From positions 130,138,001-130,202,000 of the forward strand of contig OX597818.1 of NCBI GenBank assembly GCA_951406725.2: DNA of 64,000 nucleotides, read 5' to 3'. The notes under the pieces are model-generated. The model saw only the letters and a program-made list of their open reading frames with translations, was not told the origin of the DNA and searched no databases. This document shows, one piece after another, positions 1 to 64,000 of this stretch. Origin of the DNA: Octopus vulgaris. Its lineage: Eukaryota. Both the position numbers and the translations under genes were made by a program. Numbering within the stretch: the stretch's first letter is position 1; each line of letters opens with the position of its first letter.

Positions 1-568
1 TCTTATCTTATATTAGTAATTTGTGGTAAATCATTTTACCTTTGCCCATATAATACAGTAAATGAATTGATTGCATCGCAATCATTAACATTTATGTATT
101 AACTTTGTTGGGTACTTCACTAGCAGTATATTGGATATATGTTATCCCATGGAGGGTTGCATTTACAACCCCTATCTCAATTTGTATATATATATATATA
201 TATACGTATACCTATATATATGTTTTGCAAACAACTTGCAGATGCAAGTACTACCTGCTGAGAATGCCACATACTAGAAGCCAGCAAGTGTATGGGGTCA
301 TCAGGTGAGAATGCATGCTGTGTTGGGGCCTAACGATAACAACAGTCATCTCACACATACATATATATGTATATACACATACATACATATCCACACACAC
401 ACACATTCATACATACATACATATACATATACACACACATACTCACACACACATATATACACACACATTCATACATGCATATGCATACATGCATATACAT
501 ACACACACTCACAGGTGCAGTCATAAGCTTACAGAAATATATACATAGAATTATATATCCACATGCAT

Positions 569-814
569 ATACTTCAACAAACACCCCAAAAGAATTGTGC
601 ATAAATGTATACATGTGTATACATACATACATACATTCACACATACATACATGCAAGGGAAAAGTCAAAAAGGAGAAAAAATATATCTGTATACTTCAAC
701 ATACACCCAAAAAGAATTGTGCATAAATGCATACACTTGTCTACATACAAATATATATATATGTATATACGCATGTAAGTGAAAAGTTAAAAAGGGAGAA
801 AAAAATATATCTAT
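569..814. repeat. Two-copy tandem duplication, unit ~122 bp
   Basis: atacttcaac...aaaagaattgtgcataaatg...ggagaaaaaatatatct starts at 569 and again at 691, with scattered substitutions. Confidence 0.85.
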
Positions 815-929
815 TTCTCTGTCTAATGATAACAATTTACATAGTCATTATCGAAGGTATACATGTCATTCAATAATGGTGAATGTTTTTGCATTCTTCC
901 TCACTGGAATTGATTTGCAAATATAGATA

Positions 930-1116
930 AAACAATAATAAAATAATAATACAAATGATGATGACGATAATAATAATAATAATAATAACAACAACAACAG
1001 CAACAACAACAACAACAACAACAATAATAATAATAATAATAATACAAATGATAATGATAGTAAAATAATAACACAAATGAGGAGAATACTACTACTACTA
1101 ATATATAATAATGATG

Positions 1117-1156
<40 letters not shown>

Positions 1157-1177
1157 TAATAATAATAACAACAACAG
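930..1177. repeat. Compound (AAT)n/(AAC)n/(GAT)n microsatellite
   Basis: Read directly; it produces the poly-L/I/Y ORFs. Confidence 0.95.
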
Positions 1178-1817
1178 TTACATGAGCAATAACAAGAGCA
1201 ATAATTTGAAGTAGAACAAACAGCACATTTCAACAAAACTGTCTAAATCTTAAGCTAGCATGTTTTGGTAAACATCTCAGCCAGTTAACAACAAGATTAA
1301 TTCCATGTTTGTTTATATTTAACACAGTCACAGTTAATCTCACTTTCCCCATTTCTTTCATTCTTTCTTTCTTTCTTTCTTTGCACACACATCGTATCCA
1401 TTAGATGCCATTTGTGCTCAAAGAAAAACTTGGCAAATATAAAATCAAGGTGTAACAATATAAAGAATTTAAAAGAAATAGGTATGTGCAGATGTATATG
1501 TCCTCAGGCAGGCAGACAGACAGACACACATATGCACACACACACACACATATTTCTTTGGTATTTGTTCTATTTTATTTTTTCTCCCTTTGCAGAATTC
1601 AAACCAGTCACTAGCAAAGTGGCAAAGCTTCTCTGTATAAGTCAAGACAACTCGTACAGGTTTTGGTGACCTGCATTGATCGATGTAAGTATGCATGTTG
1701 TGCATGTGTGGATAAACTGCACTTATGGGAGTGTATGACATGACAGAACGTGTACATGCTTCATTTATGCTTATGTAAATGAGTGTGTGTCAAAATGTAT
1801 TCCATATGTATACGTGA

Positions 1818-2052
1818 AGGCGCGTGGCTCAGTGGTTAGAGCATTGAGCTTACGATCGTGAGGTTGTGAGCTTGAATCCCGGACCGGGCTGCGTTTTGTG
1901 TTCTTGAGCAAGACACTTTATTTCATGTTGCTCCAGTGTGCATGGGCGACTGCTGGTCTTCCATAAAACAACCTTGCCCAGACTTGTGCCTCAGAGGGTA
2001 ACTCTCTAGGTGCAAACCCATGGTCAGTGTCTGACCGAAGGGGATCACCACC
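1818..2052 (+). mobile_element. tRNA-derived SINE (family D'), internally deleted
   Basis: A-box-like tggctcagtgg and B-box-like gcttgaatccc, then gtgttcttgagcaagacac. 12-bp TSD atgtatacgtga at 1806-1817 and 2053-2064. Confidence 0.8.
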
Positions 2053-2089
2053 ATGTATACGTGATCATGTCTACTCAGGAAACTCAAAT

Positions 2090-3130
2090 GGAGAACCAAA
2101 GAAGTCTTTTACAAATCTACATTATTTTTCTGATCATGTGCATCTGGAGAATGCTAATCAGGCTGCTCTGTTCTCTTTAGGAGAACCCAAACATTTCTAG
2201 GTTTCTCTGTAAGTCTGTTGTTACAAAACCCAGTACACCGATGATGACAGGAGCAACTATAAATCTATAGAATGTATATAAGAGTACCAGATTTTTCGTT
2301 AGTTCTTCATAGATGTTATCCTTTTCCCCAATTTTTTAAGAGACATTCACAACCATTAGTTAACTAGTCTCAACAACAGTACACAACTTTTGCTTCCAAA
2401 CCTATACAACTATATCTAGCCTGTTATGCTCACATCAGATTACGATTTTTATAGGAATGTTCCACCAGTATTCTTTATTTTTAAAAGTATGGATACTTTC
2501 AGGGTCTGGTGTGCCTTCAGTACGACAGCCAGGACAATCCTTCTTCTGTATATCATTGCAAACTATCTCAGTGGCAACATGAAGTGTCATGGAAAGGTAG
2601 TCTGGTGGACATTTACGGACAGCTACTGATAATAAGAGGGATATCTTCCACACTGGTATGGCACAATTAACACTTCCTGTTACAACATGGAAGTTTAGAG
2701 GCATCCGTATCTCTTTTGTAGATCAGGTGTTTAGCAGGGGCATATATTTCAGGTGTGGTAGGTGTGTACTGCGCACCTATTGAAAATTTCAAATTTATTA
2801 TAACCACTACAAGTTTGGGCAGTATCAGAAATACACAGTTTGTATGCCTAATTTGAGTAATAGTAATGTTAGTCATAATATGGTCAGTGTGGCAGCATAC
2901 CCAATGACAACAACCATCATACATACACCACTGGCTGGTATCTAGTAGCTTATCACCTGTTCATGGGTTACAAAGTTATAGTCTTCTAGGTGAGATGTGA
3001 TATATTTTTCACTGGTCCAGGAGAGGCACTATTCCTATCAATGCGACTGGCATTCTCTAGCTTGTGGGATATGTATCCACTCATAACTTTCTGATGGCAC
3101 GTGTATGTTTATATCTACGCATTTGTTATA
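2090..3130 (-). mobile_element. Degenerate 3' part of an RLE-type non-LTR retrotransposon (R4/Dong-like): zinc knuckle plus restriction-like endonuclease
   Basis: Manual minus-strand translation across stops and frameshifts gives ITSHLEDYNFVTHEQ ... KHLIYKRD ... CNRKC*LCHTSVEDIPLIISSCP ... YWWNIPIK ... HNRLDIVV ... CTVVET ... EKDNIY ... APVIIGVLGFV. This is a degenerate CCHC knuckle followed by the PD-(D/E)xK-type RLE motif. A ~200-bp insertion lies at ~2745-2945. Confidence 0.8.
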
Positions 3131-4077
3131 CATATCATCAAATTGTTTGTAAAATGGCACATAAACATAAGTACAATTAAGAAGAAAAATGATAGTTCTT
3201 GGTTTTTCTTTACAGCTGTTTCAAAAGACTGGTGAGTGGTTGATTCAATAATGTGCATTATATGAACAGGTGTGCAAAGGATTCAACATGACATAACAAA
3301 AAAAAGGCAAAAATGATATTTACACATATGTATGATATGTAAATCAATTCACACTATAAGCCTCACATCACTGAACCTTTTCATTGGCAGGAAGATATAG
3401 AATGAAAAAATCTAGTCATCATACATACTATATATAAGATGGTACCACGTTGATAAAAGGACAGAGAAAGATGAGTGGCAACAATTGATGGGTAATACAG
3501 TGATAATAGGAAAATAAGAGGTAAAAAACAAAATCACATTAGTAAAAGTAGGGGAGAGAAAGAGAGATAGAGAGGGAGATAGATAGGGGCAAGATAAATA
3601 TAGGAAAGAAAGTATGTATGTATCCATGAATAAAAGACTATGTGGAAATATTTCAGGAGTGTTGATGTAAGTGGTAAACATGCTGCCATCTTTGTTTTCT
3701 TCTTGAAGATTCGTTTCTTCGGGGGGAAAAATATATATATATACGTATATATACATACAAAAACAAAAAATACATACATCAAGCACCGTTTTCCTCTACT
3801 TCTTCAGTGTAAGTTCTTTTATCATATTTTGGTCTTGTTTTTATAGTTTTATTTATTTTTTTCTTTGTTTTTTTTTTTTTTGCCTATCTCGATGACTTGA
3901 TAACATAAACATTTTAATCACACAGATTCCTGAAAAATCATGCATATTTGGGTATGCTGCATTGCAGTTGCACACATGTTTCAATAATTTCTGTATAATT
4001 TTTGTGATTATTCACTTTAAAAATCATATATGAAATAAACTGAATGAAGCACAGGTAATGTGTGGTTTTTGTGCAAC

Positions 4078-4080
<3 letters not shown>

Positions 4081-4118
<38 letters not shown>

Positions 4119-4151
4119 TATAGACATATATATATATATATATATATATAT

Positions 4152-4239
<88 letters not shown>

Positions 4240-4500
4240 GACACACACACATTTACTTCTATAGAAGCATATATACATATTTATATAATATGCATGCATA
4301 TGTATGTCTATATTTATATATTCTTATGTATACATATATTTATATGCATGATATATATATATATATATATTCTTATGTATACATATATACATATATTTAT
4401 ATGCATGATATATATATATATGTCTATATTTATATATTCTTATGTATACATATATACATATATTTATATGCATGATATATATATATATATATATATACAT
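4081..4500. repeat. (TA)n microsatellite followed by three copies of an atattcttatgtatacat...atgcatgatatat unit
   Basis: Read directly. Confidence 0.9.
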
Positions 4501-4777
4501 ACAAACACACATATACACATGTGCAATTTTATATAGTTATACATAAGTACAAAAGACATATTTATATGCATACACTCACGCATATAGTTATATACTTCAC
4601 ACACATATTATAGATGTATGTGTATTTGATTTTCATAAAATGAAATACAACCTAAATAAAAATAAAAAAATATATAGAAAGCAATAACATAGAATAATGC
4701 TGATTGGATATCTGCAAGGAAGAAAATATTGTCTCCTTGAAAGAAAGGGAACACAAGTGAATAGAGAAAGTTCTTAC

Positions 4778-5008
4778 CGTAGGGCTCTCATCTGTCAAGA
4801 ATATGGGTATATCTTGGGAGATACACTTGGAAAGTTGGCTGGTTGAAGTGGAGGCTTTCACTGTCGATGAATCAGCCAACATGTTAAGTAGTATTAGCTC
4901 AGTTGCAGATAGATGCCACCACCTGCGTGTTGCAATAGCAACCTTTTTGTGAACCGTTACACATCCAAAGGGTGTTTCTGTGGCATCACAAAAAGCATCC
5001 AAGAAGTT
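4778..5008 (-). CDS. FUZ: Internal coding exon of fuzzy planar cell polarity protein (CPLANE subunit, longin-domain region)
   Basis: Acceptor ttgtttgtttacag| and donor |gtaaga flank 231 nt (77 codons); only frame 0 is open. Translation: NFLDAFCDATETPFGCVTVHKKVAIATRRWWHLSATELILLNMLADS...CISQDIPIFLTDESPT. It aligns to human FUZ as I remember it (EALSGFAEAAGTTFVSLVVSGRVVAATEGWWRLGTPEAVLLPWLVGSLPPQTARDYPVYLPHGSPT). Confidence 0.85.
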
Positions 5009-7150
5009 CTGTAAACAAACAAACAAACAAATAAGTAAATAAATAAATAAATGAAAAGAAAAGCAGACAATAGAAAGATGGATAAAAGTCAAGATGGAAA
5101 CACAAATAATAAAGAAGAGAGAGAATTAGCACAGATGGTGTCAGTTCATTGTTAGCCCAACACAACATAGCTGAGTGATGGGCATAGCAAAGTATTGCTG
5201 CGGTTTTAAGAATGCTGTAAATTGTGGTTTTTAATGAAATGCTGAAAAGTCAGTCACACAGAGGAAAAATTCCTCCTTTTACTTGGTTGTTAGTGTTTAC
5301 GGCAGATGCATCTGGAGGAACATGGCTGGATAAATGTGTCAGAAAAAAAGAATATTAGAATATAAAACAAAAAATAAAATAAAATGAGAATTAAAAAAGG
5401 AAACAAAACTAATAAGTAAATCGGTAGATAATAACCTCTTCATGTTTGAGTATTAATAACAAAATGAAATTATTGATGATAAAAAAGCAAAATTGATGTC
5501 GATTTGGAGTGGACTAATCAAATATACCAGACATGGAAATAACGATTTCTTTTGCCTCAGAACAAGATTTTTCCCTTTTCTTTAAAAGGAGTTTGGAACA
5601 CAACTGCTTGAATTGACAAAAGAATGTAACTAAAGTTCATTTTATTAACACTGGAGGTATAGAATCTTTAAAAATTGGCTCATCGGGATTTTATTTCAGA
5701 AAAGTGAGGCACTAAACAAGTGAGTGCCATGAAAAGTATTGTCTGATTCTTTATTGACTAAACCAGGAATTTATATTAAAAATCTTGCATTGAAATTGTG
5801 TTTACATATTCTTTTCAAAAATGTGAATGAACATATTTTCTTCATTTAATAAATGGGAACATCTCAAGAGATAAGGAAATAAAATACGTAAAGTGTTTCA
5901 AAATTATAAAGCTACAAATGGGTGCAGGCTTTACTTTGTTGTGAAAACCACAACCATCCAGTTCCAGATAGAACTTTGTTTATGTACCGTCTACAATAGC
6001 CTCATGTCAAAGCCTTATAGGTAAAATTTGATAGACAGAAACTGGGTGGGTTCATAGATGTATATGTATGTATGTATATACATACATAGATAGGAACATA
6101 CATACGTACATATATATATATATGTCCGTAGAGGATAACAAAAATTACAGTGTTAAATGAAAATATTTGATGCTATTTTGATTACTCTTTGAAAAGATTG
6201 ATAGAACACTAGGGGGTCGATATAATCAACTAAAGTCAGCATGATCTCAGACCAGTAAGCAAAAATAGTAAAGAATAAAAGAAAACTTGAGGATTCATTT
6301 CTGTTTCCTGCTATATTTTCTTGCTGATAAGAGAATCTTTCAAACGAAAGTGAGAAATAATTTCAATATGAATTTGTAAAAAATAGGAAAATTCTAAACA
6401 AAGCTATAAAATAAAGAAATAAATAAATAAAAAAATAAAGCAACCTAATTTTTTTTTCATGGAGGTAGCTGCAAATATAAGGTAGCTTTTATTTCAAAGC
6501 ACACCTGTTTTGTGGACATATCTTTACTTTTTATCAATGAAATGGCTTGAGGTAATACAAATGAAGATGCTACTTTATGTTAGCTATCTGTGAGTCAAGG
6601 AGTTCTGGGTTCAATTCAATGAAAAGTGCATTTAATTTTTTTTACAGATATATGGAAATGCTGATGTTACTTAGATTCAATGGTTAATGGTATTCCATTT
6701 GTGACTGGCCACTTCACTAATTTCTTAATCTAGTATCATAATGTCCAATGTTTCTTTCACTAAAAAAAAGAAAGGTAGGATGTGATTTGAAAGAACTTAG
6801 TTTACTAGCTTAAATTTTTAGCAGATAGAAAGACTGCAGGCCAATAGAATCATTAACAGATGGGACAAAATTCTTAGTGGCACTTTTTCAGGCTCTTTTA
6901 TATTTCAAGTTCATATTCCGTTATGGTTGGCATGGCCTTTCATCCTTTTGGCTGTTGAGAAAAGGGATCGATATACTCAACTAATCCTTTCACTCTAAAA
7001 TTGATGGCCTTATACCAAAATTAGAATTCTCTTTTTTTCTTAGCAGATTGCATGGTAAATTTGACGGCTTAAGACCTTCAGAGTGAAGAAATATGTAACA
7101 GCTGTAATTCACGAATGTACTGAATGACATATGTAAAAACACTTTTTAAC

Positions 7151-7522
7151 AGGCATGGCTGAATGTTAAGAAGCTTGGTTCCCAACACATGGTTCTGGAT
7201 TCAGACCTACAGTGTGACATGTTGCACAAGTGTCTTCTACTATAACCTTGAGCCAACCAAAGTCTTGTGAGTGGATTTGGTAGATGGAAACTTAAAGAAG
7301 CCTACTGTGTAGCATATGTGTGTGTGTATGTGTGTGATTGTCCCTCATCACCACTTGACAACCAATGATGGTGTGTTTACATCCTCATACCTCAACAGTT
7401 CAGGAAAAGAAATCAATAGAAGGCTTTAAAAAAAAGAAATAATGGGCTCGATTTATTTGACTAAAATCATTCCGGGCAGTGCCCCAGCATGGCCACAGTC
7501 TAATGACTGAAACAAGTAAAAG
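7151..7522 (+). mobile_element. Old, diverged family A SINE
   Basis: tRNA-like head, ggatttggtagatggaaac body, (TG)n, and tail gtgccccagcatggccacagtctaatgactgaaacaagtaaaag. Confidence 0.8.
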
Positions 7523-7865
7523 ATGAAGAAATTGAAAAGTCATTTTTACATGGAAAAACAATACAAAGTGCTGGAGACATTTGTTAGAAACTTTATTCCT
7601 GGGGCAATAATGCCAGCATAACAATGCTTAATTTCACCAGTGTTATATACTTGTTCTGCTGTTAAATTGTCAGTGATGAGCTTTGCACACTCATCTATGA
7701 ATCTTTCAGCTATCTTAATAGTCATTAGGTGCCTCAATACCACGAATTATTAAATATTTAGCCATGCCTTTCCTTAAACTTTTGTAACAACATTTTATGA
7801 ATATTCAGAGCTACCTTCAATTATAGTTTGTCATGATAGATATTTTTCCCCCTTCAGTCCATTAA

Positions 7866-8086
7866 CCCTTTTGTCACCAACCCGGCTGAAACCAGCTCTG
7901 GCTCTGAGTACAAATGTCTTACTTTCATAAGTTTTTAATTAAAATCTTCCACCAAACCTTAATGACAAGTTATGTTCCTGACACTAGCTGAATGATAACT
8001 AAGTTATTTTATCAAATTTTTTTGTTATATTTTAAGTAATTGAAAGAAACACAGAGCATCTCAAAATAAATACAGTAACAAAAGGG
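7866..8086. mobile_element. piggyBac-like MITE
   Basis: TTAA duplicated at 7862-7865 and 8087-8090; termini cccttttgtcac / gtaacaaaaggg. A second copy lies at 32617-33275. Confidence 0.85.
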
Positions 8087-8217
8087 TTAAGCAACAAAAG
8101 TTCATTCTAACATGTGTATCTATGCTTGCTCAGTTATGCAACTGCAGCAGAAAAATTCGTACACAGTTTGCATGTATTATTACTCTGTGTGTGTGTGTAT
8201 ATATATATATATATACA

Positions 8218-8470
8218 GGAGTGGCTGTGTGGTAAGTAGCTTGCTAACCAACCACATGGTTCCGGGTTCAGTCCCACTGCGTGGCATCTTGGGCAAGTGT
8301 CTTCTGCTATAGCCCCGGGCCGACCAATGCCTTGTGAGTGGATTTGGTAGACAGAAACTGAAAGAAGCCTGTTGCATATATGTATATATATATATATATA
8401 TATGTGTATGTGTGTGTGTGTTTGTCCCCCTAGCATTGCTTGACAACCGATGCTGGTGTGTTTATGTCCC
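8218..8470 (+). mobile_element. Family A SINE, 5' half only (part of an inverted duplication)
   Basis: Near-identical to the 9146-9578 copy, including its upstream flank; the 3' tail is missing. Confidence 0.9.
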
Positions 8471-8699
8471 ACAGTCATGACCTTCAGGTTTTGCTCTATG
8501 CAATGTTTTTGTATTTTGCATAGATCTACAACTGTTTATCCTGTTTACTTACAGTTATTTATAGTAGGTGTTTTGATGCCAACTTTTTTAATGTGAAGTT
8601 TCACACAAACACTGCTGTCAAGTTTTTCCACCAAGTTGGTTTTCTGTGGTATCAATGAATATAAATACGTCCTTTTTCTGTTCCACTTTTATCTATAAT

Positions 8700-9072
8700 G
8701 ATGTCTACAGATCATTTCTATGCTTGCATTGCTCAAATGGAAATTGTTGAGCAGATGTCCTTCCTGTCACCAACCTTCACTTGTTCCAAGTAAAATAATA
8801 TTTTCCTTCAGCCGGACATGTTTTCATAGATGAGTGGAAATGAACAACACTGCTTGTATGACAGTGACACTTGTTTACAACTATTACACGATGTCAAGAG
8901 AAAGAGACAAACACACACACACACACACACATGCATACAATTTACTTACTTGGCATTGGTCACCCCAGGGCTATAGTGGAAAACACTCGGTCAAGGTACC
9001 ACAGTGGTACTGAACCCTAAACAATATGAATTGGAATCAAACAACTTAACCATTCAGATATGTTTATGCCTC
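8700..9072 (-). mobile_element. Old mosaic SINE (family F): A-type head, (TG)n, distinct body, B-type tail
   Basis: Shares the body ccaacc(t/c)tcac...ggaaatgaacaacactgcttgtatga...tacaacta with 33431-33720 and 44889-45343. Confidence 0.6.
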
Positions 9073-9145
9073 TCTCCCCATATGTGTGTGTGTGTGTAAG
9101 TGTGTGTGTAGGGGTGTAACCAACTATATGAGTGTATATACCCAT

Positions 9146-9360
9146 TACTCTCTTTTATACTCTTTTACTTGTTTCAGTCATTTGACTGCGGCCATGCTGG
9201 AGCACAGCCTTTAGTTGAGCAAATTGACCTCGGGACTTATTCTTTGTAAGCCCAGTACTTATTCTATCGGTCTCTTTTGCCGAACCGCTAAGTGACGGGG
9301 ATGTAAACACACCAGCATCGGTTGTCAAGCAATGCTAGGGGGACAAACACACACACGCAT

Positions 9361-9410
<50 letters not shown>

Positions 9411-9578
9411 ACATATATGCGACAGGCTTCTTTCAGTCTCCGTCTACCAAATCCACTCACAAGGCATTGGTCGGCCCGGGGCTATAGCAGAAGACACTTG
9501 CCCAAGATGCCACGCAGTGGGACTGAACCCGGAACCATGTGGTTGGTTAGCAAGCTACTTACCACACAGCCACTCCTG
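9146..9578 (-). mobile_element. Young family A tRNA-SINE, near full length
   Basis: A box tggctgtgtgg, B box ggttcagtccc, internal (TA)n(TG)n, and 3' tail ...gactgaaacaagtaaaagag. Confidence 0.95.
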
Positions 9579-10021
9579 TATATATATATATATACACACA
9601 CACACAGAGTAATAATACATGCAAACTGTGTACGAATTTTTCTGCTGCAGTTGCATAACTGAGCAAGCATTGGCACTGTGAATGAACTAATTAAGCAAAA
9701 TACTACACATCAATTAGATAAGAAGGAATGATGTAAGGTATAGTCATGTATAATGTAGCTAACTTACACTGCAGCTCCAGTGTTTTTTTTGCTTTTTCTC
9801 ATAGCATTTTTAAAATGAGTCTTTACTACCAGGCACTGACTTCTAAGTTTACCTTATATGCTTACTTATCTTATTGCAGTCTATATCTTCTATTAATTTA
9901 TGTTGCGAATACTTGGTCTGGAATGCATAAGCTACATGGTAATTTAGTTTTGTCCAGGTTAGTGTAAACTATACATACATCTATCCTAAAACTAAGGCAC
10001 TACATAAAAAACAATAGTGAT

Positions 10022-10212
10022 GATGCCACGTAAAAACGCATTCAGTACACTCTGTAAAGCAGTTGGCATTAGGTAGGGTATCCAGTTGTAGAAACCAAGC
10101 CAAAACAGCACATGGAACTTGGTACAGTTCCTGGCCTTGCCGGTCCCTGTCAAACTGTACAACCCATGTCAGCATGGAAAACAGATGTTAAATATTGATG
10201 ATGATGATAATG
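10022..10212 (+). mobile_element. Family B retroelement 3' end with (GAT)n tail
   Basis: ttggcattagg.agggtatccag...caacccatgtcagcatggaaaacagatgttaaa followed by (gat)n. Confidence 0.75.
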
Positions 10213-10590
10213 AAAATATGTCAAGGTAGAAAATGCCAAAATAATTTTATGCACCAAATGCAGTCATTGAGACTATTTCAACTCTAAGTATGGAAAACAA
10301 TTAAATTTTAGAAAAATTAGATGTAAAGTTTTTTAAATGAATATTTGCATAGTGATCAAATACAAGGGGCATTTTCCTTGTTTCTGCCTGTCTCTGTCTC
10401 TCTTTTTTACTGTTGTGGGTTCGAGGTTGTTATGAATTCTTGGCAAATATTAAAAACAATACATTCAAAAGAGATACCTCAAGAATTCAATAACTACTAC
10501 CATCCACAACAAGTCACTTTCAGGGCACTTGACCATTTAACATTCTACTACTACTTCTTCTTCTTCTTCCAAGAATTCACAATTTTCCAT

Positions 10591-10626
<36 letters not shown>

Positions 10627-10692
10627 TTTTTAGAAAAACATAAATCCAGGAGAAGAAGCACACTCTAAAATATAGAGCAGTCTACATTTTTT

Positions 10693-10868
10693 TCTGGTGA
10701 AGGCCAGTTCATGGGGTTACCCTGGGCTTCCCATCCATAAAGAACCTCTTTAAAATATCTCAAAGAGATCTTAGCCCAACAGGTCTTGGGGTCTGACTAT
10801 ACACCATAAGGTTAAACTCTTTATGGACAGGAAACCCAAGGTAACCCCATAAACCAGCCTTCATCAGA
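10693..10868. repeat. Foldback inverted repeat with ~51-bp arms
   Basis: 10693-10743 is the reverse complement of 10818-10868 with about 8 mismatches. Confidence 0.85.
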
Positions 10869-11124
10869 TACATACTTATAAATTACTATTCTCATTGTAG
10901 TCAAGAAATGAGGAATCTTTCTCAGATGAGGGTTTAATACATCTTGAAATTAGGTAACACAGTCTTGCATTTTTTGTTTCATCTTTTATTTTTGACACAT
11001 GATTAAATCTTATTGCTAATTTGTGATACTTACCATTCAAGAGAACAGGGGGCAGAGGGGCTAAAATGTACCTACAAAACAAACATGCTTTTATCTCTTT
11101 CCCTTTCTTTCTTTTTTTTTTTTT

Positions 11125-11481
11125 TACTTATTGCAGTCTTTGGATTACAGGCATGCTAGGGCATTACCTGGAAGGGTTTAGCTGAACAAATTCACCCCAG
11201 TCTATTATTTTCAAGTCTGGTACTTGTTGTATTGATTTCTTTAGCCAAACCGATAAATTATGAATATGTAAACAACCCAACATCAATTGTCAAGTGCAAA
11301 GGGAACACACAAATGCAAAATACAAAACCACACACACACACACACATACTATGGGCTTCCACACTGTTTCTGTCTACCAAAAATTTACTCACAAGGCATC
11401 CGTCTGTCTGGTGCCATGAAGTGGAACTGAACCGAAAATTATGATGCCGCAAGACAAGCTTCTTAACCATACAGCCATGCT
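11125..11481 (-). mobile_element. Old family A SINE
   Basis: Diverged head, body and tail in the same order as young copies. Confidence 0.7.
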
Positions 11482-11888
11482 TGTAAGTTTTTCTTACATA
11501 CCTACTTAGACCCCATTATTTAGTGCTTCGTATAATAAATATGTACATGCACAAATGTAGGTGGGTGGGTGTGTATTTATGCAAATGTATATATGTATAT
11601 GTGTGTATATATGTGTGTGTATATTATATAGATGATTATGTATATATATATATATATATATGTTGATACCAACACACGCATATCATGTGCATGTGTATAA
11701 ATACATGTGCTAAATACATAATACATTAAACATAAAATCTATTATATCACATATACATATATATTATATGAATATTTATATCAAAATGTGACATATGTAT
11801 AGTTTATGCATATATTTATGAGTATATTTATAAATATACATATACATACACACACATATATATATGTATGTATGCATGTATGTATCAA

Positions 11889-11919
<31 letters not shown>

Positions 11920-11934
11920 ATGTATATATGCATT

Positions 11935-11977
<43 letters not shown>

Positions 11978-12657
11978 GTATATATGCATGTGCATATATG
12001 TATGAAAACATGTATACAGAGAGAACATGGATGGACAAACACACATAGAGGGAGAAAAACTGAAAGGTAGATAAATACATAATCATGACACTAGTTCAAA
12101 TTTTCCATGCACCAGCATCAACCCGATAACTTTTGTCACATCTACATGAAAAGACCTTAACACAATAAAAGCTCATTTAAAAGACTTTAGACAATGACAA
12201 GATTCAAAAAATAAGCTTCTTGAAATTAAGGTACCATTCATGCTTTATCAATGTTTGTGTTCAATGGTTTATCTGTGTTGAAATATGATCTGGTTTAATA
12301 TTTTGTAGGATTATTTGGAATAGCTTATTAAGAAATTGTTCTTTCAGTAAATTCTTCTTTATCTTCGAATTTTCTTTTATTTCATCCATAGTGAATTTAC
12401 ACCTCTCTCTTTCTTTCTCTCTTATACATATATGTATGTATGTATATATATATATGTATATATATAGATGCACATATATATATATATATATAAATTATAT
12501 ATGTATGTATGTGTGTATATGTGTGTATGTGTGTGTGTGTGTAAGCACACATTTTACATATACAACTGTGTTTGGATATAATATGCCTGTGTACAACAAT
12601 ATCTATTCAAACACACACACACATATATTTACATATAAATACAAATATGAGAGCATA

Positions 12658-12690
<33 letters not shown>

Positions 12691-13392
12691 GAATTATGTG
12701 TGCATGTTCACACATACATATAGAAAATGTACTGCTGAAATAGTTTTCCTGTATGTATACATATATGAACATTTACACACACACACACACACATGCACAT
12801 ACACACACACAAACACACATAGATGCACATATATATACTATATCTATCTATTTATATCTATAAATATATATGTGCATCTATACAAAACCCTTCCCATACA
12901 CACACATATATATATATGTTTACATACATGTCTATCAGTATAGATCTATGCGTTCATATATACATTGCCTTTGTGCATGCATGTGTTTGTGCTTAGTCAT
13001 GTATTTTATAGTAAACATGCATGACCGCACACATATATGAATGAATATACCCGCAAATATAAGTGAATTATGTGCATAAAAATTACATTTCTGTAGTTCA
13101 GCCAAGCATTCGAGAAAGAAAAAATAACTTATATATATATGTATGTATTAGAACGCCAAGCATATAAGTATGTGTGAGTGTATGTGTGTGTGTGTGTGAG
13201 AGAGAGGGGGGAGGGTGTTATAGTGACAAAGTGAAGGCAGAGATTCAGGGTAATAATATGCATACAGCTTCAACTTCTTTAATATATATATATATATTTA
13301 CTGTGTGTGTACACACACACACTCATACCTGTATATATGCATATGCATATATATGTATATATATATATACATATATATACATATATATATAC

Positions 13393-13441
<49 letters not shown>

Positions 13442-13470
13442 TAAGCATATATATATACACATATATAAGC

Positions 13471-13502
<32 letters not shown>

Positions 13503-13819
13503 CTATACAGATATGATGTATATAAAATATATGCATCTATGTATGGAATAAATATTCATGTATATGCATATATATATATATATATATATGCAAATATATA
13601 TATATAAATTTCTATCTATATATGTATGTGCATGTGTGTATAAATTTCTATCTATCCGTCTGTGTGTGTGTGTTTTTATATATATATATGTATATATAAA
13701 CACACACACATACATGTTGATTAATAGACAGATGGATGGATAGGAATGGACTTCTATAGATGGATCCTTCTGATTACTTATTAGTTTAGTGTACAGAGGC
13801 TTGTTTGCCTATTTCGAGC

Positions 13820-13877
<58 letters not shown>

Positions 13878-14842
13878 TGTAGATAATATGCATTAATAAT
13901 TTTTCATGCAGAAATCTGTTATTTTGTACAAAAAAATTAGTTGCTGCGAGCTAGTGCAATGTAATGCTTGCCAAATTTAGTGATAAATAAATAAACAAAA
14001 AGAAGCAATTATAGGAAATCTTATTTTACTCAACAGAGTAATAAAATCAAATCAAAGAAAAATCTAAGAAAAGTTATATTTATAAGAAATTTGCCATATT
14101 AGCAGACTAAGAAAATCTAAAAAGTAAAAGTGTTATTTAAGCAAAGGAAACCTATTTTTCTTTCTTTTTTTTTTTAATATGTATAAGGGTGACGTGTAAT
14201 GAATTTTCCATTGAGATACCAGTGAAGGAGTAACTATTGTCTATTTTTGATTCCTAGTTTGGGCTACGGGATAGTCGAACTATTTGACTCATCGTGCTTG
14301 GAGTGCTTTTATCATATTCCAATGGGTTTTGAAATATGTTTCTCTGACTTTATGAGGCTTAGATGTAATTGGCAGGAATATGATGCAAGAAAATTCCAGT
14401 AAGCAGTGTGATATCACTAATTCCTGTCTTCTAAGTTGTCACTGCTTTCTGCTATATAGCTTATGCATGTGAAAAACTGTACATTTGTGTTGCATCTTCG
14501 CTTCACTCTTTTGCTAAAAATAAAAATCAAAGTTGTCATGTGTGATATATATATAATATTAGGGAATATGATTCCAAACTTACATATATATATATATATA
14601 TATATAACTCAATCTAAAATCATTCATGATTTGATATTCTTCACTTACTGTAGGGAGCTTGTCTCCTTTGTCAGTCAATAGATAAGTGCTTTCCCATGGC
14701 TAAGAGTTGTTTTGACTCTTGTTTCTAGCAGTGCTGGTGCTGATTTGTATCCATAATCACTTTAGTGACAATTGCACCTTTGCCTTTTTGTTTTTAAATT
14801 GCAGAAAGCCACCTTCAAAATTTATATATTTGTGCGTGTGCA

Positions 14843-15038
14843 TGGCTGTTGCCAGTACTGCCGGTGGCACGTAAAAGCACCCACTACACTCTCAGAGTAG
14901 TTGGCATTAGGAAGGGCACCCAGCTGAAGAAACTCTGCCAGATCAGATTGGAGCCTGGTGCAGCCATCTGGTTTGCCAATCTTTAGTCAAATCGTCCAAC
15001 CCATGCTAGCATGGAAAGCGGACATTAAACAATGATGA

Positions 15039-15043
<5 letters not shown>
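14843..15043 (+). mobile_element. Family B retroelement 3' end
   Basis: ggcacgtaaaagcacccactacactctc...aacccatgctagcatggaaagcggacattaaac followed by a (gat)n tail. Confidence 0.85.
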
Positions 15044-15080
<37 letters not shown>

Positions 15081-15889
15081 TTGTTAACACATATCTGGAT
15101 AGATGGAGTATAGTGAAGGAGTTTGCTTCAGGTGCAAACCTTCTTTATGACATCTTTGGTAGGTGTTTCTTACCATAATCTTGAATTGACCCAGACTTTT
15201 GAGTGAAGCTGTGTAGACACAAACTATGTGCAAATCCAATAGATAAATTTGACAATAATTTAAAGGTCTGTCCTTGTTACTCTGTATCATACTAATTCTG
15301 TTAAAGGGACATATGTCAGTAGAATATTTAGCCTTTGGAATTGTAATACAATGAATAGATAGTTCAATTAAATACTCACTGTCAAAGGCAACAGTAATCC
15401 CTTTAAACGGATGAGCACAATATAGTTAAATGGCTGAAGTAAAAACACTTCTAATCCCTAGATCAAACTCCTCATTTGTACATTATGTCCATACACTTAA
15501 ATTTCTGTGGGTCCTATTATCATCTTTTATCATAATTTTTCTTTGTTTTACCATGATACAGCAAATCAGTTAGGTTTGCAATACAGCATTTCCCCATTTA
15601 TCTCCTGCCTGTGCAATCTAGTCTGTGTAACTAAATGTTTTCAGACCTAATCTAATCACTTAACCCAAACAAAACCCTTTAAGTTCTACTTCTACCAATA
15701 TTGCCTATGATATACATCATCCAATTACATATCCTTATAAATAATGTTGTCTTTCTAGCGTACACTGGCAGGAGTCTGTACTATCTAGTTACCTTAATAT
15801 CTTGTCTTCTAAAACAATTTCATTCACATCTAGGATACCTTAGAGGAATATTAAGTGTACCCCAGTACTTGACTAGTACACTGCATTAT

Positions 15890-16217
15890 GAGAGCTCAAA
15901 ATCTCTTGTGGAAGCGCCATCCAACCAAAATGCAAATATATGGGAAACTACCACCTGTGTCATCTCTTGTGAAAGGTAGGAGAGTCCTGTTTGCTGGACA
16001 TTGTTGTAGAGCTGAAAAAGAGATAATTTCTACTCTTCTCCTCTGGAAGCCATCTACTTGCAGTACCAGAGGACGCACACTCTCCTACCCGGATGTAATC
16101 TCCAGGGATACAGGCATCCAGCAACAGAACCTCCGTAATGCCATGATGGACCATGAAGTCTGGCGTAGCATAGTAAATTCAATTGTCTCGACCACGGTCG
16201 AACAATGATGATGATGA
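15890..16217 (+). mobile_element. 5'-truncated RTE-clade LINE (ORF C-terminus plus (TGA)n tail)
   Basis: Open ORF MRAQNLLWKRHPT...RRVLFAGHCCRAEKEIISTLLLWKP...GRTLSYPDVISRDTG...MMDHEVWRSIV. TSD tgcattat at 15882-15889 and 16218-16225. Confidence 0.85.
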
Positions 16218-16269
16218 TGCATTATAAACTTCAGAATTTATGAAAATCAAAGTTGATCTCGGCAAGATT

Positions 16270-16849
16270 TATGCTGTATGCAGATACCACAGTGGAGAGC
16301 AAGGCACGTTTAGGCAGGCTATCCACAAGCCAACATGAGAAGCTGGTTAAGAAGGTTTGGTGAATAATCATGGAAGGCCATCCTGTAACAATCTGGGATA
16401 TTGCTCACAATGTGAGAATAAGTACAAGACCAGAAGATTCTATTTTAACAGAGGATTTGTTCATGTAGAGAGTGTTGGCAAAACTTGTCACTAAGGGGCT
16501 GGCAAAGCAGCAGAAGTAACTAGTATGTCCTGCTGCCCAGGACATACTAGACTGTGCAAACTCTGACCCAGGCTTCCTGAAAACCATCATCACTGGGGAT
16601 AAGACATGAGTTTATGGTCCCTGCTCAATGTGTTTGGTCATCTTGCATGAAAGCAAAAATCCAAAGGGTGTGTACTGCACGTCTGTACTCTAGGCATAGC
16701 AGTTGGGAAATAACCGGGCCTAACAGTGTGAAAATTTTCACACATGCACAGAAATCATTGCTTGACCTCCCACCCAAAGGATTTTGCCCACGTGTCATTA
16801 GTTTTGGTGGGAAAAAATAAAGTTGGATACTTTTTGAATGTACTTCATA
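16270..16849 (+). mobile_element. mariner transposon relic, internally deleted
   Basis: Translates ILTEDLFM*RVLAKLV...DPGFLKTIITGDKT*VYG (first catalytic D motif, TGDETW-like). Ends in TIR-like ggatactttttgaatgtacttcata. Confidence 0.8.
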
Positions 16850-18559
16850 ATTAAGACTTTTAATGCAATATATGTTCATATTTATTATTGTGTTAGTGTA
16901 TATACAAAACTATGAATTACGTTTATCATGTTATGTAATGATATGCAACTCTTTGACACAAACCAGGTTAGTTTTATTACCAAGACCATAAGTTCTCAAG
17001 GCATCTGAATTCTGTTTCCAGCTTCTGTAGTGTGATGCCACAAAATCCAGCACTACATCTGGCAACAATTTGGCAGCAGGGCAGGCAGAACAAAAGGTCA
17101 TTTCCTAAATCACTATGTAATGCTTGTACAAAGGTAAATATTTAGTGACTATTATTTCACATACAGGTGAAATAAATAGAATCCTTGCATCATAATCTGC
17201 TTGACTATTCATAATGATATGTAAATGAGCTTCATTAAATTCAAGGAAAAGGGAGGTAAATGATACATTAATGCCTTTTCTAGATACATTAATGATAGAG
17301 CTAAGCTATCCCTTTACTAAATCACAAGTGTGCATAGATCTATTCCTTATCTCTTATTTCCATAAAATTAAGCAGGGAGAGCAAATCTCTCCTGAGATAG
17401 GATGCTGGTCTATCACAAATACATATACAAGAAACAACTAGACTTCCGTATCAAAACTTAGTCACAGACATGGAACACTTCTACTGCACTACCTCTACAA
17501 CAGCACACCAGACATAAACTTGTAACTTTTAAAACAGAAGGTTGATGATTTGCTCCCTTGTTGCAGAAATACACATATACTTCATACAATTCTAAGAAGA
17601 TAAGAGCCTATAGTAAAGACAGAGCAGTGTTATGATAGACAGAATTTATCTTCACTTATTTATAAGAAAGCCAAGACATGGTTCTGTCTTGATAGTTAAA
17701 TACTATTATACTAATCCTGACACTTTAATAGTAGATTGCAATGAGTGATTAAGACATTGTTGCGATATAATGATTAACATTTGCAAAATTTGACTGCAAA
17801 TTGACTAGAAGTAAAAATGTGACAGCCTACTTACTGAACAATGCAAATTTTCAAATGGATGTAATGACTAGGAGTAAATTTTAATTTGATATAACATTTA
17901 AGAATAAATTCCAACTCAACACAGTGATTATGGAAGACATTTGGATAGGATACAATCATTATGAGTTTGTTTTGACAACATGGCAAATAAATAGGAATTT
18001 TAGTCACCACACAGCACAGATTTAAATGTTGATTGAAAAATACCGACATATTAGCAATCTTGACATAATCATTGTCATCGTTATGATTATGACCAATTTA
18101 ATGTGTTTCCACCTACTGAAACAATTTGGAGGAAAATATGATTTGAAACAATACCAGTTTTTAAATTCAGCCGGTGGTTCATGTCATCCCATAATAATGC
18201 TTAATACTTGATAATACCATGTCGACTAAATTACTCTCACAACATTCTTGTAAATATGGTCAATATCATCAGACATTTTTTACTCTAATTGCTTTTTCTA
18301 GCTGGATTTATTTATTTATTTTACAAAACTGTCCTTCACTTTTCCTCATTCTAAGTTATTTTTCCATAATTGATTTAAGGTCTGAACTATTTTGTTCCAA
18401 AGTCATTTCTGCACAACATTTTCTTTCAATAGAAAAGAACTATTTTCTCGTGGTTTCTTGTTTGGACTTGTTTGTTTTTTTTTGATAAATTATTCTTACA
18501 TAATTCTTTGTTGAAGTATTTCTATAACAAGTTTTGCTCCGTATCATTTATATTTTACA

Positions 18560-19168
18560 AGTTTCAGTCATTGGGCTGTGGCTATGATGAGGCATTGCAT
18601 TCAAGGGTTTTAGAGCAAAATAAATTGACCCCAGCACTTAGGTATTTTTCAAGTCTAGTACTTGTTCTACTGTCTCTTTTGCTGAACCACTAAGTTACAG
18701 GGACATAAACAAACCAACAATGGTTGCCAACCAATGGGGAAGAGGGATGGCAAACACAAAGATGTATGCTCACGCACATATGATGGGCTTCCACACAGTT
18801 TCCATATGCCAAATTCACTCATTGGGCTGTGGCTATGATGGGGCATTGCATTCAAGGATTTTAGAGTAAAATAAATTGACCCCGGCACTTAGGTATTTTT
18901 CAAGTCTAGTACTTGTTCTACTGTCTCTTTTGCTGAACCACCAAGTTACAGGGACATAAACAAACCAACAACGGTTGCCAACCAATGGGGAAGAGGGATG
19001 GCAAACACAAAGATGTATGCTCACACACATATGATGGGCTTCCACACAGTTTCCATATGTCAAATTCATTCATAAGGCACTGATCAGCCAAGGTACCATA
19101 CAGTGGGACTGAACATGAAACCATGTGGTTGAAAAAGTGAGTTTCTTAACCACGAAGCCATGTCTGTG
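18560..19168 (-). mobile_element. Old family A SINE with an internal 251-bp tandem duplication
   Basis: 18568-18818 is repeated at 18819-19069. Confidence 0.85.
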
Positions 19169-19934
19169 CAAAAGTTTTTCTATTTTTCATCATCATCTAC
19201 TCATTCTTTTGCTTAATCCTCCCTATAATCTCATTAATTTCAAGACATCTTTGCCATCATCTGACTGAAAATGTAGGTAAAGTTATTAAAAGGATGACTG
19301 ATTACTTATTAGAAACAAGAAAGGGACACCTTTTAATGGGTGAAATCTGTTCCCCTTGTTTGTTTTATTTTTCATCTGAAGGGCATTAAAGTGAGATTAA
19401 GGCATGGAAAATATACCAGATTCATTATTTGTCTGTTGTTTTTTTCATGTGTGAAATGTTAGTAATAAAACAGTCAACTTTTTTTTTCAGCAGTGCACAT
19501 TATCAGTAATCAAAGATACACCATCTAGAGGTGACTGTTTCAGCCAGAAGAATCAAAATTTGCTCGGGGTTAAAATGATTGAAGTTCAGAATCAATTACC
19601 TTTAACTTAAATTTCAAAGCTATTGTCTTTTACATCACTAGTTAAACTATCAATAGCACAAGGAAGAGGGGGAGTCATTTTATTCTAGTTAAATTTAAAT
19701 CAATCTCTGATACAGTGAATGAAAGAATGGAGACAACACAAAATACAAAGAAATTTTGTTTTACTTGCTTAGAGCAATAAAATCTTTCAAGTTTCAGTGT
19801 CACAATAAACAACACCCAATACACTCTGTAAAATGGTTTGAGAGAGGCAAGAGATCCAGCTATGGAAACCATGTTAAAAATGGAACATACAAGCAAGATA
19901 TGATTTCAAACCATTCTGGAAGACAGTAACTCTA

Positions 19935-20104
19935 GGCCAAGGAGTGGCTGTGTGGTAAGTAGCTTGCTAACCAACCACATGGTTCTGGGTTCAGTCCCAC
20001 TGCGTGGCATCTTGGGCAAGTGTCTTCTGCTATAGCCCCGGGCCGACCAATGCCTTGTGAGTGGATTTGGTAGATGGAAACTGAAAGAAGCCTGTCGTAT
20101 ATGT

Positions 20105-20164
<60 letters not shown>

Positions 20165-20359
20165 TTGTCCCCCCTAGCATTGCTTGACAACCGATGCTGG
20201 TGTGTTTACGTCCCCGTCACTTAGCAGTTCGGCAAAAGAGACCGATAGAATAAGTACTGGGCTTACAAAGAATAAGTCCCGGGGTCGATTTGCTCGACTA
20301 AAGGCGGTGCTCCAGCATGGCCGCAGTCAAATGACTGAAACAAATAAAAGAGTAAAGGG
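19935..20359 (+). mobile_element. Young family A SINE, full length
   Basis: Complete head, body and tail. TSD agtaactct at 19925-19933 and 20360-20368. Confidence 0.95.
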
Positions 20360-21149
20360 AGTAACTCTGAATAAGAACTTTTTAAAATCATGATAACCCA
20401 TCTAATTGATGTCAATGGAGAAATATATATATGATGAAGTTCATGTTGAACTGGGTGTAGGACGTGGACATATAGTTAAAAAGTTTGCTTCACAATCATG
20501 TGAGTCTGGGTTTTGTTCTTTGGTACTGTCACTTGAGAAAATGTCTTCTACCAGTCTCAGATAAACCCAATTTTCTGTAAGTCAAATATGTTGGATGAAA
20601 ACTGTGCAAAAACTTGTCAGATGGCCTATTTTTTAAGTATAGATTTAATCTATTACCTGTTTTAACACCACCACCTCACCTTTGAATGCCTCTAGTGAAG
20701 TTCATTCTATTGCAAGCATTCAGACTAGGTACCTGATCTAAGGATATCAAAATTTCTTTCCATTTCCCCCACCAGTCTAAGAGGTCTTGCAAAATAATCC
20801 ATGTATGTTGTACTTGTTCCCAAGTGATAAAAATATAATAATATGTATTTTCTACTCAATAAAGATACTTGTTTGCAAAATATTTAAAAAAATCAACCTA
20901 TATAGAATAGCAATAGTAATGCTAAATTTCCAAAGCCAAAATTTAGAATTAACACATACACAAAACATCTGACTGAGAATAAATGGTAAATTAGGAAGTT
21001 TATACTTTTGTGAAAGATATTAAACTGATACAAAGTTTATCAGATCAAAAGGGTTAAACAACTGAGTCAAGTGTTCAAGTGTAAACTTAATAAAAATATT
21101 GATGTTTCATTATATTTGCTATATGGATAATAATAATGATAATAATAAT

Positions 21150-21582
21150 TCTTTTTAATTAAGACATAAGGCCAGCAATTCTAAAGAAGGAAGCAAGTCA
21201 ATAACATCAATCCTAGTGCTTGATGGGTATTTATTTTATTGATCCTGAAAGGATGAAAGGCCAAGTCGATCTTAGCAGGATTTGAATGCAGAATGTAATG
21301 AGTCTGAAGAAATACTACACAGTGTTCTTTCCAATGCTCAGACAATTCTGACAGCTCATCACTTTAAAAATCCTTTCTACTAAAAGCATAAATACCTGAC
21401 ATTTTGGGGTAGAGGCTAATTGATTATATCGACTTCAGTACATAACTTATTTCATTGACCCCCCAAAAGATTGAAAAGCAAAGTTGACGTTAGCAGAATT
21501 TGAACTTAGAACATTAAGACAGATGAACTGCCGCTAAGCATTTTAACCAGCACACTAATGATCCTGCCAGCTTCCCACCTTC
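21150..21582 (-). mobile_element. Two tandem old family C SINEs
   Basis: Each contains (reverse) ctttcatcctttc...gatcaataaa and a gagctg(g/t)cagaat-type head. Confidence 0.7.
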
Positions 21583-21811
21583 ACCTCTTTAATAATGATA
21601 ATGTAGTCTGGGACACACAGTATCTGAAAAGAAAAAGATGAGATGATCGTGGCTGGGATGTCTTTCATTGTGGGTCAACTAGAAATCAAAATGATAATTT
21701 TTCTACAAGACAATGGTTGCTGCTATTAAGCTTACTATACAGAATAAATCACAAACATAATTTGGGGATCAAATGCTTGATTGACACCCAGACGTGTTTT
21801 TGTTAATGTTT

Positions 21812-22027
21812 TGTTTAAACTGGCCATATCCAGCCAAAATATTCTACCTATTTTATGTTCAAACTAGTCAGATATGGTCATTCATAGCTACCTTATTGTG
21901 TCATTTTAAAAATAAACAATCACATCATTGAAATCTCAAAGCCATGAAATGATGCAAGATTAATTTTACATAGTGTGAATATATAAGCTTTACAGTTGAC
22001 AGAATAATCTGAATGCTAAAGGGTTAA
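21812..22027. mobile_element. piggyBac-like MITE remnant (second family), left end lost
   Basis: Ends gaatgctaaagggTTAA, the same ccctt/aaggg plus TTAA terminus type. Confidence 0.55.
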
Positions 22028-23299
22028 ATAACTAGTGTGAGAGCTGCTATGAGGACATTCAAATTATGAGAAATATCAGCCAAATCTCTTTCAAACTACA
22101 TCTCATCACCTTAAAATAGGACACAATGGATAGTGTAATGTTGGGGTACACAATGTCTGGAAATCATAAGATGAGATGGTCATAGCAAAATCATCAAGCC
22201 CAACAGTTCATTACCTTAATTATAGAATCATTTTTTATACTTTATAATAATTATTTAATAGATATGACAGAAGTGAAAGTGAATTCATGCTGTTGTTGTT
22301 GTTATTGATAGTGTTTTATTTACCTCGAATCTATCTGAATTAAGTAGATTAGGATCAAAAGTATTCCAATGATGAATGTCCCACCGTATTTTAATGCAAA
22401 ACCCATCTAGAATGACATTGTCCAATGTGTTCCACTTTTTTAAGATGATGTACTATCATCTGAGAGAGATTTGACTGCAATATTTTGTAAGCTGAGTGGC
22501 CTCATAAAGATTAGCTCATAGTAGATCTATGTTGCTACAACTTGTATGACAGCCCAGCTAGACTAAAAAAAATTAACTGAGCTCAACCCTGTGAGCAAAT
22601 GAAACACGTGTCAAGTTCAAGAGCTTTTTCAAGATCATTGTTTACTGCAGTAAGCCATTCCATACTGCAATACTTGCTTGAAGGAAAGAGAACTAAGCTG
22701 TTGGGAGTTAAGAGTCTTGACCTTGACATGGAAGAATTAAAGAGTTTTGGCCTTGAGTCAGTTGAAAGCACTAAGAGTCTTGAACCTTGGATCTGTTATG
22801 GCACAAGTGGAAGACTATAACTAGTGACCCCTAGATTTTCCTGTCAGACATTCTAACAACTAAGCTACCCACTGGTCTTAGTGATATAAAATGTATTTGT
22901 ATTTAAAATTAGCAGGCAGATGTATTATAATAGAGAAGAAACAATTTGTTGTGTTGCATAATCTCATGTCTTATTCCCCTTTTTATCCCTTTAATACTTC
23001 AATCCCTGATTAATATAAATAACTTGCAGTGAGCTTTACAGAGTCAACAAACCTGCTCCATTCTCCATTACTGATGGCAGTAAAGCTATTGCTAAGGTAT
23101 ATTTCCCCAAAATAATGAACCACTGAATAGGAATTGCATTAAGCTAGTCATTAGTATGCTTGATAGGGTTCGCAAATGAATCAGCAAAAAAAAAAAAAAA
23201 ATTAAAAAAAAAAGGGAAACGTAACAAGCAATTCTTGCAAACAGATTAGAACACATTTTGGGAGATGAGACTTACTATTACTTTTATTATTATTAATGC

Positions 23300-23485
23300 A
23301 ATTAGCCGGCAGCACCGTTTGCATGTTGGACCAAAATGCTTAGAGGCATTTCTGATTTTGTGTTCTGAGTTCATATTTCACCAAAGTTAACTTTGCCTTT
23401 CATCCTTTTGGGTTCAATAAAATAAAATATTAGTCAAGCACTGCAGTCAATATAATCAACTTGCCCCTCCTCTAAAATTACTCAC
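23300..23485 (+). mobile_element. Old family C SINE
   Basis: aaaatgcttag...ttctgagttca...ctttgcctttcatccttttggg. Confidence 0.7.
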
Positions 23486-23487
23486 CT

Positions 23488-23805
23488 TTAACGTCCGTTG
23501 TCCATGCTGGTATGACTTGGACGGTTTGACTGGGCTGGCATGTTGGAAGGCTGTACCAGACTCCAATCTGATTTGGCATGGTTTTCTATGGTCGGATGCC
23601 CTTCCTAATACCAACCATTCATAGAGTGTAATGGTTGTTTTTACATGCCACCAGCATGGGTGGCATTTGTGTGACACCAGGGTGCGTTTATGGATGCCAA
23701 TTTGCATGACACCGGTATCTGCCACAACTGTGATTTAGCTTGGCTTGATGGGTCTTCTTCTCAAGCACAACATAATGCCTAAGGTCTCAGTCATTCCCTC
23801 CACAA
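23488..23805 (-). mobile_element. Family B retroelement fragment
   Basis: Reverse of the ttaggaagggcatcc...ccagcatggacaacggacgttaa tail. Confidence 0.7.
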
Positions 23806-23809
23806 GGCA

Positions 23810-23846
<37 letters not shown>

Positions 23847-23854
23847 GTGTATAT

Positions 23855-24138
23855 GTGGAGGAGCAATGGCCTAGTGGTTAGGGCAGCAGACCCGCGGTCG
23901 CAGGATTGCGGTTTCGATTCCCAGACCGGGCGTTGTGAGTGTTTATTGAGCGAAAACACCTAAAAGCTCCACGAGGCTCCGGCAGGGGGTGGTGATCCCT
24001 GCTGTACTCTTCCACCACTCTTTCTCAAACTCTGTTGGCCTGCTCGCTTAGCCAGCGGGGTGGTGTCATTCGAAGGCTAAAACAATGCAAACGCATTGTG
24101 ACCAGCGATGTGTAACATGATCTGTCACGTGATCACGT

Positions 24139-24142
<4 letters not shown>
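23855..24142 (+). mobile_element. Family D tRNA-SINE, tail type 1
   Basis: A box tggcctagtgg, B box gtttcgattcc, body aaaacacctaaaagctccacgaggctccggcagg, tail gccagcggggtgg...cattgtgaccagcgatgtgta. Confidence 0.9.
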
Positions 24143-24171
<29 letters not shown>

Positions 24172-24435
24172 GTATATATATATGTATATATATATATGTA
24201 TATATAAAATGTATGTATAAACACATATACATACATACATACACACACACGTCTTTATTTTTATTCCACATATTTCTTTATGTCACATGAAACTAAATCT
24301 GGTGTGTGCAATTTTGGACGTAATTACTTTCCCACTTAGCTCTAACATAGGATTAGCAAGGCCAACCAGTCAAAGAAGAGGCAGAAAGAAATTGGCAATG
24401 AACACCTCTACTCCTTCCTGTACACACACCTATGA

Positions 24436-24494
24436 ACACACACACACACATACACACACACACACATACACACACACACACACATACACACACA

Positions 24495-24535
<41 letters not shown>

Positions 24536-24605
24536 ACACACACATACACACACACATACACACATACACACATACACACACACACACATACACACACACA
24601 CACAT
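24436..24605. repeat. (CA)n microsatellite
   Basis: Read directly. Confidence 0.95.
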
Positions 24606-24963
24606 AGTTTCAATGGTGCAGGGTGGGAGGAAGTAGTAAAGAGGAAACTGAGAATCTGAACAGAAAACAATCTCACTGAATCTCTTGTTAGATTTGTTGG
24701 TTGTTGATGTTGTTGTTTGTCATAGCTGTTTTGTTGCTAACATTAATATTATTTTCAACACTTGTTGTTGTTGTTGTTATTGCTATCCATTTCGATATTA
24801 CTATCATTGTTATCGTTATCATCATTATTACAATGACTATCATTATTATTATTTTTTTTCATCCTCAATATTATGACTTTAATTAGTATTATTACTATTA
24901 TCATTATCATCATCATTACCATCCATTATCATTATCCTCAACAACATCATACTTTTCTTTATG

Positions 24964-25044
<81 letters not shown>

Positions 25045-25046
<2 letters not shown>

Positions 25047-25192
25047 GTTCATCCCACTGCGTGGCACTTTGGGTAGGTGTCTTCCACTATAGCCCCGAGC
25101 CGACCGGAGCTTGTGATTGAATTCGGTAGGTGGAAGTTGCTGTTTGTGTGTGTATATGTGCGTGTAGGTGTGTGTGTGTTCTGTGTGTGTGA

Positions 25193-25290
<98 letters not shown>

Positions 25291-25352
25291 TATATATATT
25301 TATATATATATATATATATTATATATATATGTATTATGTATATGTATGTATA

Positions 25353-25430
<78 letters not shown>

Positions 25431-25552
25431 ATATATATGTTGCATGGTTTTGGGTTCAGTGCCACTGCGTGGCACTTTGGGTAGGTGTTTTCCACTATAA
25501 CCCCGAGCCGACCGGAGCTTTGTGATTGAATCGGTAGGTGGAAGTTACTGCC
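25045..25552 (+). repeat. Two related SINE-head fragments flanking a long (TA)n tract
   Basis: 25053-25140 and 25462-25550 share private variants (gcactttgggtagg, ccggagc, gtgattgaat). Confidence 0.8.
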
Positions 25553-26634
25553 GTGTGTGTATGTGTGCGTATAGCTGCTCAGTGCCTCTCCGAAAGAGAG
25601 AGAGGGATATATATATGTATAATGGGTTTTTTATCAGCATCATTAACATCATAAACACCATCATTTTTATTTTTCTACTTATCATTTTCAGACTTCAACA
25701 TTTCCTTCTACATTATTATTAGTACCATTATCTTCATTATCGTCATTGCCATTATCATTTTGTTTTATTTTGCTTCAAATTTATTTCTCCTTTGCTGTCT
25801 ATTTATCATACCATCTTTCTATGTATGTTTGCTTATTTCTTCACATATATATATTACTTGTATATCTTTATCTGTATGATAGCCATTGTCATCATAATCA
25901 TCGTCGTCATCATCATCATCAATTGTACAACGCATTAAGGTGGCCTATTGTCAAAGTTGCCATTGTTATTAGTTTCATGGGAAATGTTATCTTCTGAGTG
26001 ATAAACTATACTTGGAAATGTCATTTTCTGACTTATACATATATGTGTTTCGACTTAGATATGCATTTATCGAAGACATGCTGTTCCATTCCAATTAGGG
26101 AATAAATTACACCTCCTTCCTTTCTAAGTGATACTTCTATCATTCGTAACTGATATCATCCTTACTCATATATACATATAAATATATTTTTCGCACATGG
26201 TGTGTGTGTGTGTATGTATAGCTAAAGAGGTTCAAATATACAGATATCCACTTACAGATCTATTCATTCCTATAATAATAACATACAAAGGAAATCAAAT
26301 GAGTATCAAGTACTGTAAAACTGTTTGTATAAACACACTCATACACAAATACACACATATACAGCTGATATATATATACTTATATGTGCATATATATGCA
26401 TTTGTGTGTATGCGTATATGCATAAGCAACAAAGACTCTACATAACCCTTACCAGAATCAGAATCTTAGTGAAGGTCAATCATGCAGAATATGGGATAAT
26501 ATAGGCAACAAATCTACCATATCCTAAGAAACCAAGAACTTTCTAAACAAGTTTAACCTTAGCAGAACTAAAATTTTAATGAAAGACAACTTATAGCCAT
26601 GAGAACATGACATACAAAAGATTCTCTGTCAACA

Positions 26635-26665
<31 letters not shown>

Positions 26666-26974
26666 AAAAAAACAAGTACATCAAACATATACTTCCCATC
26701 ATCAGCTACCTATTGAATACCATTATGGTTTTGACACCTGGGAAGTACCATTCAGTCCAGCAGTGCCAACAGTGATGAAAATAACAGTGAAGCAGAGGCT
26801 GAACATTAGTGTAATACATCCATTATGACTACACATGCTTACTATTTTAAAATACAAATGCAAACATTGTCTCAAGCAGAATCATCATACACCTGTAGCT
26901 ACAAAGCATAGAAATTAAAAAATTAGATATAGAAAAAATATAGAATATGTAAATATTATTACATGTATTATCAT

Positions 26975-27243
26975 GCGATAATCATATGACTGACCAGGAT
27001 ATCAGATGTTGCTACAAATTTCTCATTATAATGTGTTTTTGCATTGTTTTAACCTTCAAATGATGCCACCCAGCTGTCTAGGTGAGCATGTCAACAATCC
27101 CCACCTGATCGAAAGGGGGAATGGAACAGCATGGAAAGAAGTGTTTTTCTCAAGAACACAATGCACTGCCCAGTCAGGGAATCGAACCCACAATCTTATG
27201 AGCCTGAGTGCAATAACCCAACCACTAAACCACGTGCCTTTGC
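26975..27243 (-). mobile_element. Old SINE with a D'-type head and tail type 1
   Basis: Head tggtttagtgg...ggttcgattcc...tgtgttcttgag; tail gggtggcatcatttgaagg.taaaacaatgc...gtagcaacatctgata. Confidence 0.75.
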
Positions 27244-27259
27244 ATATGTATTATACAAC

Positions 27260-27652
27260 TTAAATCCTTAAATCCTTAAAAATGTTTTAGCCCAAAGGCC
27301 GCAGCCATGCTGGGGCACCACCGCTGAATGAGCTACACTAATATGTGAATCCACCTCTGATACGTGGCACTTGATCAACAAGGGAGTTCGATGCCGCTGC
27401 CCGCATCTGTGTCTCCTGTCGTGAGGTAGGTTCATCTGGGACCCCCGACAAGAAGAGATCCAGTTTAGTTTTAAAGAAACCCACATCCACACCATGTAAG
27501 TCTCTCAGGCATTTCGGGAGGATGTTAAAGAGCTGTGGTCCTCTGAAACCCAAGCTGTTGCAGTATCTGGACCTGTATTTTGATGGTGATGTTAGGAATC
27601 TTTGGTACCATGCAGTGGCACCCCGTTCTGCGGCTGGAGTAACTTTATATAA
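27260..27652 (-). mobile_element. 3' end of a CR1/L2-superclade LINE (ORF2 C-terminus, 3' UTR, 8-mer tail)
   Basis: Translates SLGFRGPQLFNILPKCLRDLHGVDVGFFKTKLDLFLSGVPDEP...RAAASNSLVDQ; terminal (ttaaggat)n. Clade assigned from remembered C-terminal motifs. Confidence 0.75.
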
Positions 27653-27659
27653 TACACCA

Positions 27660-28043
27660 CATCGACTGGCCTCCGTGCTGAGGGCACGTAACAAACACTA
27701 TCCGAGCATGGCCGTTCGCCAGCCTCATCTGGCACCTGTGTCGGTGGCACATAAAAACACCATCCGAGCGTGGCCGTCTGCCAGCCTCGTCTGGCACCTG
27801 TGTCGGTGGCACATAAAAACACCATCCGAGCGTGGCCGTCTGCCAGCCTCGTCTGGCACCTGTGTCGGTGGCACATAAAATCACCCACTACACTCTCGAA
27901 GTGGTTGGCGTTAGGAAGGGCATCCAGCTGTAGAAACACTGCCAGATCTGACTGGCCTGGTGCAGCCTTCAAGCTTGCCAGACCCCAGTTGAACCGGCCA
28001 ACCCATGCTAGCATGGAAAGCGGACGTTAAACGATGATGATGA
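27660..28043 (+). mobile_element. Family B element with three tandem 62-bp units
   Basis: ataaaa recurs at 27751, 27813 and 27875; the standard family B 3' end and (gat)n follow. Confidence 0.9.
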
Positions 28044-28288
28044 TATATATTTCTTAAATTCTCGTGTACAAAACTGATTCAGAAAATTAAGAGAAACTGT
28101 ATTGATAAATATCAATACACATATTGTTTATTCACTAGGTTTTGACTGAATGGTTGTGGGTCCATCATATGTAATTAAGTACTTATCTATGTCTTCATGC
28201 ATATTATTTGATTTATCATCCATGCATTACTGAACTGATTGCAATCCATTGGAATACATCTAATACCAGTAACTTCATTCTTCACTTG

Positions 28289-28326
<38 letters not shown>

Positions 28327-28458
28327 ATACATATATATATGTGTGTGTGCGTGTATAAATATATGTATACATATCTATATATACATATGTATTCACACAT
28401 ATATTTGTACATATACGTAAGTGTATGTAATGGATATACATATATATGTGTGTGTGTA

Positions 28459-28490
<32 letters not shown>

Positions 28491-28709
28491 TACACACATA
28501 TATATATATAATATATATATCTATAGGTATGTATACGTACACGTGTGTGCATGTGTATATATATATATGTGTGTGTGTGTGTTTGTGTATGTAATGGATA
28601 TACATATATATATATGTGTGTGTATCTATATTATATATATATATTACATACATATATATATAATATATCTATATATAGGTATGTATATGTACACGTGTGT
28701 GCATGTGTG

Positions 28710-28740
<31 letters not shown>

Positions 28741-29007
28741 TTGTGTACGTATATATACCCACACACTCATGTATACATATATGGCTTCAGTATACATGAC
28801 AAAAGGAAGACATGGAAAAGACGAGAAATCAATTTGTATTTATGTTTTTGTGTTTTCATACAACTCCAATTATCACCAAGTTCCCATCTCTCATGCACCA
28901 GTATTGACACTTTGATGAAAAAACTTAAACTGTCAACTGCAACACTCAACCAAATAGATCCAATGTAGATTTGATTGCTCAACATCTGTGATAACAGCCT
29001 AAATTTT

Positions 29008-29086
29008 TAAGGTTTTAATAGATTTGAATAAAAATTTGAATTTTTTTGCTAAGGTTTTAATAGATTTGAATAAAAATTTGAATTTT
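29008..29086. repeat. 42-bp-period tandem duplication
   Basis: taaggttttaatagatttgaataaaaatttgaatttt at 29008 and 29050. Confidence 0.9.
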
Positions 29087-29225
29087 CTTTTGGTTGATGT
29101 AATACAGAAAGCTATAGTTGGTGGAAAATATAAACGTTATTTTAAATGACTAAATACCACTGTTTTGGTATCAATGTCTATTTTCCAGTGCTTGCATTGG
29201 TCAGATTTTCTACAGACAGATACCT

Positions 29226-29449
29226 ATTTCTTTATTACCCACAAGGGGCTAAACACAGAGGGAACAGACGAGGACAAACATAGGTATTAAGTTGATTACA
29301 TCGACCCCAGTTCGTAACTGGTACTTAATTTATCGACCCCGAAAGGATGAAAGGCAAAGTCGACCTCGGTGGAATTTGAACAACGTAACGCAGATGAAAT
29401 ACCGCTAAGCATTTCACCCGGCGTGCTAACGTTTCTGCCAGCTCGCCGC
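29226..29449 (-). mobile_element. Young family C SINE
   Basis: gcggcgagctggcagaaacgttagc...gttcaaattcc...ctttcatcctttcggggtcgat...agccccttgtgggtaataaagaaat. TSD cagatacct at 29217-29225 and 29450-29458. Confidence 0.9.
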
Positions 29450-30417
29450 CAGATACCTTTCATATCTTTCCTCTAACTAAGCCATCGTGTTTTCGTCTTT
29501 CTTTTAAACCTAGCACTACATAATCCAATGTGTACTTCTTCTTGTTCTTATAAGAGAGAACATGAAGAAGATTTTACTATTTCTAGTAGATTAAATAATG
29601 ATGCAAATGCTTCACTTGTTGGTTCTGTTATTCTTTTATGGTTTCCAAAGGAAGGAAATCTTAATAGTATGACAGGTTAAAATCTTGTGTGAGACTGGTG
29701 AGATTCATTCAATGCTTAACTAAACAGTCTAGCAGTTAAAACTTATGTTTCCTTGAAGAGGTTTAATAAGGCCAAAGCATGTTCATGTGCAGAGATTTCC
29801 CTATGAGTGCAAAGAAAAAAAAAATCAGATCAATTTTTCTCCTTTAAAGCATGGCCATTTCTAATTTTAATTAATAGGAATCTCGGTGAATCAACCCATG
29901 TTTTGCTTTTGGGATTTACATTCCTTGCTTATTTCTGGGTAGATTTAAGCATTGGTCTTATGTTTATCTTTCCAAAACTCATGAAATCTCGATGAATTAA
30001 AGTTTTCTTACCCACACACATTGAGTAAACTATTGAGCCAAATAATTTTACGATACTTAACCCATCTCCCTAACACTGCACCGATTTGAACTGTTTTCTT
30101 GTATAAATAGGTTAAAAATAATGAAGGTGATAAACAGGCAAAAAAATTAATAAAAATAGGCTAACAAGCTGGATTTCAATGTATAATTACACCAGGTGCA
30201 GACATAGCTATCTTAAGAAGATTGTTTCCCAACCATATAGTTTGAGGTTCAGTCCCACAGCATTGCATGCTGGACAAGTGCCTTTTACTATAGATCCAGG
30301 CTGACCAAAGATTTCTGAGTAGATATAGTAGATGGAAACTGAAAGAAGCCCATTGTATATACATATATAAATACAAATTTATAGTGTGTGTATATATATA
30401 TGTGTGCGTGTGTATGC

Positions 30418-30610
30418 ATTATCATCATCATCATCGTTTAATGTCTGCTTTCATGCTGGCATGGGTTGGACAGTGTGACAGGTGCTGGCCAGGTAGAAGC
30501 CTGCACCAGACTTCTGTGACTGTTATGGCAGGGTTTTTACTGCTGGATGCTCTTCCTAACACCAACCACCCAGCAGAGTGGACTTAGTCCTTTTTATGTG
30601 GTACCAGCAC
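30418..30610 (-). mobile_element. Family B element fragment
   Basis: (cat)n then cgtttaatgtctgctttcatgctggcatgggttggac. Confidence 0.75.
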
Positions 30611-30849
30611 AGAGGTTAGTTTAGGCAAGGTTTTTACAGCTGGATGCATATATATATATATATATATATTTATATTTAACTATATAAATAGAGGGTCAAA
30701 ATTATTAAATTAATAATCTCTACCAGTAGTTAGCATGCAATGTGCAACGTGTAATATGTGAGAATGCATTTTTTGTGGTTTGGGTTTTAACTACCATCTC
30801 TAGCATTTCCACATGATGGTCTTCTCTTCATGTATAAATTCTTATACAC

Positions 30850-31079
30850 TACTCTTTTACTCTTTTATTTGTTTCAGTCATGTGACTGTGGCCATGCTGG
30901 AGCACTGCCTTTAGTCGAGCAAATTGACCCCAGGACTTATTCTTTGTAAGCCTAGTACTTATTCTATTGGCCTCTTTTGCTGAACCGCTAATTTACAGGG
31001 ATATAAACACACCAGCATCGGTTGTCAAGCGATGTTTGGGGAACAAACAGACACACAAACACACATACATACATATATG

Positions 31080-31139
<60 letters not shown>

Positions 31140-31318
31140 CATACATACATATATACGATGGGCTTCTTTCAGTTTCTGTCTACCAAATCCACTCACAAGG
31201 CTTTGGTCAGCCTGAGGCTATAGTAGAAGACACTTGCCCAAGGTGCCACACAGTGGGCCTGAACCCAGAACCATGTGGTTCATAAGCAAGCTACTTACCA
31301 CACAGCCACTCCTACACC
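30850..31318 (-). mobile_element. Family A SINE, full length
   Basis: Complete head, body and tail. Confidence 0.95.
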
Positions 31319-31929
31319 TATTATGGAGAAATATTTCCTTGCTTGGGAAACAAGTGAGAGATACTTACAGGAAGAGCATCCAACTGTAGTAAATCTGTTT
31401 CAATAAACTGTCTGACCCATGCAAGCATGGAAAAATGGTCATTAGTACCATGATGATGATGATGATTATGAATTGCACTTTTCGGTTTTTGATGCATGTT
31501 CTAGTTAAGCATTAAGAAATAATTACTTGTCTTACGCAACACTCAATTTTAGAGCAGATGAAAGCCTTTGGTATCAGGTGTTGCCCATCCCATGTGTACC
31601 CTCCTAGTTTATAATCTGTTTTGTTGAAAACTAAAAACATTAACCATATGACTTCTAGAATTCACCATGGAGTAGAATGGAATAAGAGTGGAGTGGGGCG
31701 TGTCTTGTTAGTAAACTGAAAAAAACAAATTTCTTTCATTTTTCAGTTGTTCAAGTTGATCCTTTGGGAAAAAGTAAGCTTAAAGATTTAATTAACGAAA
31801 TAATTATTATTACTATTATATTTTTTTTTTAGTTCTTTAATTTTATTAATATTTGTTTCATTATTTTAACTGGCAACGTTGTTGCTGTTTTTTATTGTTA
31901 TTTTACATCATCAACATCAGTAATATAAT

Positions 31930-31930
<1 letters not shown>

Positions 31931-31984
<54 letters not shown>

Positions 31985-32086
31985 TGTAGTAGTAGTAGTA
32001 GTAGTAGTAGTAGTTGTAGTAGTAGTAGTAGTTGTTGTAGTAGTAGTAGTAGTTGTTGTAGTAGTAGTAGTAGTAGTAGTAGTAGT
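31931..32086. repeat. (AGT)n microsatellite
   Basis: Read directly; it produces the poly-S and poly-T ORFs. Confidence 0.95.
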
Positions 32087-32616
32087 AAACATATTTATAA
32101 CAGTGCAAATTTTTTTAATAACATTTTTGTATATATGTTGTTGGGTTTTTTTTCTCAGTGACCAGATATTACAAATATCTTAAATATTTAGAAGGAAGAA
32201 TATAAGACAAAATATTAGAAGTTATACAAAATGAACATTACAAACGAAGAACTAGTAACTAATGAATAAAGTAGAAATCAGCATCCATTGTTAATTTAAT
32301 GCTGTGCATTGAGAATGCGGAATGGAGATAATGCAGGCAGTAAAAAAAAAATACGATTGCATGTCTTATAAATATCTAGTTCAGTAACCTCATACTTTTT
32401 AGTTTAAATTTTGTCTGCAGTAACTTTAGAGCTATCTTTAACATGTATAGCTTCATCATGTAAACTTTTTTTTCTTATATGGTGTACTGTAATAGTTTCT
32501 CTGCAAAGATGAAAAGTAAATAGCATACATAACAAGTGAGATCGGTCATGTGCAGTACAACAATAGTTTCTTTAAAAATAAACCTATCTGACAAATAACC
32601 AATTCCACCACCTTAA

Positions 32617-33003
32617 CCTTTTCGATACCAACCCGGCTAAAACCGCCTCTGGCTCTGTAGTACAAAAGTCTTGTTTTCATATATTCTGAATGAAAATCTC
32701 TCACCAAACCTTAAGTCACAATTTATGTTCCTAACAAAAGCTTAATGATAACTAAGTTATCTTACTAAATTCTTTGTTATACTCTTACTCTTTTCTCTTT
32801 TACTTGTTTCAGTCATTTGACTGCAGCCATGCTGGAGCACTGCCTTTAATCGAGCAACTCGACCCCAGGACTTATTCTTTGTAAGCCCAGTACTTATTCT
32901 ATTGGTCTCTTTTGCCAAACCGCTAAGTGACGGGGACATAAACACACCAGCATAGGTTGTCAAGCAATGCTAGGGGACAAACACAGACGCACATACATAC
33001 ACG

Positions 33004-33045
<42 letters not shown>

Positions 33046-33275
33046 TACGACAGGCTTCTTTCAGTTTCCATCTACCAAATCCACTCACAAGGCTTTGGTC
33101 GGCCCGAGGCTATAGTAGGAGATACTTGCCCAAGGTACCAGGCAGTAGGACTGAACCTGGAACCATGTGGTTGGTAAACAAGCTACTTACCACACAGCCA
33201 CTCCTGCGCCTGTTATATTTAAAATTAATTGAAAGAAACACAAAGCATTTCAAAATAAATACGGTAACAAAAGGG
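32617..33275. mobile_element. piggyBac-like MITE (same family as 7866-8086) interrupted by a SINE
   Basis: TTAA at 32613-32616 and 33276-33279; colinear with the 7866 copy on both sides of the SINE. Confidence 0.9.
32782..33210 (-). mobile_element. Family A SINE nested in the MITE
   Basis: TSD tgttata at 32775-32781 and 33211-33217; the empty MITE copy has this site only once. Confidence 0.95.
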
Positions 33276-33430
33276 TTAATACATATTGTGAGGATTTGAG
33301 CCCCCAGAAAAAAGTGTATCTCTAAACAGGCACTCAGTTTGTCAGAAATAACACCCAAATTTCCCTTCAATTACATTTTAACATCTTAAAAAACAGGAAA
33401 CACATTGGATAAGATGAACCTAGAAGCAGT

Positions 33431-33720
33431 TATCATCATCATCATCATCGTTTAACATCTGCTTTTCCATGCTTGCATGGGTCAGGCAGAATTTGTTGAA
33501 GCAGGTTTTTTTATAGCTGGATGCTCTTTTTGTTGTCAACCCTTACCTGTTTTCCAAGTAATGTAGTACTTCCAATGACCAGACATGTTCTTCATGGAAA
33601 ATTGGAAATGCACATTGCTTGTATGATGATGATGATGATGATGATGCCCATTTACAACTATCACATGATGTCTTGACAAGGGTACACTCAAACACACACA
33701 CACACACACACACACAAATA
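33431..33720 (-). mobile_element. Family F SINE, 3' part
   Basis: (cat)n tail, ccatgcttgcatggg, and the body shared with 8700-9072. Confidence 0.7.
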
Positions 33721-33928
33721 CGATTGCTCTTCAATTAGATGTTCACTAGACAGAACTGACCTGAAACAAAACAAACAAAATTTTTGAAATAAATCTCTCT
33801 TAAGGTAAAAACCAATAAAATTGGTTAGGTCACAATGGATTATTAATTTCTGTTTTCTCACGACCTCTGCTGGGAGAACAGTAAATTTAATACTACAATG
33901 ATTTTAATTTTGAAATATAAGCAATATA

Positions 33929-34092
33929 GGCGCAGGAGTGGCTGTGTGGTAAGTAGCTTGCTAACCAACCACATGGTTGCGGGTTCAGTCCCACTGCGTG
34001 GCATCTTGGGCAAGTGTCTTCTGCTATAGCCCTGGGCCGATAATGCCTTGTGAGTGGATTTGGTAGACGGAAACTGAAAGAAGCCTGTCGTA

Positions 34093-34147
<55 letters not shown>

Positions 34148-34356
34148 TTGTGTGTCTGTGTTTGTCCCCCTAGCATTGCTTGACAACCGATGCTGGTGTG
34201 TTTATGTCCCCGTCACTTAGCGGTTCGGCAAAAAGAGACCGATAGAATAAGTACTGGGCTTACAAAGAATAAGTCCCGGGGTCGACTTGCTAGATTTAAG
34301 GCGGTGCTCCAGCATGGCCGCAGTCAAATGACTGAAACAAGTAAAAGAGTAAAAGA
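33929..34356 (+). mobile_element. Young family A SINE, full length
   Basis: Runs from ggcgcaggagtggctgtgtgg to (gtaaaaga)n. Confidence 0.95.
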
Positions 34357-34494
34357 ATAATAAAACCATGCAATAAATAAATAAATAAATAAATAAAAGC
34401 TTATTAAAAACCAAGAAAAAAATAGAAGATAATGCAAACAATAAAATAAACAACACAAGAGAAAATTACAGAGAGAAGTTAAATATAGCAGTGT

Positions 34495-34870
34495 GTGGAG
34501 GCGCAATGGCCCAGTGGTTAGGGCAGCGGACTCGCGGTCATAGGATCACGGTTTCGATTCCCAGACCGGGTGCGTTGTGAGTGTTTATTGAGCGAAAACA
34601 CCTAAAAGCTCCACGAGGCTCCGGCAGGGGATGGTGGTGATCCCTGCTGTACTCTTTCACCACAACTTTCTCTCACTCTTACTTCCTGTTTCTGTTGTAC
34701 CTGTATTTCAAAGGGCCGGCCTTATCACTCTCTGTGTCACGCTGAATATCCCCGAGAACTACGTTAAGGGTGCACGTGTCTGTGGAGTGCTCAGCCACTT
34801 ACACAGGCTGTTCCATTGATTCGGATCAACCGGAACCCTCATCGTCGTAACCGATGGAGTGCTTCCATCC
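34495..34870 (+). mobile_element. Family D tRNA-SINE, tail type 2
   Basis: The first ~170 nt match the 23855 copy, then an unrelated 3' part follows (cctgtatttcaaagggcc...gaaccctcatcgtcgtaaccgatggagtgc). Confidence 0.9.
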
Positions 34871-34884
34871 ACAATGTGTCAAAA

Positions 34885-35500
34885 GCCTTTTGACATCACT
34901 AAAGTTTATATTCAATAACTGATCGCCCTCTTTTTGCATTTCCATTGCTTGTCTTAAAGCTAAGATCATATAATTGAAACTTCATTGGCTTTTTAGCAGG
35001 AGATTGTTTTTGATGATATGGTTATTGAGGTGATCAAGGATCGTTCTTTTGCAATTGACAAGAGGGAAATAATTCTACAACTGTTATATGATTGTTACCT
35101 TTGTCCTTGTACAGGTAAATAATTGCTGTATTTTTGAATTCTTGGGGGAATGGTGACTGATAGCCACATCAAGGGAAACCGCTCAATTTCTCAATGTATC
35201 TATAAAATAGTCATATTTCAGCAAGAATTGAACTTAAATTTGGTGCTTTACTAAAGAACAGTGAATTCCCAGTTTCAATGGTTTCAAAAGATTTGGGGAC
35301 TTCATTGAAGGGCGTGTTTATTGGAATCTGCTCCATATTGACAATAAATTCCTTAGATATGCAGGATTGTCTGTTCAAAACATTTTGAAAGTGTTTAGCC
35401 CACCTTTCACATATGGCTTCTTTGTCTGTGATGTGTGGACTTCTATCTACTGTGAGGAAGTATGAAAAACCCACATGAGTTGGGCCATAGATTGTATGAA
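34885..35500 (-). mobile_element. Degenerate RTE (BovB-like) LINE fragment, upstream of and entering RT
   Basis: Translates ITDKEAICERWAKHFQNVLNR...SKAPNLSSILAEI ... PQEFKNTAIIYLYKDKG ... RIISLLSIA. Confidence 0.8.
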
Positions 35501-36353
35501 AGCTTTCAAGATATATACATATACATGTATATATGCAAGTATGAGCACATACATTCATACATTTATATATGAAAAAATGTACATATATATATAATTATAT
35601 ATATATTGTATATATAATTATATATATATATTGTGTATATATATTTATATATATATATATATATATATTTATTTTTATATATATATATATAAAGAGAGAG
35701 AGAGAAACAGAAAGATTTATATACCAAAAGAAAGAGTGCTTATTTTAACAGTTCCTGCCTTTGTTTAAATTTAGACAAACCTCAAAGTATAAAAAAAAAA
35801 AGAAAGAAAAAAGATGCAGTTAAAGATTTAGAAAATTAAGAGGATAGAGAAAGAAAATAAAAGAAAAATGAAGCTAAATCAAGTAGTGAACAAAGAAATA
35901 AAACAAGTCTAATGTTAAAAGACATTATTATAGCTTTGTGTATTCAGATATCAATAAAACAAGATGAAAAAATATTGAATATAGATAACATAATAGCATA
36001 TGTTTTATTATTGACTTAAGAGATGAGATGATACAAACTAACGCAAATAAGAAACTATCGAACATTACAAATATTTTAGCATTGTTGAAGATGTCAGATT
36101 TGGAAAAAAGGAGGGGGAAAAAAAAATCTGTTTCTTTATGTCTTCCCATCTGAAGCCTCTGTATTCTGTAAAGTTTACTATATTAATACAGTTATATTTT
36201 ATTTATAATAGTTTTTTCTAGATCGAGTGGTGGTGGGGAATAGAAAAATCTGTTGATATTCAGATGAGTTTATGAATAAAGAAATGCAACTGAATGAAAA
36301 TTTTCTTGCAAGTAATAGCACAATGTCAAAGAAATAGATATCATTTTATCTGA

Positions 36354-36370
36354 GTGTGTGTGTGTGTATG

Positions 36371-36454
<84 letters not shown>

Positions 36455-36479
36455 TGCGTGTGTGTGTGTGTGTGTGTGT
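36354..36479. repeat. (TG)n microsatellite
   Basis: Read directly. Confidence 0.95.
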
Positions 36480-37260
36480 AATGGTAAGTGAGAGGGAGAA
36501 TATGCATGTGTTGTTATGGAGTTTTAAGTGTATATTTAGCAAAGTACATTGCAACTTTGGAAAGGACAATACACTTTTACAAAAAAAAAAATAAATAAAT
36601 AAATAAGTGAAAAATGAAAATAAAAAGAAAAATGGAAAAAGAATAGAAATATACTCGCATAACAATTTAACATGCAATGAGGAAATCGGAGATGTTTAAC
36701 TATAGATAGCTGGTCTTGATCCTATAAGAATTTTATTTTTTAGTAACATCCTTTGTTTCTCTAAAATATAATGGATTTGATTGTTCTATATATTCAGACA
36801 TTTGTTTGAAAAAATTGTTGGAGCCAGTTCAAATTTTACAGCTGGATACTATTCCAAATATCAACTATTCAACCATGAAATAAAAATAGACTTTTTAGTT
36901 TCAGTTGACGGTCCAAAGATTGAGTGTTAACTCTAGGTTGTGATTAATTCATCAGTACTATTATGTGAAATTAATCATGCCAATGCTTAGGATCACAGGT
37001 TCAGTAAACTGGATGTGAAGGAAAAAAAAAAAATCAAGGTATTTCACGGAAGAGGAAAAATTACAAAATCAGCCAGCGATAGTTACTCGATGCTAGCTGC
37101 GGCTGAAGATTGGGTAACACTTCAAAATCTTAATTTGATAAAAAACAACAAAAAAAAAACAAATGCAGTACAGTGAGACTGAACCTGAATTCAAATCCAG
37201 ATGGTTGTAAAACTAACATGTTGACCACACAGGCATGCTAATGTATGCATGTGTACATAT

Positions 37261-37563
37261 ATCACCGTGACTGACCAGGCTATCTGATGCTGCTACACAT
37301 CGCTGGTCACAATGCACTTCACATTTTTTTTAGCCTTCAAATGATGCCACCCCGCTGGCTAAGCGAGCAGGCTAACAGAAGAAAGAGTGAGAGAAAGTTG
37401 TGGCAAAAGAGTACAGCAGGGATCGCCACCACCCCAAGCCGGAGCCTCGTGGAGCTTTAGGTATTTTCGCTCAATAAACACTCACAACGCCCGGTCTGGG
37501 AATCGAAACTGCGATCCTACAACCGTGAGTCTGCTGCCCTAACCACTGGGCCATTGTGCCTAC
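37261..37563 (-). mobile_element. Family D tRNA-SINE, tail type 1
   Basis: Reverse-complement match to 23855-24142. Confidence 0.9.
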
Positions 37564-37592
37564 ACATGTACATATATATAGACTATATTTAC

Positions 37593-39193
37593 ATAAGAGG
37601 GTGGTCTGAAAATTTCATAGGTGTCACGTTAGAGCTGTAATATCTTGCATACATTAATTTCATCTCTTGTTATCAATATCTGTATCGTTCTTTCTGGTAA
37701 ACTGACATCTCACTGACTCTTCAAAGAAGACATCAAAAGTAACTAGTAGTTACTTCTCTTGAAAATGGACAAAATTTGGCATTGTGGTGTTATCATACTG
37801 ACATGGTTGCTACACTGGGGGAGGATACTCCAGTGTTATCGAGAGTGGCCAGCTGAATTTAGGAGGTGAAGAGAGAATCTTGAAGATGACCCAGTGTCTG
37901 GATGTCCTGCAACTGTCACCACCAAGGAAAACATTGGTTGTCTTCACCACATGCTGATGGATGATAGACAATTTACTGTGAATTAAACAGCCAAATCTGT
38001 TAGCATATCTCGTGAGAAACTTGAGAATATTGTGCACAATCAACTCAGGATTATGAAGATTTCTACTCAGTGGGCGCCATGTCTTCTGCCACCTGATCAA
38101 AAGTGCACCAGGTTGGTCACATCACAGGAAAATTTGACATTATTTGAGGCAGAGCCATCTGGTTTCCTCGAGCATTTTCTAACCTAGGATGAGTGTTGGC
38201 TTCATCACTTCGAACCAGAGACAGAGACAAGCCATACAGTGGAAACACCCTTCCTCACTGCTCCAAAGACACCCAAGGTTGTTTCACCTGCTGTGAAGGT
38301 GATGGCGTCAGTTTTTTTGGGCTGCAAAAGGCAGTTACAAAAGGCTATCAAGAACAAGCACTCAGGAAAACTGACAAAAAGAGACTTGTTTCATCAGGAC
38401 AATATTCCAGCCCACAGCTGTTGGTTTCAATGGCTGTGGTGCATAAATGTGGCTGTGAACTGGATGATTACCCTCCCTGTTTTTCTGATTTCATCCCGTC
38501 TGACTATCATTTGTTCCTCAACTGGAAAAACACTTGGCCGGGAATCAGTATTCCAGTGAGGATGACAATATCTGCTGTTACTCTTTTACTCTTTTACTTG
38601 TTTCAGTTATTTGACTGTGGCCATGCTGGAGCACCGCCTTTAATCGAGCAACTCGACCCCGGGACTTATTCTTTTGTAAGCCCAGTACTTATTTTATCGG
38701 TCTCTTTTGCCGAACCGCTAAGTAACGGGGACACAAACACACCAGCATCGGTTGTCAAGCAATGCTAGGGGGACAAACACAGACACACAAACACACACAC
38801 GCATATATATATACATACATATATATGATGGGCTTCTTTCAGTTTCCGTCTACCAAATCCACTCACAAGGTTTTGGTCGGCCCGAGGCTATAGTAGAAGA
38901 CACTTGCCCAAGGTGCCACGCTATAGTAGAAGACACTTGCCAAGGTGCCCAAGGTGCCACGTAGAAGACACTTGCCCAAGCTACTTATCACACAGCCACT
39001 CCTGCGCCTATATGTTGATGACTTTTTTCACCAACAACATGAAACTTTCTTCTTCAATGGGATACAAACACTACAATACCCATGGAAGAAGTGTACAAGC
39101 CACAAGAGGGACTATGCTGAAAAATAAGCTTCATTTAGTCACATTCTGTGAGAGCATCTTGGTCAGCCCATGAACTCTTCAGCTGACCCTCAT
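37593..39193 (+). mobile_element. mariner transposon, near full length but pseudogenised, with a nested SINE
   Basis: Degenerate TIRs gagggtggtctgaaaatttcatagg / cccatgaactcttcagctgaccctc. Transposase remnants LEDDPVSGCP, QWAPCLL (WVPHEL-like), T*DECWLHHFEPE, FHQDNIPAH, PPCFSDFIPSDYHLF (YSPDLAPSD-like) and WKKCTSHKRDYAEK*. Confidence 0.9.
38579..39008 (-). mobile_element. Family A SINE inside the mariner ORF, with a rearranged head
   Basis: Tail and body are standard; the B-box segment is replaced by repeats at 38887-38980. Confidence 0.9.
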
Positions 39194-39547
39194 GCACATA
39201 ACATATACAATATATACATCTTACATCACACGCACACATACACACACACACCATATATTCATTACCCTGCGTGCATAAGCAAAATCATGATATTGTATTC
39301 ACTTGTCATTGTCTGTGTGTTTGCAAAATTACTGGAAAATGGCAGAATAGATTTTCAACAAATTAGGCAGAAATACTCATTAGCTAAGTTGCTCAAAATG
39401 ATGGAAATTTGGTTTGATTATCTTCAAACATACATAAATACATACATAGACGCATGTGCAGTGATGGATTTGAGTGTTTCATTTATTTATGAGTTATTTC
39501 TTAATTTCAATGATGATGATTGAAATAAAAAAAAAATTTTAAATTGG

Positions 39548-40065
39548 ACTTACAAATTTCCCTATAAGGAAGTGGTCATATTATTTATATCCTACAAAGA
39601 ACTACAGTATGTTTGATTCACCTACCATTATTGAAAGATGTTCAAAACTCTTCTCAAATTCTATGCAATGTCTTCTATAAGCATTTCCTTTTGTTCCCTT
39701 TTTTCCATAAAATCAACTCTCATCTGAATGTGTATAGATCATGGTGTACCTATATGTATAGATACGTGTGGGTACATACATATATACATAAATACATACA
39801 TAGATATGTGACTGTGCCTGCATGTATATGTATGTGTGTGATAGAAGGTTTCACTTATTTATGAGTTGATTTAATTTCACTGGGGTTAGAAAAGAATCAA
39901 ACTTACAAATTTTGCGATCAGCAAGTGGTTATATTACTTATATTCAACAATGAACTACAGTATGTTTGATTCACCTGCCATCATTGAAAGACATTCAAAA
40001 CATTTCTCAAATTCTATGCAATATTTTTTATAAGTATTTCATTTTGTTTACTTTCTTTTTCATAA
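39548..40065. repeat. Old direct duplication (~165 bp, copies 353 bp apart)
   Basis: acttacaaattt...gaactacagtatgtttgattcacct...ttctcaaattctatgcaat at 39548 and 39901. Confidence 0.8.
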
Positions 40066-40499
40066 TCATGATTACTATTTGAATAATGAATTATTTAGTC
40101 ATAGGCAAATTGTATGTTGAACTTTCCAAAACAAACTTTGATTTTCTTTGCCAACTTGTATTTTAGCATTTCCCTGTAAAACTACTAAAATAGAAAGTTT
40201 TTTTGTGTTTTTGAATAAGCAGAATTCTTCAGTGAAAAATTGGAGAAGAATCTCCATTTTATGTTACTTTTTTCTTAATATTAATTCCAACCCTCCTAAA
40301 ATAACATTCAAATTTCTTTGCCAATTTGTATTTTAACGTTTTCATGAAAACAATTTGGGAAAAATTTATCTGCACACTGGGAATGGATCACTCCTCTGAT
40401 GCCTATTTTTTTTCATTATACATATATTATATATATGTCTATATTATGCACTTTATGTATACATGCAATATATGCATTATACATATATATATAAATGAC

Positions 40500-40955
40500 T
40501 GGTAGAACTAAATATGTTTCTACAAAAGCAGAAATGCACTGAAAGGCTAATAAATCATGCTATAACCAAAGCAAAACTAATTCCAGTCTCTGCTATCAAT
40601 CATCAAATCTCCAAGAAATAATCTTAAAAATTCACAAATCATCAGCAACCAAAGACAACAACAAAATCTCAAAAGACTAACAAATGCAAGATTCACATTA
40701 GAGAAAGAAGTAATAGAGGTAACAACTTGTGGTGACCCTCATTGTAGGACATGTGAAATAATTAAAGAAAGAACAATGTAAAGATTCAAGAATGAGAAGG
40801 AATTGAAACCAAATGGAAACCTGAATTGCAAAATAAAAAATTCTCATCTACTGCCTCATACCCCTGCAGTGCAATGAAAATTACATTGGGGAAACAGGAA
40901 CTAAACTAACCAGCCATGTAGATGTGAATAAACAGCAAACTAAAGATTTATCTCT
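40500..40955 (+). mobile_element. Penelope-like element fragment 1 (linker plus GIY-YIG endonuclease start)
   Basis: Translates ELNMFLQKQ...LINHAITKAK ... RQQQNLKRL ... CGDPHCRTCEII ... NLNCK...LIYCLIPLQCNENYIGETG. Confidence 0.8.
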
Positions 40956-40964
40956 TAGAAATGG

Positions 40965-41400
40965 TCCAAATGCAAAGCTTTACACAACAACCATGAAACT
41001 AATGGTTAACAAATGTGGATGAAAAACTGTGGAACATGCCCCAACCTACTAGAAAGCTCAGAATTCCAATTCAAAGAAGGTGAGAGGTTCACAATTAAGA
41101 CAAACTTCACTTGTGCATCTTAGAATTTAATTTTTGTTATAACTTGTTGAGGTTATGGACATAACTATATAGGACAGACAAGTATGACCCTTAGACAGAT
41201 AACAATACTACATAAGGAACATATCTGTTTCCCAAAGTATTGACAGATATCTTTGAGTTAACACTTAGAGAGTTTTGTGTAAGGAATTTCCAATCAAGTT
41301 TCACAGTTTTCCCCATCTACCAGTGCAAAGAAACAATTTCTGTATAAGAACGTTTAAATAAAGAAAATTTATTTATGCTTAAATATGAATGCATAACCAA
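40965..41400 (+). mobile_element. Penelope-like element fragment 2 (different family, GIY-YIG)
   Basis: Translates KCG..NCGTCPNLLE...FTIKTNFTCAS*NLIFVITC*GYGHNYIGQTSMTLRQ...HKEHI...FTVFPIYQ...RLNKENLF. Confidence 0.8.
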
Positions 41401-44026
41401 CTTTGTCTCAGTATATATTTTAATTCATGATCACATACCCATCAGTGTACATATTTCATCTGACTACTTTAGCTTATGAGTTTTGTATGTTTATTTATCC
41501 CACCCCAAAAATGAGCCATTACCTCCCCTGTCCCGAGTAATAACTGTCACCAGTTACCTCCCCTTAGATTTTTCTACATGCTGATTCATTCACAAACTTT
41601 CATACAAGAATATGGACTAAAATCTTTTTAAGAAAAATCGAAGTTACAGAAATTTCAATGTCATGATTAGTGAAACAGAAACTGATCGACAACCACAATA
41701 CTCTTTCATTTTAAATACATCAAAACTATGTAAATTGTGTACATTTTTCTTCTTTTATTTTATATATATATATTTTTTTACACACACACACACACATACA
41801 TACATACACACATACATACATACACATGCATATATATATATGCATGTGTGAAAACTCCATTTGTATGATACATTCATATCTCATAAGACAGAGTTTCAAT
41901 AAAGTAATTTCTTTTAGCATATAACACTATTTTTAACTTATGTCCATTGCAAGACACATCATAGAACTATTACTGAACCAGTTTGGGAAGTATAGGAAGG
42001 TGTAGAGTAACCTTGTCAGTAAGTAAAGTTAGCAAACGAAAAATATTTAATTAAAATTATTTTTATACAGAAAAAAATCAGTATTGATAATAATTATTGT
42101 TAAAAAATTGAAGGAGACTATTCCTGAAAATATAAACTGAATGGTTCATGCAATGAAGAGTGGGTTTGTAAAGTAGGTAATGAAGTTCTTTCACAAAATT
42201 GTAATACTCTGAATATCATCAGAGATGTTCAAAGTAGCCTAGTTTAAGAGATACACATAGAGAAAATGAACAAAAGGATAGAGTGTGGGAATGGGAAAGA
42301 GAGAGAGAAGGAGAGCAAGAGAGACGTGATAGAAGAGATGTAGACAGACAGATGCTAGGATTGGAAACAATAAATGTGAAGAAACCAAAGAACTCTTTAC
42401 TGTGTCTACCAGTAGAGGCTGACACAGAATATTTTGGTTATAATGAAGTATTCAATGGAAGGAAAAATTTCAAATTTTAAAAAAATTTCAACTTTGAAAA
42501 ATTTTCTCAAAAGGGAATTTGTGAAGGATATAAGGGAAAGGGAATATAAGGTGGAAATTCTCTATAGCTGGGGCCATATATATTAACCAGGAATCAATAG
42601 TTCTACAGTTGAATGTTCATAGTTTCAATTTAAATTGTTCCTATTCTTCTTTGCCAGTGAAGAAATAAGATATATTCTATAAAAATAGAGGTAAAAAGAA
42701 GAAACTTCAGTTGGAAAAAAAGCATTATAGAATATAAAACAGTTTCAAGTAAATATATATGTGTGTGTGTTTGAGGAGGTTTGTGTACATGTATTTATTA
42801 AAAAATGTATAATATTCCAACAGCTTTCTTTCCTTTGTATTTTTTTAATGCACATTTTATTTCAAAAGACTGTTATACTTCTGTTTCCCTTCTGTTCTGT
42901 TCATATTGAAGTTAAGAAGGAAAATAAAAAAGAAAAGACGACAGAAAAACAAAAGTGCAAAAGAAAGGAAGTTGTTAAAAAATATTTTTAAAAAATGAAA
43001 CAAAAAAGATGAATACAAAAATAAAAGGAAATGATTGAAAACTTATCTGTCTTTTATATTATTTCAAAACTGTCCCAGAAGCAATACAGTAGTAGAACAA
43101 GAGAATAAAAGAAATAGTCTCCAAGATAATATTGAACTTACTGGATCTATAAGTAGAGAGAGACGGTGCGAGTGAATGGGTGATGAAAAAGAAAACGGTT
43201 GTCTCAATGAATTCTTTGTTATATAACTAAGGACGAAAATACTGAACAACAATAGGAATTTTTGTTTATTTGTAAAAGGAAACAAAATGAAAGAAATGAC
43301 AACAACAAAAATTCAGTTTGATTTTTCCTTTTTTTTTTTTTTTTTTTAAATGGCCAACAAAAATCGCAAGAGAAAGTAAGAAATTATATGAAATAAGTCA
43401 TACTAAGTCCACTTGTATGTTGTGCTATTGCAAACCTACAGAGAGGAGGAGGAGGAGGAAAAAGACAGAAAACGAATGAGAAAGAAATCAGAAAAATGAA
43501 AAAAAAAAAATGGAAAAAAGATCAGAAAAGGAATAAGAGAGAAGGAAGGTAAAAAAAAACGATGTGGAAGGAGATGAAAATGAAAATGTCAAAGATGATA
43601 ACAAATAAGAAGGAAAGGAAATAATGAGGGAATTCAATAAATTTTGATATAAGTGCTAGATAACAGTTGAGGAAAGAGTATTAAGAATAAGAAAAATATA
43701 CAGCAGAACACTTTATCATTATGATTCTGGAAAATATCAATTTCTGATAGAAGCACAAGAGGACCATAAATTTACTGCCAGGTGGATGATGGGTGCATAG
43801 TTTTTCCTAACATCCACCCAGAACTTAGTTGGAGTTTTATTTTATTTCATCCATCCCCATTGGTGGGTAAAAGTAATACAATTACCACAAAATATTTTGT
43901 CTATTGCTCTATCAATTCAGCCAGTCCTCTGCCACTGCCCTTACAATAACCAACCCATCACCCTTACAACCACCAAACCCAGTCTATTATAGAATATCTT
44001 TTTAAAAAAAAATGTTCTTGCTAATA

Positions 44027-44420
44027 AGCATAGCTGTGTAGATTAGAAACTCACTTTGAAACCATGTTTTCAGGTTCAGTCCCATTGCACCTTGGACAAG
44101 TATCCTCAACTATAGCCCTGGGCCAACAAATATTTTCTGAGCGAATTCGATAGATGGAAACTGTAAAAGCCCATCATATGTACATATATGGTGTGTGTGT
44201 ATTTGTCCTCCCACCATGGTTTGGCAAAGGAATAATGCTGTTTAAATCCCTGGAATTTAACTGTTTGGTAACAGAAACCACCAAAACGAACAGAATAAGT
44301 ACTAGACAAAAAAGAAAAAAATATTCAAGTTGATCTGCTCAACTAAAAAAAAAAAAAAAGAACTCTTCAAAGTAATGCCCTGTATGGCTACAGCCCAATG
44401 ACTAAAGCCAGTGAAAGATA
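44027..44420 (+). mobile_element. Old family A SINE
   Basis: Diverged but colinear with young copies. Confidence 0.7.
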
Positions 44421-44888
44421 ATAGCTTACATAAAATCTTTCTACATCGAAAATAGAATATTCCGTAGTAAAGAACACGGAAGAGATTTATGTCAATGTAC
44501 ATGTGAAGCAGAGGCCAATCTGCCAAGAATTCGTTCATAATAATTTCTAGCAATGGACTTCATCTAAAACGTTATGTTTCCATTCCATCAATGATATGCA
44601 CATCTCCTTAGTTCTAACAATTATGTCTATAGAAAATACGAAATCAGGAGAGTGTACATAGTGTATTTTTATCCCTTTTACTTTCATTGTCTGTGATATT
44701 TTCACCATTGCATAGGGATGTAAAATCTATATTAAAGGTTTCTTTTTAGGTGTATTTTAAATATGGAAGTGTCAGATGTAGTCATGTAGGACATGTAGGG
44801 TGTGAACATGGAGTACTATCTATGATAGTTAAGATGGTCACATGTGTAACAAATAAGCAGATTACACAAGGAACTAAACTGGCCTCCC

Positions 44889-45117
44889 ATATCATTTTAA
44901 TGCCCACTTTTCCATGGTTGCTTGGGGCTGATGGAATATGTTGAGGTAGATTTTCTATGACCAGATATCCTTCTGGCACCAACCCTCACCTTAATTCAAG
45001 TAAGATGATGTTACCTGTTGGCTGAACATATTTTCATGGGAAATTTAAAATGAACGACAACATTTTTATGAAGGTGATGCAAATACATATATTTTACCTT
45101 TCTCTCTCTCTTTCTCG

Positions 45118-45150
<33 letters not shown>

Positions 45151-45343
45151 TGTATATGGAGAGAGAGAAAGAGGGAGTGAGATAAGACAGGCTTTTTCAG
45201 TTTCTGTCAACTAAATCTGCTTATAAGTCTTTGGCTAGCCTTGGGCTATAGAAGAAGAGGTTTGCCCAAGGGTCCAAGCAGTGAGACTGAATCCAAACCC
45301 ATGTGGTTTTGAAGTGAACAACTGCATTGCTACTCTGGCACCC
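44889..45343 (-). mobile_element. Old family F mosaic SINE
   Basis: A-type head at 45188-45343, then microsatellite, family F body and B-type tail. Confidence 0.6.
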
Positions 45344-45431
45344 ACATGTACTTTGTAATCAGAGACACAAATGGAGAAATACATTGATCAGATACAGACA
45401 TATAGATTAAATTTTAAATATGTAAATATAG

Positions 45432-45889
45432 AATGGTTGTATACTGTCAATCTAACAAGAACGTGACAGTAGGGGGTACACCACCGCTGTATAGCCCTAG
45501 GAAGCATCAAACGCCTCCTGATAGCTTTGACACATTTTTTCCCTGTGTCCTTATATACATATACGAAGGGGAGACAAACGCCCCCGGCCGCCGGAACTGC
45601 ATCTAGGGACACCGTGTTTCAGAATCGTTGTCCTTCATCGGCCTAGAGTAGCAGACACCGGTCAGCTGGTTCCGGCGGCCGGGGTGTTTGTCGCCCCTTC
45701 GTATATGTATATAAGGACACAGGGAAAAAATGTGTCAAAGCTATCAGGAGGCGTTCGATGCTGCCTAGGGCTATACAGCGGTGGCGTACCCCCTACTGTC
45801 ACATTCTTGTTAGATTGACAGTATACAACCATTCTATCGCCCCACCACCGTACATGTCTCTACGAGAGATTTAGAAATTCAATATTTCT
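45432..45889. mobile_element. Foldback non-autonomous element (probably Penelope-derived) with ~170-bp arms
   Basis: Arms 45428-45597 and 45669-45837 differ by about 6 substitutions and 1 indel. A 52-bp extension lies on one side only. TSD tatgtaaatatag at 45419-45431 and 45890-45902. Confidence 0.9.
45597..45654 (-). ncRNA. Type I hammerhead ribozyme (variant core CCGAUGA)
   Basis: Minus strand reads CUGC UAC UCUAGG CCGAUGA AGGA CAACGA UUCU GAAA CA CGG UG UC | CCUAGA U GCAG. All three stems pair and the cleavage triplet is GUC. Confidence 0.75.
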
Positions 45890-46814
45890 TATGTAAATAT
45901 AGTTACTGATTAAGTTCTTAGGTTAGGGAGAGTGTGTTGTCAGCAATTGAAAAACTCTGACTTTAAACATGGGTCAGGTATGACTGTGTGGTTACAAAGC
46001 TCACTCGATAACCACGTTGTTCTGGATTTGATCCTGATGCATGATGCCTTAAGTGTCTTCTACAACAGCCTAAAGCAATGCCACACAAGTAAAATTTAGT
46101 GGATGGGAAGTGTATGGATTTTATAGCAGTTCTTTAAATAAACATATTGTTGAAATGATTCGAAAGAAGACAATAAAAAATGTTCTGGTGATAATTGAGT
46201 TAATTTAAGTAGCTTGTAAACCCTTTAACTTCTAGAAAAGCTGAATTGGTAAGAGTGACAGAGATGTCTTGTGAAACTTAGATACAGACCATTACATTCT
46301 GTGAAGGTGTGGTTAAGGTGATGGTTCATCATTATTAGGTCTTGAGTTCCATTCTTGGATCAGACAGTATTTTGTGTCCTTGAGCAAGAAACCTCTTTTC
46401 CCATTGCTCTTGTCCATGTAGCCGAAAATGAGTGTGCTGTAGCTGGGTGGGTGGCTAACTATGTGATAAACTAACATTCTGTTTAGGAAGAGGGAGTCTT
46501 TTACTCTCAGTCACCTAAACATGTCAGAAATCTGCATAATCTTTAGCCTCAAGATTAATTTGGTTTGAGGTAGAATTTATTTCTTTTTTATGTTAGATGG
46601 TATACCGTAAGTTCAAATCCTTCTGAGGTTAACTTTGGATACCTTTTTTTTTTTTCTGGGGCTAATAGAAAAGAATGTAACAGGTGCTTTTATCAACTTT
46701 ACCTTCTCTGTAATTTGTAGCTACATGTCCATGCTAAAAATCAACATTATTACAATAATAGAACCTCTAAGGAAATATAGTTGAGTAGGTTTCCAAGTTG
46801 CACTAAATACAGGG

Positions 46815-47213
46815 TTATACGGTTAAAAAGTTCACAATTCACAACCACATGGGTTTGTGTTTTGTCCCACTGCATGGCACCTTGTGCAAGTGTCTTCTAT
46901 TATAGTCACAGGCCCACCAATGCCTTATGAGAGTAGATTTTGTAGGTAGAAACTTTATGGAAGCCCAAACATAAGTGTGTGTGTGTGTCTGTGTATGTTT
47001 ATGTGTTTGTGCGTTTATGTGTGTGTGTGTGTGTTTATGATGTCTCTAATCCCTTGACAACTGGTATTGGCTTATCTATCTTCTTATAACTTAACAGCTC
47101 TGCAAAAAGAGACTAATTAAATAAGTACTCGACATAAGAATATAAGTACTGGAATTGATTTGATTGGCTAAAACCAGTCTTGTAGCAGTTCACCAAGTGG
47201 AACAAATAAAAGA
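46815..47213 (+). mobile_element. Old family A SINE
   Basis: Diverged but colinear with young copies. Confidence 0.7.
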
Positions 47214-47434
47214 GAATACCAGTAATAACTAAAGCACTTCCTCTCCTACATTTTCTAAAGACTTTGGCAAACTGGGTTGATGGGTGGTAGTGGTGGTGGT
47301 GGGGATAATATTTCTATCAGTTTGATTGAATTAGTGCAGTTGCTAATATTACGGCAAATGTAAACAGCTTACTCTCTCCCCCGAAATTACTGACCTTATG
47401 CCAAATTTTAAAATCAATATTATAGCAAATTTTA

Positions 47435-47666
47435 AGGTGGTGAGCTGGCAGAATCAGAAGCATGCCAGGCAAAATGCTTAGTGGCATTTTATCCATCCTT
47501 ACATTCTGAGTTCAAATTCCACCAAGGTCAATTTTGCTTTTCATTCTTTCAGGGTCAATTAAGTGTCAGTTAAACACTGGGGTCAATGTAGTTGACTAGT
47601 TCCCTCCCCATAAATTTTGGGCTTGTGCCTATAGTGGAAAGGATCATTATTATCATTATTATTATT

Positions 47667-47701
<35 letters not shown>

Positions 47702-47930
47702 TGATAATAATAATAAAGTGAGCTAGCAGAATCATTACCATGCCAGACAAAATGCTTAGTAGCATTTCACCCATCCTTAATATTCTAAGTTCAAATTCCG
47801 AGGTCAATTTTTGCCTTTCATCCTTTCAGGGTTGATAAAATAAGTACCAGTCAAATAATGGAGTCAAAGTGATCAATTTACCCTCTCCTCAAAATTACTG
47901 GCATTGCACGAAAATGCGAAGCTAATATTA
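47435..47930 (+). mobile_element. Two tandem old family C SINEs separated by (AAT)n
   Basis: gagct(g/a)gcagaatc...aaaatgcttagt...gttcaaattcc...ctttcat(c/t)ctttcaggg occurs twice. Confidence 0.8.
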
Positions 47931-48519
47931 AAGAAAAAAATTATCAGCAGTTAGAGTTTGCATCATCCAGTTTTGATCCTCAGATCACAGCCGCACTAAT
48001 GATGCATGCTCATGTGTAAACTCTGAAAACTCTACGTTCCCCCCCATTTCCCTTCTTCTAACTTGCAGAGGTTTCATGTCTTAATATGAAATATTTATAA
48101 AGAAACTTAAAATAAAAGACAAAATGTCTTTATTAGAAATGAGCAAAGAGGTTTCTAGAAAATAAAATTACATTAAGCTCACACACACACATACACACAC
48201 ACAAACACACACACACAGATGCATGTGCATACATAGATATTTACACAATGGTGTAATTGTGCAACTTACAAAAGCACATTTCTATATTTTCATGATGGCT
48301 TATCTCCATGCAATCCTAGCACCTCATTGATTATGGTAAAAGTAAAATAGCTAGGTGTATATCAAGTCTTTTGTTGTGAGTTACATCTAAGGTGTAATAA
48401 TATTAATAGAACAATTTAACATATTGTAAATTCATATAAAGAGAAGTATCACCATCAGCATTATCATTTCTCTTTAAACTTTATGTGAAGCTCCAAAAAA
48501 GAAAATTGAAGCTGTATAT

Positions 48520-48520
<1 letters not shown>

Positions 48521-48579
<59 letters not shown>

Positions 48580-48910
48580 CAGCAGTAGTAGTAGTATTAA
48601 AATATAGATTTGTGGCCGTTGCTGTAGTCATTGGTGATGATGATGATGATCATCATTATGAAATAGAGGATAGTGGTCAGAAGAAAGGTAGATGTAATGG
48701 TGGTGGTAGTAGTATTAGTAGTAGTAGTAGTAGTAGCAGCAGGAGCAGGAGTAAAATACAGTTTTGTTGCTGCTGCTGCTGCTGCTGATGATGATCATCA
48801 TCATTATGAAATAGAAGGCTGTGGTCAGAAGAATGGTAGATGTAAAGATGGCAATAGTAGTAATGGTGGTGGTGGTGGTGGTAGCAGGAGTAGTAGTAAT
48901 GCTGATATGC

Positions 48911-48941
<31 letters not shown>

Positions 48942-48942
48942 A
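48521..48942. repeat. Compound trinucleotide microsatellite cluster containing a duplicated ~55-bp unit
   Basis: (AGT)n, (GAT)n, (GCT)n and (GGT)n; catcattatgaaataga...gtggtcagaagaa.ggtagatgtaa appears twice. Confidence 0.85.
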
Positions 48943-49503
48943 AAGGTAATGGCAATAAGGAAGGGGGGTTTTGTAATAAAAATATTATTGAGTATGATGA
49001 CGGTCCTAACGATGATTATGAAGCCTACATTTCTACAACATCTATAATTAGTTTTGTACTGTTTCTGCATCATGCTTGCTCTAAATTTTAATTTAATTTT
49101 AACTTTTAATTTTAACTATAAAAAAAAAAAAAGCAAAAAAAAAAAAATTATATAATAAATAAATAAACTCACCCACCTCCATTCCAGTTTCCTTTTTAAC
49201 CAAAAATGCCAGTCTTTGGTTGAATGAATATCTTCATTAGCGAAATCTTTCTCAGTACAACATTATCAAATCTTTCCATTTTCCTCGGCTTTTGTGTCAT
49301 CAACGCATCTACACACACAAACACACACACATGCTCCAAGTTGACTGTGTATATAACATCATACCAATATTTCTTGTACATCAATATCATTAATAACATC
49401 AACGAGGGGAAGGAAGTGGAGGGACGTGCTGTGGCTGGGAATATGGATGCAAGGAGGGAAATACCTAAGAAAATATTCCAAGAGCAACAGAAACATATAT
49501 ATA

Positions 49504-49551
<48 letters not shown>

Positions 49552-49553
<2 letters not shown>

Positions 49554-49581
49554 AAATGGAGAAAGGATGACGTTTGTGTGC

Positions 49582-49625
<44 letters not shown>

Positions 49626-49654
49626 AGAAATGGAGAAAGGATGACGTTTGTGTG

Positions 49655-49702
<48 letters not shown>
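49552..49702. repeat. Tandem duplication of a unique 30-mer plus microsatellite
   Basis: agaaatggagaaaggatgacgtttgtgtgcgtgtg followed by (ta)n occurs twice. Confidence 0.85.
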
Positions 49703-49726
<24 letters not shown>

Positions 49727-49873
49727 AAGAGGGAAGCATACAAAGCAAAGATTCTGGCTACATCAGAATTCATTGTGTGAGGTTTTGACATCATTCTAGG
49801 CCTCTTTAAAGATTTCCAGAGTAGACAATAAAAGCACTTGTCTGCTTGCAGCTCTACAACAATATCTTACGAT

Positions 49874-49924
<51 letters not shown>

Positions 49925-50986
49925 TATATACACATATACATATACATATATATGTATATATATATACACATATACATATACATGTATATATGTATACATG
50001 TACATATTGATGTACATGTACATGTATATAAATGTATGCATATGTCAGTGGGTGTAGGCATGTATTTATACATGTAGATATTTGTGTATGTGTATATATA
50101 TATATATATATACTTACATATGGTATTATACACATATATGCACATGTTATATATATATATATGTGTATGTATGTATATACACACACACAAATAAGTGTAT
50201 GTATATTATATATATATATATATATATATGCATGCACATATTTTCATATATATAGTTATGCATACACATATGTACATTTTATATAAATATATATATGCAA
50301 ATATATATATATATTTACCATACACACACACACACCCAAACATGTATATCTGTTATACATGCACAAACATATATATGATATACATATGAATTATAGATAT
50401 ATATATATATATATATATATGTATACACACACAAATATATATATATATATGTATAAATATAATCTAGAAATGAAAGGCATGGACATATATCTATGTCCAT
50501 CCAATGTACAACAATCTACTTTGAAGCTATTGATAAATGGGTTGGTTTCTCAGTCAAGTTATTGAATTTCTGTAAGAAGGCAGAAATCAAAACCTTGGTG
50601 CTATAATGGAGAAAACCTTGCCAATTATCCTACCTAAGGTAGGTTTCTCTACTTATTGAATACATATATTAAAATCCTCTTTCTCAGGGAATGTTTGCAA
50701 ATGATCGGTTTTACATTGCAGAGCCACAATCTCTTAATCTTTGAAGTCACTGGGTAATGTAATTTCTTCATATGCATTGTCAGAATGGAATTCATGGAAT
50801 ATTGGTATTCTTCTATAACAACTACCACAGCGACAATAGCACGCTTAACAATACTACTACTACTACTACTTGTAGTAGTAGTAGTAGAAGTAGTGGTATA
50901 ACTTGCTGGCACTAGTAAAAACAACATTTATAAGAGTATTGAGGGGGATAACAGAAGCAGTAATAGCAATATCAGCTGCAAAAACT

Positions 50987-51033
<47 letters not shown>

Positions 51034-51544
51034 CGCAGCAACAGCCCTTGTGTTTATACTATGGAATGAAATTGGAGATGTACACTATTATATACAAAAC
51101 ATTTTTGATGGATAAACAAATATTTAAAATTAAATGTAAAATATATATCTACATTTATATCTATCTATCTATCTATCTATCTATATATATATATATATTT
51201 AGAGAGAGAGAGAGAGATGGAGAAGCACATATGTATGGACGGGCATGCATACATACATACATACATAACCTCGGATTTTCAGTGCAATCTGTGAGTGGAA
51301 CAGAAAAAATATGCAAGACTTTTCTCAAGTTCCAAATGTGAATTTGTCTGTGTTAACTACATCCCAAAGATGGAGCCTTGTATCCTTGTTGGAAACCAGC
51401 TCCCACCTCAGTGGAAGATTGTTAATAATTAGAAAAATAGAAGAGACACACACACATACATACATACATATACTTACATACATACATACATATACTTACA
51501 TACATACATATACATACATACATACACATACATACATACATACA

Positions 51545-51707
51545 GGCACAGGAGTGGCTGTGTGGTAAGTAGCTTGCTAACCAACCACATGGTTCCAGGT
51601 TCAGTCCCACTGCATGGCATCTTGGGCAAGTGTCTTCTGCTATAGCCTCGGGCCAACCAATGCCTTGTGAGTGGATTTGGTAGACGGAAACTGAAAGAAG
51701 CCTGTCG

Positions 51708-51740
<33 letters not shown>

Positions 51741-51933
51741 GTGTGAATTTGTGTGTCTGTGTTTGTCCCCCTAGCATTGCTTGACAACCGATGCTGGTGT
51801 GTTTATGTCCCCGTCACTTAGCAGTTCGGCAAAAGAGACCGATGAATAAGTACTGGGCTTACAAAGAATTTGCTCGACTAAAGGCGGTGCTCCAGCTTGG
51901 CCGCAGTCAAATGACTGAAACAAGTAAAAGAGT
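51545..51933 (+). mobile_element. Young family A SINE with a ~15-nt internal deletion
   Basis: Complete head and tail; aagtcccggggtcga is missing. Confidence 0.95.
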
Positions 51934-51964
<31 letters not shown>

Positions 51965-52167
51965 TACATACATACATATGTCACTTCTATTTTTTTTTTA
52001 ATCCAAAGATGACCTGGGGCAGCTAATGTACTTCAGTCAGTGGACTGTGGGTTCCAGTTCAGTTTTATGCACTTTTCTCAAATATGAAAATGCATACAGC
52101 ATATTAAGATTTATTAAGGCTTTACAAAGTTGTACGATAGCAGAAATATATATATATATATATATGT

Positions 52168-52320
52168 TTGGCGTTAGGAAGGGCATCCAGCCGTAGAAAC
52201 ACTGCCAGATTTGACTGGGCCTGATGAAGCCTTCTGGCTTCACAGACCCCAGTAGAACCGTCCAACCCATGCTAGCATGGAAAACGGACGCTAAACGATG
52301 ATGATGATGATGATGATGAT
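52168..52320 (+). mobile_element. Family B 3' end
   Basis: ttggcgttaggaagggcatccagcc...gcatggaaaacggacgctaaac followed by (gat)n. Confidence 0.85.
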
Positions 52321-52473
52321 ATGTGTGTGTGTGTGTGTGTGTATACACAAATAAACAAATATATATATATATAATAACAAAGGGTAAAATTAATTAATTA
52401 AGAAGTAATCAATAAATTTCACCAAGTAGGATTCGGTATGAAAACAGGACCGCTAACACGGTAAATTTTAGTA

Positions 52474-52691
52474 ATACTAATAAAAAGGGTTCGGCAAAAG
52501 AATTGCCTCGCCGCATACCAAAGTTCAGAAATAACAGCCAAACTCTTAGCCATTTCTTCTACTTTAAAAAGGGTCTTCCAGAGAACTCAAAATACTTGAA
52601 GTATAGAAGAAATGGCTAAGATTTTGGCTGTTATTTCTGAACTTCGGTATGCGGCGAGGCAATTCTTTTGCCGAACCCTTTTTATTAGTAT
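52474..52691. repeat. Foldback inverted repeat with 88-bp arms and a 42-nt spacer
   Basis: 52474-52561 is the reverse complement of 52604-52691 with 2 mismatches. Confidence 0.95.
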
Positions 52692-53680
52692 ATATATATA
52701 TATATATATATATAGACTAATCTCTATTTCATTCCACAGTTAAGTTTCTTCACTTCTTAACATAACGAGAAAAAGATTACAACTCTCAAAGTAGAAGTAG
52801 TAACAAGTGTATAGCAAGATATATAGTTTTCAAAGACATTCTCTTCTAAGACTACATCTTCAGTACTACCTATATAAGTTTTACAGCATCTCAAGAAACA
52901 AATGCTTCAGGAAAAAAATATAATCTCAAATGGTATTATGCTTTCCATGTTACCCTATAAATTTCCAATAACTTCATAATTTTAAAAATAACCATGAATT
53001 TAGCTGTTTAGCAGTATCAATTTTAAAAGCTACAGAAGGAACAGAATTTTTAATATCATATCCACACATTTCTTAGACTAGTCAAAGAAAATCTGTAGGG
53101 ACAAGACAGAAACACAAAATGTAAGGTGCAAAGTTTCCACTTAGATTTTCTTGGCTTCTATGCGAAGGGCATCTGATCACTGAAATCTACCTCAACAAAT
53201 TCTGTTTAACCTGTACAAGCATGGAAAAAAAGATGCTAAAATAATGATATATATTGATGAATCTTTGTGTTGCAAGTTACTTGGTTACGCCACTGGTGTC
53301 ATGTAAAAAGCACCCAGTACACTTTATAAAGAGGTTGGCATTAGACAACAAACAGCCATAGAAACCATGTGAAAGCAGACAGTAAAGCATGGTGGAGTCC
53401 TCTGGCTTACTAACTACTGTCAAACTGTCACACCCATGCCAGCATGGAAAACAAAGTGGCAATATTCCTCGTTAGTAGCTCAATGTAGAGCATTAGAAGC
53501 TCTTTGTAAATGCATTTTTTCAACTCATGCATGCTTGGAAGAACAATCATGTAGATTTGGACTGAACTTTGCATGGCACCTTGGGCAAGTATTTTCTGTA
53601 GTCATAAGTCAACATGTAAGTGAAATTTGGTAGATGGAAACTGCACAGAAGCTCATCATACATATATATATATATATATA

Positions 53681-54193
53681 CTAGCAGTATCGCCCAGCGT
53701 TGCTCGGGTTTGTAAGGGAAATAACTATATAAGCATTTTTAGAGAGTTACTTCCCTTATAGATGCCAATTCGGGCTTTCTTAGCCATTTCTGTTTTGGTG
53801 TCTTCAAGCCATGAAGTCGTTGTTCTAAACGAACGCTGGTCTCCTTGACAACTCTTTACGATGTTGATTTCCTTACACTCCCTTCCCCACAGCTTCACGA
53901 GGGAGGGAAGAAGGGGGAGAAGCAAACAGGTGCAGATGTGAGCGTGGACGCCAACTCCGCCGCCATCGACACACGAAAAATTATGCATTAAAATGGAATA
54001 AAAAATTATGTTAAATTATTTTTTAAATCGTAGACTCATCGTAGACGCGCACTAATACACAGACGGGCTTGATATGAATCACGACTATAAGATACCCGAA
54101 TTTGGTTAAACTGCACCGCAAAATGTGGGAGTAGTTAGGAATCTAAATCGAAGGGGACAGACACTCACACAACTACAGTTTTATATATAAAGA
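53681..54193 (-). mobile_element. Non-autonomous Helitron
   Basis: On the minus strand it starts TC and ends CTAG, has the subterminal hairpin cccgagcaacgctggg, and sits between A and T with no TSD. Confidence 0.85.
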
Positions 54194-54259
54194 TATATAT
54201 AAGGAGTTTAGATTGACATTCCATAATTTAGCAGTTCAACAAATTTCCTTCCTTTTGGC

Positions 54260-54790
54260 AGTCAGTCATCACAACTATGATTGTTCATGGTTATGGCATG
54301 ACTTGATAAGCTTTGTCCATACTAGTCAAGTTTTGCTTGATTTTGCCATTTATTATGATCACTTCCTTTCCAATTCATATTCGTTTTTTGCAGTATATTT
54401 GAATCTCAGTCTAGTTCTTCCATGGTTTCTTTCCTCTTGCAGAATTGGAAGTTAAGGATTTGTCTGGGGAGTCTGCTGTTGTCCATCCTGTATATGTGTC
54501 TCAACTAAAATAAATTTCTATCAATGAGGATTTGCCATATAGGAGGAGGCAGACCAGCACTCCATAGGATCACTTCATTCCTAAACATGTCAAAGAGAGT
54601 GATATTCGTAATTTGTCACAGCTGTCTCATCATGTATGCATGTTACTTGTCTATTTGAGCTTTATAGACCATCCAAGTCTCAGCTCCACACAACAAGAAA
54701 GACATCACTATAGCCTGGTAGACCTTACATTTGACACATGTAGAAATATGTCTACTTTTCCACAGCCTCTGCTGCAGTCGGCCAAATGAA
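54260..54790 (-). mobile_element. Degenerate RTE (BovB-like) LINE 3' fragment
   Basis: Translates FGRLQQRLWKSRHISTCVKCKVYQAIVMSFLLCGAETW...HIYRMDNSRLPRQIL...GRTRLRFK. Confidence 0.85.
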
Positions 54791-56201
54791 TAGATCTCAA
54801 TAAAATAATGTCTCAGATTTTAAAAGAATATCTATGTACTAGGGTTGATATGATAAGGTAGATACTTAGAAACAATGCCCCAACATAGATGCAGTCCAAT
54901 GATTAAAACAAGTAAGATAGTAAAAGAAGCATTCCAATAGCTCATCTCACTCAATGGTTGATTTAGTTGAAATAATCAAAGTTTTACAAAGCTCTCTTCA
55001 CAAAACCTGAGTCCAACCTCCACAATAGTCACCAGCTGAATCATCTAGCATAAAGAAATAGACTGGACAGTGAATACAGTCTATTACTGAGACAACATAT
55101 CCATACTGTTGCATTGTACCAAATACTTAACAAACAGAATGTACAATATGGTGCTCAACTAGGCAAAGTATATCTAGAATAGTAGATATGTTTGTCACGG
55201 CATACGTGTACTTGATCAGAGCTTGCAAAGACTATACAACAATAATTCTCAAAGAATTAAGCCCTATTATGAGTTTTATCTATGCAGGAGAAAGAAACAC
55301 TAACAGTTTCATATCTATTTTTCCATGACTCATAAATTCTAACATCTTGAGGAATGGTTTCTCTTCATCTGATGATTCTTTGACCTTCAATCAACAGCAT
55401 AATTCAAATCAGATAATTTATCTTTAGCCTGATTGTAATCAATCATCTATCTTTTTAATAGCAATAATAATAGATAGGAAACAAAGAAAGTAAGTGTATA
55501 AATCTTCGCTACAGAATTTCAATTGAAGTGAAGACTCACAGTTAAATTTCCCAAATATTAATACAGTTTATTTTGAAGTCATTTATACAAGTGGCATTAA
55601 TGATTTGCTTTGCTAAATTACTGCAGTCATTAACTGTCTTTAGTGAGAATGAATATTTTCTTACTAATGATACTTAAAAATACTTGAGCATATATTAATA
55701 ACCTCTTAAAACTTCACTGTTGAATTCAAGTATTTCACTTATTGCTGTAGTTTCTTAAGTCCTTGTTATAATTGATCTTAAACCAGTTCACAATAATAAC
55801 CCACTTTCACATCCTCAAAGCAGGTGATCTGGAAGAATGTATTGTAATCCAACATTGCTCAGTCTTATATTTGAAAAACATAACTTATGACATGTAAATA
55901 GCTAAATTAACCACTGACATAGACATCAGAGACAATATTTTCGCTGTCTTCCTTTTATGTCCACTTTTTAATGCTGGCATTGGTTCAGTGTGTTGTCACA
56001 GAGTAAGTTACTCCTTATTCAGAGTTCCTGCTGTCTTAAATAGGCCACAGATCATATGTTGCTCATATGCTTAACTTTTGGTATATTTTCTATGGCTGGA
56101 TGCTCTTCTTACCACCAGCCAATTTACAAAGTGTACTGAATTATTCATTTTATTAAGGAAGCAGTATTAGAGAAATTGTGATTTAGATAGTAAATAATGA
56201 T

Positions 56202-56572
56202 GTACTTGTACTTGTGGCGACATTCACCCAGGGTGGGTTGAGTCGTCTTCTTCTACTCATGGAAGAAGTTTCGTGGGAATATGTGGATTTCACAAGCGGT
56301 CCCCAACAATCTCGCATATGAAGACATCCTGTTTGCCACAGATTGTCCGCAGACGCAGGGACAGAACGACCAAGAAACCACCGGTTGCCGAAGCAGACAC
56401 TCCGGGGATTTTCACCAGAGTCCTGTCTGCCGGGTTGTGGCCCTAATACCACTCGGTGTCAGACCAATCCGCCTTGGGTGGTCCTACCAAGAACTGAAGT
56501 TCCCAACGGCATAGCTCTGACACTACCCATTGCCAGCATCCCCACCACGGTGAGGAGGGGATGGACTTTGGG
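56202..56572 (-). mobile_element. Short RTE-derived non-autonomous element (5' UTR-like part plus (CAAGTA)n tail)
   Basis: ccgtggtgg...gagctatgccg...ggtaggaccacccaaggcgg...ggtc resembles RTE/BovB 5' UTRs as I remember them. Ends caagtacaagta. GC-rich relative to the flanks. Confidence 0.65.
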
Positions 56573-57087
56573 GATGTAGTTGTAATGATTCTATTTGTGG
56601 ATACAACTGAGTACAATTGAAAGAGAATTCAAGAATGCTATAGATACAATACACACACACATCATGCCTTGTTTTTCATTCCATGATGAAGTCATAAGGT
56701 TACTACTGAATCGTGTATGGTGAGCCTAGCCATTCTAAAACCTAGTGGAGCCAGTCTTTTACCAGGTCTAGCTCCAAAAAGGGAAAAAAGAAGACACAAA
56801 GTAAGAATACAAAAAGAGCAGAAAGAATCTGGTACTGAGACTTTATTGACACCATAAGATTGAAGAGCAAAACGAAGCTCAGCAAAATTTGAACTCAGAC
56901 CACTGCAAACCATAATGCATTCAACCTGAGGCTTCTGGTTCTACAATGACAGTCAGTTTGTTGCATTACAGACACAAGCACAACCAACAATGTAATATAA
57001 TAAATTTTTAATGACTTTCTGGAACAAGTGCAAAATATCATTTTTGCAATGTTGATAGTAAGTATGATCATATATATATATATTATA

Positions 57088-57318
57088 TATTTCTTTACTA
57101 CCCACAAGGGGCTAAACACAGAGGGGACAAACAAGGACAGACAAACGGATTAAGTCGATTACATCGACCCCAGTACGTAACTGGTACTTAATTTATCGTC
57201 CCCGAAAGGATGAAAGGCAAAGTCGACCTCAGCGGAATTTGAACCCAGAACGTAATGGCAGACGAAATACGGCTACGCATTTCGCCCGGTGCGCTAACGT
57301 TTCTGCCAGCTCGCCGCC
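57088..57318 (-). mobile_element. Young family C SINE inserted in (TA)n
   Basis: Matches 29226-29449. Confidence 0.9.
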
Positions 57319-57355
57319 TTTATATATATATATATATTATATGTGTTGTACAGAT

Positions 57356-57434
57356 TGTAATTGGTTCAGTTTTAACACAGGATCTTAGAAAATGATTTGA
57401 TCTGAGATCCTGTGTTGAAACTGAAATAATTACA
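57356..57434 (+). other. 79-nt hairpin (34-position stem, 11-nt loop), pre-miRNA-like
   Basis: On the + strand: 30 Watson-Crick pairs, 3 G-U pairs and 1 mismatch. Confidence 0.5.
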
Positions 57435-57977
57435 TCATGAAAAAGTCATGCTATGTTTATTTAAAATCACACAATTGATGCTAATTAATAGTTTTTACAG
57501 TTACTTTCATTCATGGCTTCATAGTATCTTCTACAATAAACTGTTTTGTTGTACTTCCGCAACTAGTTCTTTAACATAGTTCCACCGCATGACAGAAGCG
57601 TAGAGAAAATTTTGAATACATTGAAATATATGATCCACCCATTTAGAAGCCCATTATCTATAGAGATTACAGATGCACAGCAAAGTATGTTTCAAAAGTC
57701 AGCTATCCTGGTATCACCTATCATCTCCCCAGGAATTGGGGTTTTTTTTTTGTCCTTTGATAAGTTTTACTTCAAATCCTATAGGGGTGACCACCCACCC
57801 TCTTAAGCAAGTAAACTGGTTAGAAGAATAAGTTTACACGCTGACCACCCGACCATAAGACAGATACCAGTGACAGGTATAAGCTGATCATCCCCCATTT
57901 AGTAATATGATAATACAAATAAATACAAATACAAATAATACAAATAAACATGAGCTTCTGTATATTTTTTTTTTAAA

Positions 57978-58380
57978 GGCGCAGGAGTGGCTGTGTGGTA
58001 AGTAGCTTGCTAACCAACCACATGGTTCCGGGTTCAGTCCCACTGCGTGGCATCTTGGGCAAGTGTCTTCTGCTATAGCCCCGGGCCGACCAATGCCTTG
58101 TGAATGGATTTGGTAGACGGAAACTGAAAGAAGCCTGTCGTATATATGTATATGTATATATATGTGTGTGTGTGTTTGTCCCCCTAGCATTGCTTGACAG
58201 CCGATGCTGGTGTGTTTACATCCCCGTCACTTAGCGGTTCGGCAAAAGAGACCGATAGAATAAGTACTGGGCTTACAAAGAATAAGTTCCGGGGTCGATT
58301 TGCTCGACTAAAGGCGGTGCTCCAGCATGGCCGCAGTCAAATGACTGAAACAAGTAAAAGAGTAAAAGAGTAAAAAGAGT
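57978..58380 (+). mobile_element. Young family A SINE, full length
   Basis: Complete head, body and tail. Confidence 0.95.
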
Positions 58381-58823
58381 ATAACACTATGGTAAAAAAA
58401 AACACTAAAAGGGTAAAAAAAAAACCCTAAAAAGGTAAAAAAAGACCCCCACTAAAAATACAAACATAGCAGCAGCTTCAACAATGTCAATATCTACGCA
58501 AGGATGTTCAAAGCCATCTTAAAGGAAGAGCACATTAGGCAGTTCCTTGCTCCCTAAATACAAACCATGGTGTAACATTTGACTGAAAATGAAGTCAATG
58601 AGAAATCTTAGAATCTGAATAAATATCCTAAATATTGCATCATACATAGACATAGGTAGAACTGTCTGGCTAAGAAGTTTGCCTTCCAACTGTGAAGTTC
58701 AAGATTGTTTTACTACTTGGCACCTTCGACAAGCTTATTCTTTTATAGCTTCCAGTCAATCAAAGACTTGTGAGTGGTTTTGGTAGAAGGAAGCTGAAAT
58801 AAATCTGTCATATAGGTAGATGT

Positions 58824-59057
58824 TAGGGCGTCGAGCTGGCAGAAACGTTAGCACGCTGGGCGAAATGCGTAGCTGTATTTCATCTGTTGTTACGTTCTGA
58901 GTTCAAATTCCGCCAAGGTCAACTTTGCCTTTCATCATTTCGGTGTCGATAAATTAAGTACCAGTTACGCACTGGGGTCGATGTAATCGACTTAATCCGT
59001 TTGTCTGTCCTTGTTTGTCCCCTCTGTGTTTAGTCCCTTGTGGGTAGTAAAGAAATA
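58824..59057 (+). mobile_element. Young family C SINE
   Basis: 15-bp TSD catataggtagatgt at 58809-58823 and 59058-59072. Confidence 0.95.
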
Positions 59058-59399
59058 CATATAGGTAGATGTATATATTTTGCAGGCATGGCTATGTGGT
59101 CAGAAGTTTTCTGCCCAACCACATGGTTCTTGTTTCTCTTTCAAAAATAACAAGAACCTATTTGACTTGCTAAATGTGGTTCCCAGTCTGGTATATTACA
59201 ATGTTCTTGAAATAAATTGCTTCTATGATATTATTTGCTAATGTATTTCTTTAATATTTAGGCCTTGAATATTTTTTAAACAATTTTAATGGGTTTAAAA
59301 AACGAATATTTTAAAAACAGTGAAAAGATACACAATTTTAATGTGTATTACATACAGTTTGATTAGTGAGGTTTTAATTATAGATTGTTATATACAGTA

Positions 59400-59536
59400 G
59401 GCACAAATATGGTTGTGTGGTTAAGAAGTTTACTTTCCAACCACATGGTTTCATGTTCAGTCCCACTGCATGGCACCTAGGGTTAACAAAGCCTTGTGAG
59501 TGGATTTGGTAGATGGAAACTGAAAGATGCCCATCT

Positions 59537-59578
<42 letters not shown>

Positions 59579-59762
59579 GTTTGGCCTCCACTACCACTTG
59601 ACAACTGGTGTTTGTGTTCCAGTAACTTAGCAGTTTGGCAAAAGTGACTGATAGAATAAGCATTAGGTTTAAGAATAATGAGTACTGAGCTGAACTGACT
59701 AAATTCTTCAAGGCAATGCCCCAGAATGGCCACAGTCCAGTGACTGAAACACGTAAAAGATA
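59400..59762 (+). mobile_element. Old family A SINE
   Basis: Colinear head, body and tail with an internal deletion. Confidence 0.8.
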
Positions 59763-61681
59763 GCAGATAAATAATAAAAATATACCTCTGTTATTAACAA
59801 CATGAAATAATTAAATTCGTTAGTTTTTTTTTTTTCTTTTTTTTAATTTAGATCACTAGATAAGTGACTTAGTAAAATGGCTCAGTTAGGTCTTTCTGCA
59901 ATAAGCCCCCAAAATCATCTCACACGGAAAATAAAAATTTGATAAATAAATAAATAAAAAAAGTAATATTACAAAAATCCAAAAACTGAATCAGTTTCCT
60001 CTCTGTTCTTGAAATCAAATTACATTAACAACATCCCTACCTACACCAATACTTTTTAATTCCCTTTCTTTTGGTTAAAACTTTATTTCTATGTCTTTTA
60101 ATGTTTTCAGCCAGTAAATCATGCATGACGTCGTCAAGGCTGATCAGAAGAAATGGGTTACACAAATCGATTTGGTTTAACTGTTGAAGTTAGGAAATCC
60201 TATCGTGAAATTGTTCTTACCTAGGTTACTATGTTCATAATCACGTCAACTTAAGTTGCTCCTATACAATTTGATCCTTATCAGGCGGGTTTTAATATAA
60301 TCTAAGTAAAATAACAGTTGGTGATTCATTTTTGCATGTAAGGAAGAACAGGGGTAGGTTAGGACTTTTATTCCCATCCCCCCATTTTTTCCTTACTAAA
60401 AACAAAAATAATGAAATAAAGAAATTATAGTAAAATATCAGGATTAATTAAAAAAGCTAATAATCTTAGAATTGGTTGAACTTAACAAGATTAAAATAGG
60501 AATATGAGGATCTATCATATGAAAATGTAATTCAGCTTCATCTACAATCTACCCTTTTCTCCAGATAACAACATGATTACTATATTAGTAAGTCCACAAC
60601 AATCTACTAATGCCTCCTTTTAAGGCTTCTGTTGCTAATCTTATTATATACCCAGATGATTTGGAGTTTGCTTAATGGATTCGGATTCAAATTTCAACTT
60701 TCCGTTCTAATCATGTATTTTTTTTTATTTTTATTTTTGGCTTTCTTCATTTTTGTTTTTATTAAATAGGATTTGTAACAATGTAAAATAAAAAGAGAGG
60801 AGGGAAAGAAAAGCTTATCTTTAAAATTTTACATTTTAAAAATAAGAACTGAATGTCTTATGAATACGCTGAGAATGTCAGTTTGGTCTGTTCTTGGGAC
60901 AAAGCATAATTGTTTCATACTAAAACGTAAAGAAGAAAATAAAGCAATAGAGGAAAACACAGAAATGATAATATATGTAAATTTTGTTTCTTTTGAGATA
61001 AAAAAAAACCCCAAAAAACTATTACCTAATAAAACGTTAAATTATTTTTCCTGTTAAGCTTTTATTAGAAAATTGTATCTTTCACTAATTTCTTCCTTGA
61101 ATAAAAGATTTTGCGCAAGATCAATGGATGGAGAAACATTGGTTTAAAGTGAGGTAAAGTGTTATTATCTATCTCGGCAACAACAAAGTCTAATCGCACT
61201 TCAATAAATCTTTTAATATTCCAATAAGTGTCTACATAAATTGAATGCATTTGTGGGTATTTTACCTAAGTATGTGTCTGTATGTATATGTTGTAGATGG
61301 TATAGTGCTCATCACAAATATTCAAATAATATTTCAGTTTGTCTATGCGATTAAGTGAGTGATGAACATGTATTAATAAATTTCAAGAAACCACATCTCA
61401 TTAAATTAATTGCTTGTAATATTAGTCATCAAAATTTAAAATTAAACTCTAGATAAATAGTTCTGAGCCTTTTCTACATGACAAATCCTTTTAGATTTTT
61501 TCAAGTTTTGACCCTCATCATATAAAAAAAAACAATACATTAGAAAGATGTCGTTTAATATCAACTATTGAATGACATGAAAGATACATTTTTGTGACCA
61601 CAAATAAAATACAGAGGAGAAGGATTTTTACAAGCACAAAGTAAAAGCTTGATAGACCTTTAACTTGTGAAAATTCAGCCT

Positions 61682-61950
61682 ATCATCATCATCATCCTCG
61701 TTTAACATCCGCTTTCCATGCTAGCATGGGTTGGACGTATGACTGAGGGCTGGCGAACCAGATGGCTGCACCAGGCTTCAATCTTAATCTGGCAGAGTTT
61801 TTACAGCTGGAGGCTCTTCCTAACACCAACCACTCCGAGAGTGTAGTGGGTGCTTTTACGTGCCACCAGCACGGGGCCAGTCAGGCGGCACTGGCAACGA
61901 CCTCACTCAAATCTTTTACACATGTCACAGGCACGGGTGCCAGTAAGGCT
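61682..61950 (-). mobile_element. Family B element
   Basis: Reverse complement of the 14843-15043 sequence plus upstream hairpin units. Confidence 0.85.
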
Positions 61951-62656
61951 GCCTCCAATAACAGTCAAGTAAGTTTAAAAGTAAAATTGTTAGCAACAAT
62001 CAGTATTTTAAGTAGAAATCATAATCCTTGAAAGAATCAGAAACGTGTGAAAATGTATCTTTTTTTGAACTGATTTTGTATTTGGTTGATTTCTCTTCTA
62101 AAGAGAATACAGGTTTGGAAAACTGCTACCAAACTACTAGATGTTCTTTTCTTTCTTTTGTGTGTGTGTGTGTGTAATACTTACACATCTTCTATGTCCC
62201 TTTGCCCCATGAACAAAACCTTATACTCAACTAGTATTCTAATGGTGCAATCATTTCACCAAAGCCTTTTCCTTTCTTGCAAAAACAACTAATATCATTT
62301 CTCAGTTGCTACATGTTTAAGCCTTACTACATCAACCTACTTGTGACTGACCCTAGCACTATGTTACCAACTGACCCCAAACTATTTACATTTTAAATTG
62401 AAGTCACCAGCAAAATCTCATACCAAAAATAATTCGAAGTTTCAGAAGGGAAATTCAACAATTTGATGTAAGAAGCTTTACACTAAATTGCATTCCAAAC
62501 ATCAGCTTAACTCTCTTGAGATGAGGCTTACAAATGCTTCCATGCTGAAGATGACTGAGCCACAAGATGATATTTTCTTAAGATTCTCATAAAATAATAA
62601 ATAAATGTGCCCTTTTAAAGCCTAGCCAGGCTCATGGGCCCGGTTTCCTGGTTTCA

Positions 62657-62758
62657 AGATTGGAGCCTGATGCAGCCATCTGGTTTCACTAGTCCCCAGT
62701 CAAATCGTCCAACCCACGCTAGCTTGGAAAGCGAACGTTAAATGATGATGATGATGAT
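62657..62758 (+). mobile_element. Family B 3' fragment, abutting a short GC-rich repeat remnant (62604-62656)
   Basis: agattggagcctg.tgcagccatctgg...aaatcgtccaaccc...gttaaat followed by (gat)n. Confidence 0.75.
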
Positions 62759-63560
62759 AGCAAAGTACATATATTCTTAAGGAGACCAACCCTTTCTCCT
62801 TTTTTTGTACAGTTCATCTTTCAATCTTCCAAAGGTTAATATACCAATATATGAAAAAGTTTCAGTTAATTTAGTAAACCCTTCCTAATTATTCATAATT
62901 TTGAAAATTAACTGAAACACATAGGCAGTGTATTATATTCTTTTTTAGAAACATGGTCACGAAAGGCCTATATTGATTTTATTGCACACATTCATTTTAT
63001 GAAACTACTGACACGCACTCTTCAACATCTCAATTCTATGAAATCCATCAACCTCTACTCATCTTATTTCATTCTTTCTGCTATCAAACAACTGTCTTAG
63101 ATGTCATCAAGAGAAGAGGTTTTGAATGGTTCTTTTATTCATTCCACACATCAACCAATAAGTTACTAATGACATTTTCATCATCATTAATTAAATCATT
63201 TGAATACTACAAATGAATTATGCAATAAAAACATGTTTTGTATATAATTATTTGTATTTTCTTTGCTTCTCTCTCAACTTAATGATGTAATTTTTTCTTT
63301 TAAAAATGGATCTGTTATCAACTTTGAGCTCATATATTACTTTTCATTAGGTGGAGGTCACTTCTGATTAAAACATCATTGGGGGAAAATATAAATTCTA
63401 AATTTATAAAAGGAAATGCTTCAGCTTTCGGTGTTCTTGAATTATTCGTCACATGACTGAAATAAATTACTGTTTTCTGACTTATCCCACTAGAGTTTAG
63501 TTTTCTGCAACAGCTAGAGAAGCTTGTACCAAGATTTGTCATCAATGGTATGTAATCGAT

Positions 63561-63973
63561 TACTCTTTTACTCTTTTACCTGTTTCAGCCATTTGCCTGC
63601 GGCCATGCTGGAGCACTGCCTTTAGTCGAGCAAATCGTCCCCAGGACTTATTCTTTGTAAGCCCAGTACTTATTCTATTGGTGTCTTTTGCTGAACCGCT
63701 AAGTTACAGGGAACATAAAAACACCAGCATCGGTTGTTAAGCGATGTTGGTGGGGGGACAAACACAGACACACAAACACACACACATATATATATATATA
63801 TATACATACATATATACAACGGGCTTCTTTCAGTTTCCGTCTACCAAATTCACTCACAAGGCTTTGGTCGACCTGAGGCTATAGTAGAAGACACTTGCCC
63901 AAGGTGCCATGCAGTGGGACTGAACCCAGAACCATGTGGTTCGTAAGCAAGCTACTTACCACACAGCCACTCC
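63561..63973 (-). mobile_element. Family A SINE, near full length
   Basis: Complete tail and body; the head lacks its first few nucleotides. Confidence 0.95.
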
Positions 63974-64000
63974 TTAACACAACTAGAACTGAAATGTGGT

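Follow-up and report, generated by a model that had tools for sequence, protein, structure and literature searches.

The insert at 45419..45902 of the window (the whole 64,000-nt stretch of octopus DNA that was analysed) consists largely of two long, nearly complementary arms, and raises the question of whether such a rod moves through the genome as a unit or is put together at each insertion from something simpler. The initial annotation had favoured a mobile rod, an almost fully double-stranded ribozyme retroelement. Our analysis leads to a different answer: this is very probably a recent insertion in which two copies of a 3' end, each truncated on its 5' side, stand head to head. The 3' end is that of a high-copy, hammerhead-bearing octopus repeat, and the insert was likely written by a Penelope-type reverse transcriptase (RT)/GIY-YIG endonuclease.

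Alignment placed the arms at 45428-45597 and 45669-45837, differing by six substitutions and one indel and enclosing a loop of 71 nt, much as had been described at the outset. The insert is flanked by two identical copies of the 13-mer TATGTAAATATAG (45419..45431 and 45890..45902). The outermost four bases of the left arm (45428..45431, plus strand) are at the same time the last four bases of the left duplication, so that, strictly taken, the arms measure 166 and 165 nt, the one-sided extension 56 nt (45834-45889) and the insert proper 458 nt (45432-45889), or 471 with one 13-nt duplication. The extension had been correctly placed on the right only, but its length is 56 nt and not 52, since four bases belong to the duplication. 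These four target bases are complementary to the first four of the tail, and it is likely that they served as primer-template microhomology at an inner start site.

The left copy of the family's 3' end (45432..45670, minus strand) is truncated on its 5' side about 25 nt upstream of a hammerhead motif and has no tail, and the right copy (45669..45833, plus strand, placed by alignment) is truncated just downstream of the position of the hammerhead. The tail (45834..45889, plus strand) is family sequence lying past the inner end point; it has a fixed outer end at 45889 and two small predicted hairpins. At the head-to-head junction (45669..45670) the copies share a 2-nt microhomology, both bases of which fit the right arm as well as the family's upstream continuation. 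Read along the sense strand, the left copy is composed of an upstream piece, the hammerhead and the arm up to the inner end point, and the right copy of the arm and the tail; the 5' ends of the two copies meet and their 3' ends face outwards. The minus-strand rod fold has an energy of -347.5 kcal/mol (z -31), a value equalled by none of 100 shuffles. BLASTN found no second copy of the element within the 64-kb window, and a metagenome scan with a 21-nt stretch of it gave 0 matches.

Several other repeats were observed in the window. An unrelated inverted pair at 52474-52691 has 88-nt arms that are 98% complementary and 42 nt apart; on the right it adjoins an (AT)n run, on the left a one-sided extension of about 100 nt leads to a (TA)n run, and our descriptor found no hammerhead in it. 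It may be a further stub of the head-to-head kind, belonging to another family. A short imperfect palindrome at 57356-57434 (84% over 81 columns) adjoins an (AT)n run and the end of a repeat. At 37582-37598, on the edge of another repeat, 17 nt of the minus strand match the end of the tail together with the right duplication, probably by chance in AT-rich DNA. At least nine copies, 81-95% alike, belong to a dispersed repeat that is about 430 nt long, contains an inner microsatellite and is, in our view, SINE-like (9145-9579, 19933-20364, 30850-31321, 32775-33228, 33924-34363, 38578-39013, 51540-51934, 57974-58386 and 63559-63975).

Parts of the stretch were present in 20 of the 24 listed sequencing runs (11 studies, four coded organisms), and contigs of four runs were aligned to it (2895, 2460, 1475 and 68). 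An empty site in a related species had been named as something to look for, and an exact one was found in the contigs of X2 and X1, runs from two other organisms. One contig of each joins 45418 to 45890 at flank depth, skipping 471 bases and carrying the 13-mer once, its 13 letters fitting either side of the joint; the flank letters of these contigs differ from the window at 8 of 425 and 10 of 345 positions. Because the 13-mer is single at the empty site in both runs, the duplication, claimed as a target-site duplication from its two exact copies, is a true one, and the exact empty site in two close relatives indicates that the insertion is young. In a third run, X3, which may be the assembly's own sample, contigs cover both outer junctions without differences, reaching only 19 and 26 bases into the element and thus falling under the 31-base bar. 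No empty-site joint was among the joints listed for X3, of which about 80% was read, and no listed contig crosses the inner junction 45669-45670.

The contigs also describe the family from which the insert derives. Summed contig depth relative to flank depth, a rough ratio and not a copy number, stood at 17557, 9346, 5108 and 1382 for the arm's outer end, the tail, the hammerhead and the upstream part in X3; the corresponding values were 14119, 12403, 3676 and 981 in X2, and 17086, 15666, 1925 and 806 in X1. We take these values to mean that the family has, roughly, thousands of copies and is strongly 5'-truncated. It has two end points, 56 nt apart: at the tail end, 45889, 18 of the X3 contigs listed depart with unlike flanks (agreement 0.5), and the tail-less end adjoins an (AT)n run in 12 of the X2 contigs listed. 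Among the 15 of 43 joints that were listed, one was the empty site, two involved a flanking repeat and 12 lay inside the element at differing points; a second listing added three further internal joints, for at least 15 distinct junctions in all. Depth at the joints was about single-copy in all cases except one, which was at about three-copy depth, and the junction 45560>45698 occurs in three runs. As the shorter side of the internal joints spans only 21-37 letters at 85% likeness, we read them as other copies of the repeat and not as variants of this locus. Behind 45670, 11 contigs of X2 and five of X1 (among the 24 of 510 matches listed) share another continuation, which indicates that the family extends upstream of the hammerhead and that the junction seen here marks just one of its many truncation points. 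The family's arm often carries indels of 1, 2 and 4 bases, and such frequent frameshifts point to a non-coding unit.

The run X11, presumed to be RNA, has 68 contigs on family sequence and leaves the unique flanks uncovered, which bears neither way on expression. Two of its listed contigs (817 and 235 nt) match only the final 75 nt (45815-45889), and three contigs diverge before 45815 into a common other sequence; related families may share a 3' recognition end.

A ribozyme had been claimed for the loop, and a relaxed descriptor made for this analysis placed a type I hammerhead motif at 45602..45647 on the minus strand, with a predicted cut after GUC, between 45608 and 45607. The motif combines a 6-bp stem I (45647-45642 with 45607-45602), the core CCGAUGA (U4C), a 4-bp stem II, GAAA, and a near-palindromic stem III of 3 bp closed by a three-base loop. 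The descriptor matched once in the whole window (minus strand, at 45641), against a chance level of 0.13 matches per simulated window (60 simulations) and one in 20000 loop shuffles. The claim is upheld insofar as the motif exceeds chance, but Rfam reports no hammerhead family (0 matches at the gathering score and, by E-value, two weak and unrelated ones), and the loop, when folded freely, does not take the hammerhead form at its minimum energy: for the loop alone the hammerhead fold reaches -9.6 kcal/mol, 5.8 above the free minimum of -15.4.

Variation in the family contigs was also followed along the motif. Position 45623 is changed in essentially all of the depth of three runs, turning a G-U pair of stem II into G-C, and the second frequent change, at 45627, falls in loop II. 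No core position reached the 3% threshold for listing as variable, so the family as a whole appears to have C at position 4. According to the part of PMC3088659 that treats it, U4C reduces activity in vitro, yet is viable in a viroid; for hammerheads of Penelope-like elements this base might already be on record. In seven contigs of X2 and two of X1 (among the 24 of 510 matches listed), the loss of one base makes helix III a perfect palindrome. The predicted pairing energy of two helix III strands is -9.3 kcal/mol, which agrees with the dimer model of Penelope hammerheads as outlined in PMC4209133 and PMC6765202. The family RNA would be single-armed, and any activity of its hammerhead would depend on dimers formed by way of the near-palindromic helix III. 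Upstream of the hammerhead, at 45654..45663 (minus strand), the sequence carries a near-copy of the helix III strand with a GUC of its own. It pairs with helix III at -6.7 kcal/mol and could possibly act as a decoy, although the decoy capture fold (-8.0 kcal/mol) is not favoured among the predicted folds. A type III-like use of the upstream GUC was rejected, the forced fold reaching -0.5 kcal/mol versus -9.6 for type I. Two of the listed X3 contigs leave the reference at 45655, from which it follows that the near-copy is absent from some subfamilies. The locus marks a high-copy hammerhead family that Rfam misses.

In this copy no convincing ORF was found, as had been stated, and specifically no RT/GIY-YIG ORF linked to the family; the family's upstream part was readable for only 30 letters. 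For the ORF across arm and tail there were eight candidates, none at E 0.01. Relics at 40.5-41.4 kb had been put forward as a possible Penelope helper. The interval 40700-41400 holds two successive decayed pieces, each after a cysteine motif and with many stops, which we take to be GIY-YIG-like from motifs read by eye; Pfam GIY-YIG gave no match on five stop-free relic pieces or on P0001, a gene model of O. sinensis. The stop-free piece 40837-41019 matches an O. sinensis gene model at 90% identity. One relic piece is part of P0001, the other part of which resembles the frame at 38188-38559. Being decayed, full of stops and without any sequence in common with the element, the relics are not its helper. 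Penelope elements are described as abundant in octopus genomes in the relevant section of PMC8967140.

How would such a pair of copies be written? The excerpted results on a purified lizard Penelope protein (PMC11167929) report that it cuts and extends both strands of AT-rich DNA, that two RT start sites bound the tail, and that a dimer is predicted; with this two-strand activity and these two start sites, two nicks and two cDNAs offer the simplest account. The enzyme, for which a Penelope-type RT/GIY-YIG endonuclease is our candidate by analogy, would nick both strands 13 nt apart. The top-strand end would prime at the inner start site through the 4-nt match and copy the arm, then the hammerhead and a further 25 nt or so, and the bottom-strand end would prime at the outer start site and copy the tail and the arm; the two short cDNAs would then be joined via the 2-nt overlap and the gaps filled in. 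A comparable scheme is LINE-1 twin priming, in which two primers are set at staggered nicks, the inversion is joined by microhomology and the duplication is kept. There, two adjacent segments of one RNA are copied, whereas here both copies cover the same stretch, and the product is a hairpin. A difference from the lizard protein is the 4-nt primer match, as the starts described for that enzyme in PMC11167929 are without homology. ADAR marks were also considered among the arm differences and rejected, as both gains of A-to-G type read as U-to-C changes along the sense strand.

Against this account four other readings were weighed. The view that the whole rod with its tail transposes as one unit, a double-stranded ribozyme retroelement that lacks autonomy, draws on a rod that is real and very stable and on the other junction seen in three runs and the one at three-copy depth (within the 15 of 43 joints listed). 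We consider it very improbable: at least 15 differing and nearly all single-copy junctions, together with a family that continues upstream of 45670, imply that the palindrome is not the family unit and that a rod is made at each insertion, so that the expectation of copies sharing one palindrome was not borne out; depth is far from flat across the rod, and in a rod transcript the 3' motif would presumably be buried in duplex. An assembly artefact, or a DNA transposon of the fold-back or MITE kind, is scarcely credible in spite of the long inverted arms and an inner junction absent from the listed contigs, given the one-sided tail, the 13-bp duplication, the 3'-biased depth, the hammerhead motif, arms that differ at seven places and the exact empty site elsewhere. 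On this point the initial rejection of a MITE proved sound, the inverted repeats not being terminal at both ends, the duplication not being short, and the centre not being constant. It is possible, though we doubt it, that the family is the pseudo-LTR (pLTR) end of an autonomous Penelope-like element and not a separate non-autonomous family. The family does extend past the hammerhead on the upstream side, PMC8557442 describes strong 5' truncation as normal for Penelope-like elements, and one frame stays open for 67 codons across arm and tail; but this frame has no homologue among longer proteins (weak evidence), the arm commonly carries 1-, 2- and 4-base indels, and the similarity of the two listed X11 contigs is confined to 45815-45889, which would be expected of several families with a common recognition end.

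The remaining reading keeps the Penelope-type family and derives the second arm from fold-back on a single cDNA, by self-priming or template switch, the tail being trimmed off one end at resolution. Self-priming has been proposed for head-to-head junctions (in the pertinent part of PMC3846280), and the tail ascribed to endonuclease-mediated resolution (likewise in PMC8557442). Both arms carry minority family states at 45523 and 45561, five of the six arm substitutions are rare in the family, and, judged against flank divergence, the six could have arisen by mutation once the element was in place (P 0.10 and 0.35); the arm differences fit one template as well as two. A 6-bp palindrome adjoins the junction in the sequence as well. 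However, fold-back of a top-strand cDNA could not provide the tail, which the left copy lacks, that of a bottom-strand cDNA would place the hammerhead on the opposite strand, and an additional trimming step is required to account for the tail; the purified lizard protein extends both strands in vitro, starting at two sites (PMC11167929). We regard fold-back as unlikely and retain paired priming at two nicks.

In its anatomy the locus resembles insertions of endonuclease-bearing Penelope-like elements with inverted pLTRs and a tail, and it very likely works like a Penelope-type insertion. The sections consulted of Arkhipova et al. (2013, PMC3846280) describe Penelope elements of Adineta with inverted pLTRs, an optional, one-sided 31-bp tail and duplications of 8-10 bp, and those of Craig et al. 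(2021, PMC8557442) an inverted 5'-truncated copy plus tail for the Penelope-like group as a whole. The same traits recur here: 5'-truncated copies in an inverted pLTR-type arrangement with head-to-head orientation and outward 3' ends, an optional one-sided tail, a hammerhead in the terminal repeat, and a long target-site duplication at an AT-rich site, confirmed by the empty site in X1 and X2. Unlike those insertions, the present one has no ORF between its ends and only one of its copies reaches the hammerhead; its tail is 56 nt long versus 30-40, and its duplication 13 bp versus 8-10.

Likeness extends to the Penelope-type hammerheads reported by Cervera and de la Pena (2014, PMC4209133), which, in the portion available, are of type I with a short near-palindromic helix III suited to dimers, are found mostly in truncated dispersed copies, and include opposite-strand pairs 100-700 bp apart. 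By comparison with that portion, the octopus motif differs in the C at position 4 throughout the family contigs examined, in the near-copy of helix III upstream, and in a 4-bp stem II without an extra unpaired base. Retrozymes have been proposed to be non-autonomous pLTR derivatives (bioRxiv 10.64898/2026.07.22.740005; PMC7229834, both in excerpt). Animal non-LTR retrozymes as treated there (Cervera and de la Pena 2020, PMC7229834; bioRxiv 10.64898/2026.07.22.740005) are likewise small, apparently non-coding and endowed with a type I hammerhead; they also have long duplications, supposedly use Penelope-like enzymes and occur in molluscs (mussel). They are defined, in these excerpts, by head-to-tail tandem monomers and circular RNAs, whereas this copy is inverted and was examined in contigs. 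No head-to-tail tandem monomers occur in this copy, and contigs leave the tail end with unlike flanks. The view of a mobile, multi-copy, apparently non-coding element of retro type stands, then: its anatomy is Penelope-like, its duplication is long, and its site is empty in X1 and X2; the family is likely a non-autonomous, pLTR-derived and retrozyme-like one, and this particular copy is probably a dead end.

Among the papers listed by literature searches, none describes this octopus family. The architecture itself is already in print, and the locus is probably a further case of a Penelope-type inverted insertion and not a new rod-shaped mobile RNA; with its architecture known, the locus is ordinary. 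According to PMC8557442, the way in which Penelope-like elements form their inverted ends and tails is still undefined. The family offers very many insertions that are young and short and whose empty sites in close relatives are exact; in these, differences between arms, microhomologies at junctions and primer matches can be tallied. The family is also a possible source of long hairpin RNA in octopus. Cephalopods have heavy and unusually active A-to-I RNA editing. In a broader picture, which we hold to be rather improbable as a whole, octopuses would carry a young, SINE-like Penelope parasite in thousands of copies, with a family-wide U4C hammerhead and a built-in helix III decoy, whose paired-priming insertion would seed near-perfect hairpins of 100-170 bp throughout the genome and feed A-to-I editing wherever these are transcribed. 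If this were true, species-specific copies of the family would tell two templates from fold-back in Penelope inversions and so settle the choice between them.

Follow-up and report, generated by a model that had tools for sequence, protein, structure and literature searches.

A hammerhead insertion within the fuzzy gene

The window analysed here, i.e. the whole stretch of 64,000 nucleotides from Octopus vulgaris, lies within the gene fuzzy. A mussel fuzzy protein could be placed on six colinear minus-strand exons from 131.87 to 128.90 Mb of contig C5, giving an apparent span of about 3 Mb (G000:C5:128898496-131867375, minus) with exon gaps of 0.48, 1.24, 0.68, 0.005 and 0.56 Mb. The fuzzy exon in the window is 94% identical to an Argonauta protein and was the only match above threshold when 356 filtered minus-strand frames of the window were compared with Pfam. 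The six exons flank an inserted element, whose hammerhead motif is on the same strand as the gene, as an earlier note on this DNA had stated, and within an intron, which that note had considered as a possibility. The element is located between the exons at 131.386 and 130.143 Mb of C5, in an intron region of up to 1.24 Mb; this bound reflects that the exon for fuzzy residues 123-150 was not located.

The insertion consists of two oppositely oriented arms of one repeat unit, bracketed by a target-site duplication (Table 1; coordinates with the prefix m refer to the natural unit L017:1137-1500). The giant hairpin previously described around the motif is present: the inverted repeat measures 157 nt at 96% identity, the full arms are identical at 163 of 169 aligned positions, and the whole window hairpin folds with a z-score of −34. 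Of the two short hairpins in the tail (m243-297), the first keeps its stem, with another loop, in a sister family (family C); the tail of the Neptune-like element described below also has a short hairpin.

The hammerhead motif itself is found at 45597-45654 on the minus strand. Three stems surround the core and stem I is open, which assigns it to type I, and every motif element listed in the earlier note was recovered at its place on this strand, including the predicted cut at 45608/45607. Compared to the strict core CUGANGA...GAAA...UH, the motif has a C at position 4, the remaining core positions being canonical. Stem II was correctly read as AGGA/UUCU for the window copy, but the form typical of the family is AGGA/UCCU (60 of 64 parsed copies, UUCU accounting for 3/64).

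Table 1. Features of the 64-kb window, with positions counted from its first nucleotide
Feature	Position	Strand	Description	Basis
Fuzzy coding exon	4775..5014	-	only one found in the window; 40.6 kb downstream of the element, same strand, same intron region	
Target-site duplication, left copy	45419..45431	+	13 bp; last 4 nt common to E1	
Arm 1	45428..45670	-	unit m1-242; stops at end E1	BLAST to L017:1137-1500, 95.5%
Type I hammerhead motif	45597..45654	-	unit m17-74	sequence; covariation across 13 sister-family hammerheads
Stem I		-	distal CUGC/GCAG; internal loop UAC/U; proximal UCUAGG/CCUAGA	sequence
U1.7	45601	-		sequence
Predicted self-cleavage site	45607..45608	-	after GUC; unit m63/m64	position by hammerhead numbering
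C17	45608	-		sequence
Stem III		-	ACACGGUGU, between GAAA and GUC, palindromic	sequence
Stem II		-	AGGA/CAACGA (6-nt loop)/UUCU, then GAAA	sequence
C-to-U in stem II	45623	-	near-private (G-C to G-U)	frequency 0.03 in aligned copies; 3/64
Core		-	CCGAUGA = C3-C4-G5-A6-U7-G8-A9; C3 at 45641, C4 at 45640	sequence
Core position 4	45640	-	C, family state	403 exact C4 vs 12 U4 copies; 654 C4 cores
Inversion junction	45669..45670	.	2-nt microhomology	overlap of two BLAST segments; sequence
Arm 2, inverted	45669..45892	+	unit m74-297; stops at end E2	BLAST to unit, 94.7%
Tail	45838..45892	+	55 nt (m243-297), at one end only; two short hairpins	sequence; PLE tails in PMC8557442, PMC3846280, PMC11167929
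Target-site duplication, right copy	45890..45902	+	13 bp; first 3 nt common to E2	

Folded alone, the 58-mer is not significantly stable (z −1.32; 21 of 200 shuffles were equally stable). The check proposed earlier, Infernal with the Rfam hammerhead models, returned no match for the window motif, neither at the gathering threshold nor at E-values up to 10. Likewise, scans of six family loci together with the window gave no hammerhead, only hairpin-like miRNA models below threshold. Since sister copies with U at position 4 are missed by the same models, we attribute this result to the models. Because of the non-significant fold and the lack of an Rfam match, the case that the window motif exceeds chance rests on its family. 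A generic hammerhead core pattern matched 3907 times in the genome versus 180 times for the reversed control; about 0.004 matches are expected in 64 kb, and one hammerhead core was found in the window.

The 364-nt unit, its core and its fold

A search of the 2.8-Gb genome (G000) with a 96-nt query yielded 910 first-look candidates, and a second query from another part of the unit gave 1462; in both cases the best 40 scored at 96-100%. The copies resolve into a head-to-tail unit of ~364 nt and differ from the majority base by 2.2% on average, from which we conclude that the family is young. Tandem copies occur at L016, L017, L026, L044, L052 and L059 and reach about 2.8 units at L017. Across 72 family loci, one unit follows another head-to-tail with no shared upstream coding sequence, and sister families that are 70-90% alike show the same arrangement where the flanks are long enough. 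No RT-GIY-YIG frame, as expected of an autonomous Penelope-like element (PLE), was found in or beside the 72 loci, and minus-strand frames over the element gave no Pfam match. Dispersed copies, the lack of a protein-coding frame and target duplications of 11-13 bp are features of non-LTR retrozymes, and judged by them the window motif belongs to such a retrozyme with hundreds of dispersed young copies. The earlier note had proposed a ribozyme-bearing retroelement family tied to PLEs, which agrees with the ~364-nt tandem unit and with the PLE insertion signature reported below; the precise class, a non-LTR retrozyme, had not been named. The hammerhead varies by 1.7% among copies and the rest of the unit by 2.6-3.1%, a comparison that was set aside because 42 of the 72 loci had been fetched by their hammerhead sequence.

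Several further arrangements were observed in the course of this survey. An isolated 67-nt fragment holding only the hammerhead (L111:1525-1590, G000:C30 near 4513903) has C4, C7 and a perfect palindrome of 8 nt; a direct repeat of 13 nt precedes the fragment and recurs about 45 nt after it. The sequence upstream of the hammerhead in some contigs was considered as a partner element and rejected, as it traces to this single genomic locus. A pair of subfamily-B hammerheads spaced 4 kb apart on C29 was considered as a pLTR-ORF-pLTR arrangement, but proved to be a segmental array (L077-L079, G000:C29:20682500-20712200), built from subfamily-B units in alternation with antisense pieces of another retrotransposon frame and a 278-bp tandem repeat. 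By its motif, we take this frame to be that of an RLE-type LINE.

Next, we turn to core position 4. An exact 19-mer occurred 403 times with C4 and 12 times with U4 in the genome (controls: 0), and a looser pattern found at least 654 C4 cores over several subfamilies (control: 1). All 12 U4 matches sit in ordinary copies of the family and may have arisen by CpG decay. By these counts, U4C is the state of the family and not decay. Of the first 30 loci matching the generic pattern, 13 belong to other families; the remainder include U4 sister units (among them L134, L143 and L148) that are 70-90% alike over most of their length, and a U3-A8 core marks a more distant family. A tree was built from 14 units (midpoint root; C4 column included). 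Its seven C4 units group in one clade (96/95), so that a single origin of C4 is likely, with its retention across several subfamilies that differ by up to 17%. We also considered whether C4 is linked to G2.1, but many C4 copies have A2.1, and the link was rejected.

The same searches revealed additional hammerheads. On the minus strand of L097, roughly 550 nt inward of the right end, lies a minimal hammerhead-like motif that lacks stem III and has the core CCGACGA; it is unrelated to the 364-nt unit and possibly represents an independent C4 case, seen once. The distant U3-A8 family is a retrozyme of ~360 nt with a 6-nt palindromic stem III and, in some copies, a CAAAUA loop (L120:437-990, L135, L138, L141, L152), and recurs often in the first 100 generic matches. 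Many other hammerhead families, likewise with a palindromic stem III, are present at L127-L129, L131, L136, L137, L139, L140, L144, L145, L150, L151 and L153.

Of 21 candidate hammerheads, 13 were used to assess conservation of the fold; near-duplicates were excluded, as were copies whose flanks are truncated or rearranged. The structure given in the earlier note was paired in 92.6% of cells versus 78.1% in shuffles, and none of 500 shuffles reached it, although this test is inflated by the relatedness of the 13 sequences. Changes on both sides were found in 12 of 18 pairs, and slid controls fell to 20-51%. The earlier note had asked whether the consensus of the copies has CUGAUGA and covarying stems and had called a C4U mutant a revertant. 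Covarying stems were indeed found, whereas the consensus is not CUGAUGA, and a U at position 4 would depart from what is typical of the family.

A UAC bulge and a CAAAUA loop are features of the Schistosoma hammerhead, and the CAAAUA loop is present in sister family C. Besides the core, the search pattern prescribed the two outermost pairs of stem III; it left stems I and II free, as well as the UA bulge, U1.7 and the final nucleotide of loop II, an A. These last three tertiary positions were invariant in 13/13 hammerheads, which upholds the assignment to type I with Schistosoma-type peripheral features; in the crystal structure of the Schistosoma ribozyme, U1.7 pairs with the A that ends the loop (PMC11875169). 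Positions 10.1-11.1, by contrast, vary freely in the sister families (paired in 7/13) and should not be counted as a departure from consensus; a U-U at this place is known in nature (PMC3088659). Within the C4 lineage, the pair beside the cut covaries. From 18 of 20 loci, 19 cores could be parsed, and U1.1 was present in 16 of the 17 chosen for A2.1, in contrast to the G2.1-C1.1 pair of the main family. Stem I continues as a long helix between the sequences upstream and downstream of the ribozyme; in nine units, compensatory changes affect 18 of its 47 pairs, and the fold of the 364-nt unit reaches a z-score of −6.9. On this comparative evidence, the ribozyme fold is under selection, with compensatory stem changes kept after U4C.

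In every family the 6-10 nt of stem III are palindromic, either perfectly or nearly so. For the family type, the fold of a single hammerhead (−11.6 kcal/mol) lies 5.4 kcal/mol above the minimum of −17.0 kcal/mol, and the probability of stem III is about zero. The double hammerhead, at −36.7 kcal/mol, is close to the cofold minimum of −36.9 kcal/mol, in keeping with the suggestion made earlier that the palindromic stem suits dimers. Stem III is therefore predicted to form only in the dimer, and the C4 ribozyme to cleave slowly and mainly as a dimer. Metazoan type I hammerheads with a short palindromic stem III, and their cleavage as dimers, have been described (PMC4209133, PMC6765202, PMC7229834), and in Xenopus 8 of 9 retrozyme dimers tested did not cleave (bioRxiv 10.64898/2026.07.22.740005). 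On balance, we lean towards an active C4 ribozyme.

The dimer prediction bears on the host gene. The motif lies on the sense strand between colinear fuzzy exons, and it had been suggested that it could cut the fuzzy pre-mRNA, which would lower or reroute expression. Within the window hairpin, the proximal part of stem I is still predicted to form (p 0.82-0.96), but the distal part reaches only 0.07-0.16, stem II about 0.3 and stem III 0.001. The single core in the window leaves no nearby partner for a dimer in cis, the copy is a young ordinary insertion among hundreds, and introns cut by slow hammerheads are still spliced (PMC2995048). An effect of this kind is very unlikely; the window copy, lone and slightly damaged, probably affects the fuzzy pre-mRNA little. 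For a 169-bp duplex within a pre-mRNA, a role as an editing substrate is more plausible than an effect on fuzzy.

Insertion structure and mobilisation

After removal of overlaps, the 72 loci comprise 55 distinct insertions. Both 3' ends point outward in 39/55, which are thus inverted, and 16/55 run in one orientation. The window hairpin, which had been taken as the setting of the ribozyme, is a by-product of integration common to most insertions and not a ribozyme scaffold. The 3' ends fall at two fixed sites 55 nt apart, E1 (m238-244) and E2 (m292-308). Among the 39 inverted insertions, 28 combine E1 with E2 and 11 have one end elsewhere, while pairs of two E1 or two E2 ends are absent (p 3.7e-9 for one end of each kind versus independence); 20 older copies add six E1+E2 insertions and no same-type pair. 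In the literature searched, we found no counted rule of one end each for PLE-type insertions. Most standard ends (66 of 83 at E1 or E2) abut a TA run, and target duplications of 11-13 bp were found at 6 of 19 loci checked, the remainder being short or lying inside microsatellites. The element ends overlap the target by 0-5 nt.

Rare variants are held in common by the arms of one insertion at 3.86/kb, by tandem units at 2.52/kb and by different insertions at 0.23/kb, i.e. 17 times (arms) and 11 times (tandem units) more often than between insertions. This sharing points to one template for the two arms, while gene conversion or a homogeneous source array could also produce it. The 5' ends of the arms spread over the whole unit, only 1 of 104 lying within 5 nt of the predicted cut, which suggests that circles or uncut multimers rather than cut monomers served as templates; a ribozyme without cleavage would fit this distribution equally well. 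The inversion junctions are likewise distributed across the whole unit, a few of them lying in short palindromes near m1-20.

Long near-perfect arms and the few junctions in palindromes could also be explained by self-priming or fold-back, as proposed for PLE inversions (PMC3846280), or by a DNA foldback element or MITE with a hammerhead-like loop. However, the layout is not fixed, with junctions across the unit, 16 of 55 insertions in a single orientation and tandem units in existence, and arms that end at different fixed sites in 28/28 cases are not expected if one arm is copied off the other. We therefore give little credence to this explanation.

PLEs are known to insert with a signature of partial tandems, an inverted copy on the 5' side and a tail confined to one end (PMC8557442, PMC3846280). 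For purified PLE protein, nicking of both target strands and their extension have been reported in vitro, the tail being delimited by the two internal sites at which extension starts; the Anolis PLE showed no strand difference in the start site and no homology at the primer (PMC11167929), whereas the octopus ends overlap their target as given above. A search for GIY-YIG domains in the octopus genome, in which 150 of 6136 candidates were scored, gave at least 148 matches; 16 of the matches listed lie in open frames of 781 aa. These frames encode RT and GIY-YIG and are 95-99% identical to each other. The elements have a cysteine linker, (TA)n ends and two ends about 40 nt apart, L117 having one of each, and by the cysteine-linker motif they appear to be Neptune-like.

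Young intact Neptune-like PLEs are located at L112-L118 (e.g. L115:268-3968, L118:581-4281). They have an overlapping upstream frame of up to 479 aa, of which a 359-aa piece was scanned without a convincing Pfam match. The window itself contains a decayed PLE fragment (40581-41270, plus strand; linker and GIY-YIG region) that is 36-51% identical to the 781-aa protein. The terminal repeat of the Neptune-like element contains a U3-A8 hammerhead-like motif with a weak AU-rich stem I, and it shows no BLAST similarity to the 364-nt unit. The class of the mobiliser, a PLE, is well supported, and the Neptune-like element is only a candidate partner.

These data also bear on the possibility that the unit is a detached pseudo-LTR (pLTR) of an autonomous PLE, with the copies being 5'-truncated stumps. 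Such an origin would fit the ends, tail, inversion and target, which are as in autonomous PLEs, and Xenopus retrozymes are related to pLTRs (bioRxiv 10.64898/2026.07.22.740005); moreover, the GIY-YIG search scored only the fraction of candidates given above. In contrast, none of the 44 PLE (GIY-YIG) loci carries the unit as a terminal repeat by BLAST, the sole match being an unrelated nested retrozyme in L120, and the unit-into-unit arrangement without shared upstream coding sequence holds for the 72 family loci and for the sister families. Taken together, we consider this origin improbable.

With good confidence, we favour the reading that the element is a ~364-nt non-LTR retrozyme, likely copied into AT-rich DNA by the RT and endonuclease of a PLE, whose C4 ribozyme is predicted to be slow and mainly dimeric. 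In the mechanism we propose, tandem copies of the unit would be transcribed, and two neighbouring hammerheads would associate through their palindromic stems III and cleave. This would release RNA of unit length; stem I would keep its two ends together, and they could be ligated to a circle. A dimer of the PLE protein would then bind the E1-E2 region, where the tail hairpin is a candidate protein-binding structure, and nick both target strands about 11-13 nt apart. One strand would prime cDNA at E1 and the other at E2 on the same uncut multimer or circle. The two cDNAs, being of the same polarity, would be unable to anneal and would be joined at a short microhomology. The product would be an inverted repeat, head-to-head, that bears the tail at one of its ends; in the window copy, m242 to m1 would have been joined in this way to m74-297.

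Why C4 has become fixed is a matter of more tentative interpretation. It is possible, if doubtful, that U4C was fixed as a brake, which would keep the ribozyme shut in monomers and circles and let it fire as a dimer or when bound by PLE protein, each inverted insertion then resulting from one protein dimer that primes both strands on one circular RNA. An about equally tentative alternative is that the C4 ribozyme is catalytically dead and that the family spreads via uncut multimers, the fold being kept for recognition by PLE protein or ligase. U4C is reported to lower hammerhead activity considerably in vitro (PMC3088659), the 5' ends show no pile-up at the cut, most Xenopus dimers were inactive, and hammerhead mutants left PLE extension unimpaired in vitro, where uncut RNA was the main substrate (PMC11167929). 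On the other hand, G5, A6, G8, A9, GAAA and C17 are fixed among C4 subfamilies up to 17% apart (partly by the search patterns), in which N7, 10.1, loop II and the stem III palindrome vary, and the 2.1-1.1 pair beside the cut covaries within the C4 lineage. Furthermore, a viroid variant with U4C remains infectious (cited in Perreault 2011, PMC3088659).

Relation to known retrozymes and PLEs

Comparing these results to previous studies, the element passes the sequence tests for a metazoan non-LTR retrozyme, save the strict hammerhead core at position 4. The retrozymes described by Cervera and de la Pena 2020 (PMC7229834) likewise have tandem units of 150-450 bp (350-390 bp in mussel), a type I hammerhead, a GC content under 50%, no ORF and long target duplications, and in axolotl a short stem III needing dimers, as predicted for the octopus unit. 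The octopus unit differs in its fixed C4 and in that most of its copies are dispersed insertions, inverted or as short tandems, that carry PLE tails; the published retrozymes also accumulate as unit-length linear and circular RNA, forms that are predicted for the octopus unit. The main text of that paper, as far as available, does not mention cephalopods. Our literature search found no description of a cephalopod retrozyme and no hammerhead lineage with fixed C4; the PLE-hammerhead survey of Lunse 2017 or the supplement to PMC7229834 may contain accounts relevant to both points, including such variants.

Li, Clavereau and Pollet 2026 (bioRxiv 10.64898/2026.07.22.740005) argue that retrozymes derive from PLEs and are non-autonomous. 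Their elements resemble the octopus unit in PLE co-occurrence, unit size and dispersed monomers and dimers. Their link to PLEs is based on co-occurrence in vertebrates and on pLTR homology, whereas here it is based on the insertion signature, and no homologous pLTR was found. The EN+ PLEs Neptune, Poseidon and Naiad (Craig 2021, PMC8557442; Arkhipova 2013, PMC3846280; Frangieh 2024, PMC11167929) share with the octopus insertions partial tandems, 5' inversion, a tail at one end, microsatellite or AT-rich targets and two internal RT start sites. In contrast to these PLEs, the octopus unit has no coding capacity, its tail measures 55 nt versus 30-40 nt, its hammerhead is of the canonical form with tertiary loops rather than minimal, and one end of each kind was counted in 28/28 cases.

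At the level of the ribozyme, the S. mansoni Sm-alpha hammerhead has the same 6-bp proximal stem I and 4-bp stem II (PMC4209133) and the same unpaired U1.7 and terminal A in loop II (PMC11875169). The window motif differs from it by C4 instead of U4, the loop CAACGA, a weak or unpaired 10.1-11.1 and a stem III that is a 9-nt near-palindrome. The viroid U4C variant cited in PMC3088659 has the same substitution, being weaker in vitro with enough function in vivo, but it is a rare variant, while the octopus lineage, which has at least 654 cores in several subfamilies, shows C4 as its fixed state.

Elements of this kind are already known, and the locus alone is unsurprising. The C4 lineage goes beyond the literature searched in that it is fixed in at least 654 genomic cores and still shows compensatory change, and descriptors demanding CUGANGA would overlook this family. 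With U4, C4 and U3-A8 versions of one homologous unit, a single genome provides a natural series for cleavage assays. The insertion signature is direct evidence for retrozymes riding on PLE enzymes. Coupled priming of both target strands is an open step in PLE integration, and the rule of one end each (28/28 and six older copies) turns the "optional tail" into a statement on this step. If U4C does act as a brake, the family would represent a countable natural model of how PLEs acquire inverted ends and of what the PLE hammerhead is for.
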